Below are positions 1 through 64,000 of a DNA stretch of 64,000 bases, one piece after another. Each line of letters starts with the position of its first letter. The stretch's first letter is position 1. The translations under genes were made by a program, and so were the position numbers. Source of the stretch: Octopus vulgaris (taxonomy: Eukaryota); the NCBI GenBank assembly GCA_951406725.2, contig OX597829.1, forward strand, positions 41,230,001-41,294,000, written 5' to 3'. The notes under the pieces are model-generated. The model was not told the DNA's origin. It did not search any database and was given only the letters and a program-made list of their open reading frames with translations.

Positions 1-527
1 TGACTGTGTGGTAAAAACTTTGCTTCCCAACCATATGATTCCGGGTTCAGTACCACTGCGTGTCACCTTGGCCAAGTGTCTTTTACTATAGCCTTGTGAG
101 TGGATTTGGTAGACGGAAACTGAAAGGAGTCTGTCAAATATATAATATTATATATATATATAGGAGTGGCTGTGTGGTAAGTAGCTTGCTTACCAACCAT
201 ATGGTTTCGGGTTCAGTCCCACTGCGTGGCATCTTGGGCAAGTGTCTTCTATTATAGCCTCGGGCCAACCAAGGCCTTATGAGTGGATTTGGTAGACGGA
301 AACTGAAAGAAGCCCCTCGTATATATGTATGTGTTTGTCCCCCCAACATCGCTTGACAACCGATGCTGGTGTGTTTACGTCTCCGTAACTTAACGGTTCG
401 GTAAAAGAAACCGATAGAATAAGTACTTGGCTTACAAAGAATAAGTCCTGGGTCGATTTGCTTGACTAAAGGTGGTGCTCCAGCATGGCAACAGTCAGAT
501 GACTGAAACAAGTAAAAGAGTAAAAAG

Positions 528-568
<41 letters not shown>

Positions 569-1148
569 CACACACGTCTTTGTTTCTGTGTTTGTTCCTC
601 ACCACTGCTTGGAAACTGGTGTTGGTGTTTTACGTACCTGTAACTTAGCTGTTCGGCAAAAGGGATGGATAGAGAAAGTGCTAGGCTTAACAAAAAAATA
701 AGTCTTGTGGTCGATTTGTTCAACTAAAACCCTTCAAGGTGGTGCCCCAGGATGGCTGCAATCAAATGATTGAAACAAGTAAATGTTTATATATACTTAT
801 ATATGTATATATATATATATACACACACACGTGTTTATATGTAAATATAAAAACTCATATGAATATGTGTGTGTTTATATCTGTGTATGTGTGTGCCTAA
901 GCACCATTAACCTGAATTAGAAAATTTAATGATGTCAGTGACACTACGTATGCGATCAAAGGTAAATAGACCTTTTTAGATTCTGAGATCAGGAGTTCAT
1001 GTTAGGTGATATAACTTTATTGGCATTCTTTGTGACAGATTCTGTTATTTTCCTTTATCTGACTCAACTATTGTTATCTTGATTCACAAATCTGTACTTA
1101 GAAAATACCTGTTTGCTTTTCATTCAGAGTATTTAAAAAGTGAACTTA

Positions 1149-1510
1149 TCTCTATATATATAAACGGCAAAATGTCTGTGTGTGTGTCCTTTATACAAAT
1201 CCACAATTTTTCGGTTAGAGGGCTTGCACTTTCTATGGTCATTCAAAACCCTCCAAGGGTGGTTGTGCTTATCTTTACATTTCCCCAGTCACCCCGCAAA
1301 GCCATTAAAAAATCAATAGAAGTGACTTTTTCTGAATTTTCTATCCAAAACCCAATCAAAATGGCCGAAATTTCATACGCCAATTGAATGCCAGCTAGCT
1401 GTATGTGATTGGTCGGACATTTGGACAGTACTCGGTGTATGTGCACACGCACGCAGCTGTATATGGATGCACTAGCACTATGACCCAGCGTTGTCGGGTC
1501 ATAGTGCTAG
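1149..1510 (+). mobile_element. Non-autonomous Helitron-type element
   Basis: Inserted between A and T; 5'-TC; 3' hairpin ending CTAG; no TSD. Confidence 0.8.
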
Positions 1511-3329
1511 TCTCCAATAAAAATGAACCTAAAGAGAACTGATCTAGCCAACGAGTGAGCTTCCTTTATGTTTTTTTTTTTTTTCGATTTTATTTTTCCA
1601 CTGCCTTGATCTGCTAGAAACAGTTGCCATCCCTTTTTACCAAAAGAGGAATACATCATATCTGACATATAAAAAGACAAGATGATCACAACTGTTGAAT
1701 GCCTTTCATCAGAGGTCTGCTTGTGCAAGGTTGACCTGGGATTAAACACTAAGAGATCCTCTATAGCAGTCATTTGCAACTTGTAGCCTACACAACTTTC
1801 TGATTGGCCTGCCTAGCTAAAAAAATTACCTTGAATTTTTTTTGTAGTGCAGCCCACCTGATGATGAGCTGTGCCCCATGTGGCTAACTTCTCATAATAG
1901 GTTGCCTATACTTGCAGTCACTCGAGTAGAAATAGCAGTCAAATCTCTTTGAAATCTCATCATGCTGTCTTAAATAAACAAGTATACTTTGTAGTCCCTA
2001 AAACAACAGGATTCTTATGCTTTCATCATTAATCTGCTTAGTAAGGACTGACTTTTTAAGCAAAGCAAAACTGAAGCCAGTGGGAGAGTATCTGTGTATG
2101 CCAACACTTGATCTGCTAGAAATAGCAGCTACATGTCTGCACCATATTCCTTTTGGTTGTTTGCTAGGAAATGGGAACATCAGTAGAGCATTGGATAGAA
2201 TGCCATGCAGTATTTGTTCCAATACCTTGTGCTGTGAGATCAAATCTCATTGTAGTCAACTTTGTCATTGGTCTTTTCAAGGTCAATTAAAGAGTACCAA
2301 TCCAGAGCAGTGGATTAGCAGGAAGACTTGTATGCTTCAGTAATTGCTAATCTTAAAAACAAATCAAGCTGAGGTTTGTGCATATATGTGTTGATGCATG
2401 GTCAAGTTTAACCCATGATAACCTCTATATAGAAAAAGAATACCTTGATTATAGGTAGGTCTTCTGGATCAACACTAATCTGGGGCTAATATTGAATCAC
2501 TTTTTATCTGTCATTTTATTCTGTGGTTAAACATATTTTGTTATTCGTTTGCTTTTTTTTTTAATACTGAATTAAGCTACTATCCTTACATGATAAAATT
2601 TAAACCAACCATATTTCACTGAATATTCTGCCTGTTCTATGTCCAAACTGACTATATCTGACCTCTCACACATACCTACAATGTCATTCTAAAAATAAGC
2701 TATCATGTCATTGAAATCTCCAATCTATAAGATAATGCATGATTAATTCAAAACAATGTGAATAAATAAGGATTAGATTTGACAGAGTAATCTCAGTGTT
2801 AAAGGGTTAATCTTGCTCCTAAAGTAAGTACGTAAAGGTCCTCATTTTAAATTAATCCACATTTTGTCCCATTCTTTGCTTTCCACCCGCCCTTTCATTT
2901 CTTTCCTGTTGTCTTTTCATAATCATTTGTACAACCTACACAGAGGTTTTACTTCCATTAAATTCTCAAGTGACCAGAATAATCAAAACAGATTTATAGA
3001 CTTGTTAACTTATGTTTTAATAAATTGACACATATTGTCCTATATGTTGTTGTGTCGGCAAAACTCGATGCTGGAACAACTCCAAACATATGCCTACATG
3101 AGCAGGACTGATTTAGGTTAAACAACAAAAATGGATACATTGTATAATGTGGTTCTAGATACATTGTATACAATAAGATGTTTGGTCTCAGCTGCAACAC
3201 CCTTAATTATAAATTAGCTTGATCAAGGCTGACCCAACTTAAACTATGTCAAGGATGAACTTGATTCAATTTTGAGTACTAGATACACTCTATGTCAGTA
3301 ATTTTTTTTTTTTTATAAGTACATCAAAA

Positions 3330-3676
3330 TAAAAATCAAATGGAAATTGTAGTTATGATACCTGTGCCGGTGGCATGTAAAAAACCACCATCCGAATGTG
3401 GCTGATGCCAGCGCTGCCTGACTGGCATCCGTGTTGGTGACATGTAAAAAGCACCAACCAATTGTGGCCGTTTGCTGGCCTCCTCTGGCTCCTGTGCCAG
3501 TGGCACGTAAAAAGCACCCACTACACTCACGGAGTGGTTGGCGTTAGGAAAGGCATCCAGCTGTAGAAACTCTGCCAGATCAGACTGGAGCCTAGCGCAG
3601 CCTCCTGGCTTCCCAGACCCTGGTTGAACCGTCCAACCCATGCTAGCATGGAAAACGGACATTAAACGATGATGAT
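3330..3676 (+). repeat. RTE LINE 3'UTR-derived interspersed repeat (representative of more than 20 copies)
   Basis: Core ggcgttaggaagggcatccagctgtagaaac...catgctagcatggaaaacggacgttaaac(gat)n. Other + copies near 9100, 10850, 12330, 21920, 24010, 25450, 26810, 28810, 39580, 53130, 60985, 62710; - copies near 12870, 16560, 18390, 22510, 47515, 55120, 56110, 57835, 58300. Confidence 0.9.
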
Positions 3677-4251
3677 CGTAACTGGAGCATTACTGATAAC
3701 AGGTCTTCTAGTTCAGGACTGATGACTTATTACCAAAAGAAACAGTATCACCAAGAAAGATCAGATTGCATAATGTAGTCTTAGATACAGTGTCTGAACA
3801 AAATACAGGATGGTCAAGGTTGAGTAGTATTGACCATAGCCCTTTGGTATCAGAGCTTCTTGAGACTAAACAACATCAAAGAAAGATATTTAACATTAAG
3901 TATTCCTAGATACACTAAATCTAAAAGACAGAATGGTCACAGCAGAAGATACATTAGCTAATCTAACCCTGGGTAGACCATGTTTGAATTAAGACAGAAT
4001 GGCCACAGGAGAAACACCTTTGATCACAGATCTGGCTCAGAGCTAAACAGCAACTAATATATAAATTCATAGAAGAAAATATTTTAATCTTGTGTTTTGT
4101 TTTCTTATTCTTTTGCATTATTGAATCTGTATATATAATTGTTTTGTTTTCATTTTGAAATTATTTGAAAGATGCCACGTAAAAAAAAAAACATGTATTT
4201 TCATCGTTTTATACATTCAGCTTATCTCCTAATTTGTTTTCCAGGGTGTCA

Positions 4252-4278
4252 ATGAAGTTAAAGTGTCTCCAAAACTGA
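4252..4278 (+). promoter_or_regulatory. Upstream ORF (MKLKCLQN*) in the Bre1 5'UTR
   Basis: ATG at 4252 inside the exon, TGA at 4276-4278, ending 13 nt before the main ATG. Confidence 0.5.
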
Positions 4279-4291
4279 CAATCCTAACAGC

Positions 4292-4396
4292 ATGGCAACA
4301 AAACGGCCGGCAGTTGATGATCCAGGGGCCGCCGGCCCGCCAGACAAAAAGCTGACTCGTTTTGACCCTGCCCAACTGGGTAACATATCATCCCTT
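4292..4396 (+). CDS. Bre1: Bre1 coding exon 1 ([10 protein letters not shown]...LGNISSL); exon begins at 4245 with 5'UTR
   Basis: Acceptor ttgttttccag ends 4244; agcATGg Kozak context; donor GTGAGT at 4397; phase 0. The non-coding first exon and promoter were not identified. Confidence 0.9.
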
Positions 4397-7300
4397 GTGA
4401 GTATGACATTTTTTTTTTCCGCTGTCATTGTATATATGGAGTCTGATCAAAAAGTATTGGGACTGGTGCTATAAAAAGAAAACTATGACACATATCAATT
4501 CAACATTTAATCTCCTTCAAAGTAGTCCCCATTCTGAAGCCATATACTTTATCCAGTGTCGTTTCCTTTGATGGAAACATTCCTGGGACTCCTTTTTTGG
4601 GATAGATTTCCTCGACATCTTGAAATCCTGTTGAGATTTTCCAATGCAAAGACGGCCTTTGTTTTGAGGTCATAACCCTAAACCCATTGTTATGGCCGTT
4701 TTGTAAAAGTTTTCGTCTTCCTCAACACAATCAAAGAGATCCTGCCCACAGGCATATGGCATAGTGGTTAAGAGTGTGGGCTGCATCCCCAAGATTCCAA
4801 GTTCGGGCCGACCTAAGCCTTATGAGTGGATTTGGTAGACGGAAATGTGTGTATGTTTGTGTGTCTGTTTGTCCTCTCAACATCGCTTGACAACCGATGC
4901 TGGTGTGTTTACGTCCCTGTTACTTAACGGTTCGGCAAAAGGGACTGATAGAATAAGTACTGGGCTTACAAAGAATAAGTCCTGGGGTTGATTTGCTCAA
5001 CTAAAGGCAGTGCTCCAGCAAGGCCACAGTCAAATGACTGAAACAAGTAAAAGAGTAAATTTCTGTGTTTGAGAAGGGAATGAATTGTTTGGTGGTTGAT
5101 GCAATAGAGTACCCAAAGGGTACTAACAAGGGTTCAGAGATTCATATCCTGTTGTGAAATACTTATATCTAAGTTCACTGTTGTAGCTTAATTTCAGGTC
5201 AACCAGTTGGGTTAGTCTTCTAGATTTGACTGCTATTTCTGACAGGTTGAGCAACCATATAAAGGTTCCCTCACTGGTTTGCTTTGTTGTTAGTTGCTGT
5301 TATTATTTAGTTCCAGGTATTTGATGAAAGGCATTCCATATTATCTTTTCATTGAGGAATCTAACACTACCTATCTAATATTTTCTTCCTATAGGAACAT
5401 GGGGCAGTGTGATTTGAGGAAGATTTGATTGCTATTTCTAGTTGCTTGTAGTTACTGTAGGTGGTATCTTGCACTACTGCAAGCAGTTGTAGCCCTCTGG
5501 GTTTTACAGTAACCAAAATAGATTTCTTTCTCCTCTATTTCTTGATTAAGAAACATTAATTCTGTGGAATTTTATGTAGCTGAATAAAATTATATACAAA
5601 TGTGCGTCAGAAATAAAGCAAATGAAAATTGCATTATTTTCTGATTCACCCTTGTATTTTAACTCTGTATGTGAACAGAGTGCACTCTGTGAAGTGGTTG
5701 GTATTTGGAAGGGCATTTGGTTATAGAAACCTATCCGAAAATGGAATGTATGAAATGTGGTCCTCACCACATATTTAGGTGGGCAGTAACTCCAAATAAG
5801 AACTGGCTCAAATTGTGACATCTCCAGCATGGAAGCACAAGAAGTGGGCACAGAATGCGGATGATAAAAGTTGTATGTAGTTATATGTTCGTATCTTGTA
5901 TGCAGATTAAGTATTTGAAAGTTTAGTAAATAGAAAGCATAAATATTCAGTGGGATTGCCAACATAATCATATCAAAAAGAAAATATAATTGCATAAAGA
6001 TTATGGGCTACATTAACCCTTTAGCATTCAGATTATTTCGCCAAATGTGGTTCTTATTCATTCACATTGTGTTAAATTTGTCATTCATTGTTTTGTAGCT
6101 CCAAGATTTTGATCATGTGATTGTGCACTTTTAGAATGACATTGTAGGGTAGGTGTGAGAGACCAGATCTGTCTGGTTTGAACATAAAACAGGTACCATA
6201 TTTGGGCTGGATCTGGCTAGTTTAAATTCTAAGCAGTTGAACCATTCTATTAGATGATAGAGCATGAGATTCTCTTTTCTTTTTTTTTTTGAGTCCTAAG
6301 ACTTAAATGGCCAATTACCTGGTTTCCACGGCTTGTAAGTGATCTGGGATCACATTTCCTCTGAATGAGATACTAATCCATTGCAAGGTTCAATGCCAGT
6401 AATATTCAGGGGAAAGGGGCAAGTCAATTAAATTGACCCTAGTACTGACTGGACTATTTTATTGACCTTGAAGGGATGAAAACAAAGTTGACCTTGAAGT
6501 GGATTTGAACTCACAATATAAAGAGCTGCTGCTAAGCAGATACAGTAATAATTGGTAAAATCTGATCTCAGATTTTACCAATTATTACTATATCTTCCTT
6601 GTTCCTTCTTTTCTGCAGATCCCTTCCATTTAATTCACATTTACCTCATTGTGTGTTGTTTCTTAAGGAGGTGTAGTGTATTTTTGTGTATTAATGGTTA
6701 GTAAGGAATGTAGTTTGTTCCTTCTCGAGCCATGCCTGGCTCATAAGGGCTGGTTTCCCGGTTTCTTGGCGTATAGGTTCCCCACCTGGACGGGACGCCA
6801 GTCCGTCGCAGGTGAGCTGCAAGATGCAGGAGGAAAGAGTGAGAGAAAGTTGTGGCGAAAGAGTCAGCAGAAGTTCGCCATTACCTTCTAATGGAACTTA
6901 GGTGTTTCGCTCATAAACACACACATACCGCCCGGTCTGAGATTCGAACCCACGATCCTTCGACCGCGAGTCCGCTGCTCTAACCATGTGCCTCCGCAAG
7001 GAATATAGTCAAAAGCATGGAGGTATTAAGTGCATACTTAGCTGTTCAATACATAAAAGATGAAGATTGATGTTGATTGTATGATTGCAGGCAATGCTAG
7101 GATACCTCTTTGAAGAGTTATATCAACATTCTGTACATATATTCACACAGAATGAATGCAATTTTGTATCTTTGTGTGATGCAATATTTTATCAGCAATC
7201 CTTTGCTGTTATAGATAGAGATACACATGCCACACTCACCTATCATCATTGTCATCGTTATTATCATTTAATGTCTCTTTCTATGTGTTGGCATAGGCTG

Positions 7301-10300
7301 GACAGTTTAACCCTTTCGTTACCGTATTTATTTTGAGGTGCTCTGTAGTACTTTCAATTATTTTAAATATAACAATGAATTTAGTAAAATAACTTAGTTA
7401 TCATTAAGCTAGTGTTAGGAACATAAATTGCGACTAAGGTTTGGTGGCAGATTTTAATTCAGAACTTTTGAAATCAAGACATTTGTACTACAGAGTCAGA
7501 GGCGGTTTCAGCCAGGTTGGTATCGAAAGGGTTAATAGGAACTGGCATGCCAAGCTGTGATGTTTGCTTTTGCAAGGTTTCTATTGTTGGTTGTGCTTGC
7601 TTCCTAACACCAACCACTTTACAGAGTGGACTGGTTGCTTTTTTTATGTGGTACTAGCACTGGTGAGGTCACTCGATCTCCTCAACTGAATGGGGTGTAG
7701 TATTGAGAGATGTGAATGTATGATCAAGGGACAAGAAACAGGTGTGTTGTTGAAGAAGATGATACACAGCCTCCCTATCTGGAAAGAGAGAGAGATGTGA
7801 GGTTGAGGCTAAAGTGACAGAGAGAGAAATAGGTTTGGGAAACAGAAAAGGTTGGTTTGTAGGTAAGTGCATTGGAGCGGCGAGCTGGCAGAACTGTTAG
7901 CACGCCGGGCGAAATGCTTAGTGGTATTTCGTCTGCCGCTACATTCTGAGTTCAAATTCCGCCAAGGTTGACTTTGCCTTTCATCCTTTCGGGGTCGATA
8001 AATTAAGTACCAGTTACGCACCGGGGTCGATATAATTGACTTAATCCTTTTGTCTGTCCTTGTTTGTCCTCCCTGTGTTTAGCCCCTTGTGGGTAGTAAA
8101 GAAATAGGTAAGTGCATTGGAGTGTAAATAGTGTGATAGATAGTGTAGTTAGGAAGTTTACTTCCCAACTATGTGGTTTCGAATCCAGTCTTACTCTGTG
8201 ACATGGCAACTTGGGTGTCTTCTGCTATAGCCCCAGGTTGAACAAAGCCCTCTGAGTAGATCTGGTAGACAGAAAATGAAAGAAATCCATCATGATATAT
8301 GTATTTGGATGTGTGTGTGTGTGTGTTTTAGTTTCCTTGTCTTGGCAACACTCAGTATTTGTAAACGTGTATCACTGCTGTACAAGCAGTCTCTTTCCTT
8401 TCCAGTCTTCCATAAAAACATGTCCAGCTGTCAGCAAATATTACCTTCCTTGGAAACAGGTGAGGTTTGGTGACAAGAACGGCATCCGGCCATAGAAAAT
8501 TTGCCTTAATAAATTTTTTGTGATCCATACAAGCATGGATGCTAAAATGATGATGGAAATGATAATAGTTTTAATGGGATCCTGCACTGTTTCATGTAGT
8601 GGGATTGAGCCTGCAACCTCATGGTTGTGAAGCATACTTCTTCACCACACAGTTATATCGGGGCACAGTGAAACTGTGTAGACTCCCTTTTACTATTTCA
8701 TTTATCTAGAGTGTGTAGATTTCTGGTAAGGTGTATATCAGTTACAACACCTATATCTGACAATTTATTATTCATTAAACCAATACACTGTTTAATGAAA
8801 GCAAATATACCTGTGTGATGGACATTGTCTTAAAACTCTTGTCAGCTAAGATTGTATCTTTGGATTCACTTGTGTCACATTCTTGGAAGTATCGTTTACT
8901 TTCTGCTCTTCATGCCTTCCTAATTTTGGTTAAAACAGATTAAGTTTATGTGTGTGTGAGTGCACCTGCTGAGGTACCCATGTATTTCTTCTACAGCAAG
9001 ACACCTGTTTGTGTCCCTCTTTCCCTGTTTTGTTGCTTTTCACTTTGTACAAAGCCACCTCCCTCAACACTGCAGCCCCACTCAGTGATTGCAAGCTATT
9101 TGGTGACTCCACTAGTGCTGGTGCCACAAAAAGGCATTGAGTACACTCTGTAAAGTGGTTGGTGTTAGGAAGGACACTCAGCCATAGAAACCCTGCCTGA
9201 GCAGACACTGGAGACCAACTCAACTCACAGGCTAGTTGAATCTTGTCAGACCATCCAGCTGATACCAGCATGGGGCACATATGACAAATGATGATGATAT
9301 TACAAATGAGAGGATGAGAGATGTCATCCATTTTGCCCAACCTATGTACATTTAGGTATAAAGTTAATAATTAAAATTGATAATTTTTTTTTTTCCCCTT
9401 TTACAGGAAGAGCTCGATGTCAAGGTCCTTGTCTTTCAAAACAAGAAGCTCTGTGAACGTATCGAGCAGAGGCGTCTTGCCGAAGATGATCTTCAGCGGC
9501 GTGTTGAGCAGCTGGAGGATAGGCAACGCCATGATGATGCAATGCTGATGATTGTGAACCGTTATTGGAATCAGGTTAGTAAAGATTTTCGTGGTTGTTA
9601 TTGTTAAATATATTATATTTCTGGTTATATCAAATTCTGCAGGTGGTCACTTACATACAAAACAGTTCCTCATCTACCAAAAAGACTACATATATACATG
9701 TGAAAACAGTTCTTTGTGTTCAAAGGTCATGGAGAAGAGCAGCAAGCCCTCATAACACAATATATATATATATATTGTGTTATGAAGTTGTGGTATATAT
9801 TGTGTTATAAAGCCATGTGGTTTTCAGGTTCCATTCCTCTGTTCCAGGGGTTACCAAACTTTTTTTTTTCACGACGGGCTAGATAACCGAGAGAATGATG
9901 AGTGCAGGCCACATAACCATTTTGTTCAATACAATATGGTAAATAAACGAAAAATAAAGACAACCAACATATTTATTTACCAAAAAGTTATCAAAGTTAT
10001 CAAGTTATAGGCACAGGAGTGGCTGTGTGGTAAGTAGCTTGCTAACCAACCACATGGTTCCGGGTTCAGTCTCACTGCGTGGCATCTTGCGCAAGTGTCT
10101 TCTGCTATATCCCCGGGCCGACCAATGCCTTGTGAGTGGATTTGGTAGACGGAAACTGAAAGAAGCCTGTCGTATATATGTATGTTTGTGTGTCTGTGTT
10201 TGTTCCCCTAGCATTGCTTGACAACTGATGCTGGTGTGTTTACGTCCCCGTCACTTAGCGGTTCGGAAAAAAGAGACCGATAGAATAAGTACTGGGCTTA

Positions 10301-13208
10301 CAAAGAATAAGTCCCAGGTTGATTTGCTCGACTAAAAGGCAGTGCTCCAGCATGGCTGCAGTCAAATGACTTAAACAAGTAAAAGAGTAAAGAGTATATC
10401 CAAATCGTACAAACTAAGCAGCAAAAAAGGTTAGTGAGATTTGTGAAACTGGTGTTTAGTTTTTAAGGTATCATCAATATTTGCTTTGGAATTGCTGCAT
10501 CCAACCAAGAGAATTGCTTCCAAATGTTCAATAGTCAACCTTATTCAATGTGTTGACTTCAAATTCTTCATTTTTGAAAATGTTTGCTCACAGACATAAG
10601 TTGTTTCAAACACTGATGCCATACCAGAGGTAAATGAACTTTCATTATAGGTACTTTACACGAAAGGTATAGTGCGGCAGTGGGCCAGATGAACTGACCT
10701 TGCAGTTCTACTCTATTCCTTTGCATGGAACCTTGGGCAAATGTCAGACCAATGCTTTTTAAATTAAATTGGTTGATTTGAAAGTGCACAGAAGTCTGTT
10801 GTAAATATATGCATGGATTCTAGTGTCATGTAAAAAAAAAAAACTGGTGATGGTGCCATGTAAAACGCACTCAGTCCACTCTAAAATGGTTGGCGTTATG
10901 AAGGGCATCCAGCAGTAGAAACCACACCAAACCAGGCTATGGAGCCTAATGTGGCTCCCAAGCTTATCACCTCCTGTCAAACTGTCCAAACCATGCCGGC
11001 ATAGAAAACTGATTTGAAATTATTATAATGATGATGTGTATGCTTGAATTTTATTTTTACAAATAATATACAAGAAGACACTTGTCCAAAGTGCCACATC
11101 ATTGAACTGAACCTGGTATCATGCGGTTGGGAAGCAAGTTTCTTACCACACAGCCACATTTCTTCCTGCATGTGTGCATCTATTTTTGTAGAGAGGCAAG
11201 AATAGAACTGTGGAATGGCATGTTCAAAGATATGTCTCTGTAGTTACTTGAATTTGAAACTTATATCTTAGGTTTCATGCACTGATCCTTTTATTATTAT
11301 TATGATGATGATGACGATGACGACATCTACTATAGGCACAAGTCCCGAAATTTAGGGGAAGGGGTCTAGTCAAATACATAGACCCCAGTGTATAACTGGT
11401 ACTTAATTTATCAACCCCAAAAGGATGGAAAGCAAAGTCAACCCACAGGAATTTGAACTCAGAATGTAAAGATAGATGAAATGTCGTGAAACATTTTGCC
11501 TGGCATGCTAATGATTCTGCCAGTTCACTGCCTTATATAATATAATATAGTAATAATAACTGCAATTACAAATCGCATTTAAAGACAACTGCAATATCAG
11601 TCTGATAATTACAATTACCTCTAATTGATGCTCTTCACCTTCTCTATTATACATTTTTTTTTTCTTATTCTATTTTCAGCTTGATGAAGATGTCCGTGTT
11701 CTGTTGCAACGGTTTGATGCAGAGACGGCTGATGATTCTGAAGGTTAGTTTACTGTTTTGATCATTGATCAGTATATCTTTATTTGAAAATTCAGCTGTA
11801 ACATGACCGTAGCTGTTATGGTTTAAACGACATAAAGAATTAGAAAAAAAAAACAAAATTAAGTTAAACATTTCTATCTCTCTATATATAAACGGCAAAA
11901 TGTCTGTCTGTGTGTGTGTCCTTTATACAAATCCACAATTTTTCAGTTAGAGGGCTCGCACTTTCTATGGCCATTCAAAACCGTCCAAGGGTGGTCGTGC
12001 ACATCTTTACATTTCCCCAATCACCCCGCAAAGCCTTTAAAAAATCAATAGAAGTGACTTTTTTGTGAATTTTCTATCCAAAACCCAATCAAAATGCCCA
12101 AAACTTGATATGCCAATTGAATGCCAGCTAGCTGTATGTAATTGGTTGGAGATTTGGACTGTACTTGCATGTATGTGCGCATGCACTAGCACTATGACCC
12201 AACGTTGCCGGGTCATAGTGCTAGTTAGTGCTAAAGCTTGTTTTCTCATACCCTTATTCCACACTAACATACAGAAGCAGTATCTTCCTTCCATAGGTTT
12301 GTTGACCTGTGAGCTATATAGTGACCTCAATAGTGCCAGCGGGACAAAAACAGGCACCCAGTCCACTCTGTAAAAGTGTTCGCTTCAGGAAGTGCATCCA
12401 GCTATAAAAAAACATGTCAAAGCTGACCTCACCAATGCTTGTACCATGTGAAAAACATCCATTCCACTTTGTAAAATGGTTCATGTTAGAAAGGCATTCA
12501 GCCTTAAAAACCATACCGAAGCAGACAACAGAGCCTGATGCAGTTCTCTGACCTACCAACTCTTGTCAAGCACTCCAAACCATGCCACCATAGAAGACAG
12601 ACATTAAATGATGATGATGATGATATATATAAAATAGAGATGTGTGTGTGTTTGCTTTTCACATGAAAATGGCTTCACCAATTACTTCCATACTTGTGAT
12701 GTATGAGTAAATTGACCTCGGACATATAATAGGGTCTTCATTTGATTTTTTTTTTTTTAAATAAAAAATATTGCTTTATGTTTATGATTAACTTCTTTAA
12801 AAAGGTTTCCCAATGTCAACTTCTGGTGTTGACATAAAAACGGAAAGGTCTCTCACTCTCTATTTTGATGTTCATCATCATCATCATCGTTTAACGTCCG
12901 CTTTCCATGCTAGCGTGGGTTGGACGATTTTGACTGAGGGCTGGCGAACCAGATGGCTGCACCAGGCTCCAATCTTGATCTGGCACAGTTCCTACAGCTG
13001 GAACTCTGAGAGTGTAGTGGGTGCTTTTTTTACGTGCCACTGGCACGGGGGCCAGTCGCTATTTCTAGAACAACTCCGAGAAATTTCTGAAAGAAATATT
13101 TACGAAGTTCACAAATTTAAATATTCAGTACAAGATAGTTTTTAACATGCTTTTATTTATACGATTTTTTTTTCATTCTTTGTTTATCTCATTCATTGTT
13201 TGCAATGT

Positions 13209-13249
<41 letters not shown>

Positions 13250-13583
13250 GACACATGCATGCACGCACACACACACACTCCAGGTTTGATTTTATTCTGA
13301 ACTCACACGCTTCGTTAATTTCCGTAAAAAATCTTCTATTTATTTTCTTTTTGCACGCCGTGTTCAGTTCTATGCATTTGTAATCAGTCACACACGCACA
13401 CGTGTGTTTTTGTATGTGCGTTTGTCTACATTTATGTATGTGAGTGAAGGGGTGTGTTGTCATGTATACGGACATGCATAAATACACATGCATACATCTT
13501 TTTTCTATGTATGTATGTGTGTGTGTGTGTGTGAGAGAAAGAGAGTGATGTCTAAGTGGCACTCACTCTCTCTCATATATATA

Positions 13584-13642
<59 letters not shown>

Positions 13643-15583
13643 TGTGTGTGTGTTATATATCACACACACACACACGTGTGTGTAAATAAAAAAGTTAGCA
13701 ATAATAGGATGGTGTTGCTAAAAACAGAATTGCTTTATAATATATATTGTACCCGAGTTACAAAGGCACTTCCTTGTTATTCTCTGTATTAAAAATTTAA
13801 TGAACTGATGGTTGACTGTTGCATACCTGCTACCAACAGAACTATTGTCTGCAAAATGCTTGATATAAATTGAGAGAAAAAGAAACGCTGATATTTGTTT
13901 TGTATCAGTAGCATTTAATGTTTGTATTTATACATGTAGTTAGCACGCCGGGCGAAATGCGTAGTTGTATTTCGTCTGCCTTTACGTTCTAAGTTCAAAT
14001 TCCACCAAGGTCGACATTGCCTTTCATCCTTTCGGGGTCGATAAATTGAGTACCAGTTACGCACTGGGGTCGATGTAATCGACTTAATCCGTGTGTCTGT
14101 CCTTGTTTGTCCCCTCTGTGTTTAGCCCCTTGTGGGTAGTAAAGAAATATAATATGTTATCTTATTGTAGGCGAAACTCCAGAGACTACATCATTTCTCA
14201 CATTGCTCTCGACCTGGGATAAAGATGAGCTTGGGCAGAAGCTTGGACAGCGAGTCGAGTTCTCCAAGCGTGCCATTGGCCGGCTACTGCAAGCGTTCGA
14301 CCGATTGGTGTTGCGCAACGAGCGACTACAGCGTGCACTTCGGGAGCACGTCCTTGCATCGGCAACTGACTCAATGGCCGACGACGAGAAACCGCCAGCT
14401 CCACCTCCACCACCTCCACCGCCGCCACCACCATCATCGGAGACATCAGCGACAGGTGGCAATGATGCTGTGGATATGAAAAAGCCCAAGCTGGAACCAG
14501 GTATGGGGATCTTACCTACCCTCCCACACATCATCTCTTTTATCTCTATCCTGCTGCTCTTCACCCTGCTATATTGCCAATCACCCACTTCCCAACTTAT
14601 ATCTACCATTGAGTACCCTTCCACCACTACATTCACCCCTATACCTTTCCCATCTACACTTACCAACCTTCTCTCCAACTCATACTTTACTTTTGACATC
14701 CATCCTGCCATTAACACTTTTCTGTCAGTCTGTACATTTGCACCCTACACCATTTCTTACCATCTCTCACTCTCCATACACTCTGGCTAACTCTATCCGG
14801 CCTCCCTTTCCAGCCTTACCTAACACCACCATCTTAATTTTATTTTTTTAACTTCACTGATTACTCCTACCCATTCTTGTACAACGGAAGCAGACATGTA
14901 TCTCTTCTACAGCAAAAAATCTGTTCCGGCCCCTTCCTTTGACTTTGCTCTGACTTTTCATTACCTAGCTTAAAACTTCTTCCTTTTACTGTAGCCTTGT
15001 CCAGCCATTGAGGATCTTAATCTTGCAAGCTACATAACCTCACAAGTACCCTGGAAAAAAACCCACCCAGTTACATTATGTAAAATGGTTGGTGTTAAGA
15101 GGGGCATCAAACCATAGGAATCATGCGAAAGCTGACACTGGAGCATGACATCAGGCAGATAGATGTTAAGAGATGATTAAGCTGATGATATATCCATGTT
15201 TGTGTGTATGTGCACATGTGTGCATGCATGTGTGTGATAGGCATTCAGACAGCAATAACAAGGTCTATTATCACTGTGTCTTGGGTGGCTTTCTGCTACA
15301 TTCACCATTGAACTGGCCCAAATTTAACAATAATCTAGAATTGGGTTCATGCAAGGCAGATCTATGACATCCTTGATGATCTTTGCATGTTTCCATGTTG
15401 CCTTCTAACAAGAGAAGCACTAGTCAATGTACCAAACTGTTTGAAGTATTGGTTTATAAAATTACAGAAATTAAGACAGTGAAATATTAGAAAAATGTTT
15501 CCAGTAGTAGTAGTGAAAAGGGTAAAGACCCCCTTTGGTCATGAATGACCATGGGATTCCACCAAGAAGGTTACCCTCCAAGG

Positions 15584-15616
<33 letters not shown>

Positions 15617-15833
15617 ACTCAACCCTGTCGGTTACAAGTGACCATGAGTGCACCTAAGAGATTTTTCTTCGGGGTACAAGTCTGGACAGAAAGTTGCCTC
15701 ACTGGCAAACATACAACCTAGAGTTGTTGCTTTTTTTTTATTGAAGACTAGCAGTCACCAATGTTACCCATGGGCAAGGGGAAAGGCCAATACAGCTTGG
15801 CACCTGTGATGTCACAACTCATTTTGACAGCTG

Positions 15834-15896
<63 letters not shown>

Positions 15897-18800
15897 CAAA
15901 TAAGAAAATGGAGAAATAAATTTAGTTAGTTCATCAACTTTCGGATATTAGAATGTTGGATTATTTATTCATTTAACAAAATGAGAACATCAATAGCATA
16001 CATATATATCTTATAATTCAATACATATAAGATAAGAATACAAATTATAAAAGTCATAATATAAAATCTGCCTGGAAAAGTTCGTTTGAAGTGACCAAGC
16101 ACTATAGGAACAAACGAAATTTCTGAAATTTTTTCTAAACAAATATAGGGATGGTATTATTAAAACACCAACACTGGTGGTAAGCGAATTATCAGCCGTA
16201 CAGGCAAATTAATAAAATATGTACATACAATATTAGATATGTACATATATACACAAGGGCACTACATGAGTACTGATATTAATTTTTTTGACTTCTATTT
16301 TTAGCGATATAGGTACTCATGTAGTACCCTTGTGTATATATGTACATGTCTAATATTGTATGTATATATTTTATTAATTTGCCTGTACGGTTAATAATTC
16401 GCTTACTACTCGTGTTGGTATTTTAATAATACCATCCCTATATTTTTATATATATATACATACACACACACACACACACGTATATACTGACAGGGGAGGT
16501 AACTGCCCCATGATCGTCTTGAGGATCAATCATATTAGGCCTCGTTTCACCTGTATATATATATCATCATCATCGTTTAACGTCCGCTTTCCATGCTAGC
16601 ATGGGTTGGACGGTTCAACTGGGGTCTGGCAAGCCCGAAGGCTACACCAGGCCAGTCAGATCTGGCAGTGTTTCTACAGCTGGATGCCCTTCCTAACGCC
16701 AACCACTCCGAGAGTGTAGTGGGTGATTTTATGTGCCACCGACACAGGTGGCAGACGGCCACGCTCGGATGGTGTTTTTTATGTGCCACCGACACAGGTG
16801 CCAGACGAGGCTGGCAGACGGCCACGCTCGGATGGTGTTTTTTATGTGCCACCGATACAGGTGCCAGACGAGGCTGGCAGACGGCCACACTCGGATATGG
16901 TGTTTTCGGTGTTTTTCTTATGTGCCACCGACACAGGTGCCAGATGAGGCATATATATATATATATATATAAATGTAGGCATAGCTTCCTAGGGTTTCTG
17001 GTTCAGTCCCACTGCATGGCATCTTGACCAAAGCCTTGTAAAAATTTTTATTGTGCATGTTTGTATGTGAGTATATATATTTATATGTACACACTCATTC
17101 GTGTGTGTATCTATTGTATTTTTTTTTGCTTTGTTGGCAGTGAGTTCTTCAGCTAGATATGAAAGTATGTTGACAAGGGTTAATTTGTTGATTAATCTCT
17201 TTGTAGTTTGCAATTTGATTTCATTTTAAACCGTTTTATTTTCGTTATCTTCATTTATCATAGTTTTACATTTATATGTTCCTTTGTTTGAGATTGAACT
17301 CACACTATTTTATTATAGATTACAGTTTCAAATATTCATTTCCACCAAACCATCCTCATCTTCGTCTACTAGAGAACAAAGGCTTGAGTATTAGTAAAAA
17401 GAAACCAGTATTATTGCTAATGTATTGTAGAACTGGAGCCATATACCAGCAAGCCGAGTTCAAAAGTCGGTTTTAGTTGGTCATAGTTATAAGTTATTTC
17501 CATTCACTTACATTTCTAAAACCATTATGAAAAGCATTAATGTATTTTAACATGTATAAGAAACACCCTAATTTTGGAAGCTTGAAATTTGCAATAATGG
17601 TTTTGTAAGGAATTATAATATTCATGTATAAGAAACCCCCATATTTTTTAACCTAATTTTTGACAAAAAATTGTTCAGTCCCACTGCGTGGCAACTTGGG
17701 CAAGGGTCTTCTACTATAGCCTCGGGCCAACCAAAGCCTTGTGAGTGGATTTGGTAGACGGAAACTGAAAGAAGCCCGTCATATATATGTTTGTGTTTGT
17801 CCCCCCCAACATCGCTTGACAACCGATGCTGGTGTGTTTATGTCCCCGTAACTTAGTGGTTCAGCAAAAGAGACCGATCGAATAAGTACTAGGCTTACAA
17901 AGAAGAAGTCTTGGGATCGATTTGCTCAGCTAAAGGCAGTGCTTCAGCATGGCCGCAGTCAAATGACTGAAACAAATAAAAGTATAAAAAGAAGAGGTTA
18001 AAATACGGTAATTTACTCTCCCTCGTAAATTGTATTTGGTTAAAAATAGATCAATTCTGTTACAGATGCAACCGGTACTACAAGAGGGGACAGTGTTGAT
18101 ACAAAACCAGACTACCTGGACACAGTTGTGAAGAAGGAACCGGGTGCATCTGATTCAGTGCATGATGACAACAATGCCAGTGATACAAATGATTGCAAAC
18201 TACATTCAGACTCAGTCGATGTGAAAGTACCTGTAGGATGCACAACAAATCCAAGCCTTATCGATATACTGCATATGGATCTAGCTGATGCACTGCAGCA
18301 AAACAAGCAGCTGCATCAGTTGGTGACACAACTGCATCAGCGGCATCACGAGAACACTTTAAAGGTTTGTGTTTACTTAATTTATGTGTGTGTCATCATC
18401 ATCATCATCGTTTAACGTCCGCTTTCCATGCTAGCATGGGTTGGACGATTTTGACTGAGGGCTGGCAAACCAGATGGCTGCAACAGGTTCCAATCTTGAT
18501 CCGGCAGTGTTTCTACAGCTGAATGCCCTTCCTAATGCCAACCACTCCGAGAGTGTAGTGGGTGCTTTTTTTACGTGCCACCGGCACGAGGGTCAGTCAG
18601 GTGGTACTGGCGACAACCTCGCTCGAATCTTTTTACACATGCTACCTGCTCGGGTGCCAGTAAGGCGACATTGGTGACAATCACACTCGAATGGTGCCCT
18701 TTTATGTGCCACCGGCATGGAAGCCTGTTGGCTGCTCTGGTAACGATCACGCTCAGATGGTGCTCTTGGCACCCTACTAGCACGAGCACAAGTGCCAGTA

Positions 18801-19796
18801 AGGCGAGGCTGGTAATGATTACACTCGAGTGGTGCCTTTTATGTGCCACTGGCATGGAAGCCAGTTAGCCACTCTGTCAATGATCACGCTCGTATGGTGC
18901 TCTTTGCACCCCACAAGCACGGATGCCAGTCATCGAATGTGATTTTGATTTCACTTGCCTCAACAGGTCTTCGTAAGTGTGTGTGTATTACCTTATAAGG
19001 TAATGCTTATAATAATATTAACTAACTAGCACTGTGTCGGTTGCAACGATAAGGGTTCAGTTGATTCAATCAACGGAACAGCCTGCTCATGAAATTAACA
19101 TGCAAGTGGCTGAGCACTCCACAGACACGTGTGCCCTTAACATAGATTTTGGGGAGATTCAGCTTGACACAGAGTGTGACAAGGCTGGCCCTTTGAAATG
19201 CAGGTACTACTCATTTTTGCTGGTTGAGTGAACTGGTGCTATGTGAAATAAAGTGTCTTGTTCAAAATCATTGTGTATATATTTGTATGCTCATTGACAA
19301 GTTAGTGAGTTTTGTAGATGCTGTATGTATTCAGAGTCATACGTATTAGCATATTAAAAGATTTTTTTCTCTTGTTTCTATTTTAGGCATCTGAATTGCA
19401 AGATACAGTGACGGCTGCAGAGACTTGCAATGCTGAACTGCGAAACAAAGTCGACGATTTGGAATATGATTATGAAAAAGCAGATCAGCGTGCCAGGAAG
19501 TTAGACCGACGACTAGCTGACAGTCTGCAGAAGTTGCGGGGCTACGAAGAAGACCCAGTGGTGCATGAAGGTGGCCGTACAATCTCGGGTGTTTCAAAGA
19601 ATAAGGTGAGGGTAAAAAAAAAATATACGTAAAGGTACATGGGTACAGGTGTTGCTGTGTGGTAAGAAGCTTGCTTCCCAGGCACATTGTTCCACATCCT
19701 GCTGCATCGTGCCTTGGGCTAGTGTCTTCTTCTATAGCCTCGGTTCCACCAAAGCCTTGTGTGTGGATTTGATAGTTTGATAGATGGAAACTTGTC

Positions 19797-19827
<31 letters not shown>

Positions 19828-20270
19828 TATATATACACATATATATATACATATATATATACATATATATATATATGTGCATATATCAATGTGTCTGTGT
19901 TTGTCCCCCCACCACTGCTTGACAACTGGAGTTGGTGTGTTTACATCCCTTAACTTAACAGTTCAGCAAAAGTGGGTAATGGAATAAGTACCATACTTTG
20001 CAAAATAAGACCTGCGGTCGATTTGTTTGACTAAAATCCTTCAAAGTGGTGTCTCAGCATCGTTGCAGTCAAATGCTGAAACAAGTAAAAGAGATAGAAT
20101 ATTTTCAAATTTTCTGGAATATCAGTTGATATGATTCTATTTAGAAACATTGAACTACTTAGATACAACTAGAAAGTTGCTTATAAAGCTGTTTTAGCTC
20201 AAAGAATTCTTGTTTCCTATCCAAATATGTGTAGCTAAAGTGCATTGTCCAAAGCAATATTCCCCCCCCC

Positions 20271-20301
<31 letters not shown>

Positions 20302-23300
20302 TATTTTACCATTGTTTTTTTCTTTTGACTTCATTAGGGTCATTAGGTTTAATTTTACATTATTTACATTTGATGGATATTTGTCCTCATCTTGTTTGTT
20401 GTTAACACAAACATTTCTGCTGATATACCCTCCAACCTTCTTCATCAGGTGTCTTGGGGGAATTTCAAACCTGGGTTCTCATTCCTAAGGTATTTTTCGA
20501 TATTATTATTATTATTATTATTCAGGTCACTGGTTGGAATCGAACTCGGAATCTTGGGGTTAGTAGCCCGCACTCTTAACCACTATCCCATATGCCCGTG
20601 GGCATGGTGGTTAAGAGTGCGGGCTACTAACTCCAAGATTCTGAGCTCAATTCCAGGTGGTGACCTGAATAATAATAGTAGTAGTAGTAGCAGCAGCAGC
20701 AGCAGCACATTCATCCATCCGTCGATGCTCTCGGTATCGGGGATTGACCTGTTCTCTCTTCTGCGGGTCTTACGAATAGCAAAGGACCACGTTTCGGACT
20801 TCTCCCACTACAGTGGGACGAAGACCGCTTTGTTCAACAAACAAACAAACAAACAAAGCAACAGCAACAACAACATTGATAAATAGCTTAGGGGTTATTT
20901 TGTCATGGACGTTACTAACGTTTATATTACTCATTTGTGAAATATGTTCTCATTTTTTTTTATTACTCATTTAACCTTTATACCGTTATTTATTTTTGCA
21001 AATATCTCAGTAATGTTAACTCTAAATGTAATAAAATTCTAGTTTTTAAAGTCAACGCTACGTAATACCACATACCTACATAACGAAATACCTATTAAAC
21101 GTTAATGTTTACATACCAGCTCCGGGAATGCGTTTAATATGTAAATTGGTATATCCAATAACTTAACACTGCTGTATGTGCTGGCTACATAAGCAGTGTG
21201 TTTGGAGACAAGAATGGGTTAGATGGGTGGTGGTGGTGATGAAGGGGCAAAACCCCTCACATCTGACATCTCCATATGAAACGTAGCAAAAATGCTGGCT
21301 ATAATTTCTATAGAACATCTGTAGAAATAACTTTACAAAATATTATATTTAGAGTTGATGATAAATAATCACACTCACCCTAACTGGCAAAATCCTTAGT
21401 AACATAATGTGCTGAGGTCAACTTTACTTTTCATCCTTTCAGGGCCAATAAAATAAGTACCAGTTGAGCATTGGGGTTGATTTAAGTGACTTACAACCTC
21501 CCCCAAAATTGCTGGCCTTGTGCCAACAATTTGAAGCCATTGTTGATCTTAAAACTTCCCTCTCCTCAATTGTAATACCAATTCCACCACTAACCTTTAA
21601 AGCCTATTTCTTTTTCTTTTTTTTAATCCTACATCTCTGCCACCACCCTAACAAACAGTTTGATGAGATCAGTGCAGAATTGGAAGAGCAACGGGAATTT
21701 GCCACAACTCGACTCAGTGAATTGGAGAAACTCAGCAAAGACCACCATGAAGCATTGAAGGAGATTGAACAGCTGCGTATGGATGTAAGTATGATGGAAT
21801 GAGAGTAAAGGCTAATAAATGATCACCGTGCTTTGACTAAGGCAAAGAATCTAATTTTGGGGCATATAAGAAAAATTAGATCCTTTCAGCTCGGAGGCGA
21901 GCAACAAGCTGGCCTCGAGCCAATGGCACATTAAAAACACCATTCGAGTGTGATCATTACCTGCGTTGCCTTACTAGCACTTGTGCTGGTGGCATGTGAA
22001 AAAAACATTCGAGTGAGGTCGTTGCCAGTGCCACTGGACTGGCTCCTGTGCAGGTGGCACATAAAGCGCACCATTTGAACGTGGCCATTGCCAGTACCAC
22101 CTGACTGGCCCTCATGCCGGTGGCACATAAAAGCACCCACTACACTCTCAGAGTTGGCGTTAGGAAGGGCATCCAGCTGTAGAAACTCTGCCAGATTAGA
22201 TTGGAACATGGCGCAGCCATCTGGTTCGCTAGGCCTCAGTCAAATCGTCCAACCCATGCTAGCATGGAAAGCGGAAGTTAAACAATGCTGATGATGATGA
22301 TTTGTTTGTTTGTTGTTGTTTGCTCTCGGGTCATCTCTGGTGGAGTAGACCTAAGGCATGCAGGTAGAATGGTGTGGGTTGTTTTACAGATCTGTTATTC
22401 CAAAATACGCCTTAATCTATAAACTATACTGTGCACATCAATGAGCAGCGATAAATCATAAGTCATGCAATGTGACAGTCTGAACATGTATTGTGCAGTC
22501 ATGTTGTATCATCATCATCATCATCATCATACGTCCGTTTTCCATGCTAGCATGGGTTGGACAGTTCGACCGGGGTCTGGTAAGCCATGGAGGCTGCACC
22601 AGGCTCCAGTCTGATTTGGCAGTGCTTCTACAGCTGGATGCCCTTCCTAACGCCAACCACTCCGTGAGTGTAGTGGGTGTTTTTACATTCCACCGGCACG
22701 AGGGCCAGAGCAGGCTGGCACACGGCCACGATCGGTTAGTGCTTTTATGTGTCACTGACATGGACGCCAGTATAACATGGAAAAAAAAAAAAAAATTGAG
22801 CTCTTTGAAGTGGCTCAGCATAAATATAATTAATTTCTTTTTGAGCAAACATTTCAACTATGATCATCCCATTTGCTCCTGTATATTAAATCCTACCTAA
22901 ATCCAGATTTACTGCTGAATTTATTTTAATTTTCAATTGCTCAGGATTTTAAATTCTTCATTATATTATTGTAGTTTGCTTAATGTTGTATTTAGGTTAT
23001 ATTGAATGTATTTCATGGTGATAAGAATTTATTTGCTTCTTTAGACATTTAGCTACAATACAAGCACATCCACTGAGCATTTGTAACAAATAGCTGTAAT
23101 TTAAAAATTTGTCTGCTATTTCTACCAGATAGTCTCCCTTGTTGGTTTTATAAGTTCCATGTCTTTTTATGTAGTAAAATAATTAATTTGTTTATTAAAC
23201 TGAGTTTTGGGGCTTAAGTTAATAATAAAATTATGATGGAAGGTTTTAATTTAAATATTTAATTTGAACATAAGCATTTACAAGAGAAGGCTTAATCTTC

Positions 23301-25635
23301 AGTGTATGCAAAAGAACTAAAGATAAATGTGTGTATCATAATAAAATAATTAATTTGTTTGTTATTAAACTGAGTTTTGGGACTTAAGTTAATACTGGTT
23401 TCTTACATAAAATTACGATGAAAGGTTTTAATTTAAATTTGAGAAAGCTTCAGGGTATGCTAAAAATCTAAAGATAAATGTATGCATGTGTGTGAAGTTT
23501 ATAATACGTATGAGCTTTCTAATTGTGTTTTAGTTACAACATTTGCCAGAGCATGTCATTATGGACAGCAGTGAGTACAAGTGTTTACAGTCCCAGTTCT
23601 CTGTACTCTATAATGAGAGTATGCAGCTGAAGACTCAACATGAAGAGACACGTAACTTGTTGCAAACGAGTAAGATTGGACATCTACGCCATATAGAACA
23701 GATGGAGGTAAGACTAAAAAAAAATAACCGTTTCCTCTCATACCCTGTGCTAGATTTTGAGTTCAAATTCCTCTGGTGTCAGCTTTATATTTTCATCCTC
23801 TTAGAGCTAGTAAAATAAAGTGCCAGTTAGATTATGTCTGTTGACTACTTCCACAAAATGTGTCTTGAACAAATGTTATAAATCAATGTGGCAAAATCGT
23901 AACTGCATCAAACAAATTGCCTTGCTGGGTTCGTTTTGAATCTTTATGATTTAAGTTCCTAACGCCAACCACTCCGAGAGTGTAGTGGGTGTTTTTTACG
24001 GTGGCACGTAAAAAGCACCCACTACACTCTCGGAGTGGTTGGCCTTAGGAAGGGCAATCCAGCTTTAGAAACTCTGCCAGATCAAGATTGGAGCCTGGTG
24101 CGGCCGTCTGGTTCGCCAGCCCTCAGTCAAAATCGTCCAACCCATGCTAGCATAGAAAGCAGATGTTAAACGATGATGATGTAGTAGGGTGGCATTTGCT
24201 GCAACAGCACATCGCAGTATCCACCATTTGTTGGTGATTTGCTACTGCTGGCTGACAAAGCCTTTGCACTACAACCGCCTTCTGAGATTACTGGCATAAA
24301 TTATTAGTCAAGTACTGGCTTCAATGCAATCAAATATTCTCTCTTGTCACTTTGGTCTTTTACGTTTGTAAGAAATTATTATTAGAACGCTGATTGATAA
24401 ATCAACAGGTGAAATAGCTTTTCATGTTTATTTTAGATCTGTCCTTCTAAATTCTGAATTCAAAACCCCATAGGGGTCTGTGTTACTTTCATGCTTCTAG
24501 GTTTGGGGAACTATGTACCAGTAATATATTAGGATCAGTTACATTACCTACACCACTGCCTCCTAAATTTGTCCTATTTGTGGCATTGTGAGGAATTACC
24601 TATATATTATTGTTAGTATTGATATCTCTGAAGGTGGCAACCTGGTAGAATTGTTACCGCACTAGACAAAAGGCTTAGTGGTTTTCATCTACCTTTACAT
24701 TCTGAGTTCAAACTTTGCCAAGGTCAACTTTACCGTTCATCCTTTCATGGGGTCGATAATATAAGTACCAGTAAAACACTGGGGTTAATGTAATCAACTA
24801 GTCCCTTCCCCGAAAATTTCAGGCCTTGTGCATATAGTAGAAAGGATTACTATTGATATCAGACAGAGTAGAATAGGTTAGCTTTTCTACCCAGCCATCT
24901 CCTGTGAACCATTCTATTCAAACCTGCATGAAAGATGGACGTTAAACGATGATGATGATAATCTCTCAATGGAGAATTGCTACTGATCTCCATGTGTGTG
25001 TGTGAATGTGGGTATATTACTGGTATTTGAATAAATCCTTCCTAATGCCCTCCGTATCAATACCTTTTTACTCTAGAGTGATGAACTCACCTGTCAGAAG
25101 AAGCTACGCACTGAGTTAATTCAGCTGGAAGACACACTGGCACAGGTACGCAAAGAATATGAAATGCTACGTATAGAGTTTGAACAGACACTGGCTGCTA
25201 ATGAACAGACTGGTAAGTTTTTGAGGATTCTTTTTTTTTGTTTTGTTCTGTTTTTGTTTTTGTTTTCTAATGGCTGTTTGGTTAGGAGTTTGCTTCCCAG
25301 CTACATGGTTCTGGGTTCAGTCACACTGCATGGCAACTTGGGCTATAATGTCTTCTGCTATGGCTGACCAAGGCCTTGCGAGTGGATTTGGTGGACAGAA
25401 ACTGAAAGAAGCCTGTCGTCCTTGTGTGTGTGTTTGTGATAATTGTTATACGGCCGTTGCCAGCCTCCCCTGGCACAAAAAAGGCACCCACTACACTCAC
25501 GGAGTGGTTGGCATTAGGAAGGGCATCAAGCTGTAGAAACACTGCCAGTTCAGACTGGAGCCTGGTGCAGCCTCTTGGCTTCCCAGACCCCGGTTGAACC
25601 ATCCAACCCATGCTAGCATGGAAAACAGATGTTAA

Positions 25636-25667
<32 letters not shown>

Positions 25668-28600
25668 TTATTTATCATACAAGCAGTGTCATTTATTTGC
25701 AATATTCTGCAAGAAGATCTTTAGCCATGGAGAAATATTGCCTTACCTTACTTGGAAACAGACAAGGGACTTTGACAAGAAGGGAATCTGACCAATGAAA
25801 ATCTGCCTCAAATAAACTCCATTCAACCCAGTCAAGTATGGAAAAGTGGATATTAAATAATGTTGATGATGATGATGATGAACCAAGCTGGCTATTTTGT
25901 CAATTTCCTACATCATGTGAATGTAGTGTTACTAATCTACTTTTGTGCAGTTTAATAATGGAATAGACAGTAGTAGTTTTGAAGACAGTTACTGTGTGAG
26001 CTGCACGTGATCTCTCGACGTGTAAGAAGTAGCTGCCAAATATCCCTCAAATAACAGCCTATCATCCAAAAAAGCAGATACGGCTACATTGGATAATGTA
26101 CATTATACAGGAGGAGGTGGGGAAAGCTGATCAGATTGAATGTTTTTGATTATAGGTCACTCATCAAAGTTGACCTTGGGCTAAACACCATCAATGGTAT
26201 TTTATATATAATAACAGAATTCTTGATGTGATGATACACATTATCATCATCATCATCATCAACAGTATAATGTGCCCATTTCAACGAAACTGTGTTCTGA
26301 AAGTGTTGTGTTCCACCCACATGTAACAGTGAAATTTTTCACACACCCTGGCCCAATAAACCAAACTAAATTTCCTTTTCTCTTCCTCACATTTCCTCTT
26401 TTTTATGCACTCTACTTATCTCTCCCTAACCACTCTTGCACCAGCCCAAACCTGTCCTCACCCTCCTCTTTGTTCCCATGTTTCACTAGTCACTGCTTTC
26501 CCCTCTCACTTTTTGCATTCATGTGAAATCCCTACTTAAGTACCCTTGGCAATACTCTATCATCCCATTTATATTCTGATACCCATACCTTTAGGTATGC
26601 CCTGGCACATTACTACTTCTCTCTCACGCTCTCACACACACACTCTCTTTCTCGGGGGTGGGGGGTAACCATGTATCTCTTCTACAGTAAGATACCTGTT
26701 TCTGTCCCTTAGTCACACTCTAACCTCTCATCACCTGGCACAAGGCCACCTCTTCCAATGACCCCTCTCCTCTCGGAGGATTTTTGTCTTGTGAATTATT
26801 TGGTGACCCTGTCAACCCTGGTGCCATGTATAAAACATCCAGTCAACACTGTAAAGGGGTTGGCATTCGGAAGGGCATCCAGCTATAAAAATAATGCCAA
26901 AAGCAGACCCCGCCAATGCTGGTGCCATGTAAAAGCACTCAATCTACTCTGTATGATGCTTGGTGTTTGAAAGGGCATCCTGCCTTAAAAGCCATGCCAA
27001 AACAGACAGTGAAGCCTGGTGAGATCTTCTGGCTTGCCAACTCCTGTCAAATTGTCCAACCATGCCAACACAGAAAACAAATATTGATGATGATGACATT
27101 GAGGGCTGGGTATGTTTTAACAAAGGCCTGTAACAGCATCACTGACAGGTTGACACCAAGCCAATGCACATGCGAGAGAGAATGAATCTATATGATTGAT
27201 CAACTTACTAGAAATAGCAGCCAGATTACTCCCAAATCAGACCTTTCTTAAATAAGGCAAGGCCAGATTGGATAATGCACTCCTAGATACACCTTGAAAA
27301 AAAGACAGGATGGCTATGATTGGAAAGCTTTTGATCATACAATTTCTTGATCATGGTTCATTTGAGGGTAAACAAGAACACCTGACAGATTTGTTGGCTT
27401 TTTTTACCTGTAGGCTTACATATTATAACTTCCATGCTAGTTAAATATCTTTATATGTATAATTTTATTAGTTAGTTGTATGGAGTTCTATGCCCATCGT
27501 CAGTTTCAACAAATATTGTTGTTCTCAATTGCAGGACCAATTAATAGAGAGATGCGTCACCTCATCCAGAGCCTACAGAACCACAACCAGCAACTGAAGG
27601 GTGAAGCAGGTCGCTACAAACGGCGGCTGAAAGAGGCAAATGCTGAACTGAGCAAGGTAAGAAGCCATGTTAAGATTAGAAAAAAATATCTTTTATTATT
27701 CTATTTATTTTATTTTAATATAGCTTTTAAATGTTTAGGATGCTGCTGACGTTAGTAGCATGTCTACTTTTGTCATAAGAGACAACCACAGAAATGGAGA
27801 GTATATATATATGATTTCTTACAGTTAAGGCTATCCTTTCCTTAATTGCTAAAAATTGTACATATGCTCTCTGATCACATAGTGTTTCTTTCTCTCACTC
27901 TCCCTTACTCTTTCTCATATTCCGTCACTTTGTATGTGTATTGCCCTCTCTATCACCTTATAATTATGTCTCTCTCAGTGGCTCCTTCTGTGACAGTTCA
28001 CCCTCTTAGCATTATGATGACACTGCACTCTGATCATCCTATGCAACACTGTAGAGAGATGTGGCAAAGGTAATCAACCAGGAGGTTGGAATCACTGGCA
28101 GCCATCTATGAGATAGCTCAGTGGCTCCCAATAAAACTCTGCAGGCCAGAGTAAAGGCAGCATATCTAGGACAGTAACTGAATAATATATATGAAGCAGG
28201 CGTCTCCTCCAAACAACAGCAATGGCAACCTGCCTAGGAGGGCGGCAACTTTGAATAAATGTTGATACTGTGGAGAGAGGATATGTCAGTCCTGTCCAAA
28301 AAACTCTCTAGTGTAGTGGGCATGATAAAGTGCACCATGTCCATGCTGTTAAGTAATTTGTGATAGAAAGGCCTGACAGCTATAAAAAACACTGCAAATA
28401 ACAAATACCCTAGTTATATATACAGGGCTCACACTTTGTTAGTGCTGTGCATGATAATGGGGTAGCTGGATGAAAACATCTGGACACATGTAAGAACCCC
28501 CTCCCCTCAACCATCATCAAACGATCGCACCGACTCTCTTCCTTTCAGATGCAGAAAATAGATCTCAAACAGCCAAAACACCATATGAAACGCCCATCTC

Positions 28601-31600
28601 CTGGGCAAGTGAAAAACTTCAGGGCTGCCGCCATCAACGTTGTTGGCACAATAAAAGGTAGGTCTGGTATGATTATAGAGGTGCTACAGTGGAGGGAAGT
28701 AGAGTGTACTGTGTGCAGTTGAAGGAGTAGGCATATTGCTGGCTGAAGAAATAAGTATGTAAAGCAATTGAGCTAGTCAGAATATGTAACAGAATAATTA
28801 AGCACATACAGCCTTCTGGCTTCCCAGAACCTCGGTCGAACCGTCCAACCCATGCTAGCATGGAGAACGGACGTTAAACGACGATGATGATGATGATGAT
28901 ACTAGTCATAGGCTGTATGACAGTAAAAGTGATCACAGTATTTGCTCCACATATGCGGTGACGAGCTGGCAGAATCGTTAACACGCTGGGCAAAATGTTT
29001 AATGGTATTTCTTCTGCCATTACGTTCTGAGTTCAAATTCCGCTGAGGTCAACTTTGCCTTTCATCCTTTTGGGATCGATAAATTAAGTACCAGTTACGC
29101 ACTGGGGTCGATGTAATCGACTTAATCTGTTTGTATGTCCTTGTTTGTCCTCTCTGTTTGGCCCCTTGTGGGTAATAAAGAAATAAGTATACGCTCCACA
29201 TGCATTTTTACGAGGCTTATTTGCAAAGTACCTTGATAACAGATAGCTGTAATCCTGCTATCGTGATTGGTGGCTTTAATGGATACATTGAACAGTACTG
29301 TCATGGTTGTTGTGGTGTAAAGGAGACTGTGGAATAAAGAGTGATCAAGGCTCTTGAAAGTCTGTGATACAAATAACCTATGAATTTTCTGCAATAACTT
29401 TAGGAAACTAGCCAGCCACTTGGTTATATAGCAATTAGATGAACATGCTAGGAAGACATGTTTTTCAGGAAATGGGACAGACAGATATTGTGATTAGTAA
29501 GTCTTTTGGGGTGGTGTGGAGGGTGTGAATATTATACTGCATGACATGGATTAGTGATTGGTGACTTCAGAGTAGGAACTAGGCAGAGCTAGGTACACAG
29601 GACAATCTAGAAGGAAGTATTTGATCATATGTATGTTGAAGATGAAAAGAGAGAGAGAGAGAGAGAGATGTGTAACATACAGCACAGCTGGGAGTTTCTG
29701 TGAGAGAACCTGCTTCAAGCTACATCAAATCTGTTAAGCAGCAACAAGGCTCCAGCACTATTCCACTCATGTTACAGAAGATAACTTGGTAGTGGAATGG
29801 TACTGTAGATAGAAATATTATTGGGACGTCTGAATGAAAGTAAGGAATGGAGAATAATATAAGTTAGCTTGTTGAGTGACTAGATGACAGGTATACTCAA
29901 CAAAGAGTCAAGAGGGAAAACTAAATGGTTTACCTTTGTCAGAAATGTGAGATGTTTCTAATTGCAAAGCAGTGTATGAATCAAGCCATTAGTAAGAAGA
30001 CTACACAGGTACCAATATGTGATGCTTATGGAGGGTGTCAGTTGGGACGTCTGAATGAAAGTAAAGGAATGGAGAATAAGTTGATACTTGTTGAGTGACT
30101 AGATGACAGGTATGACTCAACAAAGAGTCAAGAGGGCAAAACTAAGTATGGTCGTTACCTTCTGAGTTCAAAATGTGAGGTTGACTTTGCCTTTCTAATT
30201 GCAAAGCAGTGATATGAATCAAGCACTGGGGTAATAAGACTTACACAGGTACCAATATGTGATGCTTATGGAGGGTGTCAGCCCCTTGGGGCAATAAAGA
30301 AATAAGATTGAAAGACTGCAAAAGTTAAGACACCAAGATGACAAAAGACGAGCTGGCAGAAACGCTACCATGCCCCGGGTCAGATAGGCACGGACATAAA
30401 ATAATGTCGTAAATACGTTCTGAGTTCAAATTCTGCCGAGGTTGACTTTGCCTTTCATCCTTTCAGGGTTGATAAATTAAGTACAAGTGAGGCACTGGGG
30501 TCGATATAATCGACTTAATCCCTTTGTCTGTCCTTGTTTGTCCCCTCTATGTTTAGCCCCTTGTGGGCAATAAAGAATAAGATGACGAAAGACTGCAACA
30601 AGTCATAAGACTTTGTACTAGCGACTAGATCTATCCAACCCATGCAGTCATGGACAATCGTCATGCCATGCCTGCATGGGTCAGATAGGCACGGACATAA
30701 AATAATGGTAAATGAATGAGACAATGCATCCCCTTACATCAAGAGGTAACTCAGCCTGTCAGTAACAGAGATTGATAAAATAAGTACCAGGGTTGATGTG
30801 ATCAACTAAATATACTTAAAAGTGATACCCCAACATCACCACAGTCCAATGAATGGAATGAGGAAAAGAATGATTTATATACAGATATACTCAATCTAAG
30901 TGAGATATATTATACTCATCACATATATATTTGTGTGTGTGTGTGTTTGTATATGTATATTCTTATTAATATTTAGCAGAAGTAACAGAGCGACTCAAGG
31001 TCCAAGAGTTTTGTGCATTGGCATTTATCAAACTTATAAAGTTATACATATACTCATATTTTGAGTTCTGTTTTTCCTGTTTGCATTGTATATATATGTA
31101 TATATATCTGTGCCCTAAAAAAATGGTCAAAATGGAATATCTTTGATCAAGGCTGACTTGGGACTGAGCAGCAACTCCCAAAGCTTTACGTAAGTGCTAA
31201 CAATGAAAGACCAACAAAAAAAAAAAAAAGAAACTGAAAAAATGAACAACAGATTGATCTAATATATGTAATAGGTATGTTCTCTCCCATTACCGGTGAC
31301 ACATTTAAAATGGAACCACTCTAACAGGCATGTCTTTTTCGTATTGTGTATTTTTCTCTAGTTGAAATCTGAAGGAGCAGCACAAGAGGCTAGCAAGGAT
31401 GAAGCATCGATGTCGTCTTCATCTGGAACAACAACTGCCGGAAGTACAGGGGCAGGAACAGCACCTGTCTATGTACCACCCAAAGCAGAAGCGGAACCTG
31501 TCGTTTTGAAGAAACCTGATGAGGACGAGAAGGATTTTGATGTGAAAGACAAAGGTCGCTCAGAGTCAGAGATTATAAAAGATTTACGAGCTCAGTTAAA

Positions 31601-34600
31601 GTGAGTTGAATCTGGTTATTTGTGGGTGTGTGGGGGTGGGGTATGATGTCAAAAGAGTTAATATACTTTCAAGAGAACATGGAATAATTCTTTTCGGACT
31701 TAGGTCTCAAAGCACATGAAGTTATAAATAAATATTAAAAGTTGGTTGAAAAACCATTTTGGTTGATGGAGGCTAAATCTTTTAAAATTGGAAGAGAAAA
31801 AAAAACTAGTTGGAGACAGCAATTTGAAGACAGGGTTGGTTAGTCGTAAACAAGGAATTTAGTGAACAGACAAAAAAAAAAGGTAGAAATTTATGTTTAA
31901 ATGGATTTCTATTTGCTTCAAAATTATTCCACTTCTTCAATCAACTATTCCTTTTTCATCCAAGAGTTACTAGACAGGCACTTGCACTTTTAACTTAATT
32001 CTAAGACATTGTGTAACAATCGTCATCATTGTTCGACCATGGTTGAGACAATGCAATTTACTATGTTTCGCCAGACTTCACGGTCCATCATAGCATTACG
32101 GAGGTCCTGTTGCTGGATGCCTGTATTTCTGGAGATTACATCAGGGTAGGAGAGTGTATGCCCTCTGGTATCGCAAGCAGATGGCTTCCAGAGGAGAAGA
32201 GTAGAAATTACCTCGTTTTCAGCTCTACAACAATGTCCAGCAAACTGGACTCTTCTGCCTTTCACAAGAGATGATACAGGTGGTAACTTCCCATATATTT
32301 GTACTTTGGTTGGATGACACTTCCATGAGAGATTTTGAGCTCTCATAAGGAGGCGAGTGTAGGTTCCATCCAACCGCCTCTCAAGCTTCTTTGATAACGT
32401 CCAGGTTTCTGAGCCATATAGTAGAATTGGTTCGACTGTGGCTTTGAAGATTTTAAGTTTGAAATCTCTACTTAGATTTGTGTAACAAAGCTGGCCCTTT
32501 AGAAAAAGCAGGTGTAGTCCACTCCATAGATTCCTGCAATTTCTGTGTGCTTAGTTTCACTTGCATGACTTGAGTCGATCCAAGGCTGTGGTAGAAGACG
32601 TGAATCCAAGTTGCCATGTTCTGGAATTGAACCCAGTCCCTCATGATTGCAAACTTACATTCTTAACTATTCATCTGGTCTTACACCCATAAAGCTGCAA
32701 CTTAATTAAGTTTGATATTAACAAGCATTAAATTAAATTTTACATGAACATAATTGGATATTACTGAAGAGCACAGCCTGTTCTCTCTCTCCCTCTCTCT
32801 CTTTTCTCTTTCTCTCTCTTCTTTCCCCTCTCTCCTTCCTCATCTCTGTTTAGGAATGTCTAAAGTAGATATAAACAGAGTGTCAGGTTTAAATTATATT
32901 GAAGAGTAATGTATAGACAACAATATTAATAATTCATGCAATTTATTATTGATTGGTCGTCTGATTTACTTAATTAGGAAGAACCAAGACAGCCAGAAGG
33001 AAATGAAGTTGCTACTGGATATGTACAAGAGTTCATCATCAAAAGAGAATCGTGACAAAGTTCAGGTAAAATCTCCATCTTAGGCAATAAACATGAGAAA
33101 TCATTATGATTAAATTTAATAAACTACACCACTGGTTCTCAACTGGGTTCCATATGAACCAGTGGGGTGGAGGTGGGGGTGTCCATTTAAGATTTTGTTG
33201 TTAAAGTTTTTGTGTAATAGATTGGTTATACTCCTATAATACACCCAAAATATCTTAACAACTTTTTTTATGCAATTCCTAATAGTATTAGTAAAAAAAA
33301 AAATATATGTGATTTTTTTTAAACATCAAATGGCTAGGTGGATCCATCTGAGTTAAAGAGGTATCAAAGGAGTCCATAGGTAGAGGAATGGTTGAGAAAC
33401 TGATTGATTTAGTTTAAACTAGCACTATGACCCGGCAACGTCGGGTCATAGTGCTAGTGCATGCATATACAGCTGCGTGCGTGCGCACATACACGCGAGT
33501 ACTGTCCAAATCTCCGACCAATCACATACAGCTAGCTGGCATTCAATTGGTGTATCAAGTTTCGGGCATTTTGATTGGGTTTTGGATAGAAAATTCACAA
33601 AAAAAAGTAACTTCTATTGATTTTTTAATGGCTTTGCGGGGTTACTGGGGAAATGTAAAGATGTTCTAGACCACCCTTGGACGGTTTTGAATGACCATAG
33701 AAAGTGCGAGCCCTCTAACTGAAAAATTGTGGATTTGCATAAAGGACACACACACAAACAGACATTTTGCCATTTATATATATAGAGATTTATTCTGTGT
33801 CAAGTTAGATTTACAATCAACATCATCACCATCATTAGTATCATCACTACCGCCACCATTATTATTATTGTTTAGTGTCCATTTTCCCCATGCTGGCATG
33901 GGTTTGACACCTTGACAGGAGTTGGCGAACCAGAGGACCACAATTGTATGCACTGAATAAGTCAGTAGTACTAAATATCTTGTAAGAAGATAATATATCA
34001 CTATTGAGTATGCTTGGTAAAGCTTTCTGGTGTAAGAAAATAATTTAGTTTACCATCACACAGTTATAATAAGTTACTTTACATAATTCTAATATCTGTG
34101 TGCATTGGGCACTCTTTTTTTGTTTGCACAACAAAAAATAAACAAACAAATATCTATCTTAGCAATCCTGTAAATTTTTTTCGTTTCCATAAAAAGAGGC
34201 AAATATTATTTCTTGTCTTATATATATCACCGTGACTGACCAGGCTCTCAGATGTTGCTACACATTGCTGGTCACAATGTGCTTCGCATTGTTTTAGCCT
34301 TCATATGACTCCACCCTGCTGGCTAAGTGAGCAGGCCAACAGAAGAAAGGGTGAGAGAAAGTTATGGCGAAAGAGTACAGCAGGGATCGCCACCACCTCC
34401 TGCCAGAACCTCGTGGAGCTTTAGGTGTTTCCACTCAATAAACACTCACAACGCCCAGTCTGGGAATCGAAACCGCAAATCCGCTGCCCTAACCCCTGGG
34501 CCATTGCACCTAACCCTAACCCCCTATATGTATATATATATTAAATAATGAGTGTAGAAAATTGATATCAATCAATTTAAACCAGTGGTCTAGCATATTC

Positions 34601-36977
34601 AAAAAAATTCAAAGATTTAAAAATTATATTACAGTTAATAAGAGGAATGACCACTAAAGTGGATTCCTTTATGCTAGTGATAGATGTCAAATCGCCTTAC
34701 CACAAAGAGTGTTTTCTCAAGAAAAAAACCAGCTAACGCCAAAATGTAAAAGATAAACAAGGCAAATGAAAAATTTACAAAATAAAACGATTACTTACGA
34801 ATCATGATTTCATTATTAATACTTGCAAAATGCAAGTATCTGTAAATCTTCAGTATAGCCTGTTGTATTTCAAAACATATTTCACAGAACTATACACAGA
34901 TATGTTTTCCCCGAAAGAAAACTCATGTACATTTCTACAAAATATATTTGTGGTATTTTTCAAAAGCCTTGAGAACACACTCTTGTGGTAAGGCGATTTG
35001 ACGTCTATTTCTAGCGTACAGGAATCCACTTTAGTGGTCATTCCTCTTATTAATTGTAATATATATATATAAGTTCAGCAAAATTTAGATTCAGATGAAT
35101 ATGGTACTTAAGTTAAAGGCACCAGAATTTTGTATGATATTTTCCATATAAATCAAATGGGGTGATTATAATCTAAATAAGCAACAAGGGTATCCAAGGT
35201 AGTTATTATAGCATAAAACGATTGTACTACACTACCTTGGATATCCTTGTTACTTATTTTGAGTGTATATATATATATATATACGTACATACATATATAT
35301 ACATGGAAGGGGGTGCAAAGTTCTTGGCTTTAGGTAAGAGAAAATACTGGAGGATCAGTTAATTATGATTTTATTCCACATATTCCCCTCTCAGATTCAC
35401 ACACTTATTGCAGTGGTCCTTCAGTTTTTCTAAGCCCTGTAAAAGAACTCAGAAGGTTGGGCTTCCAACCAGGCTTTTCGTGGTACCCCTAAAACCAGGA
35501 ACTTTTCACTGCCCCCCCTCCCCCCGCTCGTGTACAGTAATAGACAAATAAAGTGGAATCTATCTGTTTTGCTCAATAGCTATCTTACTCTTTTACTTGT
35601 TTCAGCCATTTCATTATGGCCATGCTGGAGCACCGTCTTTAGTCGAGCAAATTGACCCCAGGACTTATTCTTTGTAAGCCTAGTACTTATTCTATCGGTC
35701 CCTTTTGCCGAACTGCTAAGTTACGGGGACGTAAACACAGCAGCATTGGTTGTTAAGCGATGGTGGGGGGACAAACACAGACACATATACATATATACGA
35801 CAGGCTTCTTTCAGTTTCCGTCTACCAAATCCACTCACAAGGCTTTGGTTGGCCCGAGGCTATAGTAGAAGACACTTGCTTAAGGTGCCACGCAGTGGGA
35901 ATGAACCCAGAACCATGTGGTTCGTAAGCAAACTACTTACCACACAGCCACTCCTACGCCTATGTAGCTGTGTATTTTCTGTACTTAACTGTCTGTTTTA
36001 ACTCTGTATATTTGGTGTGTTGCAGTTAATGAAAGCAGAAAAGAAAGCTCGTCAAGAGGTTGAAGATCTCCACAATCACATTCGAAAGATGCAGGAAGCC
36101 GAGCGCAAGGAACGTCGGAAGTTGGCTGATGATGATGCTTTGCGTAAGATTAAGAAACTTGAAGACACAATCAGCGACTTGCAGAAGAGCCTAGCAGCAC
36201 AGAAACAGGTCAGATTTCTAACCAAAATTGATGGGAAAATTTAGTAACTGGATTGATGATTATAATACTGAGGTAACGCGCGCACACACACACATGTGTG
36301 TGTGTGTGTATTATGTGTATATATGTATATATATATATATATATATATACATCTAATATAGGATAAAATTTTTCGAAAAAATTTCTATCAATGGCCAGCA
36401 TATTAAAAAATACCTTTAAAGGTTAAATTTATAAACAACTTATAAACAAAGGCTAAAGAAAAGAATTCCAATGCCAAATATGCCGAAAATAGACAAAATC
36501 GTCAATAACCATATAATGCATCATTATAATGGTCGGCTTACTTGAAGACGCGTGCTTAGTGATGAATTATATGGTTATTGAAGATTTTGTCTATTTTCGG
36601 CATATTTGGCATTAGAATTTTTTTCTTTTGCCCTTGTTTATAAGTTGTTTATATATATATATATTACGGAGATGTACTTGCATAGCAAGTGATTTGATCT
36701 GAGATCGTGTGCTGGAACGAAAACAATTGCAGCGTGGAAGGTGTTTATAAGCCATTTAAGTTTAATTTGTCAAAATATTTTCGTCGCTATAAGACCGCGA
36801 CCTGTTTAATGGCAAAAATCAGTGAACAGAGATGCAGCATGGAGTTTTGTCAGTGAACAAGTTGCGGTCTTATAGCAACGAAAATATTTTGACAAATTAA
36901 ACTTAAATGTTGAAGTGAATCGAACGGCTTTTGTGTGTTTCTTAAATGGCTTACAAACGCCTTCCACGCTGCAATTG

Positions 36978-37022
<45 letters not shown>

Positions 37023-40000
37023 ATGTGTGTGTGTTGTGTATTTATATAATCATCATCATCAGTTAATGTCTGCCTTCCATGCTGTCATGTCTTGGATTGT
37101 TTGACAGGAGCTGGTCAGCTCTAAAGGATTGTGCCAAGCTCTACTGCCTGCCTCACCAAGTTCCACCTGACCCATGCAAGCATAGAAAAGTGGATGTTAG
37201 GTGATAACGAGTGTGTGTGTGTGCATGTGTATGTATGTATGTATATCATTATTTTACTGTCCGCTTTTCTATGCTTGCATGGGAAGGATGGAGTTTATTG
37301 AAGCAAATTTTCTATGGCCATATTTTCTTCCCGTTGCCAACAATCACCTGTAAGGTACTTGGAAAGTGAATATATAATTAAATTTTTGCATGAACATAAT
37401 TGAACATTAGAAAATTGCTATTTGTAAATCTCACAACGAGAGATATTCAGGAACAGTACTTTGGAGTAAAGATTGTTTGCCAACATAACATGGCAGATTG
37501 TGCCATATAGCCAGGTGGAGATGATGTCTCCTGAGGCTATATTACAGCAACATTCGTCCTAAACCAGGACTGCCATGTTATGTTGGCAAACAATCTTTTG
37601 TCCATAATTGAACATGCCTGAAGAGTGCAGCTCTCTCTCTTCTCTCTTTTCTCTTTCTCTCTCTCTCTTCTCTGTCCCTATTCTCTCTTCTCTCTCTGAC
37701 AAATGCATTCACATTCATTAAGATTTAATAATATTTTTCTTACTTTCCAATGTAGCGTGAAGAAGCGTTGCTCAGTGAAATGGATGTTACTGGCCAAGCA
37801 TTTGAGGACATGCAAGAACAGAATATGCGTTTGCTTCAGCAGTTAAAGGAGAAAGATGATGCCAACTTCAAGTTGATGTCAGAGGTTGGTGGATTTACTG
37901 GCTCTTATTTTATTTTATGTGCCAAAGATTCCAACGTCACCATCAAAATACAGGACCAGATACTGCAACAGCTTGGGTTTCAGAGGACCTCAGCTCTTCA
38001 ACATCCTCCCTAAATGCCTGAGAGACTTGCATGGTGTGGATGTGGGTTTCTTTAAAACTAAACTGGATCTCTTCTTGTTGGGGGTCCCAGATGAACCTAT
38101 CTCTCGGCAGGAGACACAGATGCAGGCAGCGGCATCGAACTCCCTTGTTGATCAAGTGCCACGTATCAGAGGTGGTTTCACATACTAGTGTAGCTCATTC
38201 AACGGTGGTGCCCCAGCATGGCCGCGGCCTTCGGGCTGAAGCATTTTTAAGGATTTAAGGACTAACTTGAGTAGAAATGTGTCAGTTGATAGGAGAATGA
38301 GATACATCATTTAAGACTGTGGTTCCCAACTAGGGTCCATGTAACAAAATAGTATATTGGGGGTCCACAATAGTATTTTAAGGGCCCTGAAAAGCCCTTG
38401 CTTTAGATGCAGGTACTGATATGTATTGCAAGAAAAGGTTTCTTTTCTCACATTTTACACACAAGTTAATGCGTAAAGAACAAAACAGAAATTTTGAAAG
38501 AAGTGTATATAAAACTTGTTTTTAAACATCGGATGGTTAGGTAGGGTCCACCAAAATAATATAATAATCAGAAGGGTCCAAGGTAAAATATGACTGAAAA
38601 TCCCTGATTTAAGAGATACATCTGTCTTCCATGCTGGCATAGGGTTGGACGGTTTGGTTAGAGTTGGAGAGCTGGGCCAGGTTCCAGTCATCTGTTTTTG
38701 GTTAAGCTGTATGGCTGGAAGCCCTTTCTAATACCTATTTCTTTACTTCCTCAGAGCTATATATATTTCTTTATTGCCCACAAGGGGCTAAACGTAGAGG
38801 GGACAAACAAGGACAGACAAACAGACTAAGTCGATTACATCGACCCCAGTGTGTAACTGGTACTTGTTTAATCGAGGATGAAAGGCAAAGTCGACCTTGG
38901 CGGAATTTGAACTCAGAACGTAACGACAGACTAAATACCACTAAGCATTTCGCCCGGCGTGCTAACGTTTCTGCCAGCTCGCCCTTCCTAATACCAACCA
39001 ATATAAAATAGCACACAGAGCATACAGAATGCTTTTTATATGACACTTGCACAGGTGCTTTTTACATAGCACTGGCACATGTTCTTCTTATATAGCACTA
39101 GCATGTGGTACTCCTGATGTACAACTGGCACAAGTACTTTTCTACGTAGAACTGGCACAGGTACTTTTTATGTGCCACCAGCATGAGTGTTTCTTTATGT
39201 AACTCTAGCATAGATGTTGCTTTACGTTACACTAACGCAAGGGTATTTTACATGGCACCAGTACAGGCAATTTTTACACGACATCAACACAAGTGCTTTC
39301 TACGTGGCACCAGTATGGGGGCTTTTTGCATGGCACCAGCATGTACATGAAATGATTGATATTGGTTATGTGTTGTAGAGATTGTCGTGAGTGGCGGGAA
39401 TTGTCACACATCACTTTCATAGCATAAGTTATCTGAAGGTATACACACAAACTGAATGATAATGATTATCGGCTCAGATAATAAAACAATTATATAAAAT
39501 ATATATATACATCCGTCTATACAAACATGTTTTGTATGTGTGTATATGTCTATATACACATGTATGTGTGTATATATCAAAATCAATGGAAATTGTAGTT
39601 GTGATACCAGAGCCGGTGGCACGTAAGAGAACCATACGAACATGGCCGTTGCCAGCGCCGCCCCGAATGGCCTCCGTGCCGGTGGCACGTAAAAAGCACC
39701 CACTACACTCACGGAGTGGTTGGCATTAGGAAAGGCATCCAGCTGTAGAAACACTGCCAGATCAGACTGGGCCTTTGTGCTGCCTTCTGGTTTCCCAGAC
39801 TCCAGTTAAACTGTCCAACCCATGCTAAGCGGACGTTAAACGATGATGATGATGACATGCATGTACATATACAAACATGTATGTATATATAGCTATAGAT
39901 ATATAGATACAGACACACACTCACACACACACTCATCATCAAAACCGGAACAGAATCCATCCTCTTATTTTCATTTTCAACACACACACAAAAACAATTT

Positions 40001-43000
40001 GGTTGTTGTAGAATTATCAAACTTTCTCAAATTAAATTCCTAGTTTTTCTTTGTTTCTTACTTTTGTATTCTTTCATCTCACTTTCACTTTCTCTTTTGT
40101 GTTTATTTGTGTTGCAGCGCATCAAATCAAACCAGATACACAAATTGCTACGTGAAGAGAAGGATAGTTCTGCAGAACAAGTAGCTACGCTTCATGGTCA
40201 AGTGCAGGCACAGAACCAAGTGGTACGAAAGCTTGAAGAAAAAGAACGCATCCTGCAGAACAACCTTGCTACAGTTGAAAAAGAACTCAGGTATGTGTGC
40301 ATGCGTGTGTGTGTTTGTTCATTATTTAAGGCATCATAGCAGTATGGTTAAGAAATTCATATTGCAGTCTTGTGGTCCTGGGTTCAAACTTGTCACATGG
40401 TATCTTGGCAAGTGTGTTTTATCATAGCTTAGTGGTTATAAACCTGAAAAAATACAGGACAAGTTATTACACCTGGAAAAGTATAGGACAGGCTATTACA
40501 TCTTGTAAAGTAAAGAATAAGAAACTTTTTACTTAAAATATTGCAGCAAAGAATAAAATTTGAAAATATTATAAACTAAAAGTTATACAAATTATAATTA
40601 ATTGTAAGCAAAAAAACAAAATTTTATAAAATAATCATAGTACATCATAAAATAATGAGGTACGTCATAAAATAATTAAAGAGAAAAGGAAAGGCAAAAA
40701 AGCAGAAAGCAAGTTAATTAAAGCTGAAAGAGAAAATTAATCATAAAATTTAAATTTACCCTAATTCAACAGCATATTAAAAATAACTTTATAAAATATT
40801 TAATTTAAAAAACAAAATATACAAAAGAATGAAAGGCAAAGTTGACCTTGGCAGAATTTGAACTCAAAACATACAGACAAAATATCACTCGGCATTTCGC
40901 CCGGCGTGCTAATGTTTCTGCCAGCTTGCCGCCTAATAATGTAAGCATTCATATTAGAAAGATATTCTTAAAATTAATTAAAATGAATTGAAAATGTAAT
41001 TCTAATATTAAAGAATAATTTCAAAATAAAAATAGCTTTTTAGAAATTTTTAAGAACGTACTATAGCAACAATCCTAGTAAGAAGAGAGAGAGAATGAGA
41101 AGTGAAGAATAAGAGCACTAAAACTAAAATTTTATGCTTCTTTTTCTTCTCTCCTTCCATCTCCTTATTCTTTTACTCCCTTCCTCTATGTTGTCATCTT
41201 ATTAATATATACCATTCTCATTTTCCATATTTTTTCCCCCTATTTGTCTCTGATGACGGAATGTCCCATACTCTGGGGTATCCTAGAAACAGCTGTAAGA
41301 TTTTGAATCTCTTCCTATAATAATATTGTATGTGACTTGAGATGTTTTCCTTGCCTTAATGTTTGCTGTCCTCTTTAACAATTACATATCCACTGTATCG
41401 GAAATTTGCAATGACTCCACAACTACCGTCTCAGCCTATAACCTTGGAGCCCTAGTTATCCATTACACCACTTACCTAGCATACCTAATCGTTTATGGTC
41501 TATATACTCCTCATGGAATAATTTCATAGATTGGATTTCAGTTGCATAGAACTCTGCATTGGATTCCTATGTGATATGATAGCCGGGTCCACTAGTGGAG
41601 CTTTCTGTGATTGCCATAGGATTCTATGAATCCAAATATTGCACCACAAATTTTTATATACATATGTATGTATATAGCTTGAACTGTTCCTTCTGTTTCT
41701 GGATTTTTCAGCCTACGTCAACAAGCCATGGAGATGCACAAACGAAAAGCAGTAGAAAGTGCTCAGGCAGCAGCTGATCTGAAGTTACGCCTTGATAAAT
41801 ATCAATCACAGTTGAAAGAGGCCCAAGTTGCTGTTGCCGAAAAGACTGCGCACTTGGAGAAGGAATCATTCAAGTTTAAACGGATGCAGGTAAGCTCCAA
41901 ATCTTCAACTGCAAAGTGATATCTTTACCTGCACCTGCATCTGTGTATAGTCAAATTGATGGAGACACATCTGATGAGAATCCAATAAGGTTTGAAAAAT
42001 CAATTAAAGCTGTTCGTTTTTATAAAGGCAGTGCTCCAGCATGGCTGCTGTTTAATGACTGAAACGAGTAAAAGGTAACAGGTATAAATGAAAGATATGC
42101 CTAAACATATTTGCTTCCTACACCTTGTGTCCTTTTATCATACCTTACTCTGCTATTTTTACCACTTAATGCTACTAATCTGTATTTGTGATCTTGCAGG
42201 AGGAAGTAGCAAGCCTTCGACGTAAGCTTGAGCGTTCAAAGAAAATAGAGATGGCTGGTGCTGCTGATGAAGTTCTCATGGAGGAGATAAAAGAGTACAA
42301 GGTAAGTCCTCGAGTCAGAGGAAGACTACTGATGGTAAATTATTTCACTTGGTTATTGCTTAACGCTTAAGCATTTAGATTATTCTATCAACTGAAATGC
42401 TTATTTATTTACATTACCTGAAATTAATCCTGGATTATCTTGTATTTTTGAGATTTTGATGTTATAACTGTTTATTTTTAGGATGACATTGTAGGATAGG
42501 TGTGAGAGGACAGATCTGACCTGTTTGAACCTAAAGCGGGTAGAATATTTTGCCCGGAATGTGGCCGGTTTAAATGCTAATGGGTTAACCTCTCCTTCCA
42601 CTACTGTGTCAACCTTGATCAACCAGGCCTATGACTTTCCTGTCTTTGTACAGTGATTGTGTGTATATGTGTGCATGCATGTGTGTGTATCATCATCATC
42701 ATTGTCATCATCAATTAATGTCCGTTTTCCATGCTGGAATGGGTTGCATGTTTTGACTGAGGTCTGGAGAGCCAGCGGCTGCATCGGGCTCCAATCTGAT
42801 CTGGCAGAGCTTCTACAGTTGGATGCCCTTCCTAATGTGAACCACTCCGAGAGTGTAGTGGGTGCTTTTTATGTGCCAATGGCACAGGAGCCAGTAAGGC
42901 GGGCCTGGCAATGATCATGTTCAGATAGTGCTTTTTAAATGCCACCAGTACAGGAGCCAGGCAAGGGATACTGGCATTAGTTATGATTAGTTGGTTTTTT

Positions 43001-45266
43001 TTTTACATGCCACCGGCACAGTAGCCAGTCAGACGGACCTGGCATTGACCACATTCAGATGGTGCTTTTTACATGCCAGCGACATAGGAGCCAATCAGGA
43101 GCACCGGCTCCAGCAACGATATTGGTTTTACTTGACTCAACAAGTCTTCTCAAGCATCAGGAGTATTCTTTACTGGGCTGGACGTGCATGGCTGCGATAT
43201 CACTTCACTTGCTGGGTCTTCTCAATCACCAGCGTATCTCCAAAAGTCCCGGTCTCCTATCATTGCCTCTGTGAGGCCCAATATTCGAAGGTCATGCTTC
43301 ACCACCTCATCCCATGTCTTCATGGGTCTACCTCTTCCTTACACAGCTGTCCTCATCCATATGTAACACATGGCCATACCAGTGCAGTCGGCTCTCTTGC
43401 AAACAACACATTTGATGCTTCTTATATCCAACTTTTCTCTCAGAGTGCTTAAACTCTGTTGTGTATGCACACTGACATTACACATCCAGCAGATCATACT
43501 AGCTTCATTTCTTTCAAGCCTACGCATGTCCTCAGCATTCATGGCAGTTCATACACATGCATCATACAGTCTACCTTTCATCCTGAGCAAGAGGCTCATT
43601 GTTGCCAGCAGAGATAGGAGCTACCTGAACTTTGCCCAGGCTTTTCTTATTCTAGCCACTACACCGTCAGAGCAACCACCACCACTACAGACTTGGTCGC
43701 CTAGGTAACAGAAGCTATTAACTACTTCTACTTTCTTCCCCTAGCATTTGATGGAATCTGTTTTCTCTACATATTCAGTGTTTGTTGCCCCAGACTCCTT
43801 CATGAAGTACCTGATTTACAATGCGGTGACAAGACCATAACTCACACTGTTCGATATTTTAAATATCTCGGCAGTGATTCCTAATGGGCCAGGTGCTTTC
43901 CCTGTCTTCATATCCTTAATTGCTTTATCTACCTGGGTACTGTCAATTCAGAAAGCTGGTCCCTCAGTTGGGTCAACCTTTGGCAGACTCTCCTCCTCCC
44001 ATTCATTCTCCACATTCAGCAGTCTTTCATAATGGCACCTCCAAGCCTCTTTCTTTGCAGAATCATTGAATGCAAGGGCACCATCATCCATGCAGACACA
44101 TTTCTCTCCTATGACATCATGGTTTTCTCTCACACACTGTCTTGCAATCCAAAATACTTCAGTTCTTTGTTCCTCACGTCACTGAACATTGGCAAACTTC
44201 TTCTTTTCTGCTACTCCCTTGGCTATATATAATTGTCTCTTAGCTTCCCTTTTGACTATCTGATACATTCTCCTGCAACCCCCTCTCTTCCAAGCATTCC
44301 AGGCCTGTTTCTTTGCTCTAATGGCCCTGTCTACAGTATTGTTCCACCACCATGTTACTCTAGGTCTGGAAGGGACTTTGCACCAGCCACAGATTTGGTC
44401 TGTGGCACTCAACAAGCTGTCTCACAGGAATTCCCAGCTGTCTTCTATGTCACAGGACTGTAGCTCCTCCTCCCTCTCATCAAATTTCTCGCTAAGGATA
44501 TCCCTAAATCTTTGACCATGTGAAGGGTTCCTAAGCTTCCAAGTCCTTCATTTCCAGATTGGTCTGGTTTTAGGCATCTTTCTGGCCTCAAGTCTAAAGT
44601 CACTAATAACCAGTCTATGTTGGGAGGTACATTCTTCACCAGGGAGGGTCTTTGTATTTAAGAGCAACTATGTATCCCGCTGTCTGGTGAGAATGAAATC
44701 ATCCGGCTAGCGGAGTCACCTGATTGATATCTATATATATAAAACTGTAGTTGTGTGAGTGTCTGTCCTCTTCGATTTAGATTCCTAACTACTCCCACAT
44801 TTTGCGGTGCAGTTTAACCAAATTCGGGTATCTTATAGTCGTGATTCATATCGAGCCCGTCTGAGTATTAGCGCGCGTCTACGATGAGTCTACGATTTTA
44901 AAAATAATTTAACATCATTTTTTATTCCATTTTAATGCATAATTTTTCGTGTGTCGATGGCGGCGGAGTTAGCGTCCATGGTCACACCTGCACCTGTTTG
45001 CTTCTCCCCCCTCTTCCCTCCCTCATGAAGCTGTGGGGAAGGGAGTGTAAGGAAATCAACGTCGTAAAGCGTTGTCAAGGAGACCAGCGTTCTATCAAAC
45101 AGTGAGAATGGGACATTCATCTCCATGTTGTAGTTGAACATCCCATGGGACAGACGTGAATAATAATTGAGAGATATCTCTCTCAACATGAAACCAGCGG
45201 TAGGTTAGTTAACCCATGAACAAAGAAAAAATACTATCTATCTACCTACGTACCTATCTATCTACC

Positions 45267-45297
<31 letters not shown>

Positions 45298-45554
45298 AAA
45301 TATATATATATGTAAATATATGTTATGTATATAATGATATTCATGTTGTAATTTTCTATTTCTTTCTCTCTCTGCAGGAGCAACTGACCTGTCCGTCCTG
45401 CAAGGTCAAGCGTAAGGATGCTGTGCTGACCAAGTGCTTCCATGTGTTTTGCCTAGAATGTCTAAAGACGCGCTATGAGACTCGCCAGCGTAAATGCCCC
45501 AAGTGCAATGCTGGGTTCGGTGCCAACGATTACCATCGATTATATCTCACTTAA
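4292..45554 (+). CDS. Bre1: E3 ubiquitin-protein ligase Bre1 (RNF20/RNF40 family, histone H2B monoubiquitination); span of 18 coding exons, 1003 aa
   Basis: Manual splicing gives 18 exons, all GT-AG with matching phases, total 3012 nt including stop. Family motifs recognised: [114 protein letters not shown], and a terminal C3HC4 RING. Confidence 0.97.
4435..4745. mobile_element. Mariner-like terminal fragment just inside Bre1 intron 1
   Basis: TA followed by gagtctgatcaaaaagt, and tctccttcaaagtagtcccc, typical of mariner ends (from recall). Confidence 0.4.
6017..6236. mobile_element. Second piggyBac-like MITE family (other copies near 2590-2810, 42370-42585, 48030-48435)
   Basis: ttaaccctttagcattcagatt start; relatives end aatgctaa.gggttaa. 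Confidence 0.65.
7311..7531. mobile_element. piggyBac-like MITE
   Basis: TTAA on both sides; TIR ccctttcgttacc / ggtatcgaaaggg. Confidence 0.85.
9407..9574 (+). CDS. Bre1: Bre1 coding exon 2 (EELDVKVL...RYWNQ)
   Basis: Poly-Y ttacag acceptor, donor GTTAGT at 9575, 168 nt, phase 0-0. Confidence 0.95.
10015..10395 (+). mobile_element. tRNA-derived SINE family A (representative)
   Basis: A/B-box head (tggctgtgtggtaag...gggttcagtc), internal (TA)/(TG) tract, tail ccagcatggc.gcagtcaaatgactgaaacaagtaaaagag. Copies at 163-528, 4800-5058, 17672-17990, 19650-20095 (+) and 35585-35960, 50020-50230, 60000-60390 (-). Confidence 0.9.
11680..11743 (+). CDS. Bre1: Bre1 coding exon 3 ([21 protein letters not shown])
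   Basis: Acceptor tattttcag, donor GTTAGT at 11744, 64 nt, phase 0-1; absent from the ORF track. Confidence 0.93.
11877..12224 (+). mobile_element. Non-autonomous Helitron-type element (same family as 1149-1510)
   Basis: A^TC...hairpin-CTAG^T; collinear with 1149-1510. Confidence 0.8.
14171..14500 (+). CDS. Bre1: Bre1 coding exon 4 ([16 protein letters not shown]...poly-Pro...KPKLEP)
   Basis: Acceptor cttattgtag, donor GTATGG at 14501, 330 nt, phase 1-1. Confidence 0.9.
15837..15892. repeat. (TA)n microsatellite, representative of many (TA)n, (TG)n, (CT)n, (ATG)n, (CTA)n and (ATCT)n tracts
   Basis: Seen directly; others at 13588-13638, 36979-37019, 45885-45935, 46160-46250, 46830-46862, 59657-59693, 63735-63860. 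Confidence 0.95.
16141..16445. repeat. Long foldback inverted repeat (about 133-bp arms, 39-nt loop) between TA microsatellites
   Basis: 16141-16273 is the reverse complement of 16313-16445 with scattered mismatches. Confidence 0.85.
16720..16950. repeat. About 55-bp tandem repeat (about 4 units) inside an RTE 3'UTR repeat
   Basis: tttatgtgccaccgacacaggtgccagacgaggctggcagacggccacgctcggatggtg recurs. Confidence 0.85.
18066..18364 (+). CDS. Bre1: Bre1 coding exon 5 (acidic linker, then [24 protein letters not shown])
   Basis: Acceptor ctgttacag, donor GTTTGT at 18365, 299 nt, phase 1-0; the 5' boundary is less certain. Confidence 0.85.
19387..19605 (+). CDS. Bre1: Bre1 coding exon 6 (ASELQDTV...GVSKNK)
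   Basis: Acceptor ttttag, donor GTGAGG at 19606, 219 nt, phase 0-0. Confidence 0.93.
21659..21784 (+). CDS. Bre1: Bre1 coding exon 7 ([19 protein letters not shown]...LRMD)
   Basis: Branch-like ctaac then acceptor aaacag; donor GTAAGT at 21785; 126 nt. Confidence 0.93.
23175..23485. repeat. Imperfect tandem duplication (about 165 bp) of a decayed MITE fragment upstream of exon 8
   Basis: taaaataattaatttgttt..ttattaaactgagttttggg.cttaagttaata at 23175 and 23342; ctaaagataaatgt ends both units. Confidence 0.7.
23534..23707 (+). CDS. Bre1: Bre1 coding exon 8 (LQHLPEHV...IEQME)
   Basis: Acceptor gtttttag, donor GTAAGA at 23708, 174 nt. Confidence 0.95.
25077..25212 (+). CDS. Bre1: Bre1 coding exon 9 ([13 protein letters not shown]...AANEQT)
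   Basis: Acceptor tttactctag, donor GTAAGT at 25213, 136 nt, phase 0-1. Confidence 0.95.
27535..27656 (+). CDS. Bre1: Bre1 coding exon 10 ([11 protein letters not shown]...AELSK)
   Basis: Acceptor ttgcag, donor GTAAGA at 27657, 122 nt, phase 1-0. Confidence 0.95.
28590..30000 (+). mobile_element. Highly decayed RTE LINE (endonuclease region) interrupted by younger repeats
   Basis: Residual similarity to an RTE APE N-terminus (NVGT.KGRSG) near 28620-28680; nested inserts at 28810-28900 and 28957-29187; boundaries approximate. Confidence 0.45.
31362..31600 (+). CDS. Bre1: Bre1 coding exon 11 (low-complexity linker ...[13 protein letters not shown])
   Basis: Acceptor tttttctctag, donor GTGAGT at 31601, 239 nt, phase 0-2. 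Confidence 0.92.
32020..32480 (-). mobile_element. 3' fragment of a second RTE/RTEX-type LINE
   Basis: Minus-strand peptide [33 protein letters not shown]...RRVQFAGHC, followed by a short tgatgac tail. Confidence 0.8.
32978..33065 (+). CDS. Bre1: Bre1 coding exon 12 ([29 protein letters not shown])
   Basis: Acceptor taattag, donor GTAAAA at 33066, 88 nt, phase 2-0; absent from the ORF track. Confidence 0.93.
33419..33788 (-). mobile_element. Non-autonomous Helitron-type element (same family, minus strand)
   Basis: Reverse complement of 1149-1510, with A/T junctions. Confidence 0.8.
34625..35063. repeat. Inverted repeat (about 95-bp arms) with a degenerate hammerhead in the spacer
   Basis: Arms 34625-34721 and 34968-35063; minus-strand CTGAAGA...GAAA-tcatga-TT at 34794-34860. 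Confidence 0.75.
35300..35535. mobile_element. Mariner-like MITE
   Basis: TA-flanked, degenerate TIRs (gggggtgc.aaagttc.tggcttta / taaaaccaggaacttttca..ccccc). Confidence 0.55.
36026..36208 (+). CDS. Bre1: Bre1 coding exon 13 (LMKAEKK...LAAQKQ)
   Basis: Acceptor gttgcag, donor GTCAGA at 36209, 183 nt. Confidence 0.94.
36430..36979. repeat. Two adjacent foldback elements in TA tracts (36430-36652 and 36722-36979)
   Basis: Reverse-complement arms visible, e.g. tgccaaatatgccgaaaatagacaaaatc/gattttgtctattttcggcatatttggca and aacaattgcagcgtggaagg/ccttccacgctgcaattgtt. Confidence 0.8.
37408..37602. mobile_element. Internally inverted fragment of the 50.6-51.6 kb hammerhead repeat family, with 13-bp target-site duplication
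   Basis: cataattgaacat at 37395-37407 and 37603-37615; shares blocks with 50950-51220. Confidence 0.7.
37756..37884 (+). CDS. Bre1: Bre1 coding exon 14 ([23 protein letters not shown]...FKLMSE)
   Basis: Acceptor aatgtag, donor GTTGGT at 37885, 129 nt. Confidence 0.95.
37915..38262 (+). mobile_element. 3' fragment of a CR1/L2-group LINE
   Basis: Peptide [35 protein letters not shown], typical of CR1-group ORF2 C-termini, then a 3' stem-loop and short repeat tail. Confidence 0.7.
39030..39345. repeat. Degenerate ~28-bp minisatellite (about 11 units)
   Basis: Unit approximately ctggcacaggtgctttttatgtagca, a module of the RTE 3'UTR repeat. Confidence 0.7.
40118..40290 (+). CDS. Bre1: Bre1 coding exon 15 ([11 protein letters not shown]...VEKEL)
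   Basis: Acceptor gttgcag, donor GTATGT at 40291, 173 nt, phase 0-2. Confidence 0.95.
41246..41301 (+). ncRNA. Minimal type I hammerhead ribozyme motif, sense in Bre1 intron 15
   Basis: gtct-CTGATGA-c.gga(a)tgtccca/tactc/tggggtatcc.ta-GAAA-cagctg-TA^agat; GUA site at 41297. Confidence 0.75.
41712..41889 (+). CDS. Bre1: Bre1 coding exon 16 ([13 protein letters not shown]...FKRMQ)
   Basis: Acceptor tttttcag, donor GTAAGC at 41890, 178 nt, phase 2-0. Confidence 0.95.
42200..42301 (+). CDS. Bre1: Bre1 coding exon 17 ([11 protein letters not shown]...[12 protein letters not shown])
   Basis: Acceptor cttgcag, donor GTAAGT at 42302, 102 nt. Confidence 0.95.
42690..44725 (-). mobile_element. Degenerate RTE-clade LINE (end of endonuclease, deleted RT, C-terminus, 3'UTR, (ATG)n tail)
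   Basis: Frameshifted peptides [69 protein letters not shown]; contiguous with the common 3'UTR repeat. Confidence 0.85.
45378..45554 (+). CDS. Bre1: Bre1 last coding exon, C3HC4 RING finger ([58 protein letters not shown])
   Basis: Acceptor ctctctctgcag; C-x2-C, C-x-H-x2-C-x2-C, C-x2-C spacing; TAA at 45552-45554; absent from the ORF track. Confidence 0.97.
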
Positions 45555-45901
45555 AACAAACCTTCATATTTGGACAAGTGGAATTTTTAAATCGGGAGTA
45601 GATTGGAGTATTTCATTTTCCTCGGGGAAATTTTCATGTGTGTGTGTGTGTGTTTGCGCATGTGTTAGAATGAGTGAGTGTGTGCATGTGTGTGTATCAT
45701 AGGCTGAGTTTTGGAATATAAAAGAATGTTATCATCACTACCAGTTACTCATTGCTACTTGTGAACTGTATGCAGTGAGTCGATTGTTTTTTTATGAAGC
45801 AGGGCAGTTTGTGTTTGACAGACTAAAATAATCTCATGTTTACTCCCACTCCCCTTTATCTAGATTATGGAGGTTATATGTGTGTATATATATATATATA
45901 T

Positions 45902-45940
<39 letters not shown>

Positions 45941-46219
45941 AAAACATCTTGGGGAAACGTCCTTTTTTTTTCTTTTTTTTGCAATATCCTCCTCCACTTG
46001 TAATTGGGTTTGCTTTTATAGCAAAGTGTTTGCTACAAACAACCATTACTGATTTGGTGGAAAATCATAAGAAATGTGGATGCTCTACCATCCGCGCGCC
46101 TCTCGACTCAGTGACGATCAATGTTTTATGTGTATGTTTCTCTTGTGTGTGCATATGTCTATATCTATATCTATGTATCTATCTATCTATGTATGTATGT
46201 CTGTCTATCTATCTATTTA

Positions 46220-46254
<35 letters not shown>

Positions 46255-46826
46255 CCCATACCACCATGGACAATGGACATGAAGTGATGATGATGATGAT
46301 ATATATATATATATATATTTATAGATAGATAGATAGACAGGTAGATTGATATATAGATATACTTGTATATTTATTTCTATGTTTGTGCATGTATATGCAC
46401 ATATATTTTTCTATATATATACACACACAAGTGTGTGTTTTTGTTTTAGTTCTTCCACTTTTTTTTGCAGTCTTTGTTATTATTTTACATATACATTTGT
46501 TGGCGCTAAATGTTTCTGATTTGTTTTTACTTTTGCTCCCGTTGGCATTCACTGTTGCAATGCGTTTTCATAGCTCATGTGTTCATGTTTTTTTTGTTTT
46601 TTTTTGTTTCATACACCCCCATTTGCCAAGTTCTCTGTTCACAAGACATGTTTTCTGTGTTTGTAAACTCTTCTTATGCTTTCCATAAAGATTACTGTAT
46701 GTCCACGACTAATCATGTTTTGTCAGTCCCTTATGAGAGAACTGTCATTTGTTGTCTTGTTGGCACAGACTACTACATGGTCTTTATTTAAATCATTGAT
46801 CAATTCGCAAAAATAGAAACCTTTTC

Positions 46827-46867
<41 letters not shown>

Positions 46868-46996
46868 ACTTTATTTTTTGATGTTACCACTGATATGCCC
46901 GATTTGTACCTAATTCAAATGTACCAAATTTCCCTTTGTGCATAAGCAGGGTACTTGGTTTCAGTTTTAAATCATTTCTCATGTTTTAATTCACAA

Positions 46997-47002
46997 AATA
47001 AA
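46997..47002 (+). terminator. Probable Bre1 polyadenylation signal (3'UTR about 1.45 kb, microsatellite-rich)
   Basis: AATAAA followed by GT-rich (tttgttgt) and poly-T tracts. Confidence 0.6.
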
Positions 47003-48855
47003 ATTCCTGCTGTACATCATATTTGTTGTATTTATATCTGAGCCTTTTTTTTTTTTTTCTTCTCTGTTTCTTCATGGTTTAAGTCACAGGTCTTCTAAGG
47101 TGAGATCAATTGATTGCAAGGTCAATATTTGGTTGAACCTATGTAAATCAATATCTACAGCAACAATGTGAATAGGAGGCAAATTCTAGTGGATTTGACA
47201 TGTTGGAAATGAAGGATTAGTGTAGGTGGTTATGGTTTGAGGATTTGGTAACACTGTGTGTAATTGTGCCAAATATAGGTGGTGTGTAAAAGCTACTGCA
47301 GGGGAACAGATTTGTGTTGTAGTAGCAATGAATGGAGGAGGAGGAGACTGATTCTATGAGTTACATTCTGTAGTGTGTTACTTGTGAATTTTTTTGCCAA
47401 TAAATCAATAATTAGAGCTGAAGTATTTTCTGCTGCCAAAGAAGAAAATTAGTGATTAAGGTGTACTTTGAGAATGGTGTGGATTGGCAGTCACCAGGAA
47501 GCATCAATAGCAATTCATCATCGTCATCATCATTTAACGTCCGCTTTCCATGCTAGCATGGGTTGGACGGTTTGACCAGGGTCTGGGAAGCCAGGAGGCT
47601 GCACCAGGCTCGTCTGATCTGGCAGTGTTTCTACAGCTGGATGCCCTTCCTAGCGCCAACCACTCCGTGAGTGTAGTGGGTGCTTTTTACGTGCCACCAG
47701 CACAGGGGCCAGAGGAAGCTGGCAAACTGCCACGATCAGTTGGTGCTTTTAACGTGTCACCGGCACGGGTATCTTAACTACAATTTCCATTTGATTTTCA
47801 TTTTGATGTTGGTGTTAACGTACTTGACTCAGTAGGTCTCCTCAAGAATAGCGGGTCACTCTATGCTCCAAGGTAAGCACAGCAGGCCGTCCTGCGAGCC
47901 ATGGACTCACTTCATTTGTCAGGTCTTCAAAGTCACAGCATATCTCCAGAGGTCTTGGTCTTTCGTCATAGCCTCTGTGAGGCTCAACGTACGAAGGTCA
48001 TGCTTGACCACCTCGTCCCATTTAAAAATAAACAATTTAAATAAACAATCAGATTGAAATCTCAAAGCTACAAGACATTGTCTGATTAATTCAAAGCAAT
48101 ATGAATAAATAAGCATTGCATTTGACAGAGTAAAGTAAAAAGGCACATGTCAGGGCAAGGTTGTTTATGGAAGGCTAGGAGTTACCCATGCATACCAGCC
48201 TCCCACTCCATACCCCAATGTTATCCAAGGAAAAGGCAAAGGCTGATACAGCTTGGTACCAGTGACGTCGTAACCCATTTCTACAGTTGAGCGAACTGGA
48301 GAAACATGCTCAAGAACACAACACACAGCTCCGTCCAGGAATCGAACTCACTACCTCATGATTGTGAGCTCAACACTCCAACCACTGAACCATGTGCCTT
48401 CACATTTGTCTGAGTTATCAGAATGCTAAAGAGTTAAAGACCTAGCTACTGTTTTTATCATCAAAACTCAACTCTACCACACACCACAGTGATGATGTTG
48501 CTGTGTGGTCACTTGAATTGCTAGAAATAACAATCAAAACTTCTTCATGGCTACTTGAATTATCAAAGGACTAATTTATCCAGTGTGTACTTGAAATTTT
48601 TAAGATATTACAATGTGATTTGTACTTTTACTATTTCCATTGGGTCATCCACAAAGTTTTGAGTGTTTTTGGAGGATGGAACCAAATTTTATTTCCAATA
48701 CAATAATTTCTGTTCATCAAAATACCCTCCTGATTCTCTTCATGAATTTAGTCCATCTTTTCAACAGCTTCAAAATTTCTTTCCACATAGAACTGCTCTG
48801 TCTTGGAAAAAAAGAATGTACCCAGATGGTTTTTGAGTGAATTGAAACCATTTAA

Positions 48856-49316
48856 CCCTTTCGTTACCAACCCAGCTGAAACCGGCTTTGGCTCTGAGTA
48901 CAAATGTCTTGTTTTCATGAGTTTTGAATTAAAATCTTCCACCAAACCTTTGTCACAATTTATGTTCCTAACACTAGCTTAATGATAACTAAGTTATTTT
49001 ACTAAATTCTTTGTTATATTTAAAGTAATTGAAAGAAACACAGAGCATCTCAAAATAAATACAGTAAGGAAAGGGTTAAAATATATAATAGAGAAATAAT
49101 TCTTAAGCCTTTTGATACTAACCTGGCTGAAACTGGCTCTGAGTACAAATGTCTTGTTTTCATAAGTTTTGAATTAAAATCTTCCACCAAACCTTAGTCG
49201 CAATTTATGTTCCTAACACTAGCTTAAGTTACTAAATTTTTACTAAATTCTTTGTCAGATTTAAAGCAATTGAAAGAAACATGAAGCATCTCAAAATAAA
49301 TACAGTAACGAAAGGG
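48856..49316. mobile_element. Two adjacent piggyBac-like MITEs (48856-49075 and 49107-49316), same family as 7311-7531
   Basis: Each flanked by TTAA and ending aaaggg; internal sequences collinear. Confidence 0.85.
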
Positions 49317-49586
49317 TTAATAGTTTCCTGTTCCTGGAATTTTGGAGAAATCTTAACAAATGAATGTCAGGTAGTGCAATGTTACGAGAGTATGATGCAT
49401 GTGGTGAAAAATACCAGCCAAACTCCTACAACTTTGTGTGAGTAATCGAAAGCACAAGCAGCCTTCATTAAACATAACCCTTATCCAGTTGACTACTTTT
49501 GGCCTCATCTGGTGAATTTTTGTTTTTTGATTCATTTTCTCCAGATGATGCTTATATATTTCAGAATTGATTGTTTAAATTTATAA

Positions 49587-49821
49587 AGCGGCGAGCTGGC
49601 AGAAACGTTAGCACGCCGGGTGGAATGCCTAGCAGTATTTCGTCTGCCGCTACGTTCTGAGTTCAAATTCCGCCGAGGTCAACTTTGCCTTTCATATCCT
49701 TTCCGGGTCGATTAAATTAGTACCAGTTACGCACTGGGGTCAATGTAATCGACTTAATATGTTTGTCTGTCCTTGTTTGTCCCCTCTGTGTGTGGCTCCT
49801 TGTGGGTAGTAAAGAAATAAG
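49587..49821 (+). mobile_element. tRNA-derived SINE family D (representative)
   Basis: gcggcgagctggcagaa...gagttcaaattcc head, central ggtcgactttgcctttcatcctttcggggtcgataaa block, tail gcccttgtggg..taaagaaata. Copies at 7876-8107, 13939-14148, 24630-24850, 28957-29187, 30345-30580 (+) and 11330-11535, 38770-38985, 40830-40935 (-). Confidence 0.88.
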
Positions 49822-50656
49822 AATTGATTGTCTAAGCAGGAGTATAATAAATAATGTCTTTTTGAAATCCCACCAGACACAAAGCATAATCTTTTTCATG
49901 AATATTTCGCTTTGGTAACTGTTTAACTACAGAAAGCTCAGAACCATTTCCACACTATCCTTGACAATCCATTTAAGATCTCATCATCATCATCATTTAA
50001 CGTCCACTTTCCATGCAAGCGATGTTGGGGGGACAAACACAGACACACAAACATATACACACACACATATATATATATACGATGGGCTTCTTTCAGTTTC
50101 CATCTACCAAATCCACTCCCAAGGCTTTGCTCGGCCCGAGGCAATAGTAGAAGACACTTGCCCCAGTGGGACTGAACCCAAAACCATGTGGTTGGTAAGC
50201 AAGCTATTTACCATACAGCCACTCCTATGCCTATTAGCTGGTTAAATGGCCAATATAAAGTCTCCCTAAATTGAGATGTCTTTGGTGAGACAAGACTAAA
50301 GGGATCTCTGAACTCAATTTTTCTTCTGTTCCTTCACTAAACACTCTAGAGAGTTGTGGTGAGGATTGGGGTGTTTTTGTCAAGGCACCAGCATGGGTAG
50401 GGGTCGTTTTATACACTCTCACTCAAGATAATGTGACAAAGAAATACAAATTATCAACAAAGACAATCATCAAATCTCAAAAGATTCTTAACAAAGGTAA
50501 GATTCATATTAGAAGAAATAATTCAGGTAACAAACTGCAGACACCCTTGTGGAATGTGTGACATAAATCAAACAGGGAATAACCAAAAGATTCAAGAATG
50601 GGAAGAAATTGAAGGTTAATGCAAACATGAACTGCAAAACAAAAAAAAATCTTGTG

Positions 50657-51590
50657 GTAAAGATTGTTTGCCAGCATAACATGGCAGTCCTGGTTTAGGG
50701 CAAATGTTGCTGTAATTTAGCCCCAGGAGACATTGTCTCCAGCTGTCTATACGACATGATCTGTGTCCTTATATTTTTGAACAAAGGAATCTAGCATCCC
50801 TGCTCAGCTCAAAATAATATCTGTGTATCATGATTTCTGGTGTATTTCTCTTCATCGGCACATAATAATTCTTCGGCTAGAGATTACCAAATTCCCGTTC
50901 GAAATATAAAGTTTTCGAAGTGACAACTAGTCACTGATTTATAAATTAGAAAATTACTATTTTTAAATCTCACAACGTGAGATATTCAGCAACAGTACTT
51001 TGGAGTAAAGATTGTTGATGATGGGGAAATAACCCAGAAATTGCAATACACAGATATTGTTTTAGGTTGAGTGGAGATGCTAGATTCCCTTGTTCCAAAA
51101 TATAAGGACACAGATCATGTCGTATAGACAGCTGGAGACGATGTCTCCTGGGACTAAATTACAGCAACATTCGTCCTAAACCAGGACTGCCATGTTATGC
51201 TGGCAAACAATCTTTACTACAAAGTACTGTTGTTGAATAATTTACAAATAGAAATTTTCTAATTTATAAATCAGTGACTACAAAGTACTGTTAAATCTCA
51301 CGTGAGATATTCAGCAACAGTACTTTGGAGTAAAAGTTGTTTGCCAACATAACATGGCAGTCCTGGTTTAGGACTAATGTTGGTGTAATTTAGCCCCAGG
51401 AGACATCGTCTCCAGCTGGCTATACAACACGATCTGTGTCCTTATATTTTGGAACAAGGGAATCTAGTACCCCCACTCAGCTCAAAACAATATCTGTGTA
51501 TTGCAATTTCCGGGTTATTTCCCATCATCAGCAACCTTTACTCCAAAGTACTGTTGTTGAATATCTCATGTGAGATTCAAAAATAGTAAT
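50657..51590. mobile_element. Cluster of hammerhead-containing ~348-bp repeat units in alternating orientation (retrozyme- or Penelope-pLTR-like)
   Basis: Three copies of the same block in -,+,- order; gtaaagattgt recurs at 50657 and 51005, giving one full permuted monomer; a related fragment lies at 37408-37602. Confidence 0.7.
51495..51535 (-). ncRNA. Minimal hammerhead ribozyme motif; paralogous degenerate copies at 51012-51052 (+) and 50822-50863 (-)
   Basis: Minus strand reads CTGATGA-t.ggg/aaataa/ccc.g-GAAA-ttgcaa-TA^caca; the copy at 50822-50863 retains stem I tgtg/caca. Confidence 0.65.
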
Positions 51591-52092
51591 TTTCAAAAAA
51601 AATTCTCATTTACTGCACCATTTGACCACTATACTAAATAGGATCAAAATTAATACACTGGGTAAGAGTACATAAATGACAAATCAAAGATTTATCGCTT
51701 AGAAATGTTGACGTAGTGAATTATTAAACATTTGTGCAAATGGAAGATTCAAAATGTTTCTTTTTTTGTCAAAATAAAGGAAAAAAATTATCAACTACAA
51801 AAGTCAACAGAATACTTTATAAGGATTCCAAAATCTGAAACTAAACCAGAAATAGTCAACACCACTGTTAAAAACATCTACATCTAAACAGATTACACCA
51901 TAACGTGTTTGAAAAAGTTATATATTACAAAAATATCCTTCCATAAAATATGTGTCATTCTGTTATCTTTTTCAAGATGTTTTTTTTTATATATAATTAA
52001 TAATTTCTATTTTTAAAATATTCTTAAAATATTGTGACTGCATCAAGTAATTTTTCAAAAAACAAAATTCATATATACACACACACACACAA

Positions 52093-52124
<32 letters not shown>

Positions 52125-52829
52125 ATATATTATATACCGATGATTAAGTAAATTGCAAAATAATAATAAAAACGTATATATTTGGCAGAATAACGTTTTT
52201 ATTATTATTTTGCAATTTACTTAAAAATCGGTATATTATTGTTATTTTAATTTTAATATTTCTTTTATATGTAATTTTCTAGATGGTATAATTTAATTGT
52301 TCATTTTGAATTGATAAAAGGTGGTTTTTTCTAATTTTTTTATATATATATATATATATTGAAATTTGATTTAGTATTTCTAAATTGAATTTTTCCCTGT
52401 CAGTTAGGAATAATATTCCCTCAAATAATTATCATATCTATATATATATATATATATGAAACATTTTTTTTTTGTCAAAATAAATGAATATTTTTGTAAT
52501 GAACCAGTACGTTTTTAGATATGATAGACAAATGGTTGGGTAAAAAAACAATTATATGTGAATATGTGTGCAAAGATGTTACAGTAACACATTGATGCAG
52601 TTTAATTTCCTTATATTTTCATCATTTTTGTTTTACTTACAATGAAATAAAAGATCTCAGTAAGGGGAATCTAATTCTGTAAACCTCATTAAAATTGGTG
52701 TGTGAAACAAAAAGGGCTCAAATTGGAAATGGAGAGGTTGTGTTGTGATTAACAGGTTGACTTATCAACAGTAATTAACAAGTTGCAAGGAAGAAATTAC
52801 ATCTTCAACAATGCTTATTAATAGATAAA

Positions 52830-54415
52830 CTAAATATTTGTAGTATTATAAGAGATATAATGATTTAAAGGCAATCTACTATAATAATACTCTTGTGTTT
52901 TTCTGTCACAACATATGAATGAGAAAGGAAGGGGTGATGGTAAAGTGGTAGCGGTATGATGGAAATAATATGGTGAAAAAAAAATCAAACAGCATTTCAA
53001 CTCAGTGTGAGTAGATGTGTGTGTATGCAAAAGGGAGGTACAATTTGATCTATGTCTGTTATGTGTGCAAATCAAGAGATAGGGGAATTGCTAAAATACT
53101 GGAGCTGGAATATATTAATTTAGGACATATTGTGGCTGCTGTGCCGGTGGCACGTAAAAAGCACCAACTGTTCATGGTCGTTGCCAGCCTACCCTGACAC
53201 CCGTGCCGGTGGCACCTAAAAAGCACCATCCGTATGTGACCAATGCCAGCACCGCCTTGACTGGCTTCCATGCCAGTGGCACGTAAAAAGCACGAACCGA
53301 TCATGGCCGTTGCCAGCCTACCCTGGCACGTAACAAGCACCATCCGTATGTGGCTGATGTCAGCGTTGCCTTGACTGGCTTCCGTGCCGGCGGCACATAA
53401 AAACCACCAACCGATCGTTGCCATTGCCAGCCTCCCTTGGCACCTGTGCCAGTAGTATGTAAAAAGCACCCACTACACTCACGGGGTGGTTGGAGTTAGG
53501 AAGGGCATCCAGCTGTAGAAACAGATCAGACTGGGCCTGGTGCAGCCTCCTGGCTTCCCAGACCCCGGTCGAACCATCCAACCCATGCTAGCATGGAAAA
53601 TGGACGTTAAACTATGATGATGATGATGATGATTCTAGTTTCATAGAATAATCCCATAGAGAGAAAAGTCAAGGATGAGAATTGTCTTGTTAAATGTAGG
53701 TCTGATGAAGCATAGCCTTCAGCTGCAATAAGAAAAAAAATATTTAGAGCTGAACTCCAGGAGTTTTAATAAGCATGCCAAAAAGTTCTACAGGAAACTT
53801 TTAGGTACTAAAATTAACTGGGTTTTTTTGCCCAGCAAAAACTGAAGTCAAAAGATGACTGGCTGGAAAAAATGTTTTATTAGAAAGTTCAGGGATTTTG
53901 CCAAAATTTAGCCATTATTATTTGCCAGCAGATTTGACTTTCAAACTTAAATGCTCTTGGTTTGAATTCAAGGAAGACTTTCTGCTACAAGAGTAATATT
54001 TGATACTAGCTAGACCCATGCTGTCAAAAATGACGGCTAATTGTATTATTTTATATATAAATAAGGTACATAATAATCACGCATACACACATTCACATAC
54101 TTCCCTTGTACACACACATGCACATGTAGTCACATGGAGTTGAAACACTGTTTGATTTTTCTTTTCGCCTTTGAATGTTCACCATCACACTTCCATTGTA
54201 CAGACTCAAACATTCACATACCTCCCTTTTACATAAACACACATCTACTCACACTGAGTTGAAACACTGTTTGATTATTTTTTTTACCATATTATTTCCA
54301 TCATACCACTACCACTTTACCAGCACCCCTTCCTTTCTCATTCATATGTTGTGACAGAGAAAAACACAAGAGTATTATTATAGTAGATGGCCTTTATATC
54401 ATTATATCTCTTATT
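52830..54415. repeat. Inverted pair of about 210-bp repeat fragments (52845-53050 vs 54205-54415), probably Helitron-derived
   Basis: gtcacaacatatgaatgagaaaggaaggggtg is reverse-complemented at 54325-54355; minus-strand hairpin plus CTAG near 54005-54040. Confidence 0.6.
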
Positions 54416-54514
54416 TTAAAAGACAATGAAGTATAACTAAAGATTTCTCAAAAGATCTAAGTGAGAGGAATCTAATATTGAAAACCACACAAGTGTCACC
54501 CAGCTGTCATATAT

Positions 54515-54678
54515 ACCGTATTTTAACATGCACAAAGAACCCTTTTTTGTCAAAAATTGGGTTCCAAAAATATGGGACTTTCTTATACATGGATAGTATT
54601 AAAATCTCTTACAAAACTTTTTTTCCAGATTTAAGCCCCAAAAATTAGGGGGTTCCTTATACACATTAAAATATGGTA
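54515..54678. mobile_element. Tigger/pogo-like MITE
   Basis: TA-ccgtattttaa ... ttaaaatatgg-TA termini; a related copy is split by a SINE at about 17540-18010. Confidence 0.5.
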
Positions 54679-54688
54679 TATATATATA

Positions 54689-55119
54689 TAGGGCTAAATA
54701 GCGGTGATGTAATTCCCTTTATGGGACTGTCACGTTATGTTGGCAGTATACAACCACTCTATCGCTCCACCATCGCTCATGTCTCTTTGAGACATTAAGA
54801 AATTCAATATTTCTAATTACGGTGATCAGTGAATAAATTTCACTGTAAATATATATATATTTGCGAGGGCTTGGCAAGTATCTCAACTAGTAGGACTTGC
54901 TACCCTGGACTGATGACGGGCAAGACCCAGAAACATGCATGTCTTCAGGTGCTAATCCTAGCTGGTGGGGGGTGCTTGCCTCCCCTTTGCAAGTATAAGG
55001 ACACAGGAAATGTGTCAAAGTCGACAGGAAGCGTTGATGCTTCCTAGGGTTAAATGGCGGTGGTGTAATTCCCTTTATGAGACTGTCACGTTATGTTGAC
55101 AGAATACAACCGCTATATC
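54689..55119 (+). mobile_element. Hammerhead-containing partial tandem repeat, 356-bp period (retrozyme- or Penelope-pLTR-like)
   Basis: 75-bp direct repeat at 54689-54763 and 55045-55119 with a hammerhead between; starts in a (TA)n tract. Confidence 0.7.
54904..54949 (+). ncRNA. Minimal type I hammerhead ribozyme motif
   Basis: cctgga-CTGATGA-c.ggg/caaga/ccc.a-GAAA-catgcatg-TC^ttcagg; stem I cctgga/ttcagg; palindromic stem III; GUC site at 54943. Confidence 0.8.
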
Positions 55120-55525
55120 ATCATCATCATCATCGTCGTTTAGCGTCCGTTTTCCATGCTAGCATGGGTTGGACGGTTCTACTGGGGTCTGTGAAGCCAG
55201 AAGGCTTCATCAGGCCCAGTCAAATCTGGCAGTGTTTCTACGCCTGAATGCCCTTCCTAACGCCAACCACTCCGTGAGTGTAGTGGGTGCTTTTTACGTG
55301 CCATTATCTTTTTCTTGTTTCAGTCATGAGACTGTGGCCATGTTGAGGCACTGCTTTGAAGAATTTTTAGCCAAATGAATTGACCCCAGTACATATTTTT
55401 TTAAACCTTTTATTCTATCATTCTCTTTGATGAAGTTAGGGGGTGAGCGAACACACCAGCACAGGTTGTCACGCAATAGTGGGGAACAAGCACACGTGTA
55501 TGTGTGTGTGTGTATATATATGTTT

Positions 55526-55803
55526 GGAGGCACAATGGTCCAGTGGTTAGGGCAGCGGACTCGCGGTCGTAGGATCACGGTTTTGATTCCCAGACCGGGC
55601 ATTGTGAGTGATTATTAAGTGAAAACACCTAAAAGCTCCACAAGGCTCCGGCAGGGGGTAGTGGTGATCCCTGCTGTACTCTTTCTTCTGTTAGCCTGCT
55701 CACTTAGCCAGCAGGGTGGCGTCATTCGAAGGCTAAAACAATGCAAAGCACATTGTGACCAGCGATGTGTAGCAACATCTGATAGCCTGGTCGGTCATGG
55801 TGA
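55526..55803 (+). mobile_element. tRNA-Arg-like SINE (possibly the octopus OR type); minus-strand relatives at 34228-34510 and 6720-6995
   Basis: Head ggaggcacaatggtccagtggttagggcagcggac-tcg-cggtc...ggtt.gattccc with a TCG anticodon-like loop; family name from recall. Confidence 0.7.
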
Positions 55804-56953
55804 GATATATGTGTGTGTGTGTATGTATGTATGCATATATGACAAGCTTCTTTTAGTTTCCGTTTACTAAATCTACTCACAAGGTTTGGTTGTCCTCAGG
55901 CTGTAAAGACATGCAATGGGACTGAACTTGGAAGCCTGTGGTTGAGTAGCAAGCTTCTTACCACAGAGCCATATGATGATCCTCAGATATGAACACTTTT
56001 TGCTCCATTACATTGTCAACATGGTTTTCAAGATACATACATACATATACGCACACACACATACATATATATAATCAGCTACTGATGATGCTTAACGAAG
56101 CATAAATTCATCACTATCGTTTAACGTCCGTTTTCCGTGCTAGCCTGGGTTGGACGGTTTGACTGGGGTCTGAGAAGCCAGGAGGCTGCACCAGGCTCCA
56201 GTCTGATCTGGCAGTGTTTTTACAGCTAGATGCCCTTCCTAACACCAACCACTCCGTGAGTGCAGTGGGTGCTTTTTATGTGTCACTGGCACAGGTGCCA
56301 GGGGAGGCTGGCAGTGGCCATGATCAGTTGGTGCTTTTTATGTGCCACCGGCACTGGCATCGACCACATTCGGATGGTGCTTTTTACGTGCCACCGGCAA
56401 CTACAATTTCCATTTGATATTTATTTTGATGTTGATGTTATGTACTTGACTCAATAGGTCTCCTCAAGCACAGCAGATCGTTCTGCAATCCAAGGTACTT
56501 TGGATGGGCTGGAGCTATGCAAAACTAGTGCAGGAAGCAGCCATGAACTCACATTATCTGTCGGGTCTTTGCAGTCACAGCATATCTCCAGAGATCTCGG
56601 TCTTTCATCATTGCCTCTGTGAGGCCCAATATTTAGTAATTCCACTGATAAACACTTTTCATCTGCTACTTGTATACTTAAGTTTTTTAATACTATATGT
56701 CTATAAGATGCCTTCTCGAGACAAATATTGCAGCTTCAAGGCTTTCTACAATATGTCTATATTAAACATGCTAATAACAAATATATACATATACTGAACC
56801 CAAAATCATGTGGTAGGGAAACAAACTTCTTAGCACATAACTGTATCTGCTCCTTGTTAATCGATCCAAGCACGAACATAGAAAAAAAAAGCTGAACATT
56901 TTCAAACAAAAAAAATTTTTAATGGAAAAAAAAAAACTCCCAAAAAACAACGC

Positions 56954-56970
56954 TTTATTAAAGTTTTATT
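56954..56970 (-). terminator. Probable NipSnap polyadenylation signals
   Basis: Two AATAAA on the minus strand (56954-56959, 56965-56970) followed by T-rich sequence; 3'UTR about 0.7 kb. Confidence 0.55.
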
Positions 56971-57637
56971 CAAAATCAAAATCTCCCCCTGCCATTGACA
57001 TTTTAAAACACTTTATTATTTTATTTCTGAAGTTATAAATCACTTCTGGAGGGAAGAAAAAAAGTTAATATATATATATATATATACACATATATATATA
57101 GTTATATATATTTTTTGTTATAAATGAAACGAGGAAGAGGAGGAGGAGGAAGAAAAGCTGGGAAAAGGGAAAAAGAGGGTCAGAGAGCAAGAAGTAAATA
57201 TAGTTTACAAATAGAAGTGTTTTCTTAACTTGAGAGAAAACTAGTGTGTACATATATGTGTATGTGTATGTGTGCGTGCGTGTGTGTGTCCACCCGCTTC
57301 TTAGAAAATGCTTCGGCATCTACTCCCAAGTACTAATACAAGCATCAGTAGTACAGGTGGGTACCTGAAGATGTCCCACTCTAAGAACAGCAGCAGCAGC
57401 AGCTACACTCTTGATGATTCCACCATTTTTTAAAATTATTTTTAAAATTTTTATTTTTGTGGTTGGATGTTAAGAGTAAAAATACAATGACAAGGGGTTT
57501 GAAAGCAGGTGGGTCTTTTTTGTTTTTGTTTTTTTTTTTTTGCTTGTTTGTTTTGCTTTTTTTTTTTTTTTTAACAAGTTTGTATAGAGTGATGTTGCAA
57601 TGCATTATCTTGTAAATTTAATAATTAATAACTGCTA

Positions 57638-57702
57638 CTACTGCAATGGTGAAAATGGTGTTGGAATCAGGATGCGTGACTCCATGTGTCGTATCAGCGG
57701 CA
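57638..57702 (-). CDS. Nipsnap: NipSnap homolog, last coding exon (VPLIRHMESRILIPTPFSPLQ*)
   Basis: Minus-strand acceptor gttcttacag after a long poly-Y tract; characteristic NIPSNAP C-terminus VPLI..MESRI.IP...SPLQ; tandem TAG TAG stops. Upstream exons lie beyond the window. Confidence 0.94.
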
Positions 57703-58894
57703 CTGTAAGAACAATGAAAGAAAAAGGGTTAAAAAAAAAAAAAAAAAAGCAAAGCATTTTGTATAAAGAAGCAAGCAAAATATTGACAGAAGTATTCCCT
57801 GTTTAATGCAATTCATAGGTGTAGCCATGGATGTCATCATCATCATCATCATCATCGTTTAACGTCCGCTTTCCATGCTAGCATGGGTTGGACGATTTTG
57901 ACTGAGGACTGGCGAACCAGATGGCTGCACCAGGCTTCAATCTTCATCTGACAGAGTTTCTACAGCTGGATGCCCTTCCTAACGCCAACCACTCCGAGAG
58001 TGTAGTGGGTGTTTTTTTTACGTGCCACAGGCACGGGGGCCAGTCAGGCGGTACTGGCAACGACCTCACTCAAATCTTTTTACACATGCCACCAGGACAG
58101 GTGCCAGTAAGGCGACGTTGGCAACGATCACGCTCGAACGGTGCCCTTTTACGTGCCACTGGCACGGAAGCCAGTTGGCTGTGGTAAGAAATTTGCTTCT
58201 CAACCACAAGGACCTGAGTCCTGTCTCACTTTGTGGCACCTTGAGCAAGTGGATTCAGTTGACGGAAACTGAAAGAAGCATCATTGAATATGTACATATA
58301 TATCATCATCATCATCATTTAACATCTGTCTTCCATGCATGCATGGGTAGGACGGTTGACAGGAGCCGGCCAATTAGAAGGCTACTCCAGGCTGGCAGGA
58401 TTTTTACAGCTGGATGCCCTTCCTAACACCAACCACTCTGCAAAGTGGACTTAGTGCCTTTTATGTGGCTCCAGCACAGGCAAGGTCAGTTTTGGCAATG
58501 TTTTTACAGCTGGATGCCCTTCAAAATATCAACCACTTTACAATGTAGACTGGATGGTTTTTATGTAGCGCCAGCACTGGCAGGGTCACCAAGGGACTGT
58601 CAAAACAAGGGATTTTGAGGGGAGGAGGTGATCTTGTATCAGATGATGAAAAGTTAGAGTGTGAGAGAGAGACAGAAACAGGTGTCTTACTATAAAGGAG
58701 GTACATGGTTACTTGGTGAGAGAGAAAGAGAGAAGAGAAAGAGGGGAAGAAAGAGGAAGAGACAGAGTGAGAGGAAAGATATATATATCCTACAATGACT
58801 GAAAAGAAAATATGTATAACTTCAACAGAATCAAGCCATGTCAATTATTGGCAATTTTCTCAATGATGTGCATATCTTTCACTGATATGCATAC

Positions 58895-58930
<36 letters not shown>

Positions 58931-58931
<1 letters not shown>

Positions 58932-59236
58932 AGTTCAGCAAAATTTAGATTCAAATAAATATATTACTTAAGTTAAAGGCACCAGAATTTTGCATGGTAT
59001 TATCCATATAAATCAAATGGGGTGATTATAATCAAAATAAGCAACAAGGATATCCAAGTATATCTAATACTTATATGAAATAAGTATTAGAATGTGCATT
59101 GTCCGTTTAATTGAAAAATTCTATATGTGGCTGAAGATTGCTCGACATTTTAAAACTGATGTAATACTTACAGGGTTTAATAAAATGAAGTAGCATGAAA
59201 CAATTGTACTACTCTACCTTGGATATCCTTGTTGCT

Positions 59237-59240
<4 letters not shown>
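58931..59240. mobile_element. (TA)n-embedded element with inverted end and hammerhead (Penelope-like); internally deleted sister copy at 35071-35262
   Basis: ataagcaacaaggatatccaag / cttggatatccttgttgcttat inverted repeat; both copies begin aagttcagcaaaatttagattca after (TA)n. Confidence 0.6.
59127..59212 (+). ncRNA. Type I hammerhead ribozyme motif with extended stem II
   Basis: gtgg-CTGAAGA-(tgct..catttt..aaact..tgtaa/ttaca..ggttt..aaaatg..agca)-GAAA-caattg-TA^ctac; GUA site at 59208. Confidence 0.7.
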
Positions 59241-59269
<29 letters not shown>

Positions 59270-59656
59270 TGCAGGTTGTTTCTTCAGTTTCCTTTTATCA
59301 ATTTTTGCTGACAATGGAAGGGCCAATCAAAGAATATGGTAGATAACACATCTACCCAAAGTTCTGTGCACCGAGATCGAACCTAGAACCACAGGATTTA
59401 ACTACACACCCGTATCTGTACCCTGGGTCTTGTAAGTAATAATGATAATAATAATAAGCCTTTCTACTATAGGCACAAAACCTGAAATTTTGTGGGGAGG
59501 GGGTTAGTCAATTACATCAACTCCAGTGTTCACCCCAAAAGGATGAAAGGCAAAGTTGATCTCAACAGAATTTGAAATCAGAATGTAAAGACAGACAAAA
59601 TGCTTAGCAGCATTTTGTCTGGTGTGCTAACAATTCTGCCAGTTTACTGTTTTACA

Positions 59657-59693
<37 letters not shown>

Positions 59694-60203
59694 ACAATAA
59701 CAAAATTATAAGCACAGGGTTTGAAATTATGAAGGCAGGGACTAAATTGACTGCATTAACCCAAGTGCTCAACCGATATTTTATTGACCCCACAAATGTA
59801 TGAAAGGCAAAGGTCAACCTTGGTGGAATTTGAACTTGAGTCAGACAAAATACCTCTTGACATTTTGCTGACATTCTAACAATTGTGTGTGCTCGCTGCG
59901 TTCAATATAAATGATGATAAGAAGGAATTATAATCCAAGCAGTTTCTTCACAAAGACCATCTGCATATTCTAGCAATTAATTGTATACTTACTTACTTTT
60001 TTACTTTTACTTGTTTCAGTCATTTGACTGTGGCCATGCTGGAGCACCGCCTTTAGTTGAGCAAATCGACCCCGGGACTTATTCTTTGTAAGACCAGTAC
60101 TTATTCTATTGGTCTCTTTTTGCCGAACCGCTAGGTGACGGGGACGTAAACACACCAGCATCGGTTGTCAAGCAATGCTAGTGGGGCAAACACAGACACA
60201 CAA

Positions 60204-60234
<31 letters not shown>

Positions 60235-60585
60235 CGACGGGGTTCTTTCAGTTTCCGTCTACCAAATCCACTCACAAGGCTTTGGTCGGCCCGAGGCTAT
60301 AGTAGAAGACATTTGCCCAAGATGCCACGCAGTGGGACTGAACCCGGAACCATGTAGTTCATAAGCAAGCTACTTACCACACAGCCACTCCTTACGTATG
60401 TACGTAAATATTTTATTTCAAATGAGAAAAATCATATATACAAGTTGAAATTCACAGTCATGTATATAATTTACAGAGTAACTAGGTATTAAAAGAAAGA
60501 TTGGAATTTATAGTAATATTTTAATTCTATAGTTACAGATGTTTCATTACAACATAGAAATATATTTTATGAATGTAGATATTAA

Positions 60586-60960
60586 TCTTCTCTCTATATA
60601 TAAACAGCAGTTTGTCTGTGTGTGTTTCTGTGTGTCTGTTTTCTTGTACCCTCACCCTGATCCACGGCTTTCAACCGATTCTGATGAAACTTGACACACA
60701 CATAGCCCAATGTCATAATTCAAAACTAACGCAGCGAAAATTTTGAAAAGTTCCCCCAGTTCTGAAAAAAATCGATAAATTCGACATGGGGTCGAGAATC
60801 AGAAACACAAACCACAGACTGTCTAGGGGGCGCAAATCGACCTTTTTAACTAAAAAAAAATTTACCATCATTTTTTCCCCATTTTTTGGCTATAACTCTC
60901 TAAAAATGCTTTATAGTTATTTCCCTTACAAACCCGAGCAACACTGGGCGATGCTGCTAG
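60586..60960 (+). mobile_element. Second Helitron-type family (a similar 5' end also occurs at about 44730-45210)
   Basis: A^TC..tatatataaa..(gtct/gt)n start; subterminal hairpin; CTAG^T end. Confidence 0.65.
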
Positions 60961-61578
60961 TATTAAATAAAATGAATCTGTAAATCAAATGGAAATTGTA
61001 GTTTAGATACCCGTGCCGGTGACACGTAAAAAGCACCGTTCAAAAGTGGCAGATGCCAGCACCACCTGACTGGCGTCTTGTGTCGGTGACATGTAAAAGC
61101 ACCAACTGATCATGGCCGTTTGCCAGTCTCCTCTGGCCCCTGTGCGGGTGACAAGTAAAAAGCACCCACTACACTCACGGAGTGGTTGGCATTAGGAAGG
61201 GCATCCAGCTGTAGAAACATTGCCAGATAAGACTGGAGCCTGGTGCAGCCTCCTGGCTTCCCAGACCCCAGTCGAACTGTCCAACCCATGCTAGCATGGA
61301 AAATGGACGTTAAACGATGATGATGATGATGATGATGATTATTATTTTTTTGAGGCTAAGTCTGAAGATTTGCACATGGGAATAGTTCTGCATGTATGCA
61401 TATATAGTTATATTATTGTGAATTCATTATATTTATATTATCGTTAACATATATGTTCATAAAATGCATTTCCCATGTTGTAGTGAAACATATAACAACA
61501 GTATTAAAATAATTCCATAAATCTCAGTTTTTGTTTTAATGCATTTAAAAGTAATAACTTCCTCAAAAGAAAATCTTC

Positions 61579-61983
61579 GGATCTTTTCAATTTGAACGGC
61601 AGTTTTTTAAAATAATTTCCATGTAACTAAACACTTTTAAACTTCGTATACTGGTAGAATGTGTTTATAAAACATCTTTTTCTCTTGGCTTTATTGAGAA
61701 AATTCTATAGTTTGTAAGATATTTGTCGTTTTTTTCTTCAATTTCTGCAATTTCAACCAATCAATGACGTCTATTGAGGTGAAAACATTCTGTGCCGTAT
61801 GAATATGTCCCTCGTTTAAGAAACAGATTGAGTTTATTTACATTTGTGAAGAAAAAAAGATACCCTTCCCCCAAACCCTAAAACAGATTGAAATGCAATA
61901 GATCGATACTAGGGTCATAATTATGAGTGACAATTTCATATGACACTGCTAGAAAAAACCTGCCGTTCAAACTGAAAAGATCC
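61579..61983. mobile_element. MITE with 24-bp TIRs and 8-bp TSD (Merlin- or hAT-like)
   Basis: TIR ggatcttttca.tttgaacggcag / ctgccgttcaaactgaaaagatcc; TSD aaatcttc at 61571-61578 and 61984-61991. Confidence 0.85.
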
Positions 61984-62001
61984 AAATCTTCCAACACATA
62001 C

Positions 62002-62085
62002 CTGTATATGCCACACACTCATCCCATCCTGGTCGCCGCCAAGCTGCCTCACGTGTTTCCTTCCTCGTCTGGAGGTCTTCATATG
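62002..62085 (-). CDS. Nipsnap: NipSnap homolog, penultimate exon ([28 protein letters not shown])
   Basis: Minus-strand acceptor ttcattag, donor GTATGT, 84 nt, phase 1-1. Confidence 0.94.
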
Positions 62086-62451
62086 CTAATGAAGTTATAA
62101 AAATGAAAATAATCAACAGAAGATAATTGCCGACAGTACATTCGTCACTGCATAAAAGCATGCATGGGTTATTAGGTAAGAAAACAAGGCAATGAAATAA
62201 GCAAGGAATAAATAAATACAAGTCGGAAGGACAGCACAAATTAATGCATTAACAGTGAGGATTTAACAAATTAGGACAAGCCAGAAGCATGGTTATATGC
62301 AGAAAATATGGTAAACAAAAATGTAGGATGAGACTTCGGTTAGAAAAGAATTTTCAGAAAAAAGCAATGCAGTGAAGAGAAGCAGTTAGTAAGAGAAAGA
62401 ATATGCATGCTTGCATGTATATGGTTGTGTGTGTGTTTGCGTGTTACATAC

Positions 62452-62537
62452 CCCACAAATGGTGCACATTGTACAGTGTCCCAAGATGGCTGAACAAGCC
62501 AGCTACAGCCCCAGGTCGGTGCCGAATGCCGCGCGCC
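62452..62537 (-). CDS. Nipsnap: NipSnap homolog, third-to-last exon (ARGIRHRPGAVAGLFSHLGTLYNVHHLW)
   Basis: Minus-strand acceptor cgttcag, donor GTATGT, 86 nt, phase 2-1; resembles the NIPSNAP1/2 segment WARAI..AVGGFFSQIG.LY.VHHLW (from recall). Confidence 0.92.
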
Positions 62538-62857
62538 CTGAACGTATATAAACGGGAAAAAGACCACATAGACAAAAAAGTGAACATTGGTGTAATAAGT
62601 GCTCTTAACTGTGCTTCTTGGGCAATGAGTATATGTATGTAGATATATAAAATCTATGTGTATACAAATATATATATATATATAAATATATATATCGAAA
62701 TCGATCAAAAACCAATGGAAATTGTAGTTGTGATACCAGTGCCGGTGGCACATAAAAAGATCCATCCAAACATGGCTGTTGCCAGCGCTGCCTCGACAGG
62801 CCTCTGTGCCGGTGGCACGTAAAAAGCACCAATCGATCTTGGCCGTTGCCAGCCTGT

Positions 62858-63140
62858 AAGTTAAAGGTTGAGTAGAACAATGAGCTCAGTTCTCAGCATT
62901 TTCCTGTTTATATAAGTCCTCCAAGCCTTAACAGAGGAATTTAAGACTGGCTGTCCCTGGGAGTTCCTTTATGTTGATGACCTTGTCCTTACAGCTGAAT
63001 CACTATGTGACCTCCTAGAGAAGAATTTTCAGGTGTGGAAGCAAGGCCCGGAATCTACAAAGCATAAGTTCCTTCAGGGAGATGACACTGCTCCATATGT
63101 AAGAAGGGTGTTGGTAGGAACTCCATTTGTTGTACTCAGT
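62858..63140 (+). mobile_element. RTE reverse-transcriptase fragment
   Basis: Translates SVLSIFLFI.VLQALTEEFKTGCPWEFLYVDDLVLTAES, a YADD-type RT motif. Confidence 0.75.
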
Positions 63141-63558
63141 GCAAGCTTTTACCTCTCTTTTATTCAAATATTTCATATTATACTTATTAAGGTACAAGTC
63201 TTGCTGACCAGCCCATTATTACTGTTTTTAACAGAAATAATGTTTCATATAGTTGCTTTTTTATTGTTTACGATAATTTTCTCTTTTAACAGAGCAGAAT
63301 GTTTAAAGTTTGAAATGTACACGAGTTGATGTAGTGAATATTTTTAAAATGAAGATTGCAAAGCATGTTTCTCATGCACAGCATGAAATCAATTGATATT
63401 GGGATATGTAAACTACCTTCAAATTCAATCCTGAAGGTAGGCCTATTTCTTGAAGTGTTCATTGCATTGCTCATGTGTGTATTTATTTATTGTAGGATTG
63501 GTGGTTTCTGAAGCTTTTGCTTTCATCTTTGGCAATCGGTATTTTTACCCTTCTTTTA

Positions 63559-63595
<37 letters not shown>

Positions 63596-64000
63596 TAGAA
63601 TTAACAAATTATTTTATACTGTATATATGTATGTTATTATGGTTATAGTTTTGATGATTGAATAAGGCGACATTATAATATCCTAAAGCTGATAAACCAA
63701 TTAATGTGTTTCTCCATTTTCTTATTTGTATTATATATATATATATACACACACACATATATCATATATATTTATATATATAAATATATATCATATATAT
63801 TTATATGTATAAATACATCATATATATTCATATGTATAAATATATCATATATATGATATATACAGCTATGGTGTGACCTCACCTGGAATTTGCATTACCC
63901 CTGTCTTGCCCAGATATTAATCGTCAGGAAACTGTTCAGTGATGGGCAACCAAGAGAATACCCTCCATCAGGCTTTTGCCATATTCTGAACACCTTACTT

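What the first reader, a model, noticed from the sequence alone, without database searches (positions are those of the whole stretch)
50657..55119. Candidate octopus retrozyme family: two divergent ~350-nt circularly permuted units, each carrying a hammerhead ribozyme
Seen: (i) read on the minus strand, 51015 to 50657 starts and ends with the same acaatctttac, so it is one full monomer of 348 bp. (ii) 54689-55119 is about 1.2 monomers with a 356-bp period. The two are diverged but keep the same ordered blocks: hammerhead, TATAAGGACACAG, a hairpin, cct(a/g)gg..taaat, and GACTG(C/T)CA(T/C)GTTATG(T/C)TG. The hairpin covaries (aggaagcgt/atgcttcct vs ggagac/gtctcc), and the hammerhead stems differ in sequence but keep pairing. 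Neither unit has an ORF. Established: metazoan non-LTR retrozymes are non-coding monomers of a few hundred bp with type I hammerheads that yield circular RNAs and are thought to be mobilised by Penelope-like elements. Inference: this is such a family in octopus, with different permutation points reflecting copying of a circular or multimeric RNA. I do not know whether it has been described.
Basis: partly seen in the sequence, partly recalled or inferred. Interest (0 to 1): 0.85.

Follow-up and report, generated by a model that had tools for sequence, protein, structure and literature searches.

The report
Hammerhead retrozymes inserted head-to-head, Penelope-style
These two units are old copies of a family of about 350-letter non-coding mobile elements with a predicted self-cutting RNA motif, and the family's insertions carry the end signature of Penelope retrotransposons, likely because a borrowed Penelope enzyme copies one likely circular RNA from both cut DNA strands.

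Summary
Both units are colinear subfamilies (A, B) of a ~350-360 nt non-coding element with a type I hammerhead and thousands of genomic copies. The 'circular permutation' reading is wrong: 74 of 81 sampled arms end at two fixed 3' sites ~52 nt apart (the Penelope 'tail'), and only 5' ends vary. 31 of 46 insertions are head-to-head pairs; 27 of those have one arm per end type. 37 of 64 pairs show target duplications. Unit (i) is the left arm of one 940-bp insertion that splits an old Penelope-like remnant. Younger relatives (C-G) exist. Subfamily D forms head-to-head multimers (up to 14.7 + 8.4 units, 99.8-100% alike) whose units share each insertion's variants. Best reading: a non-autonomous, Penelope-mobilised retrozyme, likely reverse-transcribed round a circle from both target strands. 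Cleavage, circles and the partner element are not shown; the window copies are probably dead. It is a new member of a known class (Cervera 2020; Li 2026). The insertion signature was not found in the retrozyme papers I checked. The scan had noted one looser case, in a mushroom.

The parts
50657..51016 (-).
50826..50858 (-). Hammerhead of unit (i): core CCGATGA, palindromic stem III, stem II disrupted; probably inactive (inference)
51013..51280 (+). Second A arm, head-to-head with unit (i); begins inside the hammerhead core (51015-51048), 5' strand of stem I lost
51292..51533 (-). Third A arm; hammerhead core 51499-51531 intact but 5' strand of stem I lost at the junction
51532..51597 (+). Fourth A arm, ending at the long (tailed) end E2 (+225); right end of the whole insertion
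50640..50652 (+). Left copy of probable 13-bp target-site duplication (12 of 13 match to 51594-51606)
   Evidence: flanks printed
51594..51606 (+). Right copy of the probable target-site duplication
50458..50652 (+). Decayed Penelope-like ORF remnant (linker up to the start of the GIY-YIG domain), split by the A insertion; weak match
   Evidence: tblastn E 0.001, blastx E 9e-5
51641..51765 (+). Continuation of the same remnant (GIY-YIG part) after the insertion; weak match
   Evidence: blastx E 0.005 and 0.28
54689..55119 (+). Subfamily B single arm, 1.2 units, 3' end at E1 (+175); unit (ii)
54910..54943 (+). Type I hammerhead of unit (ii): CTGATGA, stem II with C-A mismatch at its base, GAAA, palindromic stem III, TC cleavage triplet end, 6-bp stem I
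37406..37604 (.). Minimal A insertion: minus arm ending at E2 head-to-head with plus arm ending at E1, flanked by an exact 13-bp duplication (37395-37407, 37603-37615); no hammerhead

Best explanation
The two units are decayed copies of a non-coding ~350-nt hammerhead element that inserts with Penelope-type ends, likely because a Penelope reverse transcriptase/GIY-YIG enzyme acting in trans copies its likely circular RNA from both strands of a staggered cut. Shown: the unit, the hammerhead fold by covariation, two fixed 3' ends, random 5' ends, head-to-head arms, target duplications, homogeneous multimers in young subfamilies. Inferred cycle: (1) a copy with two or more hammerheads is transcribed and self-cleaves to monomers; (2) a host ligase circularises them; (3) a Penelope enzyme nicks both target strands about 7-16 bp apart and starts cDNA at two internal sites, about +174 and +226 from the cleavage site, one per strand; (4) each cDNA runs round the template and stops at random; (5) the two cDNA ends are joined with 0-5 nt overlap. 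Odds: non-autonomous Penelope-dependent element 0.9; priming from both strands 0.75; circular template 0.7.
For: Fixed ends: 74 of 81 arms end in windows covering ~15% of the unit. Pairing of ends: 27 of 29 classed A/B pairs are E1+E2 (p 8e-7) and 16 of 18 D-G pairs. Duplications >=8 nt in 37 of 64 pairs against 5% of mismatched flanks (about 8 of the 37 are simple repeats). 43 of 81 arms cross the cleavage site and 2 stop at it; the junction is ungapped in 64/65, 50/55 and 31/31 crossings. D insertions of 14.7+8.4, 9.1+3.1 and 6.3+2.4 units. All units of a D insertion share its fixed variants, including private ones (6 of 6 units in both arms of L215), and none of 11 partial variants recurs in another insertion. 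In C the two arms agree at 91 of 97 polymorphic cells against 3903 of 5974 between insertions. Hammerhead stems covary across subfamilies: 12 of 17 pairs with two-sided changes. Circular folds z -3.3 to -6.7 for seven reference monomers. Young intact RT+GIY-YIG ORFs are in the genome (781 aa, 10 copies, mean 98.7% alike) and, like C-F, sit at (TA)n. Literature: tail on one end plus inverted copy plus TSD is the PLE signature (PMC3846280; 10.1101/2021.04.23.441226); a PLE enzyme extends both strands and starts at two internal sites that define the tail (PMC11167929).
Against: No RNA evidence of cleavage or circles. No autonomous element with a homologous pLTR among the 35 PLE stretches examined; their tails are ~35 nt against 46-55 nt here. 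In vitro the anole PLE did not need hammerhead cleavage and showed no strand preference between its two starts (PMC11167929). Eight of nine Xenopus retrozyme dimers did not cleave (10.64898/2026.07.22.740005). C and D carry a U4C core whose activity I could not check. Some arrays are not uniform (L214: one variant in 5 of 6 units; L217: 2 of 4), and the A trimer L039 looks like a later duplication. The covariation reflects few subfamily-level events, and one of its counts (pairs with two-sided change) was reached by 57 of 500 shuffles. The D-G loci were picked by a pattern that favours multimers.
Confidence: 0.7

Rival explanations
1. Same non-autonomous PLE derivative, but the template is an uncleaved linear multimer transcribed from existing arrays; the hammerhead is incidental and no circle is used.
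For: Unprocessed RNA was the main substrate for the anole PLE (PMC11167929). Arrays of up to ~15 units exist as sources. Precise junctions fit uncleaved RNA equally well. U4C cores are fixed in the youngest subfamilies.
Against: Copying with 5' truncation shortens arrays and cannot easily fix a new variant in every unit; D shows several haplotypes fixed across all units and no partial variant shared between insertions. Hammerhead stems kept pairing across subfamilies 57-78% alike.
Confidence: 0.2
2. The inverted arm arises by self-priming or an antisense template (Arkhipova et al. 2013), or by DNA rearrangement after insertion, not by priming from the second target strand.
For: Proposed for rotifer PLEs from palindromes at the inverted junction (PMC3846280, passages). 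The window's A insertion has a rearranged middle.
Against: The two outer ends are one E1 and one E2 far more often than chance; arms differ freely in length; target duplications abut both ends; most inner junctions overlap by 0-5 nt.
Confidence: 0.07
3. Plain pseudo-LTR remnants of a truncated autonomous Penelope element.
For: All end features are those of PLEs. PLE ORF fragments lie within 1.5 kb of 7 of 99 insertions.
Against: Upstream of the fixed ends the sequence always returns to the previous unit; the 45 5' flanks share no element body. The ORF fragments differ in side and orientation, and in L004 and the window the unit splits the ORF.
Confidence: 0.03

Closest known systems
Metazoan non-LTR retrozymes (Acropora, Mytilus 350-390 bp, axolotl 330/350 bp; Cervera and de la Pena 2020, PMC7229834)
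   Same: Unit size, GC 36-45% in A-C, type I hammerhead with palindromic stem III, tandem units, no ORF, highly paired predicted circle, long TSDs; A and B have a mismatch at the base of stem II as an axolotl motif does.
   Different: Here most copies are dispersed, 5'-truncated, head-to-head pairs with two fixed 3' ends; the words 'inverted' and 'tail' do not occur in that paper's main text. Circles and cleavage were shown there, not here.
Non-LTR retrozymes as non-autonomous PLE derivatives (Li, Clavereau, Pollet 2026, 10.64898/2026.07.22.740005)
   Same: Same proposal of PLE origin and mobilisation; variable monomer share.
   Different: That work rests on co-occurrence and pLTR homology in 35 species without molluscs. 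Here the link is the insertion signature; no homologous pLTR was found.
Endonuclease-bearing Penelope-like elements (Penelope/Poseidon, Neptune): pLTR, inverted 5'-truncated copy, 30-40 bp tail on one end, TSD
   Same: Tail on one end, head-to-head inverted copy, 7-16 bp duplications, microsatellite targets in young subfamilies, hammerhead upstream of the RT starts.
   Different: No ORF; closed 350-363 nt unit; tail 46-55 nt; both arms can be long multimers.

Membership tests
Metazoan non-LTR retrozyme | Type I hammerhead in each unit | tested here: met
   Core motifs and stems I-III with covariation. Rfam models gave no hit. The copy in unit (i) is degenerate.
Metazoan non-LTR retrozyme | Tandem units of ~150-400 bp, two or more hammerheads | tested here: met
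   1084 matches of two cores one period apart (control 161); arrays up to 14.7 units in D. A and B are mostly under two units (1 of 81 sampled arms is long enough for two hammerheads).
Metazoan non-LTR retrozyme | No protein coding, GC below 50% | tested here: met
   Longest ATG ORF 26-50 codons in A, B, D-G; GC 36-45% in A-C.
Metazoan non-LTR retrozyme | Self-cleavage of the RNA | not testable with these tools
   Needs in vitro transcription.
Metazoan non-LTR retrozyme | Abundant monomeric circular RNA | tested here: inconclusive
Non-autonomous Penelope-like element | Fixed 3' ends with optional tail on one end, 5' truncation | tested here: met
   74 of 81 arms; 27 of 31 pairs; 16 of 18.
Non-autonomous Penelope-like element | Inverted 5'-truncated copy and target-site duplication | tested here: met
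   31 of 46 insertions; 37 of 64 pairs.
Non-autonomous Penelope-like element | Sequence homology to the pLTR of an autonomous partner | tested here: inconclusive
   None among 35 GIY-YIG-anchored stretches; only 150 of 6136 candidates were scored.
Autonomous Penelope-like element | RT plus GIY-YIG ORF between pLTRs | tested here: not met
   No ORF in the unit and no consistent attachment in 99 insertions.

The most novel reading that the evidence does not exclude
A currently active 360-nt ribozyme RNA circle (subfamily D) is copied by a Penelope enzyme dimer from two start sites 46 nt apart on one molecule, one start per nicked DNA strand, rolling round the circle to write palindromic multimer insertions of up to 8 kb. 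This would be direct genomic evidence for how animal retrozymes transpose, and would explain the 'tail on one end, inverted copy' architecture of Penelope elements in general as obligate two-strand priming.
Probability: 0.45. Interest if true: 0.8.

Novelty: new member of a known kind. Interest (0 to 1): 0.62.

Why it matters
Which enzyme mobilises animal retrozymes, and whether their circles are real transposition templates, is open: a 2020 review says the repeats show no motif pointing to the partner (PMC7761336), and the 2026 preprint says the mechanism remains to be elucidated. This genome holds a dated series of at least seven subfamilies, from ~5% decayed to identical between loci, all with Penelope ends. 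The youngest gives a ready substrate for testing cleavage, circularisation and two-strand priming. The two units in the window are themselves ordinary old copies.

Tried and rejected
Rfam: no match at gathering score in the window; at E<=10 only hairpin and microsatellite look-alikes, rejected as chance or fold-back. Sequencing runs: no RNA holder listed on record. Three raw RNA runs (about 6% of each read) and one contig set laid on a subfamily C copy gave no depth over the unit except a few diverged reads at 1516-1563; the organism of those runs may lack C and standard cDNA libraries lose small circles, so this is no evidence either way. Partner search: no pLTR homology in 35 stretches; the protein search returned only unnamed RT/GIY-YIG relatives. 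Enrichment near PLE ORFs: 7 of 99 insertions against 1 hit in 14 control stretches of 10 kb, too few to decide. One search used a spacing that missed most periods and was superseded. Assembly fold-back artefact rejected: arms end at different fixed sites, carry duplications and in old pairs differ by 7-9%. Whether U4C cores cleave: one search found nothing and PMC5785218 is not held.

Full report
1. Observation. The window is G000:C16:41230001-41294000 of a 2.8-Gb genome. I did not test the organism. Both units are as described. Twelve natural A and B copies align colinearly over the whole unit, with the shared blocks and the covarying hairpin. DNA searches gave 3137 and 3106 first-look candidates, 40 scored each. 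Exact patterns gave 745 matches for hammerhead core plus TAAGGACACAG and 2427 for the 3' block, controls 0; these are lower bounds. Rfam found no hammerhead, so the assignment rests on the motif and on covariation: 86% of cells paired, 12 of 17 pairs with two-sided changes over 22 hand-picked copies of A, B and C. Those changes reflect few subfamily-level events. Stem I extends into a long rod, and stem III is palindromic.

2. Unit (i) is the left arm of one insertion running 50657-51597 with four arms and a probable 13-bp duplication. It splits a decayed Penelope-like ORF at the start of its GIY-YIG domain (weak matches). A minimal pair with an exact 13-bp duplication lies at 37406-37604. None of the three A hammerheads in the window is complete, and B has only one. 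Neither insertion could release a monomer by double cleavage (inference). The B copy is 5.4% from its column majority.

3. Ends. I numbered positions from the predicted cleavage site. The sample was the first 30 matches on contig C1 of each of two patterns (60 loci of 745 and 2427 matches), reduced to 81 arms of at least 40 nt in 46 insertions; shorter arms were dropped. 37 arms end near +174 (E1), 37 near +226 (E2) and 7 elsewhere. 5' ends are spread over the whole unit. 43 arms cross the cleavage site, 2 stop within 5 nt of it, and 12 exceed one period. 31 insertions are head-to-head: 27 E1+E2, 2 E2+E2, 2 E1+other (27 of 29 classed pairs, p 8e-7). Duplications of 8 nt or more flank 37 of 64 pairs, against 5% for mismatched flanks; about 8 of the 37 are simple repeats. 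Both window units end at E1. So the ends are fixed, not permuted.

4. No attached ORF. In 99 A/B insertions the 45 5' flanks share no element body. PLE ORF fragments lie near 7 insertions, in varying positions; the control was 1 hit in 14 stretches of 10 kb. Autonomous PLEs exist: 148 GIY-YIG matches among 150 scored of 6136 candidates, many in a 781-aa RT+GIY-YIG ORF; ten copies are 96.5-99.7% alike. They end at (TA)n with ~35-nt tails. Their pLTRs show no homology to any subfamily; the only hits were separate insertions in the flanks of L083 and L086. The partner is unidentified.

5. Younger relatives. Subfamily C (363 nt, 95-98% alike among best hits) has the same two ends and a CCGATGA core. 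A pattern for two cores one period apart gave 1084 matches against 161 for the control. From its first 100 rows I picked 20 loci by hand, a sample biased to multimers. They belong to four more subfamilies (D-G), 57-67% alike to A and B and colinear with them. D insertions include 14.7+8.4, 9.1+3.1, 6.3+2.4 and 3.2+3.8 units head-to-head, 99.6-100% alike to one reference unit, in (TA)n. 16 of 18 pairs are E1+E2, and 13 of 18 inner junctions overlap by 0-5 nt. A 37-nt D motif has 2157 exact matches; its first 100 form 34 clusters, 22 head-to-head. Across 65 full D units in 12 insertions, all units of an insertion carry its fixed variants. Private ones include one change in 6 of 6 units of L215, in both arms. 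None of 11 partial variants recurs elsewhere. Exceptions: one variant in 5 of 6 units (L214) and one in 2 of 4 (L217). In C the arms agree at 91 of 97 polymorphic cells and tandem units at 34 of 39, against 3903 of 5974 between insertions.

6. Mechanism. Shown: the architecture above. From the literature: a tail on one end, an inverted truncated copy and 8-10 bp duplications mark endonuclease-bearing PLEs (PMC3846280, passages; 10.1101/2021.04.23.441226, passages). The anole PLE enzyme cleaves and extends both strands, starts at two internal sites that define the tail, and is predicted to dimerise (PMC11167929, parts 1-2 of 4). Circles as templates for more-than-unit cDNA were proposed for PLEs (PMC4209133, parts 1-2 of 4) and retrozymes (PMC7229834, passages and sections 14, 17). 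Inferred: both nicked strands prime on one RNA, one at E1 and one at E2, each cDNA rolls on and stops at random, and the ends are joined. Uniform haplotypes favour a monomer bottleneck, that is a circle, over copying of linear arrays, but do not prove it. Against: no RNA evidence; cleavage was dispensable in vitro for the anole element; 8 of 9 Xenopus dimers did not cleave (10.64898/2026.07.22.740005, parts 1-3 of 5).

7. Novelty. The class is known, and its PLE origin was argued in 2026. Searches for retrozyme+hammerhead+octopus, cephalopod+hammerhead ribozyme, Octopus vulgaris+Penelope, Penelope+twin priming and non-LTR retrozyme+inverted+Penelope+rolling showed no report of cephalopod retrozymes or of head-to-head retrozyme multimers. 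A 2026 octopus repeat annotation lists 30 recently active Penelope families and has no mention of ribozymes in its main text (PMC13282606, passages). 'Inverted' and 'tail' are absent from the main text of PMC7229834 and, bar one reference title, from the 2026 preprint. The supplements of those two papers could not be read, I did not open that of PMC13282606, and repeat libraries were not available, so these units may already be filed under a Penelope or satellite name. One earlier scan note on a mushroom element concerns a different, telomeric PLE clade and did not change my reading.

8. Verdict. Real feature; new member of a known kind; interest 0.62, carried by the young subfamilies and the insertion signature rather than by the two old window copies.

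Noticed in passing
L211:636-8961 (G000:C1:161875800-161885700); also L212, L215, L218: Subfamily D: head-to-head multimers of a 360-nt hammerhead unit, nearly identical within and between loci, in (TA)n; looks currently active.
   Followed up: partly
L076-L085, L089: Young autonomous PLE family (781-aa RT+GIY-YIG ORF preceded by a 479-aa ORF), (TA)n targets, 35-nt tail; its hammerhead-like motif has a degenerate core in all 11 copies viewed.
   Followed up: partly
L086, L087, L090: Second PLE family whose pLTR hammerhead has a CCGAAGA or CTGAAGA core and a ~35-nt tail.
   Followed up: no
L162:1951-1966; L157:5554: A further hammerhead family, in L162 as an overlapping head-to-head palindrome; in L157 upstream of a PLE ORF fragment.
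   Followed up: no
L012: Both arms of one B insertion share a core change (GTGATGA); either a ribozyme-dead template was mobilised or the arms were converted.
   Followed up: no
window 50640-51765; L004; L189: Units inserted into older PLE ORFs; possible homing to PLE sequence, background too thin to decide.
   Followed up: partly
window 53133-53633 and 55117-55300: Copies of a common dispersed repeat with 63-137 nt internal tandem units, also at 16749, 18654, 39030, 42861, 58401.
   Followed up: no
window 52848-53040 and 54219-54414; 52129-52239: Inverted duplication about 1.2-1.4 kb apart (92-96% complementary) and a 47-bp hairpin; unexplained.
   Followed up: no
G000:C14:68436731, C15:76300561, C3:20429242: Further hammerhead dimers of still other subfamilies listed.
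   Followed up: no
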